DNA of 64,000 nucleotides, from positions 1,216,001-1,280,000 of the forward strand of contig CP000066.1 in NCBI GenBank assembly GCA_000002445.1, given 5' to 3'. Each line of letters begins with the position of its first letter. Positions within the stretch are counted from its first letter, which is position 1. Positions 1 through 64,000 of this stretch are shown here, piece by piece. The DNA is from Trypanosoma brucei (Eukaryota). The position numbers and the translations under genes are program-made. The notes beneath the pieces are model-generated. The model was not told the origin of the DNA, searched no databases, and worked only from the letters and a program-made list of their open reading frames with translations.

Positions 1-1122
1 CAGTTTCTTGTGCTGCGAGGCAACCTCCAGGAATTGAGAGTACTCCACACGTCGCTTCTCCTCGCGGTCAATCTCCTCAATCCGCCGCTTGACCTCATCG
101 AATCGCTCCGTGCCAAGCTTCTGCAACTGCCGCTCAAGGTCCTGGATCTTGTTCCACGTCTCCTCCTGCCTATCCTCGTTCTCTCGGATGTAGCGGTCGC
201 TTTTCTCTTTGTTCGCAGCGTGGCGCTTCGTCGCCTCGGCATCCTCAAGGTCAGCCTTCTGGATCGCGTCGTGGATGTGCTTCAGATCTGTCTCACACCG
301 CTGCTTCAGGCGACGCTTCGCATCCTTCATCTGACTCGTTTCCTGATTCGCCTGTTTCTGCACCTCATGGATTTTGCTGAAGGCCTGGTTCTCCTCCTCA
401 CATTTGCTGATCAAGCGGAATTTGTCCTGAATCAGATCGATTAAGCGCTCCTGAAGCTGTACCTTCGTCCACATTTGCTCCTCGGCGACCTGCATCTCAC
501 CATCATGCATCGCAACGTTCTGGATCTCGTTCGTTTTTTCAAGCTGCGCCAACTGCGTCTTGATCTGGTCGTCAGTTGAGGCAAGCGCATTCTGGATTTG
601 CGTTACGTTCATGATATCCTCCACTTGCTTCAATGTCTGTGTGGGGACCTGCGCCAACTGCGTTGCATCCAGCTGCGAGCGGCGAAGCTCCTCCTCAACC
701 TTTTCAACCTTCGCGATGGCGTTGTCGATCATCTGCGTGAAGCTCACAACACGCGTCTTGTTGCGGTTCTGACGCAGGTCCTGAAGCACCTTTTTCATGG
801 CAATAATGTCCATGAATTGTGCCTTGTCCTCAGGGCGGTAAAGCTCGCGTTGGCTCATCTCGAGTCCACACACGCGCATCAGCTTTGCGAGGTCGTATAC
901 CTCCGTTAGGTTCCATTTCGTACCGACGTCCACAGCGGCAACCAGCTCCTCAGCCTTCAGGTGGGCGCCGCGCAGCTTCTGCCTCTGTGTCTCGCTCCAG
1001 TCAGATACATGCAATTCCTGTACAAGTTCCTCATTCTCCAAACAGGCTGTCTTCAGCTTCAGGTTGTGGATCTTCTGCTTGCGCGCAGCCTCCAAACCAG
1101 TGGCATCGTCAACTGCGGCCAT
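1..1122 (-). CDS. PFR1: Paraflagellar rod protein, partial tandem copy (N-terminal ~374 codons; 3' end of CDS lies beyond window start)
   Basis: Nucleotides 1-1122 match 2164-3285 (offset 2163 bp) except for one synonymous difference (898 t vs 3061 c). The start codon complement is at 1120-1122 (ggcCAT), as in the full copy. The translation matches the N-terminus of the 589-aa PFR ORF. Confidence 0.85.
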   Translation of the reverse strand, partial: MAAVDDATGLEAARKQKIHNLKLKTACLENEELVQELHVSDWSETQRQKLRGAHLKAEELVAAVDVGTKWNLTEVYDLAKLMRVCGLEMSQRELYRPEDKAQFMDIIAMKKVLQDLRQNRNKTRVVSFTQMIDNAIAKVEKVEEELRRSQLDATQLAQVPTQTLKQVEDIMNVTQIQNALASTDDQIKTQLAQLEKTNEIQNVAMHDGEMQVAEEQMWTKVQLQERLIDLIQDKFRLISKCEEENQAFSKIHEVQKQANQETSQMKDAKRRLKQRCETDLKHIHDAIQKADLEDAEATKRHAANKEKSDRYIRENEDRQEETWNKIQDLERQLQKLGTERFDEVKRRIEEIDREEKRRVEYSQFLEVASQHKKL

Positions 1123-1515
1123 GGTAGCACTCTTTTATTAAGGATAATCGATTTCTTGTGTTGAAAGTTGTGTGATTTCTGTCTGGTGCTTGAAGTTCTT
1201 ACGTGATGTTTCTAGATCTTATTCCTTGCTTTCCTACAAGCTATTGCGAAAAACTGTTTGCCGGACGCGTACAAGATGATGAAGAAAAGTGTGAGCATCA
1301 GTGCAATGTTAAAGCTACACAGGCAAGTGGTGGTGCCGGAAGCCGTCGGTTTGGCACAATAACAGAGCGGATGCTCGAAAACGCATCATGGTGACCTACA
1401 TATACCGACCCAGTTGGGCCTTTATTACATCTAGTACAAGAATAAGAAAAGACTGCACAAGACATTGGCATCAAATAACTAGTTGCACTCAATTTACATA
1501 ATAATTGCGGCCACA

Positions 1516-3285
1516 CTATTCGAGGCGTGCCGGTGCAGTGTTGTTTCCGATGCGGACCTGCTCGCCACCGGCACCAGAGCTGCGCAGTAAGCGCGCCCTC
1601 TTGATTTCCTCGCGTTCGGCGGCAATCTTCACCTCCTCCTGCTTCGTCAGGTGCGAGCGGTACTCCACCATCTTGCTGCGGCGTGTAAGCACCTCCTCGT
1701 TGTTCTCGTCCACAGGGTGGTTGAACTCGATGCCAGCAGCGTCCAGAGCCTCCTCTGACTCCTTGAACTCCTCCAACGCCTTCGCCTGCTTCTCTTTCAG
1801 CATCGCCAGCTCCTCCTCTACGCCCTGGCGCAGCCTGTATAGCTCTTTCTTCATGTCGGCGTGCTTCTTCGCATTCGGGTCGAATGTTTCCACACAGAAC
1901 TCCAACTGGATGTGCGTTGTACGGATGTTCCGGTCAATCTCCTCCATCCGCTTCTCTTTCTTGTAGATAAGAGAACCCAACGTGAGGTACAGCATGCGGA
2001 AGTACTCCAAGTGCTCTTTATGAACATCCAAACGAAGGGCTGCAAGATCCTGGCTCGTTTTGTCGTGGCGGGCCTTCACCGCGGCACAGCCCTCCGACAC
2101 CAGCTCCTCCACCAGCCCGGTACAGCGGATCGCGAGGTCGCAGTTGTACACTGTCAGCTCGAGCAGTTTCTTGTGCTGCGAGGCAACCTCCAGGAATTGA
2201 GAGTACTCCACACGTCGCTTCTCCTCGCGGTCAATCTCCTCAATCCGCCGCTTGACCTCATCGAATCGCTCCGTGCCAAGCTTCTGCAACTGCCGCTCAA
2301 GGTCCTGGATCTTGTTCCACGTCTCCTCCTGCCTATCCTCGTTCTCTCGGATGTAGCGGTCGCTTTTCTCTTTGTTCGCAGCGTGGCGCTTCGTCGCCTC
2401 GGCATCCTCAAGGTCAGCCTTCTGGATCGCGTCGTGGATGTGCTTCAGATCTGTCTCACACCGCTGCTTCAGGCGACGCTTCGCATCCTTCATCTGACTC
2501 GTTTCCTGATTCGCCTGTTTCTGCACCTCATGGATTTTGCTGAAGGCCTGGTTCTCCTCCTCACATTTGCTGATCAAGCGGAATTTGTCCTGAATCAGAT
2601 CGATTAAGCGCTCCTGAAGCTGTACCTTCGTCCACATTTGCTCCTCGGCGACCTGCATCTCACCATCATGCATCGCAACGTTCTGGATCTCGTTCGTTTT
2701 TTCAAGCTGCGCCAACTGCGTCTTGATCTGGTCGTCAGTTGAGGCAAGCGCATTCTGGATTTGCGTTACGTTCATGATATCCTCCACTTGCTTCAATGTC
2801 TGTGTGGGGACCTGCGCCAACTGCGTTGCATCCAGCTGCGAGCGGCGAAGCTCCTCCTCAACCTTTTCAACCTTCGCGATGGCGTTGTCGATCATCTGCG
2901 TGAAGCTCACAACACGCGTCTTGTTGCGGTTCTGACGCAGGTCCTGAAGCACCTTTTTCATGGCAATAATGTCCATGAATTGTGCCTTGTCCTCAGGGCG
3001 GTAAAGCTCGCGTTGGCTCATCTCGAGTCCACACACGCGCATCAGCTTTGCGAGGTCGTACACCTCCGTTAGGTTCCATTTCGTACCGACGTCCACAGCG
3101 GCAACCAGCTCCTCAGCCTTCAGGTGGGCGCCGCGCAGCTTCTGCCTCTGTGTCTCGCTCCAGTCAGATACATGCAATTCCTGTACAAGTTCCTCATTCT
3201 CCAAACAGGCTGTCTTCAGCTTCAGGTTGTGGATCTTCTGCTTGCGCGCAGCCTCCAAACCAGTGGCATCGTCAACTGCGGCCAT
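1516..3285 (-). CDS. PFR1: Paraflagellar rod protein (69-73 kDa major PFR component); PFR1/PFR-C-like, 589 aa
   Basis: Full 589-aa ORF (MAAVDDATGLEAARKQKIHNLKLK...). It is highly charged with long coiled-coil heptads, and I recognise it as the major kinetoplastid PFR protein family. It sits in a tandem array, as is typical for PFR genes. PFR1 versus PFR2 assignment is by recollection of neighbouring genes and is uncertain. Confidence 0.9.
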   Translation of the reverse strand: MAAVDDATGLEAARKQKIHNLKLKTACLENEELVQELHVSDWSETQRQKLRGAHLKAEELVAAVDVGTKWNLTEVYDLAKLMRVCGLEMSQRELYRPEDKAQFMDIIAMKKVLQDLRQNRNKTRVVSFTQMIDNAIAKVEKVEEELRRSQLDATQLAQVPTQTLKQVEDIMNVTQIQNALASTDDQIKTQLAQLEKTNEIQNVAMHDGEMQVAEEQMWTKVQLQERLIDLIQDKFRLISKCEEENQAFSKIHEVQKQANQETSQMKDAKRRLKQRCETDLKHIHDAIQKADLEDAEATKRHAANKEKSDRYIRENEDRQEETWNKIQDLERQLQKLGTERFDEVKRRIEEIDREEKRRVEYSQFLEVASQHKKLLELTVYNCDLAIRCTGLVEELVSEGCAAVKARHDKTSQDLAALRLDVHKEHLEYFRMLYLTLGSLIYKKEKRMEEIDRNIRTTHIQLEFCVETFDPNAKKHADMKKELYRLRQGVEEELAMLKEKQAKALEEFKESEEALDAAGIEFNHPVDENNEEVLTRRSKMVEYRSHLTKQEEVKIAAEREEIKRARLLRSSGAGGEQVRIGNNTAPARLE

Positions 3286-3485
3286 GGTAGCACTCTTTTA
3301 TTAAGGATAATCGATTTCTTGTGTTGAAAGTTGTGTGATTTCTTGAAAACAGTTGTGTGAAGATTTGAATAAGTTTTATCAAAATTTTAGCGGTCTTTCG
3401 ATTAAGATATTGTTATAATTTTTAATTTTCGTTGTTTACGCATATTTATATTTTTTCTTTATTAATATATATATATATTATTGGT

Positions 3486-4655
3486 TTATAGGGATTTGTT
3501 TGTGTAGACAGCCCATTTTCCTCCGTCCTTTGAATAATGGTCCATTGGGTAATGTACGTCGTTCCAGTTTACGTTTCCCAAGGCTACTTCTGCCTCATAA
3601 GGTGACAATAGAGGCTTATCGAACGCGTATCCCCAGTCGATGGAAAGTCTTGGACATGCTACCTGAATATAGCAGTCAACATCCTGAATTCTTGCCAGTT
3701 TCTGAGGGAAGATTTCGGACATGAGAAAGAGGGTGACTGTTTTTCCTCGCTTCTCCGCAAGTTGCATTATGCGGTCTACCAACCGTGGGTTTCCCTGACG
3801 TCCTAACGTTCCCATAATAAGTGCAAAACTACTAGCGGCTTTTCCCAATTGGACCGCCTCGCGCCGCAGAGTTCTCATTTCGCTCGTGTTGTAGCTTTCT
3901 GTTGTCATTGTCTTCTTGTAAGGATCATATTGTAAAGCGTTTAATGTTGGGTGAGCAATTAGAAAAGCTTCAAGATGGAAACGTCCATCACCTACGTACA
4001 GCACAAGATCCACAGCCGTTGGGTCCAGTACTGGGCTCGTGCAACCCAACAACTCCCCCCTTGAGAGCGGCTTATTTTGTGGCACAACAACAGGCTGATG
4101 AAAGTGGTTCTCTAACATCTGAACCCCAGCGCGCATGGAAGAAACGAACTGAATCGTTGCAATGCAGGCCAGGCGAGTCTCTGGGGGGACAAGGGAGCGA
4201 ACGGTATCAACGAAATGTTGTACATCAATGTCAATTTCGACAAACACGTACATCATATTTTTTATCAGACAATCTTTTATCGATATAAGGCAACTGTGAC
4301 CATAGTGAATCAAGAAGTCACAACCCAACGCTAGGGCCGAATAATCGTCTACGCAGCAGGCGCCGTATGTAACATCACCCAGAATTACCATCTCAGCTCC
4401 CGTCTGTTCCTCGAGAATATCAGCAATTGGCGCAGCGAACATCAGAAGGCCCTCGGGAAACTGGAGGGCTACGCGCGTAGCGCCCTTTTCCCTTATGCGT
4501 CGGGCACACTTCTCAATCTCAAACCTGTAGTTACTTGGAAGACCCAACTCCGCCTCCATGGTGTCTATGGCCCTTAGTAAAGCGTTGAAGAGAAACGTGT
4601 GGAGAAGATTGGTGAAAGACGACACAGCGGTATCTTCATTGCAACATCGGCTCAC
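3486..4655 (-). CDS. Diphthamide biosynthesis protein, Dph1/Dph2 family (2-(3-amino-3-carboxypropyl)histidine synthase)
   Basis: The motifs ALQFPEGLL, GDVTYGACCVDD and CDFLIHYGHSCL are the conserved blocks (including the cysteine ligands) of the Dph1/Dph2 family. The ORF is 389 aa. Confidence 0.7.
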   Translation of the reverse strand: MSRCCNEDTAVSSFTNLLHTFLFNALLRAIDTMEAELGLPSNYRFEIEKCARRIREKGATRVALQFPEGLLMFAAPIADILEEQTGAEMVILGDVTYGACCVDDYSALALGCDFLIHYGHSCLISIKDCLIKNMMYVFVEIDIDVQHFVDTVRSLVPPETRLACIATIQFVSSMRAGVQMLENHFHQPVVVPQNKPLSRGELLGCTSPVLDPTAVDLVLYVGDGRFHLEAFLIAHPTLNALQYDPYKKTMTTESYNTSEMRTLRREAVQLGKAASSFALIMGTLGRQGNPRLVDRIMQLAEKRGKTVTLFLMSEIFPQKLARIQDVDCYIQVACPRLSIDWGYAFDKPLLSPYEAEVALGNVNWNDVHYPMDHYSKDGGKWAVYTNKSL

Positions 4656-4868
4656 TATGCTCCCTTACCCTTGAGTGTACCTAACTCGCGGCGTATCGCG
4701 TCGCTGTGCACCATTTCGGCGTCTCATAGGGGTAACCTAATCCTGCACACAGTTTGGAGGGCGGTGGGAACGAATAGGAGCCAACAAGACAACACAGAGA
4801 CACCACATGCTACCACGTGCACGAGTTCAGCGGCAAAAAAATGAACTTTACAACAATGCCGAATGATC

Positions 4869-7262
4869 TCACGAAGAATCCTTCGGGCGTTTGCGCGCTC
4901 CAGTTTTCGGCATGAGTTCGTAGATAACGGGATCCGGTTCTAGTGTACACAGACAGTGCGCTATGTATTCCATCCTATATACCTTCAATCGTGAATTGAT
5001 AGCCGCAAGCTGCCCCTGCTCCCAGTTGTTGTCGTCGGAGAGGACGAAGTTTATGCTGTCGACAGGCCCAGACCCCTGAAGCAGAGCATCCACCAACTCC
5101 TGGGGTGTATACGGAATTACAGCCTTGCAGCCCCCACTTTGCAGAACGCGGGCGAAGCTCTTCGTCCTTAAATCAGTCGAACAACACAAAGCAACAGTCC
5201 AGGAAGCAAACGGCCGCTCGGTTCGGCGCCGTTGAAGCTGACACGCTTTCACAAGTTCAGAGACGGAGTTACGAAGCGACGCTCTTCGAGCCATTTCCGG
5301 GCACCATTCGTGTGGCTCCTCGGGGGGAATGCGATTTTCTTGTCTTGCTTCCTTAATAAACGAGGGTGCGAGCACCCACTTCCCTGCCGCAACGGCACTG
5401 AGAAAATATTCAGTTCTAGAAGGTCTTTCGGTAATGTAGTGTGTGCACTCTTCTACACTTATAGCTATCGTAAGTCCTAACGGCAGCAACTGAGAAAGTT
5501 CCTCTTCCAGATGTAAAAGTGATCTCGACAGCATAATACAACAAGGGGAAGGTGAAAACTCCCCCCGCCCCCCGCGTGGTGTATCGTCAATTTGAACCCT
5601 TTCACCTTCCTTTTCTGGATGAGGCGACACCCCTCTGTGTTCTATCTCTTTCCGCTCGCTTTGCGGTTGCTCCATATCAGCTTGCTTGTAGACTATCATC
5701 TGTGACGCTGGTGGAGTTTCCCGCCCGAACCTTCTACCGCACGCTGAAGAAGCAAGGGCATTAAAGGACACCTCTACATTGCAGGCGCATACGTCCCCCT
5801 CGCCCCGATCCTCTGCAGACCTACTTTGTGCCTGTCCCACACCCACAGCAGGTGACGTAGGCGTGACACTGGTTGCATCGGTCTTTGTTTCCAGTTCCCC
5901 AATCAGGTGCTCGAGCGAGCTTGAGAGCACAGAATCCCTCGGTGTTACGTCCTTGGAGAGACGTTGCAAACCATGGCCGTATGCACTGCTCCCACTCCTT
6001 CGCCCGTCGGCCAACACACCAGCAGATGCGACTGTCGCATTCCCCAACTCCTTGTTAAACTCGGAGAACTGTGGTGTATTCATGATGAAAGGGGAGCAGT
6101 CCTCCCAATATCCCGCCACAAGTGAGTGGTGTAGCCAGTCCACATGCACAAAAAAACACTCAATCACCCGTAGCTTATACCTTCGCCAGGCCAATGAAGC
6201 AACCTTAGTTGACCCTGCCAGGCCGTCAGCACTACCCACAACCAGGTGAGTAGTGTTGCTGCGCGCAAATGAGCCAACACTGTTCGCGCCCAGCACAAAG
6301 TCGTCCTGTATAACACACTGCATCCCGGCGCGCTTTAGGGAGTTCCGGAACGCCTCCCGGTCCTCTTGAGGCACAGCGGTGAATGTAATAACTGGTTTCA
6401 GAACACTAGAAACAACATACGGCTTCGCACACACACGCCCGTGACCTTGCGCTGCACACTCCTCGAGCCAGGAAAGTGAGACAAACTCTAGGCCGGGCCG
6501 AGGTGCAAAGAATTCAGTTGTTGGGCCCAGCAACACTACGTGGGTGGTAACTATTGTCAACGTCTGAGCCTGACGTATACCCGAGCGTTTGATTAGTTCC
6601 TTCACATCATCTGATACTAGATTAGGTGGAAAACAGTAGGCAACTGCGCCCGACCTCTCCCGCAGAGCGGTTATGCGCGTCGATATATCCCGCAGACCCG
6701 ATACTCCTACTAGTCCACCGTACTGTTGCGAAAACTGACAGTACGGTTTAACGCAGCATTGGTACTTCCGGGCAAACTGAACCTTAGCGTTTCGTGATAA
6801 ATCCGATATTCTGCTTGGAACAACTAATACTGAACATCTCCGGGTCATTTCGGGAGAGTACCTAGCTTGATGAGTCTCGCAAATTCTTTGCACCATCTGT
6901 CGTTCCGCAACATCCAATGAAGTTGTACACACCTCCAGCCCTCGAAGTGAGTAGTCAATCCCAAACTCACTTACTCGATCCATCGAGCAGTTGCCTGACA
7001 GCACCCACTCTGGTGTAACACATGGAATCCCGTGTACCTTAGCCAAAGCATATTTTTTCCCTTCGGTACTCCTGGCAACCAACACATTGGTCCTGTCCGT
7101 CAGTGTTTCTGTGTATGTCATACCTTGCTGCTCCAGCTTAGATTTAATGAGTTCCAGGTCATTTCCAGATATCGCTGTTGTTGTAACAAGCATGTATTTC
7201 GGTATATGGCACCCACGAGAGACGAAGACCACCCTCTCGTGGCTTATGGAAGAAACGTACAT
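4869..7262 (-). CDS. BRCT-repeat protein (multi-BRCT, TopBP1/Dpb11-like architecture), 797 aa
   Basis: The N-terminal segment LIKSKLEQQGMTYTETLTDRTNVLVAR...AKVHGIPCVTPEWVL is a canonical BRCT fold signature. Further BRCT-like blocks follow (VVPSRISDL...KPY; LAPSFIKEA...). A long acidic/serine-rich linker is present. Confidence 0.55.
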   Translation of the reverse strand: MYVSSISHERVVFVSRGCHIPKYMLVTTTAISGNDLELIKSKLEQQGMTYTETLTDRTNVLVARSTEGKKYALAKVHGIPCVTPEWVLSGNCSMDRVSEFGIDYSLRGLEVCTTSLDVAERQMVQRICETHQARYSPEMTRRCSVLVVPSRISDLSRNAKVQFARKYQCCVKPYCQFSQQYGGLVGVSGLRDISTRITALRERSGAVAYCFPPNLVSDDVKELIKRSGIRQAQTLTIVTTHVVLLGPTTEFFAPRPGLEFVSLSWLEECAAQGHGRVCAKPYVVSSVLKPVITFTAVPQEDREAFRNSLKRAGMQCVIQDDFVLGANSVGSFARSNTTHLVVGSADGLAGSTKVASLAWRRYKLRVIECFFVHVDWLHHSLVAGYWEDCSPFIMNTPQFSEFNKELGNATVASAGVLADGRRSGSSAYGHGLQRLSKDVTPRDSVLSSSLEHLIGELETKTDATSVTPTSPAVGVGQAQSRSAEDRGEGDVCACNVEVSFNALASSACGRRFGRETPPASQMIVYKQADMEQPQSERKEIEHRGVSPHPEKEGERVQIDDTPRGGRGEFSPSPCCIMLSRSLLHLEEELSQLLPLGLTIAISVEECTHYITERPSRTEYFLSAVAAGKWVLAPSFIKEARQENRIPPEEPHEWCPEMARRASLRNSVSELVKACQLQRRRTERPFASWTVALCCSTDLRTKSFARVLQSGGCKAVIPYTPQELVDALLQGSGPVDSINFVLSDDNNWEQGQLAAINSRLKVYRMEYIAHCLCTLEPDPVIYELMPKTGARKRPKDSS

Positions 7263-7452
7263 ATGTGTTCAAACATAAGAAGGAAAGGAAAAAGGAGATG
7301 CCCATGCATGACATGTGCGGCAAACCAGTATATTCGGATAACAATAAAACGGCTGGTACATGTGGGAAGAAAAATAACATGAGAGGAAAGGAATAATAAT
7401 AATAAAAAGAAAAAATTACGCGCAGCTACGAAAAGGACAAGACGGATGGCTC

Positions 7453-7845
7453 TTAGTAGAAGAAACCGAGCACTTTACCACCAGTATTGCGAGCACGGGC
7501 CTCTTCGTGGTCCATGATGCCAAGTGACGTCGTGAGCACGACGAAGCCAAACTGCCGACTAGGGAGAATATTCTTCACCCACTTTTCGAAGTCACGAGCA
7601 GTGCAGTCGAACCGAGGGCAGATGGCCCCGCATTTATTGAGGCGCCCATTGAGATTTACGACGATCTTCCCTGCACGGTGGTCGTCAACAATCTCAAACT
7701 CACCAATGTAGCCGTGTTTCTGCATTACCTGCAGAAACTTCACTACTACTTTCGATGAAGGCCGGATGAGAACCTGGCGCTTGCCGCGGCGCTCTGCGCC
7801 CGCAATGCAGCGGAGCGCATTAGCCAAAACGCTCATCATTGTCAT
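7453..7845 (-). CDS. RPS15A: 40S ribosomal protein S15a (uS8)
   Basis: 130 aa. It contains [53 protein letters not shown]...[35 protein letters not shown], which is near-identical to eukaryotic RPS15A/RPS22. Confidence 0.92.
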
Positions 7846-8041
7846 TTTGCTTAACCACTACTAGAAATGACAAAGAAAAAGAAAGCAAGAATGAAGTGTG
7901 CAGTAAGTGTTACAAAGCAGACGAACGAACATACACCAACAAGCAAGTGTCATACATGGAAGTGTGTCGATACAGCTTTTTCCGAACCCCCATGGTGCAC
8001 AAGTTAACGAAGGGAAAAAACAACGCAACACACAACAGGCC

Positions 8042-9736
8042 CTACGCACTCCCAAGAAAAATTAATGCGTCATGGTCGTAGCTAGAGTTTACCATCGAGT
8101 TCGGCTCTACCCTGCCTCCAGAGTCAACAAAAACGGCGCCAGTATCACCAGAAAAAAAGTTTGCATTACAGGAGGATTCGACCGAAGCTAGCCTACTTGA
8201 TGGGAGGCAATAGTCTCCCAGGAAGAAATCAAATAGACGATGCCAAATTGGACGCGAGTGCCGGTAAGAGGTGCGTCGTTTACCCGAGCATAGTGAGTCT
8301 TTGTTAGTAATGCGGGTCGCACCTTCCTGGAACAATTCCGCGTATAGCCGACCCCGCAAGACAGTCTCCACCACTAGTTGCTCGATGTGGAACTGCAGTT
8401 TTTTACACGTACGAGCAGCAGCAGGTACGAACATGTGTGACCGAAGCAAATTCGTGAACTGCTTTACGACGCTGGAGCGGGACACGTCCCCTATTTTATG
8501 ATATGCGTGGGGTTTATCTGTGTCTGAACCCCGCCCACAAGCACCATAGTTGTGGATGGAAACGATACGCCCCGAATCATCTACATTTACGCAAACCACG
8601 TCCGAATGTGGAACACCAGCGTTCGTCTGACGTGTCATTTCGATAAGCGTCCCGAGACGGACAGGCGTATTAAAGCTGAGTATTCTACTTTCGCATGGTA
8701 GTCTGTACTTCTCCGAGAAAACTGAAACGGACCTGAGTGATCTCGGCAGTATTTGCGATAAGGAAATCGCCAAGCCGGCACAGTGGATATTGTCCGCACC
8801 ATACACAACAATTTGTTTGCCCCGCAGGAGAGCGGATAAAAGCAACTCCGTTTCGTCAAGACCGGTATCACTCCACTCTAGAAACACCAGCAACCAAACC
8901 GAAAGAGGCTTTAGCAAATGAAAGGGGCCTAAAGACACAACCCTACTGTCGCCCAATGATACGCATCTGCCGATTTCAGGTGGCCAACCGACATCAACAT
9001 CAATAGTTTCCACCAACGGAAGCTTCATCTCGAGATATTGTTTCACTGTGTTCAAAACCGCAGTTTCGCAGGTCGGTTCTTCAGGTATCAATGGCGTCCT
9101 TCCAAACAATGCCAAAAGAACACATTCGAAAAAGTTGTGGGTGCGCCTAAACGCATCAGCTTCTGCTTCGTCGTCTTCCGCCAACAACGACATCAGTGGG
9201 CGCATTGGACGTTTGCGTGCCTCCTCACGCCGTCTCTCGAGGTCGGGAAACGTAGAGTATTCGGACGCCAACCGCCTTTCTGTCACATCAACCCAGCCCT
9301 CTAGCAAAATCCTCATAAAGCAAGAAAGAACAGGCCATCGGCGTATGAGCTCATCACTTCGAGGATGTGTAATTATCACACAAAAACGGCGACTTTCGCC
9401 CCGGGCAAGTATGTCTCCCAGACAAAAAGCTATACCGGACACACCACCTGCATCAGGGTCCGACATCACGACAGATTCTTCATTTGACTCATTCGAATCG
9501 AGAACACGGGCAACAAGTTCTCTCATTTTCTGCTTAGAATGAGGGCGCAGCGATCCGCTAATTGAATGAGCACTGAAAAGCGCTTTTCCATGAAACGCAG
9601 AAAGTTGTGGCATCTGTGCACCAAACGAATTCATTTCTTGATATTCATAATACTCTGTAACATGAAGATCCTTTGGACCCTCAATGGCATCAAATTCCCC
9701 CAATATTACCGCGGGAACATTCCATACCGTCTGCAT
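8042..9736 (-). CDS. Conserved hypothetical protein; possible longin (uDENN)-DENN-type protein of the folliculin/NPRL2/SMCR8 class
   Basis: 564-aa ORF. The N-terminal AVILGEFDAIEGPKDLHVT resembles the longin-domain start of FLCN/NPRL2 (hydrophobic-x-x-F-x-E-x-x-GP). The C-terminal ELLLSALLRGKQIVVYGADNIHCAGLAISLSQILPRSL resembles a DENN core. This is by eye only. Confidence 0.3.
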   Translation of the reverse strand: MQTVWNVPAVILGEFDAIEGPKDLHVTEYYEYQEMNSFGAQMPQLSAFHGKALFSAHSISGSLRPHSKQKMRELVARVLDSNESNEESVVMSDPDAGGVSGIAFCLGDILARGESRRFCVIITHPRSDELIRRWPVLSCFMRILLEGWVDVTERRLASEYSTFPDLERRREEARKRPMRPLMSLLAEDDEAEADAFRRTHNFFECVLLALFGRTPLIPEEPTCETAVLNTVKQYLEMKLPLVETIDVDVGWPPEIGRCVSLGDSRVVSLGPFHLLKPLSVWLLVFLEWSDTGLDETELLLSALLRGKQIVVYGADNIHCAGLAISLSQILPRSLRSVSVFSEKYRLPCESRILSFNTPVRLGTLIEMTRQTNAGVPHSDVVCVNVDDSGRIVSIHNYGACGRGSDTDKPHAYHKIGDVSRSSVVKQFTNLLRSHMFVPAAARTCKKLQFHIEQLVVETVLRGRLYAELFQEGATRITNKDSLCSGKRRTSYRHSRPIWHRLFDFFLGDYCLPSSRLASVESSCNANFFSGDTGAVFVDSGGRVEPNSMVNSSYDHDALIFLGSA

Positions 9737-10004
9737 GGCATTCCCTCTGGAATTATGCGTACATAGAAATACACGGAGATAAACAGTTTTAAAGGGGGGT
9801 AGAGAAGGAATAAAAAATAAAACAACAAGATTTAAACGTTAGTGAAGCAGTCGAACACATATTGTAACAAGCATAATGAAGAAAAACAATGTGCATTAAG
9901 GCGGTATTTTTACTTCATGGATTAATATATCTCAACTCCTCTTGTACAAATGAGGAAAGTAATAAACACACAATGATGGATGACTCAACACTTGTGCAAC
10001 GAAA

Positions 10005-11540
10005 TCACATGGAAAAAGCGGATGACCATGTAAGACCAAATTTCACATGATCAAACAGGCGATTATTCCCATTCCTCCATGTAATGTTGCCACGCCCATC
10101 CACACCAACAGGTACACAAAAATTAAGTTCAAACCGACCGTTCGGCGTGACACCGAAAAGAGGAACCCTTGTCACGACAATACCAAAGCCTACAGACGCA
10201 GCACATGTACGAAACCAGCGGTATGTGTCAAAGAGTTCTGAAGACGAATTTACCATTCGAAGATTCCCGACATTACCGAATAAATGCATGGCTGCAAGAC
10301 CATTATTCGGAAAAAAGAGAAATGGAAAATTTACGCTGAGTGACGTCGCCCATAGCGCATTTCCTCCTGTTGCCGCAAAGTGACCACCCTCTCTCACGCC
10401 ACCGTCAACTGTCGACGGACCAACACTCCTGAACCCTCGAACGTGACATGACGACAGGAAAAGTCTGTCACTCAACGGTATCCTAGCCCGTTTGTATGAC
10501 CAAATCCCCGCAACTTTACTGTTCCATTGAACACTGCAAAAAGGGCCCAAGGGCCAGTACTTGGCAGTTTGAATTTCGGTCTTCAAGAAATTGAACCCAC
10601 CTCCGAGAGGACCACCCGCCAGCTCATTTTTCATGCTCAACTGGACGCCCTTTATGGGTAGCGGGTAGATGCCACACAGATAGGGGTCTGCATGATGCCA
10701 CACGTTAGAAACTCCCAACTCATGCCTGAAATAACCTTTGAAGGTCGTTCTAAAGTCCTGTAACATTTCATCAGGCAGATTCGTTCCTTCCCTCGATACG
10801 AGGAGCCTACGCTGAAATCCGATAGTGAATTCGGATAAAAGACCTCGCTTTTCATTTCTCGTGGTGGCTTTAACTTCGTCGATCCTTTCGTTGCTGGCAA
10901 GATGGTACATTTTATTTTCACTTCGTCGCCCCAAATAATACTCACCCGTTTGACCCAAATACGTAGCATTCGAAAGCATTGAAAGCGAAACCGCATGCGC
11001 TCGGGATGTAGGGGGAACGTAGCTTCCAGATAGCGAGTACCTACCACCTAAAATATTTTCCAGCGAAAGTGTTAACTCTGGAAGAACTGTTTCTGTTGTG
11101 AAGACTCCAAATGTCTTCTTAGGTTTAGCCTCCACAACGTCGATATGAACACAAACATCGTTAGATTCCCCATGAAATGTAGGCTCTAAATTGAAATCTA
11201 CCTTACTGAAAATACCCATGCGTGCCCATCGTGTTCTAGCTTCGTTCATATTGTTCGTAATGTCTTCAATGTTTTCAGACCGTTTAATTGCCTCGACATC
11301 ACGACTGATAACACGGGGATGAATGTTTTCAATGCCTCTGATGCGGACGTGTGTACGTATAGGAACGTTAAGCACCTTACCGATATCCTCTTCGCCTATA
11401 TAGACCTCTTGAGGAGGTACACTACTCTCGCTAGAAAAGGTCATACGATCCTCACAACTAGTGTCCCTAGGATAAGTAAACTTGTGTGTCCCTTGTAGGG
11501 GTTGAGAAAAAACTTTAGTGCACAGAAAATGGCAAAACAA
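10005..11540 (-). CDS. SAM50: SAM50/Tob55 (Omp85/bacterial surface antigen D15 family) mitochondrial outer-membrane beta-barrel assembly protein
   Basis: The N-terminal POTRA-like region (VLNVPIRTHVRIRGIENI) is followed by a long alternating-hydrophobic beta-barrel region. The motif DRLFLSSCHVRGFRSVGP matches the Omp85 RGF/loop-6 motif, and the protein ends in an aromatic-rich terminus. The true start is probably an internal Met (MTFSSESS...). Confidence 0.7.
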   Translation of the reverse strand: MFCHFLCTKVFSQPLQGTHKFTYPRDTSCEDRMTFSSESSVPPQEVYIGEEDIGKVLNVPIRTHVRIRGIENIHPRVISRDVEAIKRSENIEDITNNMNEARTRWARMGIFSKVDFNLEPTFHGESNDVCVHIDVVEAKPKKTFGVFTTETVLPELTLSLENILGGRYSLSGSYVPPTSRAHAVSLSMLSNATYLGQTGEYYLGRRSENKMYHLASNERIDEVKATTRNEKRGLLSEFTIGFQRRLLVSREGTNLPDEMLQDFRTTFKGYFRHELGVSNVWHHADPYLCGIYPLPIKGVQLSMKNELAGGPLGGGFNFLKTEIQTAKYWPLGPFCSVQWNSKVAGIWSYKRARIPLSDRLFLSSCHVRGFRSVGPSTVDGGVREGGHFAATGGNALWATSLSVNFPFLFFPNNGLAAMHLFGNVGNLRMVNSSSELFDTYRWFRTCAASVGFGIVVTRVPLFGVTPNGRFELNFCVPVGVDGRGNITWRNGNNRLFDHVKFGLTWSSAFSM

Positions 11541-11813
11541 ATTACTTTATGTAATTTTCGATGATATTTTCGGACAGAATGCTAATAGTTAACACGACAT
11601 TGTAAATCCAGGTATACATGCATTCATGCAGGAGCGTACATTAATATAATAGTAATAGAGGAAGCATACTATGATACGGCCGGTGGCCCTTACAAGGAAA
11701 CTAAAACTACGGCTTCCATCATTGCGAGAAAGCGTACTAGATACGTCACAATGATGGGGCTAAACATCTAACAACGAACCCGTCCTCCTCGCACGGTTAG
11801 GGAATAAAACAGC

Positions 11814-13331
11814 CTAATATGCTCTGCCTCGGTCAAGATTTGGAGGCGACCACTCATTAACGATAAGTTCGGGGAAAACATTAGGTTTCAAAGTTGAAGT
11901 ACCAAGAAGCATATTGACACACTCTTGGAACCCTTGGGTTATTGCAGGGTAAGCTGTATGGAGCTGACTCAGGTTATAAATCGATTCGCGATTATGAATT
12001 GCCAATGAAGCCAACTCAATAATGCTGCTTGCATGCGGTCCAACAGCTCGCACACCAAGAACCTGCATTTTGTGATCATTTGTAACGATAAGCTTCACAA
12101 AACCGCTCGTATTGCCCATTGCGAGGGCCCGACCCACAAATTCATAACCGTACCTGGCCACCTTGTATGCTATGTGTTCCTTCCTGCATTGTTGCTCATT
12201 GCGACCTACAGCGGCCACCTCCTGATCAAGAAACATAATCGTCGACAGATTGTCCAGGCGTTGAATAAGTTCTCCCTCCGGATATGGACGATACATATGC
12301 TCAATACAGGAACGCGCTTCCAACTCCCCAACGTTAACAAGCGCCACCCTTGAGCCGACATCACCACACGCATAAATATGCTTGTGTGGAACAACGCAAT
12401 AAAACTGGTCACGCTGGATTCGACCCTGCTTCAACTCAACACCGATTTTGTCGAGTCCAATGCTACCCACATTTGGATCCCTTCCTATTGAAACCAACGC
12501 CTTGTCGACCACGTGGTCTGTTAGCCTGTTGTCTCTCAAATCACGCAGCGTGTAACGGAATTGGCCGCCCTCCACCTTGTTGCTTTGCAAAGCAGAATGG
12601 TGGTGAAAATTGACCATCTTTGCCTCCAGGAGCTTCTGAACGAAGAGAGCAACATCATCATCTTCCATTGGCAATATTCGATTAGACTTTTCAATAACAT
12701 TTACTTCGGTAAGTCCAAAGTTCGCAAATATCGATGCAAACTCACATCCTATAACGCCAGCGCCGATAATGACAATGCTTTTCGGAAATGGTTGAGTCAT
12801 TATATCATCGGAAGTGAAGACAACCTCACCGTCGGCAATTACGGAAGCATGTTTACGAGGTTGAGCGCCGCACGCAATGACAAAGTAGTCGGCCCGTACC
12901 TCCTCAATGCCTCCACCCAACAGTTTAACATCGACACTGTGAGGTGACGTAAATGACCCATGACCACATATAACGTCAACGCTAACCTTCTCAAGCTGAT
13001 GAAGAATCTGGCCGTGACGGAACTCTGCTGCGCAATCTATTGATTTCTTAATATTCGAAAAATCAATACATGGGAGAGCTTGACGGCACTTCATAAAACG
13101 ATTGGCGGTTTGGCCGTTCATAAGGCGGACGAATTTTGCCATTTCCCATAACGTCTTCGACTGTAGCGCACCGTTCCAAAGGTCAGCACCTCCAATCCGT
13201 GATGACTCGATTATGCAAGCCCTTTTTCTATAATCCACAGCCCGCAACGCGGCGGCCACTCCTGCAGGTCCTCCCCCTATGACACAAACATCCACATTTT
13301 TCGCCCAGCTGAGCCGGGTTTTAGCAAACAT
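11814..13331 (-). CDS. Dihydrolipoamide dehydrogenase-like FAD/NAD(P)-binding oxidoreductase lacking the redox-active CxxxxC disulfide
   Basis: It has an FAD-binding GxGxxG (DVCVIGGGPAGVAAAL), a second dinucleotide fold (IVIIGAGVIGCEFAS) and a C-terminal dimerisation domain. A LipDH-like H...P...E block (LHTAYPAITQGFQE) is present. Where LipDH has GGTCLNVGCIPSK, this protein has GGADLWNGALQSK, so both active-site cysteines are missing. Confidence 0.75.
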   Translation of the reverse strand: MFAKTRLSWAKNVDVCVIGGGPAGVAAALRAVDYRKRACIIESSRIGGADLWNGALQSKTLWEMAKFVRLMNGQTANRFMKCRQALPCIDFSNIKKSIDCAAEFRHGQILHQLEKVSVDVICGHGSFTSPHSVDVKLLGGGIEEVRADYFVIACGAQPRKHASVIADGEVVFTSDDIMTQPFPKSIVIIGAGVIGCEFASIFANFGLTEVNVIEKSNRILPMEDDDVALFVQKLLEAKMVNFHHHSALQSNKVEGGQFRYTLRDLRDNRLTDHVVDKALVSIGRDPNVGSIGLDKIGVELKQGRIQRDQFYCVVPHKHIYACGDVGSRVALVNVGELEARSCIEHMYRPYPEGELIQRLDNLSTIMFLDQEVAAVGRNEQQCRKEHIAYKVARYGYEFVGRALAMGNTSGFVKLIVTNDHKMQVLGVRAVGPHASSIIELASLAIHNRESIYNLSQLHTAYPAITQGFQECVNMLLGTSTLKPNVFPELIVNEWSPPNLDRGRAY

Positions 13332-14712
13332 TAAAATTATTCGGTAAACCTGATACGATAGCAGGGAAATAATTAGCGGAAGTAAGAGTTTTTCTCAGGC
13401 AGAAGCGACAGAAAGTTAAAATACGCAGCTGAGGGTTATCGTAGAGAGTCAGATGAGCACATATATTTATCTTATGGGAAGTCAAATGGCACACACTGAA
13501 GGAAAGCAGCAACACAAACACCCTATTATACCACTTCCTTCCTCTCAGCGGTGCTTCTAAAACCATTCCCCTTCACTCCCTCCTCCTAGAGCGGACGCGA
13601 CCAGGTGCAAGAGAACGAGAAGGAAAGGCGCAGCGGGCAGATCTGGCCATCCGGACGAGAACACACTAAGCATCCTGACTGAAAACGGCGGTGCTAAGCG
13701 ACAGTGAAGGTGAAAAAAAGAACCACAACAGCAGTGTTACAGCAGACAGCGACACGCATGCAAATTTCGCTTTGCAAGTCAAAGGTAATGGGGAGCGAGG
13801 GGAGTTGGCAAGCGTCCACCGGTAGTGTGGAGCGCGAGGCCCGCGCAGTTCGCCCCACCCTCCATTAACCAGGCCAAACGAGCCAAACAAATCGAAAGGG
13901 GGAAAAGCACGACCACTCCTGAGAGCGACAATATTGCACCCAACCCTTCACACACATCCGTACGGAACCGGAGGCTGCATGAAATTCCGCCTACGGTCAG
14001 CCCAGCATCGGGAATATGGCTCAGCACCGCGCACCCAGCGGTCCCGCCCAGCCCCGCAATAATTCTAAGCAGCGGTCACCGCCCCGACGCCCCCATCACA
14101 TACTTCACCGTCCGAAAGCAAGGAAGCGGCCAGACGTACGTTCAGGCGGACGGGCGGCAACATAGCGCACAAAACCCGGGAGGGTAGTTCAACCGAAGGA
14201 AGCAGCTTCCTCCTCCCCCACCGGAGTCGACGTCAGCATCAAACGAGGAGGAAAACAAAGGAAGACCGGCACCATGCGGCCCCTCGAAAAGAGATATGTG
14301 CGGCGGGTGGTCAAAGCACCCGCGCAAGGAACATAATACTGCAAAGGGCTTTTAGCCCTTTAACGGGCGAGCACAGCCGGTCGGGTATATGACGACGGGC
14401 AAGGGGGCGGCGGATCTGTCCCTAAGAAACGCCGAAGCCATCTTTCACACTCCAGTGCCGCAACAACGCGGTTCCCCCGGGAGTGGGTGGGGCCCGTTTC
14501 TCAGCATGATTTTCCCTCGCCCGAACCCCACTTCGGCTCACTGACGAAAGCCTTTCCGCGCACAGACACCAACAAGAAGCACGACGCGGCAGAAAATCGT
14601 CACAGACGACCACGTAACGGTCTAGCGAACCACTTACACAGTTCCCTTCTTCGAGGGGTAATCCCTTCAGAGAGCCCCTCCTCAGCGGATATCACATAAC
14701 CAAGAGCCAGTT

Positions 14713-14858
14713 CAGTGTCTCACGCCCTTGTTTCCTGGGGGGAAAAAAGCATTGGGAGGGGGCGCGCTACTCGACTTCCCCGGCGCTGGTGGTGGTGACA
14801 AAGCGGTGCCCCCTCCCAATGCTTTTTTCCCCCCAGGAAACAAGGGCGTGAGACACTG
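14713..14858. repeat. Perfect 51-bp inverted repeat (arms 14713-14763 and 14808-14858) with 44-bp spacer
   Basis: The reverse complement of 14713-14763 (cagtgtctcacgcccttgtttcctggggggaaaaaagcattgggagggggc) is identical to 14808-14858. It lies in the ORF-free tract. Confidence 0.9.
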
Positions 14859-17296
14859 AGGTGAAGGAGAACCTTCTGGATGCCCCTCCGAAGTGACCTG
14901 CTAACGACCCCACCGAATAACCGCCTACAGACCCCACTAATAAGCAACTGCCGCACCTTTTCGTTTGGTAACTGTTGATGCGGAGAGTGCGTTTCAACCC
15001 CAACTCCATTTGGCCTGAGGAAGCGGAAAGCATCATTTTGAAGAGGAGAGAAATGTTGACAAGCGCTGTCGTTCTAAGAGGGCAGGCCTAAATACAGTCA
15101 CTATCGAAGGGAGGGGTCACCTGCATAGAGGGCAAAAAACAAATTTGTTCAAGGAAAACCAACCAATCCGAACGATTTTTGATTCTCAAGGGTAAAAAAT
15201 CATCGATACAGCATCACGGATGATATCTAAATTCTTCCTTCGCGCCGTAAAGGGAACCCATTTGGCATCTCTACTGACATTTTCACTGTGTATTCAAGTC
15301 ATCCGTTATTTGTTTATTTATTTTAGAAACGATACACACTTACAAGCGGAGCGCGGCGTCACGTTTTCACCTTAACTCAGCAAGTGCAGGCCCTCTACAA
15401 CCGGAGGTTTGGAAGGGGGCGTTTCGTTTCGTTTGTGCACACCATCCTGCAGGAAAGCATGCCCCTCCACCCTTTCGTACAAAGGTCCGCGCACCACATA
15501 CAGCAAAACCAAGGGTCGAGCCCCCTCCTCTCCCCAACACACACGTAACATTTCAACATGTCGCTGGAAAATGATGCCCAAGGGCAATATATTGGAGGAG
15601 ATCCATTCCTACCAGTTGGATCACCCGAACCCTAACAAAAGCCGGCCACCTTTCTGGGGAATCAGCCCTTGAGTCACCCTCGGCGGCGGATGCAGGTTCC
15701 CTCGAACGTCAGGGAGGAAATCTGCAAAAAAAAAATGTAGTTTTACTCCACAGATCTCTGAAGGTTGATCAAACACACCGCTGTTGAGTTTTCTTTCTGT
15801 TATACAAATGCCCATCGTTGGTGCCATAACTTTCGCCTCCCCAAAATGGAGTGCGCTCTGATGCCACAGGCGTTCTGAGTTCCGCATCCCTAGCAACGGC
15901 TCCCAACCTATTTTCCGCGTGAGGATGGGCACAATTTCAAGGTCACGCAGAGCATACGCCCATAGTGCCTCTTTATTCTGTTTTCAAGAACACTGCGTTC
16001 GCTGGGGGCTATTACCCACATTAGCTCACCCAGTGGTCTTTGTTCTTCGTCCTTCACTTGAAAAATATCACTCTGGGAGCGCCTTTCCATTTGAGGCGTG
16101 TAGTTGTGTTAATGACCGGTTTATCCGGGACTGTGAAAGAACAGGCTTTGCGATCATGATGAGGGAGGCTAAGATTGGTGTTGATGGGCGGAAAATTCCC
16201 TCGCGATGCCGGCCACCTCATCATGGGTCTAGGGTCCAGTACACCATCTCATCGGGTTAAGCCAAGAGCCAGCAGCGTTCTTCTCCAGGGTAACACTGCT
16301 CTGCCCGGCTGCGGCATCATACAGCACAGGGATCAGCAGCGTCTTGCTGGGACACCGCTTTTCATTTGTCGGTCCCTGGGTGTGTGCCAGTGTGCCATCA
16401 GCGGCAGAACGGATGGTGTTTTCCTTGAAAAAGCTGTGCGTCTATTTTTCCGCAACCGTTTCAGCACTGCGATGGAAAGAATATTGAAAAAAAGTGTTTA
16501 ACAACAAGCTTAAGAGGAAAACTCAGTGATGAACAGTGTTGGCGATGGTGGAATTGTCTGTGCTCGTTGATTGTTGTGTGCATTGTGCGAGTGATAAAAG
16601 CGTGTTTTATCTACATGTTTCTTCCGTGCGTTCGTTTCCTTCAATATTATGCACTCTAGCCTTTAGGCGAAAGCCTAAGCATCCGCGCAGTTTCCGCACA
16701 TACCGCAATTTACACTCGTTATTTTTGGTTGTGTACTCGTTGCCGACGGCTGGAAACTCTGAGTGTGAAGAAATCGGGAATCTCTGTGGGGCCCGTGCTC
16801 TTGGACGTAATCTCACCGTTTGTGAAAAGAGCGCCTTCATTGCGGAGATCGGGTGGCCTAGTGGAATGAAAATGGTCAACACGTACCACTTCCCCCACAC
16901 AGGGACAAAAACGTGGTAGTTCCAGAGAGCGATCTGGGCAACAAATATAACCTTGCACAAGGAAGCTCTTTTTCACGGCATGCGCAACTTTTTTCTTTGT
17001 TTGAAGGATGCGGGTGCAAAGTTCGAACAGGTACGTCAAAGGCTTATGCGGGATGTCACTCTGTCCTTCGAAGGACCTTTCTCGTTCCGATACCAGTGCG
17101 CCAAAAACGAAACTTACGCGGAAACGCCTCCACGCGCAAACCTCTTCTCGCGGCGCCAGCTGTTGGGGAGACGGCAACGTCAACTAAGTAAAGGCCTCAA
17201 ACCCGACGGCAGCGGAACGAAAACAGGAACCGACGCCACGCATTCGGACGCCAGCCCCGGCGCTGCTGACCCGTCTCTTTTGAAGCAACACAAATC

Positions 17297-17425
17297 AAAA
17301 ATTTAAATAACAAGAACTTTGTCACGAGGTTAATTTTTCTCTCCGGAGCGGTTGTTGATTTAGAGCAGTTGCCTGAAGTCATGGTTAAGGGGTTCGGTTC
17401 CCCGGTCATCTGTCGTTTTTTCCAT
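17297..17425. ncRNA. Candidate small-RNA/tRNA-like element ~100 bp upstream of tRNA-Ser(AGA); strand and identity unresolved
   Basis: On the plus strand, 17389-17421 reads GGGG-TTCGGTT-CCCC-GGTCATCTGTCG-TTTTTT, i.e. a T-arm-like hairpin, an acceptor-like 3' strand and a T6 terminator. I could not fold an anticodon arm, so it is not a canonical tRNA. Read on the minus strand, the same interval starts ~100 bp divergent from the tRNA 5' end, the spacing kinetoplastids use for tRNA-dependent pol III small-RNA genes. It ends at an Sm-site-like AAAUUUUUG (plus-strand A-run 17297-17301). Confidence 0.25.
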
Positions 17426-17523
17426 AAAGCGCTTTTCTCAGAGCCTTCGGCCGGCGTCGTGTAGCATACATAAATATAAGTACGTCAAATTTTAGTAAAT
17501 TTAGTAAAGAGGTCGGCGCACGT

Positions 17524-17604
17524 GTCACCATACCCAAGTGGTTACGGGGACTGACTAGAAATCAGTTGCGATCTCGCGCGCAGGTTCGAATCCTGCTGGT
17601 GACG
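17524..17604 (+). tRNA. tRNA-Ser (anticodon AGA), type II with long variable arm
   Basis: The cloverleaf was folded by hand. The acceptor is GTCACCA/TGGTGAC plus discriminator G. The anticodon stem is ACTGA/TCAGT with loop CTAGAAA. The variable arm is long. The T-arm is GCAGG-TTCGAAT-CCTGC. A T6 run follows at 17605-17610. Confidence 0.88.
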
Positions 17605-17610
17605 TTTTTT
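17605..17610 (+). terminator. Pol III T-run terminator (TTTTTT) after tRNA-Ser(AGA)
   Basis: A T6 run lies immediately 3' of the tRNA. Confidence 0.7.
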
Positions 17611-17809
17611 CGTCAATTCCCCGTGTTCCGCTGCTTTTGTCCAGTCAACTTTTTTCCGTAACAACAGCGATTGGGAATTGGGAAACGGTACGCGCACCAC
17701 AGGCCAGTTGTGACCACCAAGCAACACAGAGACGCCGCGGAGGACGGACAGCGTTGGGCAACACCGCTCCGAAGGGTGAAAACAATCAGCCGATTTGGGT
17801 GCGAAAAAG

Positions 17810-17891
17810 TGACAAGAGTGGGGTTTGAACCCACGCCTACGAATAGAAGAGAACTTGAGTCTCCCGCCTTAGACCACTCGGCCATCTTGCC
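17810..17891 (-). tRNA. tRNA-Leu (anticodon CAA), type II
   Basis: The minus-strand sequence is GGCAAGATGGCCGAGTGGTCTAAGGCGGGAGACTCAAGTTCTCTTCTATTCGTAGGCGTGGGTTCAAACCCCACTCTTGTCA. The anticodon loop is CTCAAGT, the variable arm is long, and the T-loop is TTCAAAC. It is followed on the minus strand by C+T5 (plus-strand A-run 17804-17808). Confidence 0.88.
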
Positions 17892-17950
17892 ATCGACGGC
17901 CACAACAGATTTGTTTTAGACACTTTTTTTATTTATGCAATGCCAAAAAC

Positions 17951-18031
17951 CGTCACCAGCAGGATTCGAACCTGCGCGCGAGATCGCAACTGATTTCGAG
18001 TCAGTCCCCGTAACCACTTGGGTATGGTGAC
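17951..18031 (-). tRNA. tRNA-Ser (anticodon CGA), type II; identical to the Ser(AGA) gene except position 34
   Basis: The minus-strand sequence equals the 17524-17604 tRNA with a single change in the anticodon loop (CTCGAAA vs CTAGAAA). A T5 run follows on the minus strand (plus-strand A-run 17945-17949). Confidence 0.88.
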
Positions 18032-18112
18032 ACCGCCTCGCCACCACCTCTCAAATGCGTTACCCTTGCACAAGCGATCGATGCCGTGATTTTTTTGTGC
18101 GTTTCTGTGCGA

Positions 18113-18360
18113 TGCGGAGTGTGAAGCGGTTGGTGGTGGTTTGCCGTCCTCCAACGGACGGCCGCCAGTCACTTGTCGTATGAGCCGATAAAGCTGCGCC
18201 GGAGTTTTCCTGGAAGTCCTCTCTGAACAATATAACTGTGGGATGTGGACGCAGAAATTTGTAGGGCTTAAAGTCACGGCGTCAAGTTGCAGTGCCAGTC
18301 GTTGATGGGCGGGCCACCATCGGATAAGAAGGGTGGGGGACACTACGCGCCACAGAACAG
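18113..18360 (+). ncRNA. Candidate structured GC-rich RNA element divergently positioned ~95-100 bp from tRNA-Ser(CGA) 5' end
   Basis: The hairpin GCCGUCC-UCCAAC-GGACGGC lies at 18142-18161. A long-range complement pairs GGUUGGUGGUGG (18129-18140) with CCACCAUCGG (18314-18323). A TTTT run is at 18204-18207. I looked for the SRP-RNA helix-8 AGCAG/GNRA signature and did not find it, so the identity is unknown. Confidence 0.2.
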
Positions 18361-21300
18361 CACTATGAGACTATAAAAATGAGGTAAAGCCGCACATGAG
18401 CTTGTTGTAGTCACTCAGTTATGTGGTGGAGCGTCTCACGAGTCGGCGCGGTGGCCATGGCAAATGGAAAGGACATTGGATCATCACAGTACCATTACAA
18501 GTGCACATCTTTCGGTGCTTTGTTTTGGAGTTAAAGAAGATGGAAGAGTCGGAAAATTTTCTTCAATTTAACACCACTAACTCAGTGCTCTTGAGCTTCA
18601 CTATCAACAGTTTCCGTTTGTGGCTCGTGTGTCCCAAGTGTCCACAAGGTTTGTACGCCTCGGGCCTCTCGGAACAGTAACGTGCCTGCGGATTGTGGAG
18701 AAAAAGTGGATAGTAAAATTAATGAATGTAGGGAGAACACGCCCTATGTACTGATTTTTTGTGAGCTTTTTTCTCGTGTTAGAGACTCACCCGCTCAAGT
18801 TACTGCATTCTTCAGGCTATGGGGAAGGCCATATTCAAGAAAATTGGCTGTGTGAACAGCAGCTGCCTCTGAATAGAGCAGGTGAATCACCGATTGGGCC
18901 TCCATGACTTTCCCACGGTGGGGAACATAAGAATTCCACATATTAATGTCCACGGAGCCGTGCAGATAGGCGTTTTTATGTTCCTAAAAACCTACTAGCG
19001 TCAACCGTGTTGGCACAACAGCGTTGAAGCCGTCTCTAGAGTCTCCGCTGTGGGGAGTAATCGGCGTTTACTTTCCTGTGAGATGCCCGTTCACCTCCAT
19101 TATTTCACGACATCAAAAAAAAAAACGTTCCAAACTTGGTTATGTGGATACTTAATGTTCAAGGGGTCAAGTACACGGGTCGAAAGTTTCATCGTTTCAA
19201 AAAATTTATTACCAGCAATGTTAGGTGTGTATTGAACTGTTTTTTCCGGGAAAAGTTGGTAAATGAATCTGTCATAGGGAAACTTGCCACCTTCACCAGC
19301 CCATTCTGAACAACAGCCCCCAGCATGTAGATTTTGAAATACGCATTGTTTTCCACGGGATTCGCACCGGTTTCTTCTGCGCGCCTTTGTGTTTTCGCTT
19401 ATCGCTCTGAAAGTCACATTTTTTTGTGGAAACATCTGCATGGTTCCCCTCGATTATTTCTTCGGTCCGGGCGCCGCATGTGCGTGAATTTCTGTCGATG
19501 TGTGTCCCAACAGTTGGATTGCCTCTTCAGTCTTTACTGAACCTTGTTGACTTCTACGTGCGCTGCGTGGGTTGCCTGCAGCGTGCTTAGGGTCATTTTA
19601 CCTTGGGATGCTCTCTGTTCCCGTGCCGAAGTGACGGCTGTAGTTGAACCGTTGTAATGAGCTTAAATGATCCTTTGCTGCGTGTCCAAAATGCTCAAGT
19701 ACTATGGACGCCCCACCCCCTGGGATGAAGTTGCCACACCAAGAGCACCGGCCACGATTACTCGTGCGGATGAAGCCGCGGACTTCCCACCGATTTGAAT
19801 GTCACCGTACTTATGGTCGTGTTGGGCGCCGTTGGCGTCTTACAAGCCACCAGCACTTTGACTCATGATGTTCCAGCGTCTTGTGTTTCATTTCCCGGAG
19901 TACTGGTTTTATCTGCTCTACTATACCAAATGTATGCGGTTGCTGCGATCCACGTGAGAAAATACGAACTGCGGTGCGCACTGCGTAAGTCTGTCTAGTC
20001 AAAGCTTTTATTTGGCCCTTTTCGCCGCATTTTCCGCTTGTAAAAAAAGTTGATCTCGGCACACTTTGTTTTACTTTCTCTAAATATTGCTCCAGTCAAT
20101 ATGTTTGGAGTCTTCTGCAGCCTCTTTCCCTATTTTTGGTGCCTTTGAATATTCTCGTCCAGCTAGTTTTTCTCTTTTTTTATTTTCTCTGGCTAGTCTC
20201 GCCTTTTCTCCTTCATAAATTAACTTATATAATTGGCGTTCTGCAGTTGCAAGTTTGTTGGTACTCTCGTTTATTCCGCTGCTTTTCTGGAGTATATCTT
20301 CCCTCCATCCTCATTTTTCCTACGTTCTCGTTTTTGCTGGACCACTGTAGTTGAACGCCGTTGTAATTTTCCTAACATCTGTTGAAACCCATTGAAACTT
20401 CATTGTGATCTCCACTCTCATATAGGTTGTGAAATTTGACAAGTCTTCTAAACATCGACTCACTGCCTTCGTTCGTGTCGGTTTCACGGGTATTGTGTCG
20501 CTTCAGTGGTGCAACCTGGCACTTGTGCGTGCGTGTCTGCTAAAAAATTTGTTTTCTCAACACAGAGAAGTGCTGGCATGGACTAGGTGCGTGGTGAAAC
20601 TACTAACCTACGTTGTTTTATTTTTTTTTGTTAAGTTATAAAAGGAAATCTGGAAAATTTGAAAGGTTATAAGATTCTGGCACAGTTGCCTCCTTTGTGT
20701 CTCCGATGTGCTGGTCAAGTCCTCCATGACTGTGCTCAACTGAATCAAGTATCATCTCTAAGTTTAGAAACGTCGCTACGATTCAAGAAAATGGCTTTCC
20801 CCCAGTTTGATTGCTTTTGCCGCTTCGGAAATGAAGTTGGTGGTGGCCGTCCATGGTCGAAACCTTTACTGGCGTATGCGTTTCTGCCCTTCCAAGCAGT
20901 CAAGTCGCTGAGCTACCACTCACCCCCTATTACGTTGCACACTCCATAGTAATGTCAGGGCCCATATTCCAGATGAGAGGGAAAACCGAGCGTGTTCATC
21001 AATTCTGTTCCTTAGTGATTGGGGCCGGCAGATGATTGTCGGCCTCCGGGGGGAGCAGGCATCAAAGTCATCGGTTCTCGGGGATGAAAAGGAACATCAC
21101 CTTACCCTTCTGCAATCGTGAGGGCACCTTTTCGGTGGTCTGTAGGCCAGCACAGTCATCAAGCACGCTCTACAAAAATAACCCGGACACAATCCCACAT
21201 GGATCGCAATGGGGAGCTAGGGAGCTCCCACAGCCGAAAAGATTCGCTTTGGCAAAGCAACTTCACAGTTACGACGTCAATTTCTGAATTTTGCGAGGAT

Positions 21301-23475
21301 TACGTGTGCCCAAAGAAGCGGAATACAAAAATGAAATATTAACAGAAGACCATAGAAATTGCACGGCCCTGAAAATGAAGACAGAACCAATACTTGAAAC
21401 GGGTAGCGACGGTATGCTTTGGGCCCCGCGATGTACAGGGAGGTATGAAAGAGCATCGGCTAAATCGATGCCGGGCAGGGGCTATAAGTCACATTTCTGC
21501 CAACATATCCCTAAAAAGCGGAAGCGGCCACAAGGCGAGCGCCGGATTCGCTCCGCCCAACAGTTAGCGCATTGATGACCGGTGCCGATATGAACTGGAG
21601 CAGTCGGGAGTTAGCTCCATACACACAGCCAGGCGAAGCAGGCTGCCTCGTCCAGGGGCATTTGGAAGGGAAACTGAGGAGAGCCAACTCTGGGAAGGCC
21701 GCAATAAAGCCTCGAAGGCGTAACTGGTCCTCACAGCTGGGCGTGGCCACATACGGAGGGTGCTGGGTATTAAACTGGAACTCGAAATTGAACTGAATTA
21801 GCGACAGCAATAGAATCATATTCTAAGTAGGGATGTGCATGAATGCTGATAAAGTCATTTTTTTTGTACTTTCACCACACACTACTCGCAGAATAAGAAC
21901 GATTGAATAGCTTGCCAACAAACACAGGTGCACGGGGTAAAGAATGGCTCGAGCGTGACCCAAAGAAAATAGGAATATAAAGGAGGTTACGCTATTGTCT
22001 CCGGTAAGAATGGAAACACAGACGACAACACCAAAAACAGATACACTGGCGCAACACTTCTTGAGCAAAGAGCTGAAAATCTTCTAAATGGAATGACGTT
22101 ATGTGACAATGTAAGCGGAAAAGTAGCGGAGAAACATAAGGTGAAAAGTCTAATCAAAGGAAAGACACAGAGTGATGGAGAGGAAAAACATTTAAGGCAA
22201 GAAACACAGAAACAGCAGCCATCAACTCAACCAATCAGGAATTCCCACCGAGGTTACAAAACACGCAAGAAATAATTGTCACCAGGCCATTGCCGATAAA
22301 GGGACGGCTGCAGCTGTAATATCACCGGGGGCTGAGGAAGTAAGGACATATTATTTCCATGGAACAAGCAAACTAACGCGCAGTTGCTGAGCAAAAGGTG
22401 TGGCAACGGAAGGAGGACCCAGAGCATTTATTGGCATTTGGGGAAACGGTTAAAGAGCGGAAGGACATTGGCGGCACTCGCCAACTTACTGTCCCCACGA
22501 TTAACTCTAAAAATAGGTCCTGCGAAAGTAAAGGAAGGGATGCTATGATGGACGTGGAAACACAGGGCGAAATTAACCAAAGGCGTAGAACCAACCATCA
22601 GGTCAACGTTTTCACACTGTCGGACAAAGAAAAATTATGAAATGGAGCGAAAACCCAACGAGGGCAACCTCACTTCAAAACAGTGCTCGGCGTGGTAGAC
22701 GGGGATTGCCACCGCAGTGGCGGAAAAGTTGAAAAGGAATGGCGAAGGGAAGCGGTACCCAATGTCTATGGCCAAAAAAAATATGAGAGGTCCTTGCCAA
22801 AGCGTGCCTCCCTCCGGGTAGTTCCGGCGAACTCACTGGAAAGCCAACAGCACGGTCGCGAATAGGGGCGCCCCGCACGTAACCGGGGGCTGTGTAGTGG
22901 GACTGAGAATTTTGTGGCAACTCCTCCTCCTCCTCCTACCTTTTACTGAGGTTCAAGTAACTTTTCCCTTTCCCCAGGAAATTGCAGGTCGAATTTTTGG
23001 CATTTCAGATGATGCGAATTATCGCTGTGAGTCGCTTGTGGCATCAGCAGTAAGAGCCTGGAAACGCCTCCGGGTCGCGTTTAAACCGCCCGGCTTCGAA
23101 CTAGCAGTGTGCGACGCACTGGGCCGGTGCCGTTGCGCACACAAAGAGGGCGGCTGCATTGTCAGCGGCTTATTCCAATATTGCGTGAGGGGCATTTCAG
23201 AAACTGCTGAACTTGTGGCGTTTGAGCATTTTTTCATTTAGAAAGGGAGAAAAGATGAGATATCTGCCATGCTACTTTTCGGATGAAGTAAGTTTGAGCG
23301 TTGCCGCAGCCCTGATAATGCGGCGGTGGGAGTGGTAGTGGCTAGATGATTTTAAATGTTACAGTGATTGGGTGGATGCTGTGGGTGAATTTTAAGTAGG
23401 AAAATGCGACCACTCAGAGGCTGCCTCTCCATTTGAGTTGCTGGTGTTTCGCGTTCGCGCAGGATATCCAATGGG

Positions 23476-24639
23476 TCATACGTCCTTCACTGCCCCTACC
23501 TCCGTCCTGAGTGATTGATGTCGCAAAGCGACATCCTCCACCTTGTAGAACTCCTTCTGCACAAGGTTGTCAAGCGCGTCGGCCACCAGGGCTTTCTGCG
23601 ACAACTGGGACCTGAGTTTCTTGCATTCCATGTCCGCCTGGCAGCTTATACGACTGATGCGTGCGCTAAGGTCGGCCCGACCATTATGTAGTTGCTCGAC
23701 ATCTGAAGATATTACCTCCACGTGTTGTTTTACACGCTGAAGGTTTCGAGTAACCCACTGTCTTGTCGTTTCTATTTCTTCCATGAGCAATGCCCGCGCC
23801 TGCTTCGCCTCGTTACCTAAAGTCACCACGGTGCCCGCAGTCTTGTCAACCTTTTGCTCCAGCGAACTGAGCGACTGGGTAATACCGTCAATTTTTTCTT
23901 GAAGCGGTGGAACCCGTGAATAATCCCGTCCTACTGACATCTCCAAATCCCTTAAAGAGCTTTCCACGAGCCGTAATTTTTCACGAAGGGTATCTTGCGC
24001 CTCTTGCCTTGACAAGTCCTTCTGCTCCGCCTCGCCCCACAGGGATGCGATCCGCTCCTCCACATCTCTTCTCACGTCACTCACTGTGTTTTCTATGCGT
24101 TGTTTCGTTCGTGCCGCTTGCTCTTCTCCGTCGGCTCGGATCTTCGCCAGATCACTCAAAAATGCTTGGTGGGCATCTTCTAATGTTTCCTGTACCTTGG
24201 AAATGATGAATTGTTTGAATGTTTCCATATCCTCTAACCTTGCACAGGCCTGCTCTAACCGTTTTAACCGCGACAGCAGCTCCTGCTGCTGAAACCTGAT
24301 GTCGGCCTCCTTTTCCTCTTGGATTCCTTGGGCTAGTTTCACCAACTTCGTAAGGTTCACCATTTTTTCATCGAACATACACACGCGGGCGGAGAGCTCC
24401 TCTACTCGATCAAGCAACTGCTGAACAGAGAAGGCGCCCTTCAACATCCACTCCACTCGTGACTCGGCGGCTGAGTCCACCTGTGCCGACCTTAAGGGCT
24501 CTTGAGGAGATACACTTTCCTTCTTTCGTGGCCGCAAATATATGTCAGTGTAGTCCATCGCTCGCACTGCGTCGGACAATCGTCTTGTTATGCTTTCCAA
24601 AAATAACAAAAGTAATGTAAAAGAGATGTGGGAGAGCAT
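23476..24639 (-). CDS. Coiled-coil protein, hypothetical (first gene downstream of the ORF-free tract on the far side)
   Basis: 387-aa ORF with continuous heptad-like charged repeats (EELSARV...LEQACARLEDMETFKQ...). The hydrophobic N-terminal 27 residues may be ORF extension, and the real start may be Met28 at 24558. Confidence 0.55.
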   Translation of the reverse strand: MLSHISFTLLLLFLESITRRLSDAVRAMDYTDIYLRPRKKESVSPQEPLRSAQVDSAAESRVEWMLKGAFSVQQLLDRVEELSARVCMFDEKMVNLTKLVKLAQGIQEEKEADIRFQQQELLSRLKRLEQACARLEDMETFKQFIISKVQETLEDAHQAFLSDLAKIRADGEEQAARTKQRIENTVSDVRRDVEERIASLWGEAEQKDLSRQEAQDTLREKLRLVESSLRDLEMSVGRDYSRVPPLQEKIDGITQSLSSLEQKVDKTAGTVVTLGNEAKQARALLMEEIETTRQWVTRNLQRVKQHVEVISSDVEQLHNGRADLSARISRISCQADMECKKLRSQLSQKALVADALDNLVQKEFYKVEDVALRHQSLRTEVGAVKDV

Positions 24640-24824
24640 GAGGTGAAGAAAACACCAGCAAGTCGAGACGATATCAACTTTTTACACACCACCACTAGTA
24701 GAGTCACCATGGGAACTCTGCTTGTTGTCCGGTCCCTCCATCCTGCATCTATAATCCCGTCTATCCTTTTTATTTTTATTTTTATTTTTTCCACACCTCT
24801 CCCAGTGATAGAAATCATGTACAC

Positions 24825-25487
24825 TCAAACCAGCCTATCGGAATCGTCCACGTAGAGACATGCTTCGAGTGTTTTGTTTTCCACATTCCACCTAACATAT
24901 GCCTTGCCCGCAAACACCTTCTGTGGCAGTGCGGCGCGAAGAAAATACTTTGTAGAGGAAAGCCTAAATTCATATGGATCGACTTCAATAGCTACATCAG
25001 CAATACGGGCCTGTTTCGGCATCGTAACTTTCACAAGCAGGCCGGATGAACCCGTTCTGGTGAAATCCATGCCCAAATACAAGTCCTCCGCCGTGACCTT
25101 TTCTTGGTGAAGAATGGTGTATTCGGGTTCCTCAACACCATCCCTAGGTTTTGTTGTAGTATCCTTTCGGAACTGATGAACTTCGTTGAGTTCGTCATCT
25201 GTCCAGATTGCGTAACCCTTAGGCCTTCGAGCTTGATGCTGTTTTGCCTGAATTCTTTTTGCTTCCCGACTTTCTGAAGGGATTGGGAGGCATAACTGCT
25301 GATCGATTACCGTCGCGGGAAGGGGGATATTCGATGGGTTTGGAGCGGCGGCGCTGTCGCCATGGTTCACGACGGCCGTCGGCGCCGTTTCCTGCAAACT
25401 GTAGCCAACGGATTGGCCGTCAGGGCGTTTAAAACCGTGGTTTCTGTCTAGAAGCTGGGCGAGGCTCTGAATGTCACTATAAGACAT
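24825..25487 (-). CDS. Small CS/p23-like domain protein (PIH1-family C-terminal CS domain; DNAAF6/PIH1D3-like size)
   Basis: 220 aa. The C-terminal LLVKVTMPKQARIADVAIEVDPYEFRLSSTKYFLRAALPQKVFAGKAYVRWNVENKTLEACLYV shows the alternating beta-strand pattern (L-x-V-x-LP ... L-x-L-x-LP) of PIH1/kintoun CS domains. Confidence 0.35.
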   Translation of the reverse strand: MSYSDIQSLAQLLDRNHGFKRPDGQSVGYSLQETAPTAVVNHGDSAAAPNPSNIPLPATVIDQQLCLPIPSESREAKRIQAKQHQARRPKGYAIWTDDELNEVHQFRKDTTTKPRDGVEEPEYTILHQEKVTAEDLYLGMDFTRTGSSGLLVKVTMPKQARIADVAIEVDPYEFRLSSTKYFLRAALPQKVFAGKAYVRWNVENKTLEACLYVDDSDRLV

Positions 25488-25844
25488 TTCCGCTTCCCTT
25501 TCCTTTCTTTTCCACTAACCGACTGACTTCCACTCACTTTCTACCAACACTACATTATGGTGTCGTCATCCCCAAGGGGGGGGGGGAAAGCAAAAACGCA
25601 ACACACAACACAGTGCCAATAAGGAGTGGGAGGTGATAGATAGTAACGGTCAACTTTTTTTTTCACCTCCTCGGCACGATAGGCGCTGCTGAGGAGGTTA
25701 GTGGAGGTGAGTGAGATGGAAAACACGTGAAGGGGGAGGTTTAGCTGTCAACTGTAACATAAGGCCCGCATGTACGTCTGTTGTTGCGTCCTGTGCCATT
25801 CGCACCGCCCCCTCCACCACCTCGCAAGGCTGAATCAATTCGTA

Positions 25845-27176
25845 TCACATTTTGCTCGCATTTTCCAGGAGGGGATCCAAAAGCAGTCTGTCGAGTACTT
25901 GGCGGATCTCGGGCTTGAAAACAACAAGAGAAATATACTGTTTGGCCTGGAACGCAGTAAGAACGGAAGTGCGCATACAGCCGTCTTCTATGATTATGGT
26001 ATTGAGCACCTTGTGATCCATCTCTGTAAATGGCATACGTGCCAGCTTTGAGGGGGATTCCCTCGACCACAATCGGAGCAACTTAAGTGCATCTTTGCTG
26101 AGATACCTTAGCGGCAGACTATTCTTCGGATGCTCCACTACAACGTACATGGTGCGGATCAACGACTCATACGCAGCTACGAGGTTTTGCTGCGTGTTCT
26201 CACGAACCTCCAAAACCTTTTTTGCGTTGTAAAACTCCATGAACTGCAGTGCGTTTTCTGGCCAACGCAGCACCGCGTACGCTAATGGTTCTTCATTCTC
26301 TTTAAAGTGCCTGAGGACTGAGCTCATGGAGTGCGCTTGCTGCGTGTGTTCCACCATCTCCCGTATGAGTGGTTCAATTTTTCCCAGATAGTGCTGAATG
26401 TCAGGTATTCCCGCTGCCCGTTGAAACAATCCACGTACAGCCTCCTGAGCATTAAATATGGCCGCCAAACGCGGTTTGGATGCCACCGCCGCTCCCGCCT
26501 GCGCCGCGACTGCATCGTCTTGAATGGGATGCAGTTGCACAATGTAGCCACAATGCGGCCGAAGCGTGTTGATCGGGTTTGGCTCCCGGAGGTAGGTTAT
26601 GATGTCCCCGTCATCAGCCTTATGCTGGTACAGGGTATTTTCAATGAATAGTTTGCACCCCGGTGACTCAAACGTGATGGCAGGCGCTCGGTCTTCTACC
26701 GCACGACATGCGGCAAGTACGGCACCGAGGCTATGACCGGTATAACTAATGAACCACTCCCCTTCACCTTCCCCCTTTGTAGCACTCAAATGGATCCGCA
26801 CCTGCTTGGAAAATTGTTGGGCCAGGCTAAACAAGATAGTCCTTTCGTTGAAGTAATACCAAACCCCCGAGCGCAAGCTCAACGCATCAGCCGTTCCACG
26901 GTGAGCGATGATACAGTGACGCAGTTCTTCATTTATATATGAAGCAGCGAAGTAGCCATCTTTGTCTAGCCCCAATTCCGCGGCCGTCAGGTGGAGGTTC
27001 CAGGGTTTAGGCAGCGGAGGCGCGTCAGCGATGCCGTAGACATGTAATGAAAGGAGCGCGTACACGTAATGCGAGACAAGCGGAAGCGAGGGAACTTCGT
27101 CTGGCGTCAGCTTCGATAGTGAACTTGGGGACGTCGTTTCTGGCTTAGCGGGGAGGAAGTTGTAAAAGATACTCAT
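25845..27176 (-). CDS. Class 3 (fungal-type) lipase domain protein
   Basis: It has CIIAHRGTAD (lipase_3 HRGT block) and ISYTGHSLGAVLAA (GHSxG nucleophile elbow). The ORF is 443 aa. Confidence 0.65.
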   Translation of the reverse strand: MSIFYNFLPAKPETTSPSSLSKLTPDEVPSLPLVSHYVYALLSLHVYGIADAPPLPKPWNLHLTAAELGLDKDGYFAASYINEELRHCIIAHRGTADALSLRSGVWYYFNERTILFSLAQQFSKQVRIHLSATKGEGEGEWFISYTGHSLGAVLAACRAVEDRAPAITFESPGCKLFIENTLYQHKADDGDIITYLREPNPINTLRPHCGYIVQLHPIQDDAVAAQAGAAVASKPRLAAIFNAQEAVRGLFQRAAGIPDIQHYLGKIEPLIREMVEHTQQAHSMSSVLRHFKENEEPLAYAVLRWPENALQFMEFYNAKKVLEVRENTQQNLVAAYESLIRTMYVVVEHPKNSLPLRYLSKDALKLLRLWSRESPSKLARMPFTEMDHKVLNTIIIEDGCMRTSVLTAFQAKQYISLVVFKPEIRQVLDRLLLDPLLENASKM

Positions 27177-27454
27177 CTCGCCGCCTCAGCGAGTGATGAC
27201 TGTAAACAAACGAGGGGGGAACGGAAAAAGCTATTTTCCTCACCCATGCCGTCGAAACAAACGAGCCAGGGAAAAAGAGAAACCAAATTAGATAAAAAGG
27301 ACGGATAGAGTGACCCGTGGTGAAGGTGTGTGCCATTGGGTTTGCAGAGGGTGTGAAACTACAGATTAGAATGAAATGGATTGAGTATGCGTTGGCATGT
27401 GCTCCGGTGAGCAACACATTCCTTTCGGCTGACTGGAGGTGACGTGGTAACTAA

Positions 27455-29335
27455 CTAGCGCTGAACACGTTCCCTCCATTCCCGTTGTGCGAGGGCCTCG
27501 AGGGTGCGCCTCACCTGCCAAAGTTCCCTTTGCCTCGGGGGTTTGACTGCCTCTATCCATGGCGGTTGGGACCGGGGAAGGCGGTGGCGCTGCCGTGTGA
27601 AGCGCATGATTGGCGCAACCACAGTAGCCTCATCCACGAGCCCACGGGGTGCTTCCTTCCCCTGCAACTGATGGATGGCAGCAAGACGGGAGGTAATCTT
27701 CGAGTTTAGCGAGTATCCGACTAGTGGCGGACCTGCACCAGTTGTTTTGCCATCGTTGAGGAGTGCGCGCGCCTCCATCATGAGAGTTTCGTAGTCGCTG
27801 TTTTTCAGTGTGGGTTGCGTCAGAACCCATTTAAGCGCAATAGATAACCACTGAGCTCTCGCGTAGTCGGACGCGTCGGCTTGAAGTTCCCTTTTCAACA
27901 CCATGTAATATTTAAAGAAGCTGACGTGCTCCATTTCCTGCACGATACGAAGGAACAATGTCGCATTTCTTACGGAGAAACCGGCGCGGCTTAGACATCC
28001 GTCGACATGGGTAAGATGTTTTTCCACACGTTGGACAAGTTCTTCCCCAAGGAACAAATTGTGCCGGCTATACAACAAATCAAGATACAAATACTCCTCT
28101 CCTGTCTGTTTCACGTGACCAGACTCCTCTAGCGTGCGGAGCACCTTTTTGAAGTCCTTCACTCGACACTTTGCCAGGGCCACAAGACACGGGAAGATAC
28201 TATGTGGTGATGGCGAAGAGGGCTGGCGTTCACTAAGAAGCGCTTGCAGGCACCACACGGCAAGTTCCCCATCCCCCGCGTCACCAGCAAGTCTTGCTGC
28301 ACTGTGTATTACCATCGCCGAGGGAATATACCCCACCAACGCTTCGCGGATGCGCCCAAACCATACAACCCCCGCCTTACTAAACGACGATGAACTGAAG
28401 TACGTTAGACAATGCTGCAAAAGGGTGTCATCAGGATGGTTCGCTCTGGAAAGTAGGCAGTCACGGGAAACATTCACATAGCGGCCCGCCAAGTCCCAGC
28501 GTTCACCCTTCACACACGAGCGCAGCATCGCCACTAGGCAGGGTGGCTCTACCCACTTCAGAAATTCCTCGCCATGGTAATTCTCCCAACAGGAAAAGAA
28601 CTGCTCGTAAACCGCAGCTTCCCCCTTGTCTTTCTGGTGGTACAACACGAGCCGTTTGACCCTTGCCCACCAATCGCTAAACAGAACGTCATCTGGGAGC
28701 TTAAGGAGGCGAAATGCTTCCTCCGAAACCGCACGGTAGCGCCCGAGAACTGTCTCGCGCTGCTTTGCCGCACCTCGTTCCCCCCTGTCCTCACTCCATT
28801 CCTTACGGCTACGTTCGATGCACACGAAACACCTTGTACTCTGCCAGAATATACGAAGAACGATGACTGCTTCATGGGATGCCAGGCCCCGAGTGAGAGA
28901 TGTACCGTCACTATTAGATAGGCACTTTTGTAAGTACTCCGGATCCAACGTGCATGCGGCAGCATTAATAACAAGGTCATTTAGAGTGACAGGGCCCATC
29001 TTGCGGCAGCTAAAAAACATTTCCGCACACTCCGCATGCAACCCCGCAGCGTGGGCCATTCGACAGGCTTCTTTGCAAAGTCGTGCCTTGCGAGAGTCAG
29101 AGCACTGAATGAGTTTTCTCATCAACTTTCCCAACTGTTTAATGTCGATGAGGCCGCTGGATTTTGACAACGAGCGCAAGCTGGCTTCCAAAGTGTCGAC
29201 TCCCTCCGTTGCTGTCGGCACAAGTGTTGTCACTGCTCGCCCTTGAATACACCGGGAGAGTGCACTAACTAACCGTTGCATTTTAAATAAGCATCGGCGG
29301 CGGAACTGCGTTACCCTTTCCCGAAAAACAGACAA
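27455..29335 (-). CDS. Hypothetical helical-repeat protein with putative N-terminal mitochondrial presequence
   Basis: 626-aa ORF. The N-terminus is Arg-rich and amphipathic (MSVFRERVTQFRRRCLFKMQRLVSALSR). The rest is largely alpha-helical leucine-rich composition. No catalytic motif was recognised. Confidence 0.5.
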   Translation of the reverse strand: MSVFRERVTQFRRRCLFKMQRLVSALSRCIQGRAVTTLVPTATEGVDTLEASLRSLSKSSGLIDIKQLGKLMRKLIQCSDSRKARLCKEACRMAHAAGLHAECAEMFFSCRKMGPVTLNDLVINAAACTLDPEYLQKCLSNSDGTSLTRGLASHEAVIVLRIFWQSTRCFVCIERSRKEWSEDRGERGAAKQRETVLGRYRAVSEEAFRLLKLPDDVLFSDWWARVKRLVLYHQKDKGEAAVYEQFFSCWENYHGEEFLKWVEPPCLVAMLRSCVKGERWDLAGRYVNVSRDCLLSRANHPDDTLLQHCLTYFSSSSFSKAGVVWFGRIREALVGYIPSAMVIHSAARLAGDAGDGELAVWCLQALLSERQPSSPSPHSIFPCLVALAKCRVKDFKKVLRTLEESGHVKQTGEEYLYLDLLYSRHNLFLGEELVQRVEKHLTHVDGCLSRAGFSVRNATLFLRIVQEMEHVSFFKYYMVLKRELQADASDYARAQWLSIALKWVLTQPTLKNSDYETLMMEARALLNDGKTTGAGPPLVGYSLNSKITSRLAAIHQLQGKEAPRGLVDEATVVAPIMRFTRQRHRLPRSQPPWIEAVKPPRQRELWQVRRTLEALAQREWRERVQR

Positions 29336-29828
29336 ACAGATATAGACGTGAAGCGGTGTGTGTGTGTGTGATCCCAGTCTAACGAAGGTTCATATGAATT
29401 TCCGTGCAACACTGCTCTGCAGATTGTAGCTCACTAAGCACCCATATTCCAGAATAACAAAAACGTCATTTTTTCTTTAAATAGTCTGATTTAATTTAAA
29501 AAATTTTCTATTAATGTGTTCGAGCCAGTCCACATGTAAAAACCATTGCGGACTATTTTCACCCGATGCATTACCTTCATACACAACAATTGTGTTATAC
29601 TTTTGTTGCGATGTTGTCGTCGACGCCTTGGCATTGTCGCTGTGGAAACTGAAATGAGGCTGCAAATTAGAAAAATCAAAGTAAAGGGGGGAGGGGAAAC
29701 AACCGTGGGTCAACAGCAACACCAACAACTCCAATAATAACGGATTCCGAAGTGACGGATATTGAAATGCGATAAGTGGTGCCACTGAACCTGCCAACTG
29801 CCGTGGCGTTTGTAACCGTGCGCGGACG

Positions 29829-30869
29829 TTACCGTTTGGCCCTTCCTCTTTTCTGCGGTCCAGTTTTCTTTGGAGATGTTTTTTTCTTAGATGTGCTATG
29901 GTGTTCCAAAATTGCCTTGACGCAATTCGTCCTGTTCAGCCCCTTCTTAAGACCCAACTCTCCCTTGGCGAACGCAACAAGTTCAGACGCGAGGTAGTGG
30001 TTTCGCAGTTCGAACTCGGTAATTTCCGGATCGTACAACTTCCGCCGTAATTCCCGCACGATCGCTTTGGGGATGACAGATGGATTTTCAAGCATAAACG
30101 TAGCGACGTTCTCGCTTGTTAGCAGTACCTCCTCGTTGTTTTCATTTTCTTGATCTCTCTCAGTATCCTCTTCTTCTTCAGCGTTGACTGCCTCGCAGCA
30201 CTGCTCATATGAAGCTATGAGCCAATCCACCATGTCACTCTCTTTTGCTTCATTACCATATGAAGGTGGAAAAACAACATCGATGATGAAATCCTCTACT
30301 GCATTGGGGAGCTCAGCAGCCCTACCGCGTGCCGCCTCCAGCACCTCAGGTTTAACACCGCACGCCACCACGAGGGCGTCATTTTCTTTATGGCTTCTGC
30401 CATTCATCCATCCATCGATGGCGTCGATAAGAAACTGCTCGGATATTTTCACACTGCCGCTGCTAACCTTTTCGTTGCCATCCGTGTTGAGTGCGACGGC
30501 CTCCTGCAAACGCAACCGAGCCCACACCGGTAAAGCGCTGTCAACAACTTCGTCAAATTCCTGCAGTGACGGAGGCTTTAGAACCCCTTCACCAAATACG
30601 GTGGGAGTTTCATTGGGATCCCCCACCAATAGAAGCAACTGCTCCCGCTCCTTTTCATCAGCGAAGAGACGTGTGATGTTGGCGCGTAATGCGTGGAGGC
30701 CGCTGCGCAGGATGTTGTGCATCACAGTCCCGGCACCAACCGTCCGATCGGGGTTTATGAAGGTGCCGTCACTTTTTAAGTCATTTGCGTGGGAAAAACG
30801 CTGAAGGCCAACGACATCCAGAAAAGCAAGTAGTCGAAAGAGTGGGTTATCCTTCCATTTCTCTATCAT
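29829..30869 (-). CDS. Hypothetical protein with acidic tract and basic C-terminal tail (possible DEK-C/SAP-like DNA-binding end)
   Basis: 346-aa ORF. It has an acidic stretch (EEEEDTERDQENENNEE) and the segment IPKAIVRELRRKLYDPEITEFELRNHYLASELVAFAKGELGLKKGL. The tail KKKTSPKKTGPQKRGRAKR is AT-hook-like. Confidence 0.4.
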   Translation of the reverse strand: MIEKWKDNPLFRLLAFLDVVGLQRFSHANDLKSDGTFINPDRTVGAGTVMHNILRSGLHALRANITRLFADEKEREQLLLLVGDPNETPTVFGEGVLKPPSLQEFDEVVDSALPVWARLRLQEAVALNTDGNEKVSSGSVKISEQFLIDAIDGWMNGRSHKENDALVVACGVKPEVLEAARGRAAELPNAVEDFIIDVVFPPSYGNEAKESDMVDWLIASYEQCCEAVNAEEEEDTERDQENENNEEVLLTSENVATFMLENPSVIPKAIVRELRRKLYDPEITEFELRNHYLASELVAFAKGELGLKKGLNRTNCVKAILEHHSTSKKKTSPKKTGPQKRGRAKR

Positions 30870-31752
30870 TTACTTTTCCACCTCCACCTCCAGTTCAGAA
30901 TCAATCCTACGAGTGTTTGAGTGTACAGCTCCAAAAAGGAAAGCGATATCAGGACAACAAATTGCTTCCTTTTACCTACTACTGGAGGGTTGGGTTTATG
31001 ACGAACCCTCCCTCCCAATAGTTTTTTTAAAAAAAAGGTGGAGGCAAAAAAAAAAAAACCAGTAACAAAACCAACAAAAGTAATAAGGAGAAACAGAAGC
31101 ACTTCGAAAGTCCCGGTTCTTTCTTTTCTTTTTCACACTACTTACACTATCAATGGGTGACGTTTACCAGTTGTGGTGCGTATGCGCAGAAGTTTCTCGG
31201 ATAAAGGGGCGATGTTTCAAACTTTCTATTTGTTTTTTTTTACCTGTTTGTGTCGGAAAATGACCCTCACAAACACCTGTTCATTTAAACGCACTTAACG
31301 TGAACGGCAACGTCCTTGAATGGACACAAAACCAAAAACGAAAAGAAAGTAGAAGAGACCTTTAGCCATGTTTATAGAACACCAACAACTTTTGTCGTGG
31401 AACTCCCTTACTTCTCACTGAGGATACAGTATCATCCAAGGCTTCTTCTGTCTCACGGTCTTCTTTTATCTTTTTCTTTTATATTTGTTTCACCATAATA
31501 ATGTGTATATTTCCTCAGTCCTCCTAACACAGCCTTTTCTTCACTCCACTTCACCTTTTTTTCATATATATATATATTTGTACGCATCTTTCCCCCCTTT
31601 TTCCAGTCACCACATGTGTTTAGTAATCTCACCCAAACGTATGTCTTGCCCATCCTGTGATTAGACAAAAACAAAAACAAAAAGAGAAGAGAAAAAAGAC
31701 ACCACCACCGCCAGCTGCTGCTACCATCCCAACAACAGCACGGAAGAAGATA

Positions 31753-32361
31753 TTACGAATTGCGACTTATTTCTTCCGTTCTCAACGCAACCAATTGATA
31801 ACGGTGCAGCGGATTGTGAAGCACAACTATTCGTCTAGACCGTGACGTCTCAGAACACATGTTAGCACTACCGTCGTTACAACCATCATTTGCTTTATCA
31901 TTCCGAGAGACGCCTTCACGCTCTCGACATCGTTTCCGCTGCGTGACGAGCGGCTGGGTTGGGAACAACACCCCCGTCTTTTTGTCCCTCAGCATCGCGT
32001 TGCCTTGTGTGCATATCCTTGCCAAATCTACAAACCACTGCTTCGCTGCCACTTCCTTTCCATTGGGGCCCGTGTATATTCCACACACAGCGCCATAAAA
32101 GAGTGGAACCTCCATGTCATCACTTACACGTGTCTCCACCTTAATAGTTTTCCGAGGGCGTGAATGCAGGAGATCCGGAAGCAGAAGTGAATCGGGCGAT
32201 ACATTTGTCACCACACATTTCATGCGGAGCAGAACCGGTGACATGGGGATCGCCTGGCAGTTAACGATTGTTTCGGTAAGCTCAACCGGTGTATATTTTA
32301 AGCGGGTTAGCTGGGAAGTTGGTGGTGGGTTCGCTTCGTTATATTGGGGAGAGCACCGCAT
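31753..32361 (-). CDS. Hypothetical protein, 202 aa
   Basis: Intact ORF in the transcribed orientation. No motif was recognised. Confidence 0.35.
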   Translation of the reverse strand: MRCSPQYNEANPPPTSQLTRLKYTPVELTETIVNCQAIPMSPVLLRMKCVVTNVSPDSLLLPDLLHSRPRKTIKVETRVSDDMEVPLFYGAVCGIYTGPNGKEVAAKQWFVDLARICTQGNAMLRDKKTGVLFPTQPLVTQRKRCREREGVSRNDKANDGCNDGSANMCSETSRSRRIVVLHNPLHRYQLVALRTEEISRNS

Positions 32362-32830
32362 TCGTTAAACGTCTTCACATTAAATATGCGTTTCCCTAAA
32401 ACGGACGAAACTAACAAACTTGGCGTCTTTAGTTTTATATTATTGTTGCTTTTGTTGTTGTTATTATTATTATTACTGTTGTTGCTGTGGTTCGACCCCC
32501 TCCCCCCGAAAAAAAAACAAAAAAGAGGTTAAAACACTTATTCAATTCCGTGAGTGGTACAACGGGCGTGCGTGAAGAAGGGGAGCGAAGGGAGATGGAG
32601 GGCGATGCGGTGATGAGTTCCACTGCAACACGGTACGGCTCTAAAGTGAGAAGAAGGAGAGAATTTGCATATTTAAAGTAACGCAAAAACACCAGCAACA
32701 TATGTGAAGCAACAAGTTACAATGAGACATCCATGCGGAGATCAATACACTCAACAACAACACGTTATGAGGGGCTGGGAAGAGAAACTAAGCGGTACCA
32801 AACCACTTCCGACTGTAGGACTCACACATA

Positions 32831-34132
32831 TTACCAAAAGGGAACACTTTCATATCCCTCCGCTCCTGCTAAGTGTTTCATGCTGAAGAGAGCTGCCAGG
32901 AACGTCTTGCGCTGCACCTTGCCATTCACATAACCAAAGAAGTAACTCACAATATCCCCAATTGTCACCTTATCCAAGTTACGTATTTGACGCAGCAGCG
33001 CATCGTCGGTTGCGCTCATGGGAATGACTGCTCCCACTTCGTCAAGGTCCCCCGACTCACTACAGCGCCGGCGCTTTTCAGCGTTAAGCATCGCCGTGGT
33101 TCCACAAAGTGCTGACCACACACTATCATACCGCTGTTGCGCGTTTGGATGATCGGCAACTTCCGATACCGCCAAAACCACGCGCAGCACTTCACGCAGT
33201 TGCATGTATTCACGAGCTACAGCAGCGGCTCTCTGCCAACACCGCTTCAAGAGTTTGTACTTTCCGTTGAGGGACTCGATATTGTCTGACTGCATGCGTG
33301 CCGTAAAGGAGGTTAAGAACCGCCTCGGGATTGTTCTGTTCGCTATTGTTTGCAGCACAACCCACCCTTGATCATGTTCCTCTTCCACGACAGTTGCCCG
33401 CAGTAAATCTCGCACGCTTTCAAGATCTGCGACCTCAGTGCACCACATGCGCTTCTTAACAGCCTGCAACGCCACTAAAAGACCCGTAAGTGCAAATCGT
33501 GAGTCCGCATTTTCTACGATGTCTGCGAACAAACGCAAATCCTGAATTACCTCTTCACATCGGTCTGTCACCCACTGGTATAGTTTTTCTTGTGAAATTA
33601 CTTGGCTCGAGATGGCAGCTGTGTTCAACACATCATACTCATCCGAGACCCCAGCTCTCGCTGAAGAAAGAGGGACCGGTATGGAGTTTATGGCAGCGTA
33701 CATTCGCAGTAGTGAGTCGTTGAAAAGGGTTTGCCTCAAAGTGTAAGGGTGCTGCAAATAAACACGCTCAGTGAAGTGTCTCCACAACACAATGTTTTCT
33801 GATGTGGTAAAGGCATGAAAGAAACAGTTGATTGTTCCTAGCGAGAGCACCTCGCGCACGGACATGAACTCCGCACAACGTAAAAGAACATCATACGGCA
33901 GGTCCTGAAAGCGGTGTCGCGTGGCCGAACTGCAAGACGACGATGGCCCCGGTTCATCAGGACATTCCTTTCCCTGGTTCTGTTGTTCAGCTATCATCGC
34001 ATGCCCCTCCTCGTACGATAAGAACGGCACAACAACAATTAGAACAAATCTTTCAATAATAACAGGGAGAAACGGAGAAAGACAAAGGGAAGAAGGGATG
34101 CAATGGCGACCGCTGGCAAATGGACGATGCAA
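32831..34132 (-). CDS. F-box domain protein
   Basis: RFQDLPYDVLLRCAEFMSVREVLSLGTINCFFH fits the F-box consensus (LP-D-LL-I...L....L......VCK-W). A probable start is the internal Met (MIAEQQNQ...). Confidence 0.55.
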   Translation of the reverse strand: MHRPFASGRHCIPSSLCLSPFLPVIIERFVLIVVVPFLSYEEGHAMIAEQQNQGKECPDEPGPSSSCSSATRHRFQDLPYDVLLRCAEFMSVREVLSLGTINCFFHAFTTSENIVLWRHFTERVYLQHPYTLRQTLFNDSLLRMYAAINSIPVPLSSARAGVSDEYDVLNTAAISSQVISQEKLYQWVTDRCEEVIQDLRLFADIVENADSRFALTGLLVALQAVKKRMWCTEVADLESVRDLLRATVVEEEHDQGWVVLQTIANRTIPRRFLTSFTARMQSDNIESLNGKYKLLKRCWQRAAAVAREYMQLREVLRVVLAVSEVADHPNAQQRYDSVWSALCGTTAMLNAEKRRRCSESGDLDEVGAVIPMSATDDALLRQIRNLDKVTIGDIVSYFFGYVNGKVQRKTFLAALFSMKHLAGAEGYESVPFW

Positions 34133-34218
34133 CAGGCCTCTGTGAAGAAAATATTATAAGAAGTATATGCACACGTATGCGCACTTTCATTCGCTTGAAA
34201 AAGTACATACGCGACATA

Positions 34219-34220
<2 letters not shown>

Positions 34221-34254
<34 letters not shown>
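34221..34254. repeat. (CA)17 microsatellite
   Basis: A direct dinucleotide run is visible. Confidence 0.95.
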
Positions 34255-34257
<3 letters not shown>

Positions 34258-35152
34258 TACGTATTCTCTTACTCGACAAACCTCTCATAACCCAAAGGAG
34301 GTGGCATAATAACGCAGCCTCTATCTCAGGCATTGTCAATGTGCTACGCGTATTAGTGTAACGCAAGAAAAGCACCAGAATCAAGGCCTTCCAACGTGTA
34401 ATTCCCGTGTACCTTGTCCAGCTGTTCGCTCCGTATATAAGTTTTTATGAACTGCACATCCTTTTCCATCCAGATAGGTGTGGAAGGCGGTGAATTACAG
34501 CGCGGGAACACTTTTGCGGTATTCCCTCCGCACATGTTCCTTAACAATGCCTACACACACATACATGCACACACACGCTAAGACGTGAACCGAACTAAAG
34601 CAAGCAAACACATGGGGGAGAGGGAAAGACAAAAAAAGAAACGAATGTAAATGCGTACATGAAGTGCGGTTGAACAAGGTCGCATGTAGAAAGGGATACG
34701 TATACATACGCCGTCACGTATTTTAGGGCTTGTTACAAACACTTTGCCCCACCGCATTAACGCTGTCGGTAGCAGCACATTCACGAACGCCGTGTTAGTG
34801 TGTGTGTGTGTGTGTGGGAAGGGAAGCCTAAAAAGCAGTTGAGAGAGCATGCTGGTAGCAGATTTGATGTACCTTGTAATAATACGTACACATAAGCCAG
34901 CTGCGTATTCGTACAAGACAAAAAAAACGGAAGGGAAACCGCGTGCAAGGTGTTGATAACACATTCCTTCCTTTACCCGCCGTCACACCATGGACACATG
35001 GCAAGGCAAAGTGCTCGATCACAGCATATGAAGGATACTAATGTTGTTGTTGCTGTCGTTGGTGTTCGTGAACGAATGATGCCTAAACAGACAAATAAAG
35101 AAATATACAAACTCATTTATTAGAGGTTTCTACAACTACAAGGTGTTCTTGC

Positions 35153-36634
35153 CTACCGCTGCTCGCGATTTTCGTATGCCCAAAATGAAAGACAGTCAAT
35201 CAAAAGAGCTACGAAAAGCCCCGCCTGTGGGGCCTTAACAAACTCTTCCCGCGTGATGCGTAGGGGCTCTGCGGTTGGAATGAGATCAAACACCTCCTGC
35301 ACGACCGTCTCCCGCGATGGCATCTCCAGCCCGGCTTCAACCAGTTTGGAATGAGTTTCCCTAAAAAAAGAGTTGACGTGAACAGGTCTCAGGACGCCGC
35401 AACCCTCAATGTCTAGTATATTCCAGAAGAAAAGCGGTCGCTGACAGGCGGGGAGAAATTCCACGGCTATAACAAAGTCAACAAACTTCCTAAAATCTAA
35501 CTCAGAACACGCCATCATTACGCTTGTTTCGAAGAATCTGTCAATGAAAAGAGAAGAAAGCGGGCCGACGCCGCGAGGGAGACCGTCATCTCTTACGGTG
35601 GGGAGGCCCTTTTTGTAAAGCTTCATGTTCGCAGCATTGAGAGTGCCTTGGTTGCGCGTGTCGAGGAGCAGAAACTTGTCATACAAGTGTGAGGTAATGG
35701 CTGCACTAAACCAATTGCGTGGCAGGTCTTCACGCATCAACTGTAAACTCACCCATTCATCCATTAGAGGGCTCTGCAAAAGTGCGTCAATGCGTATGGT
35801 GCCTCTCATACCAGGATCTAGAGCCCAAAATATGCGCCGACTCACTGCACAACAGTAAAAAGGTAAAATGTCGTTGCTGATGTCGCGGAGTGCATCAACT
35901 CGCGACACCAAATCCCGTACATAGCTCTCGAGCTCATCTTCCGTGAGGCGCCCATCATTGTTGGTATCCCACATGAGGAGCTCAGCCTCACATTTGACGA
36001 GTGACACCTGCTTTGCGAACCGTTGGTAAATATGTGCCACTTCCACGCCACCCGCATGAGAACGTGGACATGAAAGAAACAACTGCAACGACGGACGGGG
36101 CCTCTTTGCCACACCAACGTACATCACTTCATCCAACGGAGTGGTGTCGACGGGGCACTCCTGCTGGGCTGAGCGAACCGATATTTCCCGACACGGTGAA
36201 GTCTTGGGAGTTGGTTCGAAACGCTGCCCTTGCCAAACCTTAAGTTTGTTCATGATTTCTGTGAATTCCGAGATAGTAACCGTTTGCTTCGATTTATCTG
36301 CGGTGAGCAGTGACCACAGTTTTACCTGCATCTCGTCCAGTTGCTCAATATCTCTAAAGCGGAGATTGAGCTCAAACGCTTTGCTGGTGACTCTCAAGTG
36401 CTGCAACACATCCTCGGCGGAGGGATCACGTGTGCGGAGGTAAATTGCAGGGATGAATGATTTTTCTTCCGCCCTCCACGCCTTCTGCGCCTCCTTATTG
36501 ATTCGTGCAACCTCCTGCCTCCGTGAATCGTCATCCACATCGCCAGACGTCGACGCATTGTTTGCCGCCCGCTTAAATGCCTTCACTAGCGCGGGATCCA
36601 CCGTTGGTAACCCCTGTGATAGTGCCAACATCAC
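35153..36634 (-). CDS. Protein phosphatase 2A regulatory subunit B'' (PR72/PR70-like, EF-hand)
   Basis: It has an EF-hand loop (DTNNDGRLTEDELESY) and a second pseudo-EF region (FFWNILDIEGCGVLRPVHVNSFF), as in the PR72 family. The ORF is 493 aa. Confidence 0.6.
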   Translation of the reverse strand: MMLALSQGLPTVDPALVKAFKRAANNASTSGDVDDDSRRQEVARINKEAQKAWRAEEKSFIPAIYLRTRDPSAEDVLQHLRVTSKAFELNLRFRDIEQLDEMQVKLWSLLTADKSKQTVTISEFTEIMNKLKVWQGQRFEPTPKTSPCREISVRSAQQECPVDTTPLDEVMYVGVAKRPRPSLQLFLSCPRSHAGGVEVAHIYQRFAKQVSLVKCEAELLMWDTNNDGRLTEDELESYVRDLVSRVDALRDISNDILPFYCCAVSRRIFWALDPGMRGTIRIDALLQSPLMDEWVSLQLMREDLPRNWFSAAITSHLYDKFLLLDTRNQGTLNAANMKLYKKGLPTVRDDGLPRGVGPLSSLFIDRFFETSVMMACSELDFRKFVDFVIAVEFLPACQRPLFFWNILDIEGCGVLRPVHVNSFFRETHSKLVEAGLEMPSRETVVQEVFDLIPTAEPLRITREEFVKAPQAGLFVALLIDCLSFWAYENREQR

Positions 36635-37024
36635 CCACCTGCACTAATACAACTCAGCTACTTCACACGTCTCCACCCCGCTGATAAGGCAGGGGGGGGG
36701 GAAAGTAATATCGACACACCAAAACCAAAATGGCGTCAAGTGAACGCTGTCCGTCAAAAGGCTAACGGTAAGGATGAAGTGGTAGAGAAAGGGACCGGTT
36801 TTGTCATTGCCATTCACAGTGTTACTTTTAGAGATAGGTGAAAATGTTTCCTCCGAAAAAGAAAAAAAAAGAAGATCCCACACACTACCGCACAACCCTG
36901 GGAGAGGCGAATACCAAAACGCACCCGCCTTGTCATCCACATGAAATAACCAACATCACCCCTAGGAGGGGTTCCATTCACCCACATTTCAGCCCACGCT
37001 CCAGAGGTTATCGCACACATTCCA

Positions 37025-37585
37025 TCAAATCGCGATCCACTTCAATGAGCATCGCTCTTCGGCGTGTTTCCTCAGAAACTCATGCGTTCGCTCAGCACAG
37101 ATTCGATCCACGTATTCTCGTAGGAAGAATGGCGCCACCGCTGTAATGGGTATGAACAACAGTAACTGCCTTCGGAACAGATATTTCGTCCTCTCACGCT
37201 CCGCAGCAAGTCGTTGGAGTTGTTTTTGTGTTGCCACAACTGCTTCATCTGAGGCCCTACACCACGCCTGCAGTTCACTCACGTATTGATTAACATACGC
37301 GCCATACGGTGTGCCTACAACAGCGGTAGGAGCTATGCATCTAAGCGGTACGATGTTTGATGGCTGGTAGTACATTGTCTGTGCTGCAGCTGTTCTTTGA
37401 ACCCGCAACAATTTGTTTGCTCTCGCCCATATATCTTTTCGCAACGCGAGGAGTGAACCCCCTAATGCCATCCTACAGTACGCAAACGATGAATGGATAT
37501 CAAAGAGAGAGGGGAGAAAAAGGAGAGAGGAAAAAAACAACAACAACAGAAAATTCCCCTCTCCCCAAACAAAGCAAACCCACAC
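37025..37585 (-). CDS. Small hypothetical protein (probable start at internal Met, ~148 aa) with C-terminal hydrophobic segment
   Basis: ORF in the transcribed orientation between two confident genes. The N-terminal 38 residues of the ORF are low complexity and probably 5' UTR. Confidence 0.3.
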   Translation of the reverse strand: MWVCFVWGEGNFLLLLFFSSLLFLPSLFDIHSSFAYCRMALGGSLLALRKDIWARANKLLRVQRTAAAQTMYYQPSNIVPLRCIAPTAVVGTPYGAYVNQYVSELQAWCRASDEAVVATQKQLQRLAAERERTKYLFRRQLLLFIPITAVAPFFLREYVDRICAERTHEFLRKHAEERCSLKWIAI

Positions 37586-38393
37586 TGCAGTGTTTACACG
37601 TAACTACATGTGTAATATGTTCGTCACAGAGGTGACATAAAGATCGCTCATCATAAAGTCGTAGAAGTTACAATGCATTTCCCATCAGTTGCACGAACTT
37701 GGGTGTGTACTAAGCCGATACCAAGAAAGGGGAAATGGACGGGTAGAGGAGGTGTGTGTGTGTGTGTGGAGGGAGGCAATCAGAGTTGTGTTAAGCTTTG
37801 ATTCATCGTTTCACATCAGAAAAATAGATGCGTAAAATTTGGCATTTGGACATCATAGAAGCTTTGGAACTACTACGGAGCATATTTTTTCCTTTTTTTT
37901 TCTCGTGCAGGAAGTGAGCTTTGGTATTCAGCAGCTAAACTAACATGTGACAACCAATGAGCAGCCGAAAGGAGCAAGGTTCTCGTGCTACATTGTAAGA
38001 TGTTACCGTGCCCCGCGTTCATTTCCCCATCGAGTTTCACGACGGCTTGCATATTCGCTTCGAACACATCAAAGAGTGAAGACCTCCCGCCCTAAAAACG
38101 ATAAGAGGAAAGAGAGACCAAGCAATAGAAACAAAAAAAATAGGGCAAAGATAGCTTACGCACGCATGTGCCTCTAGGAACAGGAAATAACAGGTGGGGA
38201 CGTGCTAAGACCGCGTAACATTTCGTTCCGCTTCTTACTTACAGTGAGTGCAGCTGTTCCCGGAATGGGGAGTCACGAGAAAAGGTAACAAAGCGACTAC
38301 GGAGAACGCGTTTGGAGAAACAAACTTCGGGGTTGCGCAACCCCGCAAAACTGTAACCGAAACGCGCTTTTAGGTATCCGCACGGGTTCGCTT

Positions 38394-40232
38394 TCAAACA
38401 TAGTCCCGGTTCATAACGATATTCATCTCATGCTTCCAATATTTCCTTCTTATGTCATCTTCAACGAATAGACGCCGTGCCAGCCGCAGTGCCTGGAGCT
38501 CAGCTTCCAGGAAGAACTTTACACAGTCGTCCGATTGCTGTTGCGCAAGTGCAGCGGCCTCCGCATCCCCCCCAGCGTAAACTTCTGGTGGAAGAGCGGC
38601 GGCCACATTCTCCCTATCACTCACTGTAAAGTAACAACGCCACATGTACTCAAGTATCGTAAACAAACAACGGTAACGTGCCGTGTACACTTGATGTGTA
38701 TTGTCCAGCAAAAACTGAGAGCGACGTTTGCGAATAACGGAGATTGTCGCATCGTCGCGTCCCTCCCCGCCACTGCGGAACTCTTCTGCACGTGGCGTTA
38801 TGACGTCGCTCAATACATTCACTTGACATAAGAGGAGGCGGAAGGTTTCAAGGAATGCTCCCCACCGGAGTTTGTCCCGTAAATTCATGTGACGAAGAGA
38901 TGAGGAGCCCGCAACTTGGATGATCTCATCATCACGGAGGAAAACGTGTGGTGCATCTTCGTGTGAGGATAGACATAGATGAATTGCAACAGCTTGGTGC
39001 AAAACAGCAACGCAGCGTGCATGCACAAATGACGATTCGTTGCAGGGCTCGTAGGCACACCATTGAAGGGCGTAAAACATTTCACATTCGCACAGCCGTT
39101 TCAGTATCAACTTCGCCTCTTCCGTCTGTTGTGGCGGGATCACACGAATTAGTGGCACGATGAGGTCATGTTCAAATACGTAAAAACGATGGCACCATGC
39201 TGAGTTGTTCATGCAATCATGCAAAATGCGTTTCGCTGTACTCGTGAGCTCATCACTCAAGGGGCATTCCGGGATGATGGGCTGCAAGCACTTGTGTAGC
39301 CAATCTTCTTCTACCGTAAACGACCGAAAGGGTGCGGCGTGCAGTTCACTGTGTTTATCTTCAGTACCCTGATCTCCGCCTAATAATGAGTCCCACGAAG
39401 GTGGGTGGAGTAGGAAGGGAAACGAATGCACGAACCACGACCGGTACAACCATGCGTGATAGTTTTTGCTATCATCGTCCAATGCGGCGTCGCAAAATAC
39501 CCGCTCATCGATGTCAGAAAACTGCATGTTATGACAAGTAAGAAGGTAACCGTCGAAAGCGCTTCGTGACCCCGTTACTGCGGAGTTTGCATGCATTAGA
39601 GCCTCTCGCAGCATTTCCCCCCGATGATGCCACGCTTGGAAGTTTTTGGGATTCATCAACGCAAAGCGCTCCATTGCCTTCAGCTCCCAACGTATCGCCC
39701 TCCACACGCTGTACTCCCCCGTTGGGCCCTGCACGTCGCATTGCGCCGGCAGCCACTCCTGAATGACCTTCGCAAGACTGTCACTCTTGTCGCCACAACA
39801 TTGCTGGCCATTTTCCGCCATAAATGCATCTCGTGTGGATGTGAGAAGTCTCGAGGGCTGAAGAAAAACGTCGCGCCGGTCCTTCCATGCGGAATAGTGC
39901 GATGCGTTTTGCTGAATCACAAATGATGTCAGAAGCAGCCACTGCGGCGTGGAGGGACCAACGCGGGTACCCTTGAAGGTTACGCCAACGGCTCTATAAA
40001 TTCCCATCACGTAATCGAACTTCTTCGAGAAGACGGCGGGAGTCATGTTGGGGTGTTTTATCAAAGGGGTCTCCTCTTTTGGGGTAACGCCTGGGAAGAG
40101 GGCCTGCAGCGCATTAATATCGGAAAGCAGCGCCAACCTCTCATCTTCTGAGTTCAATGATGACGACGAGTAAGTGGATGGTAGCGATGATGATTGGCGG
40201 CTTTCTTCACTACGCACCGCGCTCTTATTCAT
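38394..40232 (-). CDS. Protein farnesyltransferase/geranylgeranyltransferase alpha subunit (expanded, 612 aa)
   Basis: It has repeated prenyltransferase-alpha motifs: NASHYSAWKDR, KNFQAWHHRGEM, KNYHAWLYRSW and NNSAWCHRFYVF (N-x-x-W-x-YR repeats). Confidence 0.75.
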   Translation of the reverse strand: MNKSAVRSEESRQSSSLPSTYSSSSLNSEDERLALLSDINALQALFPGVTPKEETPLIKHPNMTPAVFSKKFDYVMGIYRAVGVTFKGTRVGPSTPQWLLLTSFVIQQNASHYSAWKDRRDVFLQPSRLLTSTRDAFMAENGQQCCGDKSDSLAKVIQEWLPAQCDVQGPTGEYSVWRAIRWELKAMERFALMNPKNFQAWHHRGEMLREALMHANSAVTGSRSAFDGYLLTCHNMQFSDIDERVFCDAALDDDSKNYHAWLYRSWFVHSFPFLLHPPSWDSLLGGDQGTEDKHSELHAAPFRSFTVEEDWLHKCLQPIIPECPLSDELTSTAKRILHDCMNNSAWCHRFYVFEHDLIVPLIRVIPPQQTEEAKLILKRLCECEMFYALQWCAYEPCNESSFVHARCVAVLHQAVAIHLCLSSHEDAPHVFLRDDEIIQVAGSSSLRHMNLRDKLRWGAFLETFRLLLCQVNVLSDVITPRAEEFRSGGEGRDDATISVIRKRRSQFLLDNTHQVYTARYRCLFTILEYMWRCYFTVSDRENVAAALPPEVYAGGDAEAAALAQQQSDDCVKFFLEAELQALRLARRLFVEDDIRRKYWKHEMNIVMNRDYV

Positions 40233-41998
40233 TTTGTGGCTGCACCTGTAGGTCCCAGAGGGAGTCCAGCGTCCCTCTTCTGCAAGTTTCTTTCCCTAAA
40301 TAAATAAAGTACCAGCAACAAAAGAAAGGATTGGGGAGAGGGGGGGGGGGAGGAGGGTTAAAAAAAAAAAAAAGAGAAACGAACCAAAATGGTAACCCTC
40401 AGAAGTGAGGAGGGGAACAGCACAATAAGAATTCTAGATTTTCTTCGATATAAAAATAAAGACCGCAAACAACACACCAGCGGCAAAAAAAGAGGAAATC
40501 AAAAAAAAAAAAAGATCAAAAAAGTCAAATTACTCAAACCTGCACCGATTCCTTTCTTCGAGATATGAAAAAATGAGAAAGATAAAAGAAAGAAAAAATT
40601 GAATGCCGGGCAGTTGAGGGTGTGGGTCTCCCCAGCGCCCCTCAAGAAAAAAAAATAATGATCAAGCGAATACATTGACAGGGTCACTTTTCATAGTTCC
40701 ACACAGGTCTTCTTTTTTTTCTTTTTTTCCTATTTTCCTCCCCGTTGAAAAGGAAGAAAAAAAAATGTACATGTATGTGTTGCATTCTTCTTCTTTTTTT
40801 TCCTCTCCATTTTTCTTTGGTTTCACTTCAAATTATTAATGTCGGTAGGTTTCGCGATCGAGCACCACGAGATGAGTGCAGACAGACAGGATCAAAGCCA
40901 GAAAAAAAAATGTTTAATCAAAGTTAAGGCTGTAATGAAAATGATAAAAATAGGAATAATAAAAAATGATCTTAATAAGTGGTAATGATTATCACCAACA
41001 CAAATAGAAAATTAAAAATAAAAGAAAAGACACGGTGGCTCCGATATGTATCAAACGGAACTCCCGCTCGAAACGTGAGTTGTCTCCGGGAGGCAAAACA
41101 AAAAAAAAAAGAACACGGATGTCATTCCATGTGATATCAAATGAAAATAGGACTCCTTCTCTCATGCATATTTGTCTGAGACCTTTTATAATAACGTTTA
41201 CACTGTAAAAAGCACATATACACACACATATATATATTTATATATTTGAAACGAAAGAAAAAAGCGGAAAGTAAACTAAACATAATTATACAAATATCAC
41301 CCATGCTATTGCATCACATAAACCACACGTGGGAGTGACACGCCACCCATCTTCTCTTTTCTTCCTTCTTCAATCACATTCCTTCACTTTTTTTATTTTT
41401 TTTTCTCCCTAACAAGTGCTAATAGGCGGTTATTTCGCGTTCAGAAGAGTGCAATAACAAATAGTATTAAATATAGTTGTATTGGCAATTATCATCACTT
41501 TCTATTTATCTGCTTCCACTCCCCTCCTTATTTTACTTATTCCTTTACTTAATTTAATGTGGCTTCACACCGACTCACCGCTAATATCTATTTTAAACTA
41601 TGCAGTACCCCCTTCTCCCCATTTCTTCTTCTTATTTTTGTTTTCTCGTTCCATACCTTTTGCAGCTGCCCCTTTCACCGCTTTCATATTACTTCAATTT
41701 TTCTTAAATTCATATTTGTGAAACCCATTGAGTTCTTAACTACACCTTCACAACCTTTCATCATTTTGTTTGTTTGTTTCACGCGGCACCCGCCAGCGTT
41801 CCCCCTGTTCATTTATATGATACGGTAAAGATAAAAATCCCTTGAATGAGGGTTTACGTTGTGCACATATATTTATATTTATATATGCCGTTGTGCCATT
41901 TCCCGACACCTGCGCGAAGGCACGGCTGTACATCTGCCAGCAGCAGTAATAATAATGCACAATGCGGGAAGGAATGATTAATGACGCTCCAACGGGCA

Positions 41999-43699
41999 CT
42001 AGACGAGTTTAGCATAGAAGTCATTACCCTTGTCGTCCACAATAATGAATGCGGGGAAGTTCACAACCTCAATGCGCCATACGGCTTCCATACCCAGCTC
42101 TGGATATTCCACAACTTCAACCTTCTTGATGTTGTCCCTCGCAAGGATGGCCGCGGGGCCGCCAATACTTCCAAGGTAAAATCCACCGTACTTCTTGCAA
42201 GCGTCGGTAACGACTTTAGAGCGGTTCCCTTTTGCAAGGGTGACGAAACTGCCGCCCGCAGCCATGAATGGTGCCACGTAGGAATCCATTCGACCAGCGG
42301 TGGTAGGTCCAAAGGAACCGGACGCCATTCCCTTGGGAGTCTTTGCAGGCCCCGCGTAGTAAATCGGGTGATCCTTCATGTACTGCGGTAGTGGCTCATC
42401 GGCATTAAGTCGTTCCATGATCTTTGCGTGTGCGATGTCACGCGCCACGATAAGGGGACCAGTGAGGCTCAGCCGCGTTGTCACGGGGTATTGAGTAAGT
42501 AACTCACGAATCTTACTCATTGGCTGGTGGAGGTCCACTTCAACAGTGCCGTTCCCGAGGGACGTGAGTGGCACATCGGGAAGGTATTTGGCCGGGTCCC
42601 GCACGAGTTTCTCCAGGAACACACCTTCAGATGTTATCTTTCCTAGAATTTGACGGTCTGCACTGCAGGAGACGCCCAAACCAACAGGGCATGAAGCACC
42701 ATGGCGCGGTAGTCGAATGACACGGATCTGATGGGCGAAGTATTTTCCACCAAACTGCGCACCAATACCAAGATTACGCGTCATCTCCAGTATGATTTCT
42801 TCCCATTCAATGTCGCGGAAGGCCCTGCCGCTTTTGTTTCCAGTTGTCGGCAGGGAGTCGTAGTAGCGACAGGAGGCAAGTTTTACCGTTTTCATCGTCA
42901 TTTCCGCGCTGGTGCCCCCGATGACAAGTGCAATGTGATAAGGAGGGCAAGCTGAAGTGCCGAGAGTTTTCAGTTTTTCTTCAACAAAGGCGCGGAGAGA
43001 CTTCGGGTTTAGGAGAGCTTTCGTTTGCTGGTAGAGAAACGCCTTGTTGGCACTGCCACCGCCCTTTGCGACGAAGAGGAAATGATACTCATTTCCGGGC
43101 ACGGCCATCAGATCCATTTGCGCCGGCAGATTGTCGCCTGTATTTGCTTCCTTGAACATATCCAAGGCAGCAGTCTGGCTGTAGCGGAGGTTGCGACTCA
43201 CGTAGCATTTCCAGATGCCATGGGACAGATATTTCTCGTCTTCACCCCCCGTCCAACACAGCTCACCGCGCTTCCCCAATACAATGGCAGTACCCGTATC
43301 TTGACAGGCGGGAAGGATGCGGCCAGCAGCGACGCAGGCATTTTGCAGTAGCGTTGTAGCGACGAAGCGGTCATTATCAGTTGCCTCAGGGTCGTCAAGA
43401 ACACGGCGCCAGCCGGAGAGATGATCTTCGCGGAAGTAGTGATGCACGTCGGTGAAAGCGTGTTGCGCAAGTACGGTTAAGGCGGTGGGATCGACGCTCA
43501 ACACTTTACGGCCCATTACCTCGATTTCCTTTACGTAATCTCCGGGAATATTGTAGTATTCTGTCTTGTCATGGTGTGGATCGGAGGGTTGAAAGATGGG
43601 TTCGTAATGGAACTCTGTGGTAATGGGAAGAGTTTCCTCGATATCGTCAACACCATGGCAGTTCTCGCCAAGCTCACAGTTTTCGCAGAGACTCATCAC
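41999..43699 (-). CDS. FHc: Fumarate hydratase class I (Fe-S dependent fumarase), cytosolic-type (no presequence)
   Basis: 566 aa. It carries the fused alpha/beta class I fumarase signature blocks ([11 protein letters not shown]..., [65 protein letters not shown]). Confidence 0.85.
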
Positions 43700-44456
43700 T
43701 TACTTAATCCTCACCCTATCTTGCACGTACACGTATGTACTCGCGATATGTTTATTCCTTTTTTTTAAAAAAAAACTCTTTCCTACCTTGTACCTATGGC
43801 TTTCGTTCGGGTGAATCTCAGCCCCCTTCTCTTACTTTTTCTCTAAGTCTTTGCCCCTTACCTCTTTTTTTGAAAAAGTTTTCTTTGTCAGGTGGCGGGT
43901 TGTAATATTACTTTCAATTTTTGTTTTTCTTGATAAATTAACTCCTTCCAACCCGTCGCACGTGGGGTGTGCCGTGGCCAAAACAGCGACAGCAGAAGTG
44001 TTGGAGGCGGGGTGATAAAAAGAAGTGAGAGAAGAGAAGGCAACAAAAATGAGGCAAAGCAAACGGAAAGAGTTGCAGCCACCACGCCGCAAGAGGGATT
44101 CTCTTGTCTTTTAGTTCTCAATATGTATTTCTCATTCTCGTGCAGTTGTTTTCTTTTTTTCTTTTTAAGCCACACAGATGCGGAGCTGATGGTTCAAGCG
44201 CTGTTCCTTTCACCTACATCGCACCTTACCGTCCGTTCCCCGGCAGTGGGGAAGCAACACCAAGCAAACCAATGGAAAAAAAGTAAAGGAAAAACGCACA
44301 CTTTATTATCTAACATGACTCACATATCCTTTTCCATTAAAATACTAAACATGGTACAAAAAAAAAAAAGAAGAAAGACACGCATTCTCCACCAAGAACG
44401 GAGATCAGCTAATGTAAGCGTCAGCAACTTCCAATACGGGTTGGAATGGCGGTGCG

Positions 44457-47400
44457 TTAGTCAATGTACGGGACGCGGAGCAGCTCTGGCAGTCGCTCCA
44501 CGATCTCGTGTCGCACCTCCTGCAAGTTTTGTAAATCCGCCAGGCAGGCCTCAGCCACTTGAAGGAAATCACGGCGCGCCGCCGGATGGGCGTTGCAAAT
44601 GGCTTCCAGTGATACCGCCGTGCGGTTGTACAACTCCGCTGTGAGTTCTGCCACTTCCGCAATGGACCCCACCGAATCCTTTCCCGCGATTGCGTTGATG
44701 GTCTCGACCGCCAACCGCTTTGCGCTTGAAACCATCACTCTCTCGGCCCTTTCCTGATCGTGCCAGTGCGTGTTGGCCGCGACAACCGAGCGATGGTAGT
44801 CGTCTTTCTTGCCTTCGCCAATCGTTGTGCTGCTATCATTGTCTGTAAGTATGCAACTTAATTGGATATTCCTATTCTCACGCTCTAGCTTAATAATTCG
44901 TTCATCCCTAGTGGCAATTACTCGTTGCAACTCCAGCAACTCCTGGAGTAGTTTAGTATTATTCCTTTTGAGCTCCCTATTTTTGCGTGAAAGCGTCTCT
45001 GTGCCCAATACCTGATTCCTAAGGGCCTCATTGTTCATACTCCTCTGTTCATTTACGAAAGCAACTGCTGTGTGGATGCCATCTGACACCTCATGAAGAA
45101 GTCCCCCAAGTTGCGTCTTCCACGAGCCCGTCATCGCTTCTCTAAGCGACCACGCCTCCTCCTTTAACGCAGCCGCATCACGCAGAAGTTCCTTAAGAGA
45201 CCGTCTCCACACTGCCACTGCGCCCAGCCTCCGTTGGACTAGCTCATCCAGGCAATCATGATTTTCAGTCCGAATGAGGTGAAGCAACAGAAGCTCAGTG
45301 ACAGGTGCCTCGGATTCAAGGGAACTGGTGCTTGGCAGTGAATTGAGCACAACCGCCAGCATTCTAAGAATCAAATTCTGCTGATGCTGTTTTCTTGCTA
45401 CTTGCAGCGAATTCGTTTCCTCAGCCTCTCTCGCATCGTACACTGCTTGTTTTCGGCGCTCACAGACGTACTTCATCCACAAAACGAGGCACCCCCCGAG
45501 GCGCACCCTGGGTACTACTCTTTCCAACAATCGCGCTATATGCACCGCGCGCCGTCTTGCAAGACGCTCCTCGATCCCCTTTTGCTCACTGAGTTTCTCT
45601 GTGCCGTCGAGGAGCTTCTGGTTGACCTGGTTTAGCCGATCCACCTCTTTCGTGAGTTTTTTAATCAGAGAGGAGTGCCGGTCGGTGCAGCGCGCCACCT
45701 CATCCCTAAGCGTTTCTTTTTCACTCTGCAGTAGCGCCACCTTCGCGGTTAACATCACCAACCGATCGCTGACGCTACCCTTCCAGCTGCTCTTATCGCT
45801 TGTTTCAGCTGCATGACGGTTGAGCACTTTCTTCAACTCCTTTGTGTGTCTTGCGAGCGATTGTATCATGTCCCTGTCGCACGGCGGTGTGTGTAAATGG
45901 GTGGGGCCAACATGTGTGCCGTCAAGGACGGTTAATAGTTCCGCACACGCGCCATGTAGCCCCAGAAATTCTTCGGCGGTCCGACGTACACCGCGCAGGA
46001 GAGTGCGTAAGATTTCGCTGCATCGCATGGCGTCATCATCATTACCTCCGACCGGTATGTTTTCGTGACGGGAAGCTACTACTTTCGATGTCTGCTCATC
46101 CACAACACCCACCTTCTGTTCCACCGTTGTTAGTTCCCACCGTCGCAACATAGCGGCCACGCTTGAGCGACCCTCGGTCTCCACGCCATTATCGTACAGT
46201 GTGCTAACGTGATTCAAGCCCTTCATGAGTGACACACACTCGGCTTCTACCATCTGCAATCCCTTAAGCTTATTTTGCAGCTGAACAACCATGTCATGCA
46301 TACAAAACTTGCCGGTATCATTTGCTTTCATCGCCGTCTTTGCTTCCATAACGGCCCTGCCGAGCTCCTCACACATCGTCAAGAGGCGGGTTCCCTCAGG
46401 GAAGCGCGCCACAGACGAGTTAATGCCATTATTCTCGCCCAAAAATTCCTCACCATCGTAAGTGCCGCCGCTGAGTGCAACTACAGAGCGTCGGATAACG
46501 CTTCGAAGTTCCTTCAACTCAATGTCTTTGAGGTTGATACAATCACGTACCGCGTTTATAATCGGCTCAGCCCGTTTCATCGGGTAATGTAAGTAGTCGC
46601 TGGTGTTTCGCGATATTGACAGTTGCGGCCTCTCTAAGGAATTCAACCTGCTGTCATTACAACTTTCACTGCTTACGCTGGCACAGCTTTCCCTTCCACT
46701 GCCTATTGCAGACAAATCAAAAATTAGCTGCTGCAACTCGTTGTACACCGTCTCATAGGCGTCAACTGCCTCCTTTTGCTGCTCATGTAGACCCTGCACC
46801 ATCTTCACGAGGCCACTGTACGACACAAATCGCGATGTTTCAGTAGATGCATCACCAGTGGAGGGTACTTTGCTTTGCACGTCCTGCGCTGACATTTTGG
46901 GTGGCGGCCTGGTGCTAAGGAGGATATGACGTATCTTCGAGAGGGCGTCAGAGGCTACCTCGCTCTCATACCGCAACAATGCTGCCAGTTCACACACCTT
47001 TACACCTGTCAGTTCCTCTTTGGCATCTATGGTGGTGGTGTCCCGCTGATGTTGGGCAGTCATTGAACACCAGCTCTGGATCAGCCCCACGGCTTGCTCC
47101 GCTGCTTCAGCGAGAACATGCACTTGCTCCCTTGTGCAGTTGGCAGTCTTCTGCTGGTTACTCATATATTCATCAGCCTCTTGCTGTCTCTCGTACAAAC
47201 ATTTTAGAGCATCATCCACGTTCTCGAGAACGGCGACAGTTGAGGGCACTCCGTTCATCAGTGTGTCCCCATGTGACAGCTGATCCTTTAGAAGTTCAAG
47301 TGTTTCCCAGTCCACAAAGGAGCCCCCCGTCACGTTATGGCGATGAGGTTCACGACTCTGCTCCGGTGTTGGCGTTTGGTTGAAATTGTTCACCCTCCCA

Positions 47401-48452
47401 CGGAATAAGTTAGGTGGGGAACACTTTTGAGATATCGCTAAAATATTTTCCCCAGTGCTCTGCAGAACGTTTCGCATGTACTTTGTCAGGGTCGAGCTGC
47501 TGTGCAACTCATCCATCAACTCATCGAATGTACCATCCAATTTAGAGATGTGCTGACAGACGGACTGAACAACGTCACTTAAAGTTCCCGAACCTTCGTT
47601 TTCCATTGGAAGTACACTTCGCAATTCGCTCACGGCTTTGTGTACATCCGTGGCCGCGGCCCGCAACAACTGCAGCGATTCTTCATCCCCAACACTATCC
47701 GATAAAACATTTTGCCCCTTCTCTGCCTGTGGTGCCACTCCTTGAGAGTTGGTTTCTGCCCAGGATGATACATGTAGCAAACTAACAGCTTCTCTAACGG
47801 CCTGACGATAGTTCTCCAGCTCACGAAATTGGCGGTTGCGGTGCGCCTCCATATTCGTTAAGAGCGATTTAAAGGCCTCCTCACGCTCCTGTTGTCCTTC
47901 GCAATGCTGTTCCATCATTTCAATATCAGTGAGTAACTTCTCATTCTGTTGGGTAAGCTCGTACAACCTCCGTGCAAGTCTTTCCTCCCGTTGCTGATGG
48001 ACGAAACATCGCCATTGGTGGAAGCTGCAGAGGAGTTGCCTTTCCCTCGTCTTATTCTTCAATAGTTCCGTGTTAGTGCAACGACGCTGGCGAATCCGCC
48101 TAAGCCACTCGCGCCACTGTTGGAAGTAGCGGACGCCCAAGTTAACGAAGTCTTGGTTAGTGGGAAATACAACAATGCGTGGTAGTCCTTCGAACCCTAA
48201 CGAACCGGCTAAATGGCGCCGCGTATTGTAAAACCAACGCAAAAAATGCGTCACGACTAGCCTCCTAACAGCGTTGTGCTTTAACAAAGTGGCACATCGT
48301 CCTAGGTGTTTTTTTCGTTTACCCTTTTCCACATGCCGCTGAAGTTTGACGAAGTACCTGCTCATGAGGAGCAGGTCAGCCTGCTTGCGGACACCGCTCA
48401 GCACAATCATACTATCTTCTTGTTTTTCTCGCAAAATCATTACTTCACCCAT
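44457..48452 (-). CDS. Large coiled-coil protein (1331 aa), hypothetical
   Basis: A long uninterrupted ORF with extended heptad and charged segments. No enzymatic motif was recognised. Confidence 0.6.
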   Translation of the reverse strand: MGEVMILREKQEDSMIVLSGVRKQADLLLMSRYFVKLQRHVEKGKRKKHLGRCATLLKHNAVRRLVVTHFLRWFYNTRRHLAGSLGFEGLPRIVVFPTNQDFVNLGVRYFQQWREWLRRIRQRRCTNTELLKNKTRERQLLCSFHQWRCFVHQQREERLARRLYELTQQNEKLLTDIEMMEQHCEGQQEREEAFKSLLTNMEAHRNRQFRELENYRQAVREAVSLLHVSSWAETNSQGVAPQAEKGQNVLSDSVGDEESLQLLRAAATDVHKAVSELRSVLPMENEGSGTLSDVVQSVCQHISKLDGTFDELMDELHSSSTLTKYMRNVLQSTGENILAISQKCSPPNLFRGRVNNFNQTPTPEQSREPHRHNVTGGSFVDWETLELLKDQLSHGDTLMNGVPSTVAVLENVDDALKCLYERQQEADEYMSNQQKTANCTREQVHVLAEAAEQAVGLIQSWCSMTAQHQRDTTTIDAKEELTGVKVCELAALLRYESEVASDALSKIRHILLSTRPPPKMSAQDVQSKVPSTGDASTETSRFVSYSGLVKMVQGLHEQQKEAVDAYETVYNELQQLIFDLSAIGSGRESCASVSSESCNDSRLNSLERPQLSISRNTSDYLHYPMKRAEPIINAVRDCINLKDIELKELRSVIRRSVVALSGGTYDGEEFLGENNGINSSVARFPEGTRLLTMCEELGRAVMEAKTAMKANDTGKFCMHDMVVQLQNKLKGLQMVEAECVSLMKGLNHVSTLYDNGVETEGRSSVAAMLRRWELTTVEQKVGVVDEQTSKVVASRHENIPVGGNDDDAMRCSEILRTLLRGVRRTAEEFLGLHGACAELLTVLDGTHVGPTHLHTPPCDRDMIQSLARHTKELKKVLNRHAAETSDKSSWKGSVSDRLVMLTAKVALLQSEKETLRDEVARCTDRHSSLIKKLTKEVDRLNQVNQKLLDGTEKLSEQKGIEERLARRRAVHIARLLERVVPRVRLGGCLVLWMKYVCERRKQAVYDAREAEETNSLQVARKQHQQNLILRMLAVVLNSLPSTSSLESEAPVTELLLLHLIRTENHDCLDELVQRRLGAVAVWRRSLKELLRDAAALKEEAWSLREAMTGSWKTQLGGLLHEVSDGIHTAVAFVNEQRSMNNEALRNQVLGTETLSRKNRELKRNNTKLLQELLELQRVIATRDERIIKLERENRNIQLSCILTDNDSSTTIGEGKKDDYHRSVVAANTHWHDQERAERVMVSSAKRLAVETINAIAGKDSVGSIAEVAELTAELYNRTAVSLEAICNAHPAARRDFLQVAEACLADLQNLQEVRHEIVERLPELLRVPYID

Positions 48453-48704
48453 TATATACAGCTTCTATATATCTATATATTCAGTCGCTCTCCTACAATT
48501 CCCTCTTTTGCTTGTTCCTCAACCGCCTAAAAAAAAAACGGATGCGCCTCCTAGTGCGAATACTTTGCACACGCATACAAACACTGTGACAGTACAGATA
48601 CACCTTGGCGGCTGTTTCACCAGTTATGCACAAAACAAGGTGGACAAACCCTTTCTTGCGCCTGACCAGAGGGATTGGACATAGGTAAAAAGATAAGGAA
48701 AAAA

Positions 48705-48705
<1 letters not shown>

Positions 48706-48744
<39 letters not shown>
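48706..48744. repeat. (TA)~19 microsatellite
   Basis: A direct repeat is visible. Confidence 0.95.
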
Positions 48745-48748
<4 letters not shown>

Positions 48749-49163
48749 GTGGACAATGATGACACAAACATATTCGGGTGAAGTGAAGACGTAAGGGAAG
48801 TAATGGGCCAAATGCAACCCATTCCCCTTCCCTTGATGGACAGCTGCTCCTTCTTTCCTCTTTTCCCACTTGTACTTCAGGGTTAAAGCAGAGAGCTGCA
48901 GCATGTGGTCGGTTAAGACGCCCACGCACACATACATAAGTACGTATGAAAGCACAGAAGGAAACCTAGCCCCATGCACAAAGAAAAATAGAACAATACG
49001 GCAGCTGATCGTTAACGACAACAACAACAACCACTCCGTAATTAAATGTGAAGAGAAAATAAATGCCATGAAACAAAAGAAAAAAAAAACTGTGCCACCA
49101 CCCACGCTAACAACGGTGCATGTCTTGCAAAACGAGTAACAATGATCCATCATACGGCATTAC

Positions 49164-50018
49164 TCAAATAATGGCGGTGAGAGTTGTAGCGATATGTGTT
49201 GGTAATCCACCGGCCGTGTCGCACATGCGGTTCAAGTGCCGCAGCCGCTCTTCACTGTTTATCCATCCATCTGATGAAAACTTCTGGCAACGGCGGATGA
49301 GGAAACACATCGGAATGAGCAATAACTCGGGCTCCTCACCAACGATAAGTATTTTGTCCAACGCTGCCCGAAGGAAAAATGATGAGAAGTGCTCAAACGT
49401 CAGAAGTCCCGACTCCTGTAAATCATACACGGAACGTTGAAGCACCTCAGCAGCGCTCCAACCATCAGCAGTAAAAACACACACGTTACTCCTTTGACCC
49501 TTTTCTGAATCTGCTGCATGGCTGACTGTCTTTGCATTCAGCAACAGCTTAGCGACGCGCAGTAGAAACCCAGCAGCGACAGATGGGGTTAACTGGTGGG
49601 ATCCGACCAAGTGAACCACAGCGGACGGAAGCAGGCACAATGGTGCGGGGGTTCCACCACTAAACCAATCCGCCACAATGCCTGCCCGCTCGTACCAATC
49701 TGTAATGTGCACAATTTTAGAATGAAGTACAAGCTGGAGGAGTGTACCGTGAATAGGACTTGAGTGAAGGTACTCTGTGACTGAATGGGCGGTGAGATCA
49801 CCTTTCTTCAAGGCTCTGTATCTCCTTACAGCTTCCGCTTCCCAATCGCTGAGCGGAAAGTTCGCAGCTGCGTGTCCGCCGCACGTGCTTCCAGGAGAAG
49901 TGGCACCTCGCAACACTTCACCACCCTGCACGTTTCTCATAGCGTGAGTGCCATCTGATCGTGGGCCACCCTTCTCGGGCAGTAATTGGTTCCAACTCGG
50001 CACGGTTGCGATTTGCAT
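49164..50018 (-). CDS. Hypothetical protein, 284 aa
   Basis: ORF in the transcribed orientation. No motif was recognised. Confidence 0.4.
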   Translation of the reverse strand: MQIATVPSWNQLLPEKGGPRSDGTHAMRNVQGGEVLRGATSPGSTCGGHAAANFPLSDWEAEAVRRYRALKKGDLTAHSVTEYLHSSPIHGTLLQLVLHSKIVHITDWYERAGIVADWFSGGTPAPLCLLPSAVVHLVGSHQLTPSVAAGFLLRVAKLLLNAKTVSHAADSEKGQRSNVCVFTADGWSAAEVLQRSVYDLQESGLLTFEHFSSFFLRAALDKILIVGEEPELLLIPMCFLIRRCQKFSSDGWINSEERLRHLNRMCDTAGGLPTHIATTLTAII

Positions 50019-50276
50019 CCTGCGGCCTTGCGTGGGCTGGCGACCGCAGAAAATAAAGAGAACTTTATGGTCCCCGGTGATATTATCTTTGGTTACCCCC
50101 CCTTTTCTACGAATGCGCCCTGAGAGGGAAAAGAGGAGTGATATTAGGGTTACAAAACCGAATTATTTTCGAAGACAGTCACAGCAAAGGAAACACCTTC
50201 GTGTGCGCCATATGACCAAGGATATGGAGAGCAAATGTGGCTTGAAGAGAGCAGTGAAGGAGGTACCTCCTCCATG

Positions 50277-51050
50277 TCAACCAGATATAACGACGGTAAC
50301 GTCGATGGGAGGTGCCGGCCGCGCTGTCAAATTCTTTTGTGCTATGGAAGCGCTGCGAAGCGCAGATGCCTCACTTTGTGCATAGACAAACAAGTTTAAG
50401 GGTCCTACAACACCTTCTTCTCGTCGCATTACAGCCACAGACGATAAATTGCGCCAGCACTCTGCGCATGGGAACGCTACCCCACTGCAAGATGCATCAG
50501 CATCACTGACTTCACCACTGCCCTTGTGCACTTCACCGCTGCAGACGTGGCCGCATGCAGCAGACACGTCTCCTTCCGAAGGTGTGGAACAAGTCACAGC
50601 ACACAAGTACACGTCGTTGATGGAGGTGTAGCAATGCCCGCTCGCGGCTGCCACCCCGAGCGCATTTTGCTCGGCACATCCTCTAAGAATCCCCTTCAGT
50701 GTCTTTCCAGCGTTAAACGAGCGATGAAGGGCGTAATTCACACCTGTAGCACAAAGTTCATTTCCTGAATTCAACCCCAGTGAGGGTGAACAACGGGTTT
50801 GGCTTCGACCCCCAACAACAGAACATGCGACAAACGTCCCCTTGCCACTGAGAGATTCCGTAACCCCTGTCACCAGCTGGCACAACCTCCATAAGTGATG
50901 CTGTTGATGGGGACGGAGTGAAGAAAGACGCCGTATGTGTATGTTATCAGTGGTTAAGGCGTGCGGCGCTGCGTGCCGCTGTTGCACAGAGGTACACGAA
51001 TGTGGTGTCCATATCCTCGCCATGGCATCAACGACGCGACACATCAACAA
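50277..51050 (-). CDS. Hypothetical protein with cytidine/deoxycytidylate-deaminase-like zinc motifs (CAE ... PCxxC), atypical spacing
   Basis: GCAEQNALGVAA resembles the (H/C)AE block, and FPCAECWRNL resembles PCxxC. They are separated by ~70 residues, longer than in canonical CDA, and an extra ACGHVC sits between them. Confidence 0.3.
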   Translation of the reverse strand: MLMCRVVDAMARIWTPHSCTSVQQRHAAPHALTTDNIHIRRLSSLRPHQQHHLWRLCQLVTGVTESLSGKGTFVACSVVGGRSQTRCSPSLGLNSGNELCATGVNYALHRSFNAGKTLKGILRGCAEQNALGVAAASGHCYTSINDVYLCAVTCSTPSEGDVSAACGHVCSGEVHKGSGEVSDADASCSGVAFPCAECWRNLSSVAVMRREEGVVGPLNLFVYAQSEASALRSASIAQKNLTARPAPPIDVTVVISG

Positions 51051-51257
51051 TAGCTAAACATGCAGCACAACATGTGGCGTTAAATGAAGAAGCACACATA
51101 TTCACCAAGGTTGTTCATGAACACGGTATTTGTGAGAGAAGTGATTCAGCATGTGGTGATTATGTGTAGAGAAAGATATTGGCTCGTGACACGAATACAC
51201 ACGCAAGGAACAAAGCTCATTAACATTCCTCACCCTCGTTATTCCACATTATGTGGC

Positions 51258-52754
51258 TTATGTCAGTGGTTTCTTCCATACTTTACTTATGAACTGGAAA
51301 CTGGTGCTGAAAATATGGGGCCAGAACCTAACTCCTACTTCTTCAGCACCTTCTCTCGCTAAACCGGTAGTTACTCCATATGGGTCACCCGCAGCCGCCA
51401 GCCGCTGCTTCAGCAGCCCTACCTGCGTGCCGCTAAGTATCACTATTGGAGACACCTGCGCTTCTAACCCCACCTCGTGCTCGTAACAAAATGGCGAGCA
51501 TAAAACTGCCTCACCCCCGTATCGTTCCATTGTTTCTGCGTCTGCATTAACGGAGTGCATCATTTCCTGGACGATCCCTTCATTTTGTTGATAAGTGAAG
51601 GAACAAGTGCAATACACCAGGGTTCCACCGGGGTTTAGCTGAGCATAACCGTTTGTGAGGAGTTGAAGCTGAAGCTGTTGTAGGGGAGACACCTTCCTCA
51701 CCTCTGCGTTCGCAAATTCGTTACCATCTGGGAGACTCAAGTTTAGTCGCTGCATGCGCTGTTCATTGTTGATTGCCTGAGACGCAACATCCGCATCGCC
51801 GTCATGTCCTGCAAATGGCCTCTTTGTGCCACCTCCCAGAAACATGTGGGCAAGTGAGCCGTCGTGAGAACACTCGGCATCAACAAGCACGCGGTCAAAC
51901 CCATAGTGTTTCTGATTGGCACTTTCACCACTCTGAACAAGGCGCTTTCTGGCTTCGTCACATGTGAAAACAAGTGCTACCTGGTCGTCTTCGTCCCGCG
52001 TGACCGTGCCATCTGATGAGTCAGCAGCTCCACCGGCCCGCCGCTTCTTCATATACCGCAGCCGCCGCTCTTCTAAGGCCGTCAGTCCGTCGGTGTTGGA
52101 TTTTCCACGATAAAGTTTAGCTGCCTGTGCCACTGCGACTGCAGTACGGAGCGCGAACGACGTTCCGTCCGCGACAAACAAGCACACGTTGTTGGCCCTG
52201 TGTTTCTTCATCACAGAGCGAGCAGCGAACAACCGGTCCAGGTTGATATCCGTACCGACAGCACTCCCTTCTTCCCCGATGGCGTCTGCTATGAAACTCA
52301 ACTTCATTCCAGGCGAGCAACACACGTCCCAAACAGTTTCGCCTCGTCTTGGACGGAGCGCCACCACTGCTGCAATGGAGGCTGCATCCATCGCAGAAAC
52401 GACTCCACTCCGGTAAAGCTCGAGTTGGCTCACCGCAGTGTCGCGTGGAAGGGCCAAACAATACGGCCGGGGGAGCCACTCCACCTCGTAGACACAACCC
52501 GTAGGACCACCGACAGCAGTTGAGAGCTCGTGTATAACATCGCTCGGCACCCGAGAGCCTTGATCACATGAACAAGGTAATATTCTCTGTTGTGCATCAC
52601 TTGGTCGTATCCGTACATAGCGTGGCATGCGCGGCAGCAGTTCCCTTAGGTCATGAAATAGCTGCGGGGGCAACCGATGAGCACGACAGTAGTTGATGAA
52701 CTCTTCCGTGAAGGAGCTGGGGTAGTTTTGAGACGCATCATCACTCATAAGCAA
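51258..52754 (-). CDS. NOL1/NOP2/Sun-family RNA (cytosine-C5)-methyltransferase
   Basis: Motif I is DVCCSPGMK (D-x-CAAPGGK-like). Motif IV is FDRVLVDAECSHDG. Motif VI is GGTLVYCTCS. The ORF is 498 aa. Confidence 0.7.
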   Translation of the reverse strand: MLMSDDASQNYPSSFTEEFINYCRAHRLPPQLFHDLRELLPRMPRYVRIRPSDAQQRILPCSCDQGSRVPSDVIHELSTAVGGPTGCVYEVEWLPRPYCLALPRDTAVSQLELYRSGVVSAMDAASIAAVVALRPRRGETVWDVCCSPGMKLSFIADAIGEEGSAVGTDINLDRLFAARSVMKKHRANNVCLFVADGTSFALRTAVAVAQAAKLYRGKSNTDGLTALEERRLRYMKKRRAGGAADSSDGTVTRDEDDQVALVFTCDEARKRLVQSGESANQKHYGFDRVLVDAECSHDGSLAHMFLGGGTKRPFAGHDGDADVASQAINNEQRMQRLNLSLPDGNEFANAEVRKVSPLQQLQLQLLTNGYAQLNPGGTLVYCTCSFTYQQNEGIVQEMMHSVNADAETMERYGGEAVLCSPFCYEHEVGLEAQVSPIVILSGTQVGLLKQRLAAAGDPYGVTTGLAREGAEEVGVRFWPHIFSTSFQFISKVWKKPLT

Positions 52755-53072
52755 TCCGTACTACGCACCCTGACTCTTGCAAAGAACAAAAGCGTGGAGG
52801 CGAAAGAGCATACGAAAGAAAGGATAAGCAGTAAAGTCGCATGAGCTGAACCAATGGACAGTGAGAAGGAGGCAACGCCTATGGTACCGCGCGCATGAGT
52901 GATATGGTTAACGGTTAGGCGCATCCCACGACCTTCCGTACGCTCAACTCCAATAAACTCACTTTGCAAACGCGTGGTTTTTTTTTCTTCCCGCCACACA
53001 TCACATACACAGATAGCAACAGGCGAAACGATAATGCGAGCTAACTATTACCTGCGGCGGTCGATCCTATCA

Positions 53073-55112
53073 TCAAGACGGTACAAAGAGTCGCTTCATG
53101 TGTAGACCCCCGGGTTGGCCGGGCTTTGGTCCGTCTGTCTCATGCCGCAACCCACTGGAAACGGCACCAGCGGGATGTTTTGGCTGCTTCCGCTGTTCCC
53201 CCGGCGCCTTCAGTTCCACTTCGTCAGGGTAGCGAACTGCTGTCAACCCGGTGAAGGGTCGTAACTTGTTCCAATTTTCCACCACCTGCAACTGCAAACT
53301 TGTCGTTGAGAGAACATGGACGCTTGTGTCCGGATTCAGCGATTTAAGCATCGCCGCTACGGCGAGCACCCGCTCGGGAGCTGTGATGCGGTCCGGATAC
53401 TTCAAGAGACGCGGTTCATTGTTATGTAGTGCAACCTCGCCACGCATGGCGGCTACCTCCATTCCTTTTTTTGGAGAAAAATCCTGTAGGGTCTCCAAGG
53501 TGTTGGGGAAATCTCCCCTCTTGCGGATTACCAAAGGAAATGCCGCGCCGTGAGCCCCTTCCTTCGGCTCCGACACCGTCTTCCGAAGCAGCTCAACTGA
53601 TTCTGGTGTGATGGGACCATCCACAATGTATGTATGCGCGTTCAGTTGGTGGGTCAGAGGCAGCACACGTACAGCCGGGTGATCTTCCAACAGCTTCTGC
53701 AAGCGCTTCAACATATGTTTTGTGTAGCTGCCCTTGACCGTTCCACTCTCCTCTTTCACCCGGCGCACAAGCAGCCGAATAGAGGAAAGGGGCACAAGAA
53801 GCGAGTCGTAGTGGCTGAGAAGCGACTCAAAGCGTGGGTTAAGGATGATGTTGTGATCCAATACTGCGACGCGACCTTGAACAATCCAACGCTGCGACCG
53901 CAAACCGACAGTCCCGAGGCCACGGGTGGAAACGCTAACAATGTTACCGAGTTGGGATTCAAACACGTTAAAGAAAAGCATCGCGTCTTTCGGGCGACTG
54001 TGAGCCAACAACATGTCAAGAATGGCCAATCCTAGGGCAAGTGTTGAGTTCACTGGATTTCCGGGATCCTCAGTACTTCTACTGTACTCCCGCGCGGCGA
54101 AGCGCACCGCTTCATGATCGAGCTTAAGTCTCGTCAGGTTTGTGAGGACAGCACGATACATACTGTCGGTTACAGGCATGCCCAAGAGGTGTGCCTCGGT
54201 AACACATCGGACAACGTGCGAGGTGTTGTTTGGGTTGAGAGATACCAACGTAGCGAGTGTGTCTTTGCTTGGTTGCACATTGTTCTCCTTCATTGCCTGA
54301 AACACCTCTACACCCTTTTCCCACAAAGCCCCTGCCATCGTCGATATTGTCGCGTTGTACAAACCGGCTGTTACGTCAACGGTCCCACCAAGTGACTGAA
54401 GAACGGAGAGACTCATTTCCCACCTATTGGGCGAACGTGTCTGCTGCATGCACCTCAGAAGTTCCAAGTACACCGTGCTATTAGGTGCCGCTTCGTTTTG
54501 TACTGCCTTAGAGAAGACTGCGAGCCCAACGTCGACAGCACCAGCCCTGCGACACGCGTTCATTACCGTGTGCAGTGCGTAAGGATCGCACCCCATTTTG
54601 TCATCTATCATTGCTGCATAATGTCGTACGGCATCTTTCCACAGCCCGGATGATCGGTAAGTCGCGAGTAATGCGCCGTGTAGCTTCGAGTTGGCCTTCT
54701 TTTCTCGGCATGCCCGTTCCCAATACCGCAGCGCATTTTTGCTGTCCCTGTTATCATTTGCGTGTGCCATGAGTGTGCAGTAGTGCGAGGAGGTCAGCTT
54801 CAGTTTGGCTTCGTCAACCGCTTCTACTACTATCTCTGACCGGTCAAATCGATTTAACGCGCGGCACTTCCGCAGTACCTCAGAGATAGCCTCGTTTGAG
54901 AGTTCATTCATCCCAGTCGCTCTCCGGGTGGCGCTATGCAACTCTGCAATCGGAACCTGCAGTAACATTCCCACGACAGTTGGTTTTGCTTTACTGGCCC
55001 CATGGAGGGCATTTTTGCGCTTTCCGTACAACAGTTTCGCGATGTTGGGACGCTCGTTACGTCGTGAGGGTGCGCGTGGTATGTAACAGCGGTTTAACAT
55101 GATAACAGACAC
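53073..55112 (-). CDS. Helical-repeat (PPR-like) protein with mitochondrial-type N-terminus; C-terminal region of unknown function (possibly nuclease-like)
   Basis: 679 aa. The N-terminus is basic (MSVIMLNRCYIPRAPSRRNERPNIAKLL). Degenerate ~35-aa helical repeats occur (e.g. TYRSSGLWKDAVRHYAAMIDDKM..., TVMNACRRAGAVDVGLAVFSK...). The PPR call is by pattern only. Confidence 0.4.
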   Translation of the reverse strand: MSVIMLNRCYIPRAPSRRNERPNIAKLLYGKRKNALHGASKAKPTVVGMLLQVPIAELHSATRRATGMNELSNEAISEVLRKCRALNRFDRSEIVVEAVDEAKLKLTSSHYCTLMAHANDNRDSKNALRYWERACREKKANSKLHGALLATYRSSGLWKDAVRHYAAMIDDKMGCDPYALHTVMNACRRAGAVDVGLAVFSKAVQNEAAPNSTVYLELLRCMQQTRSPNRWEMSLSVLQSLGGTVDVTAGLYNATISTMAGALWEKGVEVFQAMKENNVQPSKDTLATLVSLNPNNTSHVVRCVTEAHLLGMPVTDSMYRAVLTNLTRLKLDHEAVRFAAREYSRSTEDPGNPVNSTLALGLAILDMLLAHSRPKDAMLFFNVFESQLGNIVSVSTRGLGTVGLRSQRWIVQGRVAVLDHNIILNPRFESLLSHYDSLLVPLSSIRLLVRRVKEESGTVKGSYTKHMLKRLQKLLEDHPAVRVLPLTHQLNAHTYIVDGPITPESVELLRKTVSEPKEGAHGAAFPLVIRKRGDFPNTLETLQDFSPKKGMEVAAMRGEVALHNNEPRLLKYPDRITAPERVLAVAAMLKSLNPDTSVHVLSTTSLQLQVVENWNKLRPFTGLTAVRYPDEVELKAPGEQRKQPKHPAGAVSSGLRHETDGPKPGQPGGLHMKRLFVPS

Positions 55113-55118
55113 CTTAAC

Positions 55119-55142
55119 TAATATATATATATATATATATAT
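55119..55142. repeat. (TA)12 microsatellite
   Basis: A direct repeat is visible. Confidence 0.9.
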
Positions 55143-57859
55143 TTATATGTCCGTGTGTTTTCTGTGAGGATATGCGTTTCCCAATACGCTTTTGCGTGGC
55201 CGCTTCACGTTGCGCTCCCGTTAGAGATGTGTGTGAACCGCGCTGAGGCGAAAAATTGCCGAAGAAGAATGAGAAAGAAAAAAAAAAAGAGAAAGTTGTT
55301 GGATAGTCCAGGTGTTAATGGGTAGCATTTCTTAGCAGCCTTGAGCAGAGGTGGTGAACTGTTTTTTTTCTTGTATTTCCCTTTTTTCTTTTTTTTTCCC
55401 CAGTGACAACACCCTTATTTTCCTACGGGACCGGTAAACAAATATTGTGTTGAAGAAGCTACTTTCCCCCTTTTCTAGATTTGCATACATGGCGGCGGAT
55501 GTGTGCGGTAAAAAATAAAAAAAGGTTTGAGTAAATCTTTAAGACATCTTCTCCCTCTTTTTCATTTTCATTTTCTTTTGCCCCAAGTTCAGTGTTTTCA
55601 TCTGTACACGTTTTTTTTTTGTTCCTGCCTGTAACGCAAATACACAAATGGTGATATCAATATATAAGTATATAAATAGACAAATCCCTTTTGCTGTCTC
55701 TCTCTCTCTCTTTTTTTTTTCTTTCTTTCTTTCTTTTTTCTTTTTTAAACGCTCCGTTCCATATATGTGAAGGTAAAAGGGGAAGGCGTCTGTGTATGTG
55801 GTCAATCAGTCATGTTGGCATGGGGCTCTTTTCTCTTTTCTCTTTTTTCCTTTTCTTTTCTTTAATTATTCATCATATTCTCCCTTCAATGCATCTCTCC
55901 TTTTGCTTCCTTTATTGCTATATGATCCACTTTGCATTATCAGCCACTAACTCAGCGCTGATCCGTTACTTCTTTTTTTCCTTTTCCTTTTCCTTTTCTT
56001 CCTTCAAGGAGTTCTTCGTGTACATTTTATCACGATTTTGCGGTTGGGAACCGCTACACTCGTCTCCCGCCCTCATGCCTCATTTTTCCTCCTCCCCCAA
56101 CCTTTAACTCATTCGCACTTTTCCTGCCATACACAAAAAAACAGACGGTGCCCAAAGAAAAAAAAGAGAAAAAAAAAGATGAAACAAAACAAAACATAAA
56201 AGATAACATAAAAGATAACACGACAACGAGTAGAGTGGAAAAGTGACGTGTAAGTCGGCATTAAAGCGGTGAAAAGTACCAACTGGTGGCTATCGTTACT
56301 AACGGTAAAGCAAAAATACACTACAGAGCTCATGAACGCACATTGAGGCTGCAATGTTGACCATACAAATTCCTTCTCTTAACCTTTTTTTTCTTTGCTC
56401 TTAACCCCCTTTGTGTTTCCCTTTCCTTGCTCTCCTCTTATTTCATCGTTTCAATTCATTCGATTATTTTATTTTATTTTTTTTTATTTTTCCGATTCCC
56501 TCTTCCCATCGTTCATATATTACTGAGTTGAAAAGGACAGGAAAAGGACAGGGGAAAATGAGACGTAAAAGAAGTTAAGGGGAACAGAAAGAACTAAAAT
56601 GAAAAGAAAAGAAAGGTTCGAATAAATAAATACACGAAAAGGAAAATAAAAGGGGGGGGGGAGATGAAAAAAAAAAAAAGAAGCAAATGCACCCACATCT
56701 TTTATGCTCATTGTCCACTTCATTTCCTATCGAACAAACCACCACCATCAACAACAGCGAAGACGACAAACAAACTCCGACAAACGTAATAAAAAAAAGC
56801 GAAATAGGACACTTTATAGATTGACCGACACTTGTAAATCGAAATCCAACTAGCGTACACACGCCGCGCTTCGGTTAAAAAATTTTTTACTTTCTCTCTG
56901 ACTGGAAAACAAAAAGAAAAAAAAAACAAAAAAAAAAAGGGCCCGCAAAAACCAGGAGTTCACACCGCAATGAGTCCGAGAAGGGGATAAGAGTAAACAC
57001 CGGCTCAGCGACAAGTGCCAGTGGGGGAACAGTAACAATAACCGGCCATCCGCGCCCCATACCTTTCACTAAGGTATTTGCAACAAATGGGCGGGCTTTA
57101 ACTTTTAAACCAACAATAATGGGGGAAATGAAAAACAAAAAACAAAAAAAAACAAAACAACAGTAAAAGCGGTAACAATAGAAGGCAAACCGAAGCAATA
57201 ACGTATACAAATATATCAGATAGTAGTAGAAGCCACCGCCATCAGCATAAAGGTATAACAGAATGGAGGGGGAAATATAAAGATAAGAAAAACAAACTAA
57301 CAACACTCTGATAGCCGTATAGCGGGAGCCAACAATACAAATAAAGAGGAAGAAAAGCAGGGGAAAACAATAATAATAACAACAACAAATGGAACCGTAC
57401 CGTGTAGGAGAGGTGCTCAAAACGAGAGAGCCACTAGAGACAATACCACCCATTCGTCCATTCATACATCAATCCAAACACAAACATGCACATGTATGTA
57501 CGTGTAAGCATATAGCTATTTACTCCACACCCCTTCACAACCAGTACACAAAACTCACGGATCCAAAACGTGTAAACAAAAAAAGAAAAAAAGAAAGAAA
57601 GAAAGAGGGAAGTGAAAGAAAAAGAGAGAGGGGAAAAAGAAGAGGGATGACCGTGCGGTGCTTTACTTTCATATCTACTGGTCCCGCCACCGCCCACAAT
57701 TTTTCTTTCCCTCTTGTTCACACACTTTGTTATTTTTCTGCTGGTTCCTCCCCAAAAGAGGGTGTGAGCGCACTCGCACATAAAGAGCATGTGCACATAC
57801 AAGCACTTATACTCTTTGGTCACGCGGCATTAAAACACAACTGCTAACACCGCCTGTGC

Positions 57860-59755
57860 TCACGCCAATTTCTGGACAAGAGTGCAAAACAAGCAGCGTA
57901 CGATGTCCAGTGCAATCACTGAGCCTTTTAAAACACTAAAGTCCAATATATACCCGTCGTCATGGCTTTCACGAATGCGGAAGAGATGAATAAGTATAAC
58001 AACCTGCAGCACTCTGTCCGCACGTTTCTGTTGTGTGTGTTGCAGTCCTTCATCCTCTGCTGAGTCCCAAGAGCTTGTCTCCCTCAAGGGGTTGTATATC
58101 CGTTCAAACGTCACCGCTGTTGGACGGACGAGCAGTTCAAACGAAGTGGGGCTCTTCCACTCCATAGCATACCGCTTAAGCACCTCGTATACGACGCGCA
58201 TCACCCCAGAGGAAGTGAGGTCAGCCATGAGACCGATTCGCCAGCCCACATTATTCTTCACTATGAACTCGCGCTCTTCCCTTGTGTAGATCACGTCTGA
58301 CTTTGCTACGGACCCCACACGCTGGCGCTCAGTGTTTCCACTACTTAGCCTGCTCTTGGAGTCTCTGGAGCATCCCGGCCGAGCCTCGTCAATTGGGTTA
58401 GTGCTTCCACAATCCTCACGGTAAGATGAGTCCAAGGTGCCGCTCGTCTCGGCGTAGGAGTCGGCGCGTTTCCCAATAAAAAACACACCACCCGGGTTAG
58501 GCGGTGTAGCCGCCGCCGTGGCAGCTCCGTGATGTGTCTCCCGCATGGATGCGGGAACGAAGTTACTCCCATTGTAGGCGTGTTTGTTGGATGAGACATC
58601 GCCGTTACCGAGCAGTGACTCCATCACAGGACTTTGCGTCAACAACAGACCGAGGTGCAGTTCCCGCTCCGTTGCCCTAGGCACATGCGTCAGCTCCGTC
58701 CCGTATGTCGTACACCCCATCTCGGTGGTCTCTTTGTTAAGAATTTCATCCGCCCCGTTTCTGAGTATTTTCCGCTGTTCTGCGTCGAATATGATGCTGT
58801 AAGCCACAAATGCCTCACCACGGCCCTCCCTGATGGCAGCGCGGACTTCACGGTCACTCCTGTTAAGGTATTTCGCAGTAGCCGCCGCAGCGGTTGTTGA
58901 TATGCGTTTCTGCTCGTCCACGCGTCTGGGGTCGGCAGGCCAAAGCCGAGCAGGAAGATTTGTGACGAACCATTGGTGATTGTAGATCTGTGGGATTGTT
59001 AGCCGGTGAACTGGATCGACAACTAATATCTTTTCAATGAGATCCCGCGCACCACTGCTGACGTGTGCGGGGATTTTGTAACTACCGCTTTTGATCTTCC
59101 TGAAAAGCGATGGTGTGTCACTCTCGTCGAAGGGCAGGGACCCGCAGAGTAGGGCATAGAGTATAACGCCGCATGACCATATATCTGTATTGGATCCCAC
59201 GTAGTATCGGCCATCAATTACCTCCGGCGCAGCATAATTTGGTGACCCGCATGAGGTTTGTAGGAACTCTCCATCCTTTGCTATGTTGGAGAGACCAAAG
59301 TCGATTAGTTTTACCTGCAGACCCGGACCCAGTAATATATTCTCCGGTTTAAGATCTCGGTGGGCAACCAAGAAGTTGTGACAGTAGTTCACCGCACATA
59401 TAATCTGCTGAAATATGTAACGGGCTTCGTTTTCCCGAAGTTTTCCCTGATTCACAATGTGTTGAAACAACTCCCCACATTCGACATACTCCATGATGAG
59501 GAATATTTCTGTGGTGGTGTAGATGACTTCATACAGACGGCAGATATTAGGGTGGGAAAACAACTGCAGTATCTTAATCTCACGGGCCACCTTTTCATCC
59601 ATTTTTGCATGTTCCAACCTATCCCGATTAATCATCTTCACTGCTACTGTATGCCCTGTGGGAATATGCGTTGCCTCCTTCACTTTACCAAAGCTTCCCT
59701 TTCCTATGGTTTTACCAATGACATAGTTGCCAATAGCCTGTTCACCTTCCGGCAT
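57860..59755 (-). CDS. AMPKA: SNF1/AMP-activated protein kinase catalytic (alpha) subunit
   Basis: The N-terminal kinase domain has GKGSFGKV, VAVK, HRDLKPENILL, DFGLSN and GSPNYAAPEV. The activation-loop context and HPNICRLYEV are typical of SNF1/AMPK. A C-terminal regulatory extension is present. The ORF is 631 aa. Confidence 0.8.
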   Translation of the reverse strand: MPEGEQAIGNYVIGKTIGKGSFGKVKEATHIPTGHTVAVKMINRDRLEHAKMDEKVAREIKILQLFSHPNICRLYEVIYTTTEIFLIMEYVECGELFQHIVNQGKLRENEARYIFQQIICAVNYCHNFLVAHRDLKPENILLGPGLQVKLIDFGLSNIAKDGEFLQTSCGSPNYAAPEVIDGRYYVGSNTDIWSCGVILYALLCGSLPFDESDTPSLFRKIKSGSYKIPAHVSSGARDLIEKILVVDPVHRLTIPQIYNHQWFVTNLPARLWPADPRRVDEQKRISTTAAAATAKYLNRSDREVRAAIREGRGEAFVAYSIIFDAEQRKILRNGADEILNKETTEMGCTTYGTELTHVPRATERELHLGLLLTQSPVMESLLGNGDVSSNKHAYNGSNFVPASMRETHHGAATAAATPPNPGGVFFIGKRADSYAETSGTLDSSYREDCGSTNPIDEARPGCSRDSKSRLSSGNTERQRVGSVAKSDVIYTREEREFIVKNNVGWRIGLMADLTSSGVMRVVYEVLKRYAMEWKSPTSFELLVRPTAVTFERIYNPLRETSSWDSAEDEGLQHTQQKRADRVLQVVILIHLFRIRESHDDGYILDFSVLKGSVIALDIVRCLFCTLVQKLA

Positions 59756-60959
59756 CCTGTACGTATCTGACTTGCGGTGATTCCCTGTTTTCGCTTACTT
59801 TACCAACGACTTAACTCCACCCCGCTTTCGCGTCTGTACGCCGCCCCTTCAATGCGCTTCGCTATTTACACCGAATAGTGCGCTTATTTGTATTTGCAAG
59901 TGTGCTACCACGCGCCTCCTTGTGCCAAATTTCCCCTTTCCCTTTCCCCAGCTGCGTACGAGTGATTTACTGGAGTGGGAAAAAAAGGAGAGGAAAAGCC
60001 TCGAAGTGAGTGGCGTGTCACCAACCTATTCCGCTTCCTCCTTCCTTCCTCTGCTGTACGCTCAGCTTGAAGTGGGGGCGACCGCGTAACGTGAGGAGAA
60101 AAAAAAATCCAATATATATATATATAAATATATATCCTGTCCTTATTCAGATATATTGAAAAGTACCCCACCGCGTACCCCCCCCCAAAAAAAAATGAAA
60201 ATGACAAAAACAGAAACGCAGCCTGATACCTGTCGTACCTGGCCTTTACTTCGCTCCTTGGTCACTTTCCAGTTGTTATTTTTTGTGCCTTTCGGGTTTT
60301 TTTTTCCTTAAACAAAAAACCAACCGGCCCTACCCCCTCCCACGTGTAGAGGGGCCTTCACCTCGCTTCCTCTCTCCTTATAATGATAACAACAACGATA
60401 ATAAGCTATTGTTAATATCGTTTTTATGTTGCTTTGATTAAAGTACATCAGTCGGAGATGGAGAGCAGGCAGCGCGCGGGCGTGGGTGAGGGAGAGGGAA
60501 AAATGAGAACAAGAGATTGAAAAGGAAGGAATATTATTGCTGATGACGCAAAGGGCTAAAAACGCACTGTGCCGAAAACACTCCGTACACGTGGATGGAT
60601 GTGTGCCAAATGGGTAATCCCCATGTAAATAATTTAAGCGAGTTAACCCGTCGCTCCGGGATAGGACCTGTCGACCCACAAACGGTATTAAGCAAAAAAA
60701 AAAAGAAGTGGTGAGGAATGGTGAAAATGATAAGCGAGCAGCACTGGCGACTTAAACACCATAAATCACAGCTGCAATCGCCGACAAGCATGGAGTCTAT
60801 AATGCATGCTCCACACACTCTATGCTGTGCATGCATATTGTACCTAATCAGCAAATTAGCGACACCTGACACTTATTTGCAGCGCATACGTGTACTTGCC
60901 GTTGCTTTCCGTTCACCACTGCCACCGCTACGACCGCTTTTAACGTTAAAACCACTATG

Positions 60960-63149
60960 TTACGCAACGGCCGTCTTTGGTAGTGTCATTCCCGTCAAAG
61001 GCATAATGTCAGCTGGCAATGGTGGGACGAGGCACTTTCCCGGATTTGTGCGTTCCCAGCGCCTCACTTTGAAGACAGCAACTATCATATCAAATGGGTG
61101 AAGTCTTCCCACAACATGCGCAACCAGCAGGAAATCAGCCAGCAGCACCCTCAGCTCCAGCGGTTTCGATACAACACCAAACTCCACGGTCAACGAGCCC
61201 CGCGCAAACGGGTTCAACGCTCGTGAATGCTGCGGTGTGCTTAGCACCTTCGGTCCCGTTAATGCCACCCCACCAGGCCACTGCCGCCGGTACAGTGCCC
61301 AGTAGAAGAGAGGATAAAGTGGAAGGTAAAGTGTGAGGTGGGCAGCTACCAGCAATGCTCCCTGTAACAACCATACGGCAATACATATGAGAGCAAAATA
61401 CACATGGTAAACAGCCAATGTGGGGAGGAGGAAGACAATAATGGTGAAGATCACGGTTGCCACGAGGGTCTGCTCAACGGGAAAGTCATATGTATCGGTG
61501 CGGTGTCGCAGGGGGTTATGCTTCTTGCCTTGGAACTGGAGGAACAGGTTCCGGAGCATGAAACGTGCAAACCGATACGGCAAGGAGACGCTGTGGAATA
61601 CCAAATATAAGTGGAGGGAGGCAATTAAGCACAGGTCCGCAACGAAGGCGAATGCACAGCTAGCACCTAACGGCGCAACGAAAATCAGCAACTTGTAGAA
61701 TAAGCCTACATTGCTAAGATCCTCAACGGAGGCCCAGCTCGCCTCAAGTACAGCCTTAGCGATGCAAGATAACGTCATACTGAGGTCTCCGTTCATCTTA
61801 AGACCTGCGGGCCATCCTTCAAACCAGTCCATGTATTCCATGTGAAGGTCGTACAGGAGCCACCGGCACCAAGACACAGCCTTTGTCACCAATAAGCCGC
61901 TCCCGTGTGATAACAGCAAACTCAGAAGCATCCCACATATTGTGTCCACCGCAAAACGAACAAGGAAATCAACGACGCAGAAACGCCGCAGTGCAGGATC
62001 GTTGTGTTGAATGTGAGGTAACACAGGATGAAGACAACAGACTCTTGTATCCCCTCTTAGTAACAAAAGCCAATGGATCACCATACGGAGGCGAAATTCT
62101 AACAGAGCTGCAGTGTACGAGACGTTCCCAGGCCACTTGAGCACGAGGTGGAACACCACAAGTATTTTTGTGAGAAAACCGGTAAATCTGTTGCCGCAGT
62201 TTTTCCAGTAAGCACACAGACGTGCCGTCGCAGCGGTGCCATCTGTGGCGTTGCTAACCTTATTCTCACACAATTCTCGCAGTATCTTGCCGTATGCACT
62301 GGCCCGTAGTAACGAGCTAAGCTCCCCATAGTCAGTACTTGTGGGGAAATCAAGCCGCGGATGCAACTCCCCCCCAAATCTAGGGGTTTCCGAACCTCTA
62401 ACACTTTGTGACTCAGTGCTTCCTTCGCCCGAACCTGAGCTCCCCACAGACACGCGGTCGTCCTCTGTTCTTTGCTTTGCCCCTTCCTGTTTTTCCTCCT
62501 CGTCTTGTGTCAGTGGGTCGCTGCCCACCATCCGCCTCATTTTGGTACGCGGTCCTGCTGAATGGACCATGTGCGACGGCAACAACACACCTTCTAATGT
62601 GGAATTTGCACCTTCCACGCAAATAGGCTGCATTTTGCCTTCTACCAACTTCACTAAGTCGCCGCGATCGTGCCTGGCCACCGCACTGAAGGCAGTTGAC
62701 GTAACGGCATAAGATACAGTGGGATCACTTCGCAAGACGTGAAGGTGGCATGGCTGCACGGGGGACCCGCAGCAGTACAGTTGATGTAGTAGTGGACCCT
62801 CATTCAGTTCCAGCCATAACTCTGCACGGCTATGCTGTGAACGAACCCACGCGTCTGCATATTCACTCTTGTCCAGTGTTGCTTGTTTGCTGTGCATCCA
62901 GCCCAGTATTAGCAGCGATGTTGCACTGGGGACGTCCTTGTGCTGCTTCCGATGGGCAGTAGCGCGAATGTCTCCTTCGCTTTCCTTTAACTTGTTGAGA
63001 GCCGCTGTCGCGTTCTCAACACGCGGATCGTGCACAACTGCGACCACAATGACGAGTAGTCCATGCGGGTTCCACCCAATCAACCACCCACCACGTTCCT
63101 GCTCCTTGCGAAACGGCCACATTATTATGCATGTGTTGGTTACCATCAT
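60960..63149 (-). CDS. GPI1: GPI-GlcNAc transferase complex subunit GPI1/PIG-Q
   Basis: It is multi-pass hydrophobic. The conserved Gpi1 block MEYMDWFEGWPAGLKMNGDLSMTL (W-x-x-GWPAGLKLN) is present. The ORF is 729 aa. Confidence 0.7.
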   Translation of the reverse strand: MMVTNTCIIMWPFRKEQERGGWLIGWNPHGLLVIVVAVVHDPRVENATAALNKLKESEGDIRATAHRKQHKDVPSATSLLILGWMHSKQATLDKSEYADAWVRSQHSRAELWLELNEGPLLHQLYCCGSPVQPCHLHVLRSDPTVSYAVTSTAFSAVARHDRGDLVKLVEGKMQPICVEGANSTLEGVLLPSHMVHSAGPRTKMRRMVGSDPLTQDEEEKQEGAKQRTEDDRVSVGSSGSGEGSTESQSVRGSETPRFGGELHPRLDFPTSTDYGELSSLLRASAYGKILRELCENKVSNATDGTAATARLCAYWKNCGNRFTGFLTKILVVFHLVLKWPGNVSYTAALLEFRLRMVIHWLLLLRGDTRVCCLHPVLPHIQHNDPALRRFCVVDFLVRFAVDTICGMLLSLLLSHGSGLLVTKAVSWCRWLLYDLHMEYMDWFEGWPAGLKMNGDLSMTLSCIAKAVLEASWASVEDLSNVGLFYKLLIFVAPLGASCAFAFVADLCLIASLHLYLVFHSVSLPYRFARFMLRNLFLQFQGKKHNPLRHRTDTYDFPVEQTLVATVIFTIIVFLLPTLAVYHVYFALICIAVWLLQGALLVAAHLTLYLPLYPLFYWALYRRQWPGGVALTGPKVLSTPQHSRALNPFARGSLTVEFGVVSKPLELRVLLADFLLVAHVVGRLHPFDMIVAVFKVRRWERTNPGKCLVPPLPADIMPLTGMTLPKTAVA

Positions 63150-64000
63150 CAGAAAGCCGCACCAGAGTCGGGATCGAATTTTATAGCAGCTTCCACTCGC
63201 GTCCTTTGCACTCCCGTGCCCACTGCAGCGCTTTCCCTCGGTTGTCCTTATCCAACAAACTCTCCTGCACGTCCTTTTACTGACGGCAGCCCCTCCACTG
63301 CGTTGGACTTAGGGCGAAGGCCTCGCGTTGTGCCCTTTCCCGCGGCTTTGGGGCTCAACGTTCTATTGGATAAACACCACTTCGGTTATCTAAACCTTCG
63401 GATGCAGAGAAAAAAGAAAATTAGGATCACTGAACAGAAACAGAAACACCAAAGCCGTTAAGAGTGAAAATTCCAAAAATGTTTCAGCTCTATAGCTTTC
63501 GTGTTCATTATATGCTGCACAAGAGGTACTCCCCTTCTCGTGCCTGGCGATTCGACGCAAACGAAATTTGCGACATGCTCTGGCAACAGCCAAAACATCT
63601 GTTACCGACATTCTGCTCGACGATCTCTCTCCTAAACCAGAGGGCTTGTCACGACATTCCCCTTCTTTGTTTCGTGATGTATTTCAATCGTATGACCTTC
63701 TCCGTAAGAGCGCCTAAGGAGGTTTGTGCGTGGGAGAGTGCAGTTCCATTGCTTGCTATTTCACGGCACTATACTTGACGCATTGAAAGGATATTGCATA
63801 TCTGTCCACAGGCTGGTGCGAGCCACCTGACCGCTTGCTTACGGCCATCGACGCGCCATCGGTACCCCGCGAAGTTGTAATTTAGGATATTTAACTCACT
63901 TACAAGTACCCCCAACGGCTAAAGCGGCATACGCACCGAAGCGTACAAAAAGGTAAGAGAAATGCCGACCAGTGCGCCTGCGGAGAGGTGGCGACAAGAT

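Follow-up and report, generated by a model that had tools for sequence, protein, structure and literature searches.

In trypanosomes, the A and B boxes of tRNA genes serve as remote promoters for all snRNAs, and clusters of tRNA genes mark sites at which polymerase II terminates and re-initiates transcription. Yeast contains so-called ETC ('extra TFIIIC') sites or partial tRNA genes, which consist of an isolated B box with a poor A box or none. Such sites can bind TFIIIC without giving rise to a stable RNA and are often located at boundaries of chromatin or of transcription units.

In trypanosomatids, tRNA-like elements were described upstream of U2 and U4 genes, namely of T. brucei U2, L. collosoma U4 and L. 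major U2 (PMC4950102). These elements are weakly transcribed (89–109 nt) and do not form a cloverleaf; their boxes drive the divergent snRNA genes (PMC4950102). Genuine tRNA genes likewise form divergent pairs with snRNA and 7SL genes (Nakaar et al. 1994, summarised in PMC4950102 and PMC3273796). The distance between the snRNA start and box A is 104–106 bp in trypanosomatids (PMC4950102), and the gap between U6 and tRNA-Thr of T. brucei measures 97 bp. The tRNA genes of the Tritryps carry T-runs 0–7 nt past the gene end (PMC2695483). Hypervariable 5' flanks were reported as a signature of active polymerase III genes (PMC6130373), and neither TFIIIC nor polymerase III has been mapped genome-wide by ChIP-seq in T. 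brucei (PMC10781861).

Here we describe an unannotated, degenerate tRNA-like element within a tRNA cluster on chromosome 3 of T. brucei, which is probably the remnant of a decayed tRNA gene.

Results

The window, i.e. the whole stretch of 64,000 nucleotides that was analysed, corresponds to positions 1,216,001–1,280,000 of chromosome 3 of T. brucei TREU927; position 17524 of the window is position 1,233,524 of the chromosome. All large ORFs of the window are located on the minus strand. The neighbouring proteins show about 100% identity to proteins of T. brucei, among them the product of the ORF at 11814–13331, which corresponds to dihydrolipoamide dehydrogenase and whose protein cluster has TREU927 among its members. 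A tRNA cluster lies inside an ORF-free gap of 10 kb, which itself is situated within a single-strand polycistron. ARAGORN and Rfam identified in this cluster tRNA-Ser(AGA) (Tb927.3.4393; 17524–17604, plus strand), tRNA-Leu(CAA) (17810–17891, minus strand) and tRNA-Ser(CGA) (17951–18031, minus strand). The coordinates of tRNA-Ser(AGA) agree with Additional file 1 of PMC2695483, in which the three tRNAs of the cluster appear as Tb927.3.4393/4396/4399 at positions 1,233,524–1,234,031 of chromosome 3. This Tritryp inventory lists no further polymerase III gene at the locus, and our literature search found no report of a transcript from it.

Upstream of tRNA-Ser(AGA), we found a unit of about 57–68 nt (17354–17421, plus strand), compared to 72–82 nt for a tRNA. 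Its components follow each other in the register of a tRNA: an acceptor strand, box A, a short middle part, a T arm with box B, the second acceptor strand and a terminator. The acceptor-like 5' strand GTTGATT (17354–17360, plus strand), which is invariant in three T. brucei subspecies, pairs at six of seven positions with the acceptor-like 3' strand GGTCATC (17404–17410, plus strand), which directly follows the T stem as in a tRNA. The successive positions of this stem are G-C, a U·U mismatch, U-A, G-C, A-U, U·G and U·G. Directly after GTTGATT, a box-A-like 12-mer TAGAGCAGTTGC (17361–17372, plus strand) was identified, which is identical at 8 of 12 positions to the box A TAGCTCAGATGG of L. major tRNA-Ala quoted in PMC4950102. 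The gap between its end at 17372 and the B box starting at 17391 is only 18–19 nt. The T-arm-like hairpin GGGG/TTCGGTT/CCCC (17389–17403, plus strand) has a stem of 4 bp, is invariant in the three subspecies and includes the B-box-like GGTTCGGTTCC (17391–17401, plus strand). This motif agrees with the B-box consensus GGTTCGANNCC at 8 of the 9 specified positions, the exception being a G at the position of A58. The unit ends with a trailer TGTCG and a terminator-type T6 run (17416–17421, plus strand), which starts 5 nt after the acceptor-like strand, a distance within the Tritryp tRNA range of 0–7 nt. In addition, TGTCGTTTTTTC of the element resembles the end TGACGTTTTTTC of tRNA-Ser (repeat family D6).

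The T-arm hairpin, the G at the A58 position and the T6 run had been noted in a preliminary description of the locus and can all be read directly in the sequence. The divergent position relative to the tRNA gene that was assigned to the module there has to be corrected. The distance of about 100 bp is accurate, as 102 bp separate the element from tRNA-Ser(AGA), but both are located on the plus strand with the element upstream. The module is therefore arranged in tandem with the tRNA, and only a hypothetical gene on the minus strand would be divergent. It had also been stated that no anticodon stem could be folded. An imperfect anticodon-arm-like hairpin CCTGAA/GTCATGG/TTAAGG does exist at 17372–17390 (plus strand), with one G·A mismatch, a 2-nt overlap with the T stem and no room for a variable region; this arm was found by ARAGORN in its relaxed mitochondrial mode only.

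The frequency of a composite motif, in which a B-box-like motif is accompanied by two extra stem pairs and by a T5 within 25 nt, was compared to the expectation from dinucleotide shuffles. This composite occurs four times in the window, in the three true tRNAs and in the element, versus 0.055 occurrences expected; the element is thus its sole copy outside tRNAs. The B-box-like motif alone was found five times in the window versus 1.95 expected, with four of the five matches located within the 600-bp cluster. The second match outside tRNAs, at 32489, is part of a pyrimidine-rich tract of simple sequence without stem or terminator and was taken as a chance occurrence.

Models of tRNAs and of known RNA families did not recognise the element. 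With default settings, ARAGORN called only the three neighbouring tRNAs in the window, and its relaxed mitochondrial mode forced a fold of 66 nt on the element. The Rfam tRNA model RF00005 showed no match on the element, neither at the gathering threshold nor at E ≤ 10. Rfam searches of both strands, which covered the whole window at the gathering threshold and segments of 1.4 kb and 161 nt at E ≤ 10, returned just the three tRNAs plus one meaningless 8-bit SNORD15 fragment. The interval singled out in the preliminary description for such a search matched no family on either strand, even at E ≤ 10 on the 161 nt. In five orthologous loci, Rfam detected tRNAs only. Inspection of both strands by eye revealed no consistent box arrangement of C/D or H/ACA snoRNAs, and neither target-site duplications flanking the element nor a repeat family were found.

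Six candidate transcripts from both strands were folded and compared to shuffled sequences. The minimum-free-energy folds of the plus-strand element showed no cloverleaf (z about 0), and none of the six candidates was superior to the shuffles except for a small hairpin on the minus strand (z = −1.9). A collinear local alignment of the element with tRNA-Ser(AGA) was marginal, with 17 of 500 shuffles scoring as high (p about 0.03), and this score is partly due to the B box and the T-run. A covariance model based on 9 tRNA-Ser genes gave no match on the element with filters switched off. Descent from the neighbouring tRNA-Ser was rejected, and both results count against the interpretation as a relic.

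The invariant residues U8 and A58 of tRNAs are not preserved in the element: A58 is replaced by G (TTCGGTT), and position 17361, which corresponds to U8, is a G in T. b. gambiense. With D stem, proper anticodon arm, variable region and A58 lost, and U8 lost in one subspecies, the element cannot act as a tRNA.

For comparison among species, syntenic loci were taken via the flanking dihydrolipoamide dehydrogenase gene from T. vivax, T. cruzi (two loci), T. melophagium and T. rangeli, and from the subspecies T. b. equiperdum and T. b. gambiense. The tRNA-Ser(AGA) genes of T. brucei, T. vivax, T. cruzi and T. melophagium are identical, and that of T. rangeli deviates from them at 4 of 81 positions. 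The element occurs in both T. b. gambiense and T. b. equiperdum. It is absent from T. vivax, T. cruzi, T. melophagium and T. rangeli, both in the 450 nt that precede tRNA-Ser(AGA) and in all scanned loci; hence, the conservation in related species that the preliminary description had considered was not found. The fetched loci of these four species also contain no B-box-like motifs outside genuine tRNAs. To call the element 'T. brucei-specific' would really mean that it is younger than the split from T. vivax.

Among the three subspecies, eight sites are variable between 17326 and 17383, namely 17326, 17345, 17346, 17348, 17349, 17361, 17362 and 17383. The exchange T>G at 17361 in T. b. gambiense affects the U8 position of the element, and A>G at 17362 in T. 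b. equiperdum the second position of box A; the exchange G>A at 17383 in T. b. gambiense is located inside the anticodon-arm-like hairpin. Positions 17384–17472, which comprise the B box, the T arm, the 3' strand, the T6 run and 50 nt beyond, are invariant in the three subspecies. The structures predicted for either strand differ between the subspecies. The eight variable sites, box A and U8 included, suggest that the 5' half is under relaxed constraint, which supports the interpretation as a remnant. The invariant stretch 17384–17472 between hypervariable flanks could reflect a constrained function, which a mere relic leaves unexplained.

The three-genome comparison also revealed a substitution hot-spot at 17209–17383, which comprises the upstream flank and the 5' half of the element. 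Within these 175 nt, 23 sites differ between TREU927, DAL972 and T. b. equiperdum. This is about 8 times the local background of ~1.4% in the same ORF-free stretch and the maximum over the 21 kb compared. The hot-spot recurs in three lineages, each with private changes, and includes no indels. The immediate flanks of the three true tRNAs are substitution-enriched as well. The hot-spot is wider than the tRNA-flank effect described in PMC6130373, and its spectrum of about 11 transitions to 12 transversions differs from the transition-rich pattern observed there. The hot-spot suggests that polymerase III loci, or this polycistron boundary, may be prone to mutation in trypanosomes.

An element that is still alive would provide another explanation of the locus, which we consider rather unlikely. 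Its invariant B box and T arm would recruit TFIIIC and polymerase III, which would fire in both directions, and the extreme density of substitutions in the hot-spot would be the mutational footprint of this activity. The products would be a short tRNA-like transcript of the plus strand and a hairpin RNA of ~37 nt transcribed from the minus strand from 17256. The polymerase III activity would be unconstrained and located at the boundary where polymerase II stops and restarts on the polycistron. If true, the element would represent the first description from a trypanosome of an 'orphan' tRNA-like promoter for polymerase III, or of an ETC-like site.

It is unlikely that the element acts as a working extragenic promoter of the U2/U4 type which drives a unit on the minus strand from about 17256, with a 27-nt hairpin plus U-run (~37 nt) or a longer read-through RNA as the first product. 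Position 17256 is located 105 bp upstream of the box A of the element, and a small hairpin GCUGGCGUCCGAAUGCGUGGCGUCGGU (17229–17255, minus strand), the one with z = −1.9, starts at 17255 and precedes UCCUGUUUU. This hairpin is kept in the three subspecies despite five substitutions, of which two are wobble/Watson-Crick exchanges in the stem and three fall into loop or bulge. The densest cluster of substitutions in the hot-spot, 8 in 17259–17286, is located just upstream of the putative start, as a hypervariable 5' flank would be, and the B box of the element is invariant in the three subspecies. However, the hairpin is marginal, as 13 of 200 shuffles fold as well. The start at 17256 was picked by the 104-bp rule, which makes its agreement with this rule partly circular and the hairpin evidence weak and post hoc. 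The unit showed no Rfam match, and a read-through candidate of 157 nt folded like shuffled sequence (z = +0.1). No recognisable gene is located 104 bp upstream of the box A of the element, and 17256 belongs to the part of the locus with the highest variability, where the substitution spectrum (~11 transitions : 12 transversions) is atypical for transcription-associated mutagenesis. The element itself also argues against such a promoter. The spacing of 18–19 nt between its boxes is outside the 30–44 nt of trypanosomatid tRNA-like promoters (PMC4950102), its box A is polymorphic, and A58 of its B box is a G.

The preliminary description had alternatively proposed an unannotated small RNA. On the minus strand, this would be a polymerase III gene of ~128 nt which extends from about 17425 to 17298 and uses boxes A and B of the divergent tRNA-Ser(AGA) as its promoter, the canonical arrangement in trypanosomatids. 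An snRNA-like gene of this kind fits the locus only by geometry and appears distinctly improbable. The box A of tRNA-Ser starts at 17531, which places the position 104–105 bp upstream at 17425–17426, beside a purine start, in agreement with both the 104–106 bp rule and the 97-bp gap between U6 and tRNA-Thr. The three subspecies show no variation in the 5' 42 nt of the candidate or in the 47 nt that precede it. The first T-run of at least four on the minus strand is a T5 at 17301–17297, and the candidate would either end there or carry an Sm site. The motif in question, AATTTTTGA (17303–17295, minus strand), was read from the sequence and can equally be regarded as the T5 terminator of the hypothetical transcript. 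As had been described, an Sm-site-like motif is present on the minus strand; its AAUUUUUGA fits RATTTTTGR, but this pattern occurs five times in the window versus 4.9 expected by chance and is therefore uninformative, and flanking stems are absent.

Further results oppose the small RNA gene on the minus strand. At E ≤ 10, Rfam gave no match to the 128-nt candidate on either strand, and the candidate folded worse than the shuffles (z = +1.2). Its predicted structures differ between the T. brucei subspecies, and eight polymorphic sites are located in its 3' two-thirds. The four other Trypanosoma species contain no counterpart beside the conserved tRNA-Ser(AGA), and the distance between the tRNA and the next start codon is only 430 bp in T. 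cruzi. Moreover, the 5' part of the candidate is the antisense of the tRNA-like B box and terminator, for which the reading on the plus strand is simpler. Without a family match, a fold better than shuffled sequence or a counterpart in the four species, the proposal of an snRNA-type RNA could not be upheld.

A chance resemblance, in which ordinary intergenic sequence with a GC hairpin and a T-run merely looks like a tRNA gene, is very improbable. About two B-box-like 11-mers per 64 kb are expected by chance, pairing at six of seven acceptor-like positions is not rare if many registers are allowed, and folding of the element gave no structure signal. Yet the full composite, with an expectation of 0.055 per window, was found 102 bp from a true tRNA gene, and the acceptor strand is followed by box A, the T arm, the 3' strand and the terminator in the order and register of a tRNA.

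That the element is a copy of a known tRNA-related RNA, either vault RNA (TBsRNA-10) or the SRP-associated sRNA-76, can practically be dismissed: the vault RNA gene has a similar layout, in which box A is close to the 5' end and box B to the 3' end and a T-run forms the terminus, but both published vtRNA primers (PMC12547018, Table S1) are absent from the window with 3 mismatches allowed, and vtRNA is longer than 100 nt (pseudouridine at position 100), whereas the T5 at 17334–17338 limits the plus-strand unit to ~80 nt or less; sRNA-76 (Tb927.4.4663) is a tRNA-like RNA in tandem with a tRNA gene, but it is set apart by its locus on chromosome 4 (1,287,302–1,287,374; the element is on chromosome 3) and by its score as tRNA (Sec) in tRNAscan-SE, whereas no tRNA model detects the element.

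Discussion

The decayed tRNA gene at 17354–17421 thus remains the probable explanation of the locus. The term tRNA relic, already used in the preliminary description, is supported by the B box in a T-arm hairpin, the acceptor-like stem, the box-A-like 12-mer and the well-placed terminator, together with the failure of the element in the tests for a tRNA or a known RNA family. According to this interpretation, a tRNA gene would once have been located in tandem upstream of tRNA-Ser(AGA) in the polymerase III cluster of chromosome 3 and would then have decayed. The losses in this process would comprise the D stem and the variable region, a proper anticodon arm and A58, and in one subspecies also U8. 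The type-2 polymerase III signals are retained at the DNA level: the B box is close to the consensus, box A is weaker, and the T6 run is placed at the right distance.

Judging from these signals, TFIIIC may still bind the B box of the element, and polymerase III may produce from it a short, unstable transcript of ~65–75 nt. If bound, the element would simply add TFIIIC and polymerase III occupancy to the tRNA cluster which interrupts the polymerase II polycistron. We see a modest chance that some activity as a promoter or boundary persists in the element.

As a relic, the element would mainly correct the annotation of the locus, as it represents a fourth, decayed polymerase III unit of the cluster which is missing from published inventories. 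It would also imply that trypanosome tRNA clusters turn over via local duplication and decay. If the B box is still occupied, this orphan TFIIIC site would offer a natural test case for the roles of such sites as remote promoters and as polymerase II boundaries.

The comparison with known systems delimits the relic further. Like the divergent pairs of tRNA genes with snRNA or 7SL genes, the locus shows a distance of 104–105 bp between the box A of tRNA-Ser(AGA) and 17425–17426; unlike in these pairs, no family is detectable at 17425–17426 and nothing is conserved there in other species. With the tRNA-like elements of U2 and U4 genes, the element has in common the boxes A and B, its own T-run, the lack of a cloverleaf, the location within a cluster of polymerase III genes and an adjoining genuine tRNA. 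It differs from them in the distance between the boxes (18 nt versus 30–44 nt), in its polymorphic box A and U8 and in the G in place of A58. Furthermore, the box A of the U2/U4 elements is located 104–106 bp from the snRNA start, whereas no recognisable partner gene is present here, and the U2/U4 elements are conserved in 19 trypanosomatids (PMC4950102), whereas the present element was not found outside T. brucei. As spacing, partner gene and conservation all fail, we regard it as an orphan tRNA-derived polymerase III element and not as a promoter of the U2/U4 type.

The tRNA pseudogenes and 'undetermined' genes of the Tritryps (PMC2695483) are likewise degenerate, located in a tRNA cluster and equipped with remnants of internal promoters. 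These pseudogenes still score in tRNAscan-SE, whereas the element is below the detection of ARAGORN and of the Rfam tRNA model. Compared to the ETC sites of yeast, the element retains a terminator and an acceptor-like stem, and it is therefore clearly derived from a gene.

Genomic setting of the tRNA cluster

The tRNA cluster of the window is enclosed by a 10-kb ORF-free gap (13300–23500) within a single-strand polycistron. Strongly skewed stretches of this gap show AT skews of +0.35 (13.5–14.5 kb), −0.39 (20.0–20.5 kb) and +0.38 (22.0–22.5 kb). This organisation is consistent with a zone of polymerase II termination and re-initiation at the polymerase III cluster.

Within the cluster, an 89-nt inverted repeat of 98% identity (17522–17610 and 17945–18033) corresponds to tRNA-Ser(AGA) and tRNA-Ser(CGA), including a few flanking bases. 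Since the sole difference between the two genes is the first anticodon base, it is probable that one isoacceptor was derived from the other by duplication or that gene conversion maintains their likeness.

Variation among T. brucei subspecies

Comparison of TREU927 with T. b. gambiense and T. b. equiperdum revealed a substitution hot-spot at 17209–17383, which comprises 23 variable sites in 175 nt and represents the peak substitution density of the 21 kb compared. The background variability of the ORF-free stretch containing it is ~1.4%. Each of the three lineages carries private changes in the hot-spot, the spectrum of which consists of ~11 transitions and 12 transversions, and an invariant block (17384–17472) directly adjoins it.

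A 27-nt hairpin rich in G·U pairs was observed on the minus strand at 17229–17255, followed by UCCUGUUUU. Its start is separated by 105 bp from the box-A-like motif (17361–17372) of the tRNA-like element, and its folding energy compared with shuffled sequence gave a z value of −1.9. The hairpin is kept in all three subspecies despite five substitutions, two of which are wobble/Watson–Crick exchanges in the stem, while the other three fall into the loop or a bulge.

Within tRNA genes, the only substitution among the three subspecies is a C>T exchange at position 6 of tRNA-Ser(CGA) in the T. b. equiperdum assembly (window position 18026). This position belongs to the 5′ half of the acceptor stem, in which the exchange creates a U·G pair.

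B-box-like matches outside tRNA genes

Besides the tRNA-like element (17354–17421, plus strand), the window contains a single B-box-like match outside tRNA genes, GGTTCGACCCC at 32489–32499, located at the end of an intergenic simple-sequence tract, (TTG/TTA)n, with an ORF on either side. Neither a stem nor a T-run is present at this position, and the match was judged to be due to chance.

At the syntenic T. rangeli locus, a T-arm-like hairpin at ~4187–4215 (plus strand) contains a perfect B box, CAAGTGGGGTTCGATCCCCTGCTTGG, and is located inside a called ORF of 445 aa (2897–4234) without a Pfam match. This hairpin could have arisen by chance, or it could be a fragment derived from a tRNA that a doubtful gene call includes or overlaps.

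The tRNA cluster in other Trypanosoma species

In T. vivax, T. cruzi, T. melophagium and T. rangeli, tRNA-Ser(AGA) stays beside the dihydrolipoamide dehydrogenase gene and the rest of the cluster is rearranged. In T. cruzi tRNA-Ser(AGA) is the sole tRNA within 10 kb, with the next start codon 430 bp away. T. melophagium carries an additional tRNA-Thr(AGT) beside tRNA-Ser(AGA), and in T. vivax tRNA-Leu(CAA) immediately adjoins it, ~7.6 kb from the dihydrolipoamide dehydrogenase gene.

Follow-up and report, generated by a model that had tools for sequence, protein, structure and literature searches.

An inverted pair of serine tRNA genes differing only at the wobble position in Trypanosoma brucei: probable ancient paralogues kept alike by purifying selection and occasional gene conversion

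Both a change of anticodon between isoacceptors and concerted evolution by gene conversion are textbook behavior for tRNA gene families. In Drosophila, tRNA-Ser4 and tRNA-Ser7 carry the CGA and AGA anticodons, respectively, are approximately 96% identical and belong to a multicopy family that includes hybrid genes; the same anticodon pair is found there on a near-identical body that bears signs of exchange. The T. brucei genes described here differ from the Drosophila system in that they are single-copy and no hybrids were seen. The serine tRNA genes of S. pombe were the first case of concerted evolution by intergenic conversion (Amstutz 1985, Cell 40:879, via PMC4981973). There, dispersed serine paralogues are kept alike by the non-reciprocal transfer of short tracts. 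The kinetoplastid genes resemble them, as copies from one genome are closer to each other than to their counterparts in other lineages and the tracts reach into the flank. The S. pombe conversions were observed genetically and occurred between genes for the same codon, whereas the kinetoplastid events are deduced by comparison and concern isoacceptors. Additionally, the kinetoplastid wobble base stays distinct, and conversion is undetectable in T. brucei itself.

Eukaryotic isoacceptor shifts involve the first anticodon base in 39 of 44 cases, and serine is among the families in which shifts occur without a covarying change of the body (PMC3923123; PMC4981973). The T. brucei paralogues are similar to such shifts, also termed tRNA remolding, in that they differ only at the first anticodon base. 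In remolding, however, the anticodon is changed at a syntenic orthologue, whereas here it is constant at that position, and at most an ancient shift can be proposed. The closest structural relatives are the trypanosomatid tRNA clusters, which two surveys describe as small, occupying both strands and ending in short T-run terminators (PMC2695483; PMC12204681). The T. brucei locus is structurally no different from the cluster catalogue and is a member of it, and the passages searched contain no mention of identical AGA/CGA bodies or of matching flanks. The cluster itself is already known, as it is annotated and lies within the published tRNA set, and its presence is no surprise.

The cluster is located on T. 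brucei chromosome 3, within a 64-kb stretch of DNA that was analyzed as a whole (the window). ARAGORN was run over the whole window, and calls were also made with the Rfam model RF00005 (gathering score, 29 bits). Both methods revealed exactly three tRNA genes in the window, all within 17524-18031, and the features of the cluster were as follows.

17524..17604, plus strand: tRNA-Ser(AGA) gene, class II, 81 nt (ARAGORN; RF00005, 57.9 bits)
A17557-G17558-A17559, plus strand: anticodon of Ser(AGA) (sequence)
17605..17610, plus strand: Pol III terminator of Ser(AGA), a T6 run (sequence)
17605..17809, no strand: 205-bp spacer between the convergent 3' ends of Ser(AGA) and Leu(CAA) (sequence)
17804..17808, minus strand: terminator of Leu(CAA), a T5 run (sequence)
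17810..17891, minus strand: tRNA-Leu(CAA) gene, class II, 82 nt (ARAGORN; RF00005, 54.3 bits)
17945..17949, minus strand: terminator of Ser(CGA), a T5 run (sequence)
17951..18031, minus strand: tRNA-Ser(CGA) gene, 81 nt (ARAGORN; RF00005, 59.2 bits)

The two Ser genes are in inverted orientation and separated by 346 bp, and Leu(CAA) lies in tandem with Ser(CGA), 59 bp downstream of it (gap, 17892-17950). An earlier, sequence-only reading of this DNA had described a plus-strand Ser gene, a 205-bp gap, a minus-strand Leu gene, a 59-bp gap and a minus-strand Ser gene, each with a T-run terminator. These coordinates agree exactly with that description, and the T6, T5 and T5 runs are present in the raw sequence. 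The same reading had proposed a check with tRNA-finding programs, and all three genes passed it with scores well above 29 bits.

Both Ser genes have a long variable arm of 13 nt, UGCGAUCUCGCGC, and a G as the discriminator (G73) after the acceptor stem. A long variable arm and a G73 discriminator are serine identity features. The A box, read directly from the sequence, is TACCCAAGTGG (positions 8-18), with C at A-box position 5 and A at position 6, and the B box is GGTTCGAATCC. A survey of these genomes reports C5 and A6 in the A box of all class II genes, as well as T runs downstream of all Tritryp tRNA genes (Padilla-Mejia 2009, PMC2695483). With an intact cloverleaf, both A and B boxes and a downstream T run (T6 or T5), the two genes have the appearance of eukaryotic class II tRNA-Ser genes with a predicted Pol III type 2 promoter.

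The surroundings of the three genes were also examined for further elements. A tRNA-like element, suggested by GGGGTTCGGTTCCCC together with a T-run motif at about 17385-17421, had no Rfam match at E ≤ 1, and ARAGORN at relaxed thresholds returned only implausible folds for an extra tRNA near the cluster. The 205-bp spacer (17605-17809) contained neither an RNA family nor a tRNA remnant by Rfam and relaxed ARAGORN. A scan of the locus for bacterial-type promoters and terminators gave no matches; such a scan is not relevant to Pol III genes.

All large open reading frames (ORFs) of the window are on the minus strand, and the tRNA cluster occupies the middle of an ORF-poor interval between two of the protein-coding arrays.

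13332..23475, no strand: ORF-poor 10-kb interval holding the tRNA cluster, between two minus-strand protein-coding arrays (ORF list)
11814-13331, minus strand: dihydrolipoamide dehydrogenase (GCVL) ORF, one border of the interval
23476-24639, minus strand: conserved hypothetical ORF, the other border of the interval

No ORF above 154 aa is present in 13332-23475, and the GC skew reverses its sign within this interval. Gaps of this type in trypanosomatids usually coincide with the termination and restart of Pol II. According to the tRNA survey, clusters inside gene arrays have acetylated-histone peaks after them, which mark Pol II restart (Padilla-Mejia 2009, PMC2695483). Judged by its layout, the interval is probably a region of Pol II termination and restart. 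A protein of T. brucei equiperdum chromosome 3 matches the 23476-24639 ORF with 100% identity, and T. b. equiperdum is colinear with the region of the interval (98.35% over 11.2 kb); the trypanosomatid origin implied by the sequence-only reading is thus correct. The gene-free gap also contains a perfect 52-nt inverted repeat with a 44-nt loop (14712-14859), approximately 1.4 kb upstream of the GCVL ORF in the minus-strand sense. This hairpin is 97% conserved in T. b. equiperdum (contig L005, 19708-19853), and it gave weak matches to several miRNA-precursor models on both strands, which signify a long hairpin only.

The T. brucei tRNA set contains one gene each for Ser-AGA, Ser-UGA, Ser-CGA and Leu-CAA, and the mature anticodon of Ser-AGA is IGA, as given in Table 1 of the survey (Padilla-Mejia 2009, PMC2695483). 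The same survey reports similar use of the UCU, UCC, UCA and UCG codons in T. brucei, at 1.16-1.35% each (Padilla-Mejia 2009, PMC2695483). Because they are single-copy, Ser(AGA) and Ser(CGA) are each the sole source of their own anticodon in T. brucei. After deamination of A34, Ser(AGA) would be read as IGA and would decode UCU, UCC and UCA, while Ser(CGA) would decode UCG and Leu(CAA) would decode UUG. Taken together, the three genes, all with internal A and B boxes and a brief T run as terminator, appear to be ordinary, functional and Pol III-transcribed genes of T. brucei that have already been catalogued.

Upon alignment and base-by-base comparison of Ser(AGA) with the reverse complement of the minus-strand Ser(CGA), we found 80 of 81 positions to be identical. 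The only difference is at position 34, where A17557 faces a C (the complement of G17998). The sequence-only reading had claimed identical bodies apart from this base, and no additional differences were found that would contradict it. The identity extends slightly beyond the genes: the arms of the inverted repeat are 89 nt long and match at 98% (17522-17610 and 17945-18033), and each comprises the gene, two upstream bases and the T run. This repeat is one of only two of at least 25 nt in the surrounding 10.2-kb region. Beyond these 2 nt and the T run, the flanks of the two T. brucei genes are unrelated, with local-alignment z values of -1.2 for the 5' flanks and -0.8 for the 3' flanks.

The orthologous loci were identified by retrieving the DNA around the orthologues of both flanking proteins and then scanning it for tRNA genes. 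The GCVL gene and the conserved gene of 360 aa served as landmarks, and the following arrangements were found.

T. theileri: a same-strand Ser(CGA)-Leu(CAA) tandem, in that order, immediately downstream of the conserved 360-aa gene
T. melophagium: tandem as in T. theileri, plus an inverted Ser(AGA) 0.9 kb upstream of GCVL
T. cruzi (two assemblies per side): tandem as in T. theileri, plus an inverted Ser(AGA) 430 bp upstream of GCVL
L. braziliensis and Leptomonas pyrrhocoris: tandem as in T. theileri; interval without Ser(AGA)
L. infantum: Ser(AGA) (LINF_310035700) on chromosome 31, adjoining Phe(GAA)
T. vivax (two assemblies): the interval contains an inverted Ser(AGA)
T. brucei and T. b. equiperdum: the interval contains an inverted Ser(AGA)

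Ser(CGA) and Leu(CAA) also lie downstream of the orthologue of the conserved gene in T. vivax, where Leu(CAA) is inverted. An inverted Ser(AGA) was present in all five Trypanosoma with the interval recovered (5/5, counting T. b. equiperdum); the T. theileri flank that was examined contained no Ser(AGA), and the T. grayi contigs (L006 and L010) stop short of the tRNA interval and were excluded from the synteny comparison. By these arrangements, the Ser(CGA)-Leu(CAA) tandem is ancestral to trypanosomatids, and the inverted Ser(AGA) of the interval characterizes Trypanosoma as a genus. In T. melophagium, Ser(AGA) is located 5.6 kb from Ser(CGA) and adjoins a tRNA-Thr(AGU) gene (L007, 17077-17149), which lies 139 bp downstream of it. 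No counterpart or remnant of Thr(AGU) was detected by Rfam at the T. brucei locus.

The anticodons were also found to be stable at these positions. The gene adjoining the conserved 360-aa gene is CGA in nine loci, and upstream of GCVL, T. cruzi, T. melophagium, T. vivax and T. brucei all have AGA. The A/C difference, whose conservation in other trypanosomatids the sequence-only reading had proposed to examine, is conserved at each syntenic position. That reading had also interpreted the pair as an example of anticodon-shift evolution, in which a single substitution "therefore" created two isoacceptors from a duplicated gene. We found no shift at any orthologous position, and in all Trypanosoma examined the two genes retain their respective anticodons. 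The identity within T. brucei is insufficient for this conclusion, since purifying selection alone gives the same picture. By the synteny-based definition there is no anticodon shift at this locus because the anticodon is constant at each syntenic position; when an isoacceptor shift is instead recognized as an anticodon difference without a body change, the pair shows one (80/81, position 34 only). The two Ser genes are best read as ancient paralogues, not recent duplicates. They likely originated by duplication followed by substitution of the wobble base, an origin that is undatable and not recoverable from the sequence. Two kinetoplastid-like contigs from ENA metagenomes (L013 and L014) encode GP63 (Peptidase_M8), GCVL, Omp85 and a dynein heavy chain, with the GCVL-Omp85 adjacency conserved. 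No tRNA genes were present upstream of GCVL in these outgroup candidates, and for this reason they give no polarity.

We then compared the gene bodies themselves. One and the same 80-nt body is found in the AGA and CGA genes of T. brucei, T. melophagium and T. cruzi; in T. theileri, where Ser(CGA) was the sole Ser gene retrieved, that gene shares it as well. LINF_310035700 of L. infantum agrees with the T. brucei Ser(AGA) at 81 of 81 positions, and Ser(AGA) is without change in every Trypanosoma examined. As evident from these comparisons, the serine tRNA body is under extreme purifying selection. The T. brucei data alone need no concerted evolution because orthologue identity is as complete as paralogue identity. 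Private substitutions were confined to the CGA genes of T. b. equiperdum (L005, 16535-16615) and T. vivax (L004 and L023). The T. b. equiperdum Ser(CGA) carries C6T, which gives a G-U pair and is absent from its own Ser(AGA). In T. vivax, Ser(CGA) carries C5T and C22A, plus T16C in one assembly, and the neighboring Ser(AGA) is unchanged.

Evidence for homogenization was found in relatives of T. brucei. Metagenome contigs were scanned for the shared variable-arm and T-arm sequence, which gave eight pattern matches; five of the eight were GC-rich, bacterial-looking coding sequence and were dismissed as chance matches. One contig (L022; Ga0169931_10365108, 640-866) carries its own, divergent AGA/CGA pair of Ser genes at a spacing of 63-65 bp, and position 34 is again the sole difference between the two. 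Compared with the Trypanosoma body, the L022 pair differs at eight positions that form four compensated stem pairs (4:69 G-C, 5:68 U-A, 27:43 G-C and 28:42 U-A in L022); this comparison is unrooted and does not polarize the direction of the changes. Eight identical changes cannot have arisen independently in two paralogues, so that a conversion or replacement, at least one, must postdate the split of L022 and Trypanosoma, whatever the placement of L022. Two further contigs (L016 and L019) contain Met(CAU), Leu(UAG) and Ser(UGA), and their Ser(UGA) also has G4. A kinetoplastid origin of the metagenome contigs is supported because the tRNA order and orientation of L016 and L019 are those of L. 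infantum chromosome 34. The ORFs of L022, L016 and L019 are not coding-like.

The Leishmaniinae Ser(CGA) looks like a mosaic in this comparison. It disagrees with the Ser(AGA) of the group at the pairs 27:43 and 28:42, to which 5:68 is added in L. infantum. In L. braziliensis and Leptomonas, Ser(CGA) combines a Trypanosoma-type acceptor stem with an L022-type anticodon stem, a combination whose polarity is unrooted. The L. infantum Ser(CGA) additionally has U5:A68, as in L022, and the anticodon stem of the L. infantum Ser(AGA) is of the Trypanosoma type. In Trypanosoma, CGA is a neighbor of AGA and carries the AGA-type anticodon stem.

The 3' flanks of the two genes, which lie outside the mature tRNA, were likewise compared within and between species, and two species showed matching tracts.

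L007 11620-11672 and 17236-17288: matching 3' flanks of T. melophagium
L002 11426-11457 and L008 9459-9489: matching 3' flanks of T. cruzi

The T. melophagium flanks of AGA and CGA match at 52 of 53 positions in the one assembly, with the genes 5.6 kb apart, and the matching tract stops approximately 53 nt past the gene. In T. cruzi, 28 of 30 positions match, and the genes are kilobases apart. In both species alike, the score of the flank match was reached by none of 500 shuffles. The 3' flanks of T. melophagium and T. cruzi do not align with each other. In the sister species T. theileri and T. melophagium, the 3' flanks of CGA are clearly different, while the 5' flanks of CGA are still similar. 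Flanks that match within a species in this manner would be the signature of conversion tracts that arose after speciation and covered the 3' part of the gene together with its flank. No similarity between the AGA and CGA flanks was found in T. brucei or T. vivax.

The sequence-only reading had proposed concerted evolution of the body. This proposal held for the family, on the evidence of L022, the Leishmania CGA genes and the flanks of T. melophagium and T. cruzi, and no direct sign of it was seen in T. brucei itself. Within-genome paralogues are closer than between-lineage orthologues for the L022 body and for the T. melophagium and T. cruzi flanks, and T. brucei alone is uninformative in this respect. 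Ongoing homogenization was not seen in the T. brucei lineage, where there is no flank homology and where T. b. equiperdum and T. vivax retain private CGA changes. Since these changes persist, homogenization is episodic, not continuous.

On this evidence, our preferred reading, to which we assign a probability of roughly 0.85, is that all three are functional Pol III tRNA genes and that the Ser pair is ancient and has stayed alike through purifying selection together with occasional conversion. The UCN serine tRNA genes would be homogenized now and then by gene conversion between paralogues, as shown in the relatives and presumed for the T. brucei lineage. Conversion that overwrote position 34 would be selected against, and position 34 would stay different because each gene is the sole source of its own anticodon. 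The most serious competitor dispenses with conversion altogether: the two genes would have evolved independently since an ancient duplication, with every position of the body frozen by purifying selection. Much of the data is compatible with such a history, as Leishmania and T. brucei have the same Ser(AGA), Ser(CGA) is unchanged across four Trypanosoma species, the flanks are dissimilar in T. brucei and T. vivax, and T. vivax and T. b. equiperdum still carry their CGA-specific substitutions. Selection of this kind nevertheless leaves three observations unexplained, namely the four compensated stem pairs that both L022 genes share in their difference from Trypanosoma, the unselected 3' flanks, which agree inside T. 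melophagium and inside T. cruzi yet differ from one species to the other, and the agreement of the Trypanosoma CGA with AGA at exactly the two anticodon-stem pairs where the Leishmaniinae CGA differs. We consider it unlikely as an account of the whole family, and for the T. brucei branch taken singly it is a possible explanation.

Two other explanations fared considerably worse. If a local inverted duplication had taken place recently on the T. brucei branch, with one A/C substitution at position 34 after it, the two genes would be too young to have diverged, and the 80/81 match between inverted genes only 346 bp apart is what would be expected from such an event. The homology, however, ends at the gene borders, T. 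vivax, T. melophagium and T. cruzi have both genes in syntenic places with the anticodons unchanged, and a Leishmania gene on another chromosome matches Ser(AGA) at 81/81. Because both genes are syntenic in the three Trypanosoma species, a duplication confined to T. brucei is discounted, and we regard it as highly improbable. It is even less probable that one Ser copy is a non-functional relic or pseudogene, for which the redundancy of the sequence is the sole argument. Both genes score far above the gathering threshold with the cloverleaf, the A and B boxes and the terminator intact, each is the sole source of its own anticodon, and both are conserved across the genus.

The order of the genes was found to be different in T. 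vivax. In both T. vivax assemblies, the order is Ser(CGA) on the plus strand, 893-894 bp, Leu(CAA) on the minus strand, 65 bp, and Ser(AGA) on the minus strand (L004, 11567-12775; L023, 1208-2415). Read in the same sense, the T. brucei order is Ser(CGA) on the plus strand, 59 bp, Leu(CAA) on the plus strand, 205 bp, and Ser(AGA) on the minus strand. In all other species Leu(CAA) has the opposite orientation and follows Ser(CGA), whereas in T. vivax it follows Ser(AGA) at a distance of 65 bp. This pairing is the one irregularity in the otherwise constant anticodons, and an inversion accounts for it just as well. Exactly this flip of the segment would result if the two inverted Ser genes crossed over 3' of the anticodon, and the observed order fits such an event. 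Alignment of the T. brucei and T. vivax spacers in the orientation predicted by an inversion gave z = 0.7, while the control orientation gave -0.4; divergence has left no homology between these spacers for the comparison. We tentatively suggest, at rather less than even odds, that the Ser pair is an active recombination substrate throughout the genus, in which one isoacceptor gene repeatedly donates its 3' half and up to about 50 nt of its flank to the other, crossovers take place and selection holds the wobble bases apart. The tracts would begin 3' of the anticodon and act even across 5-20 kb. Occasional crossovers would flip the segment between the Ser genes, which would leave Leu(CAA) inverted and attached to Ser(AGA) in T. 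vivax. If true, such recombination would represent natural gene conversion bounded by an essential single-nucleotide difference.

Our results add modestly to what is known of these genes, and the gain is comparative: the UCN serine tRNAs of kinetoplastids behave as one family whose bodies co-vary by lineage. A small addition is provided by the two Trypanosoma species in which conversion tracts appear to extend into the 3' flank between genes for different isoacceptors. The family also calls for caution, as trees of parasite tRNA genes do not record history and synteny is needed instead. In T. brucei, the Ser pair may serve as a natural matched control, with the same body and either A34 or C34, for work on the ADAT2/3 wobble deaminase, and it could also be used in studies of codon-specific decoding.
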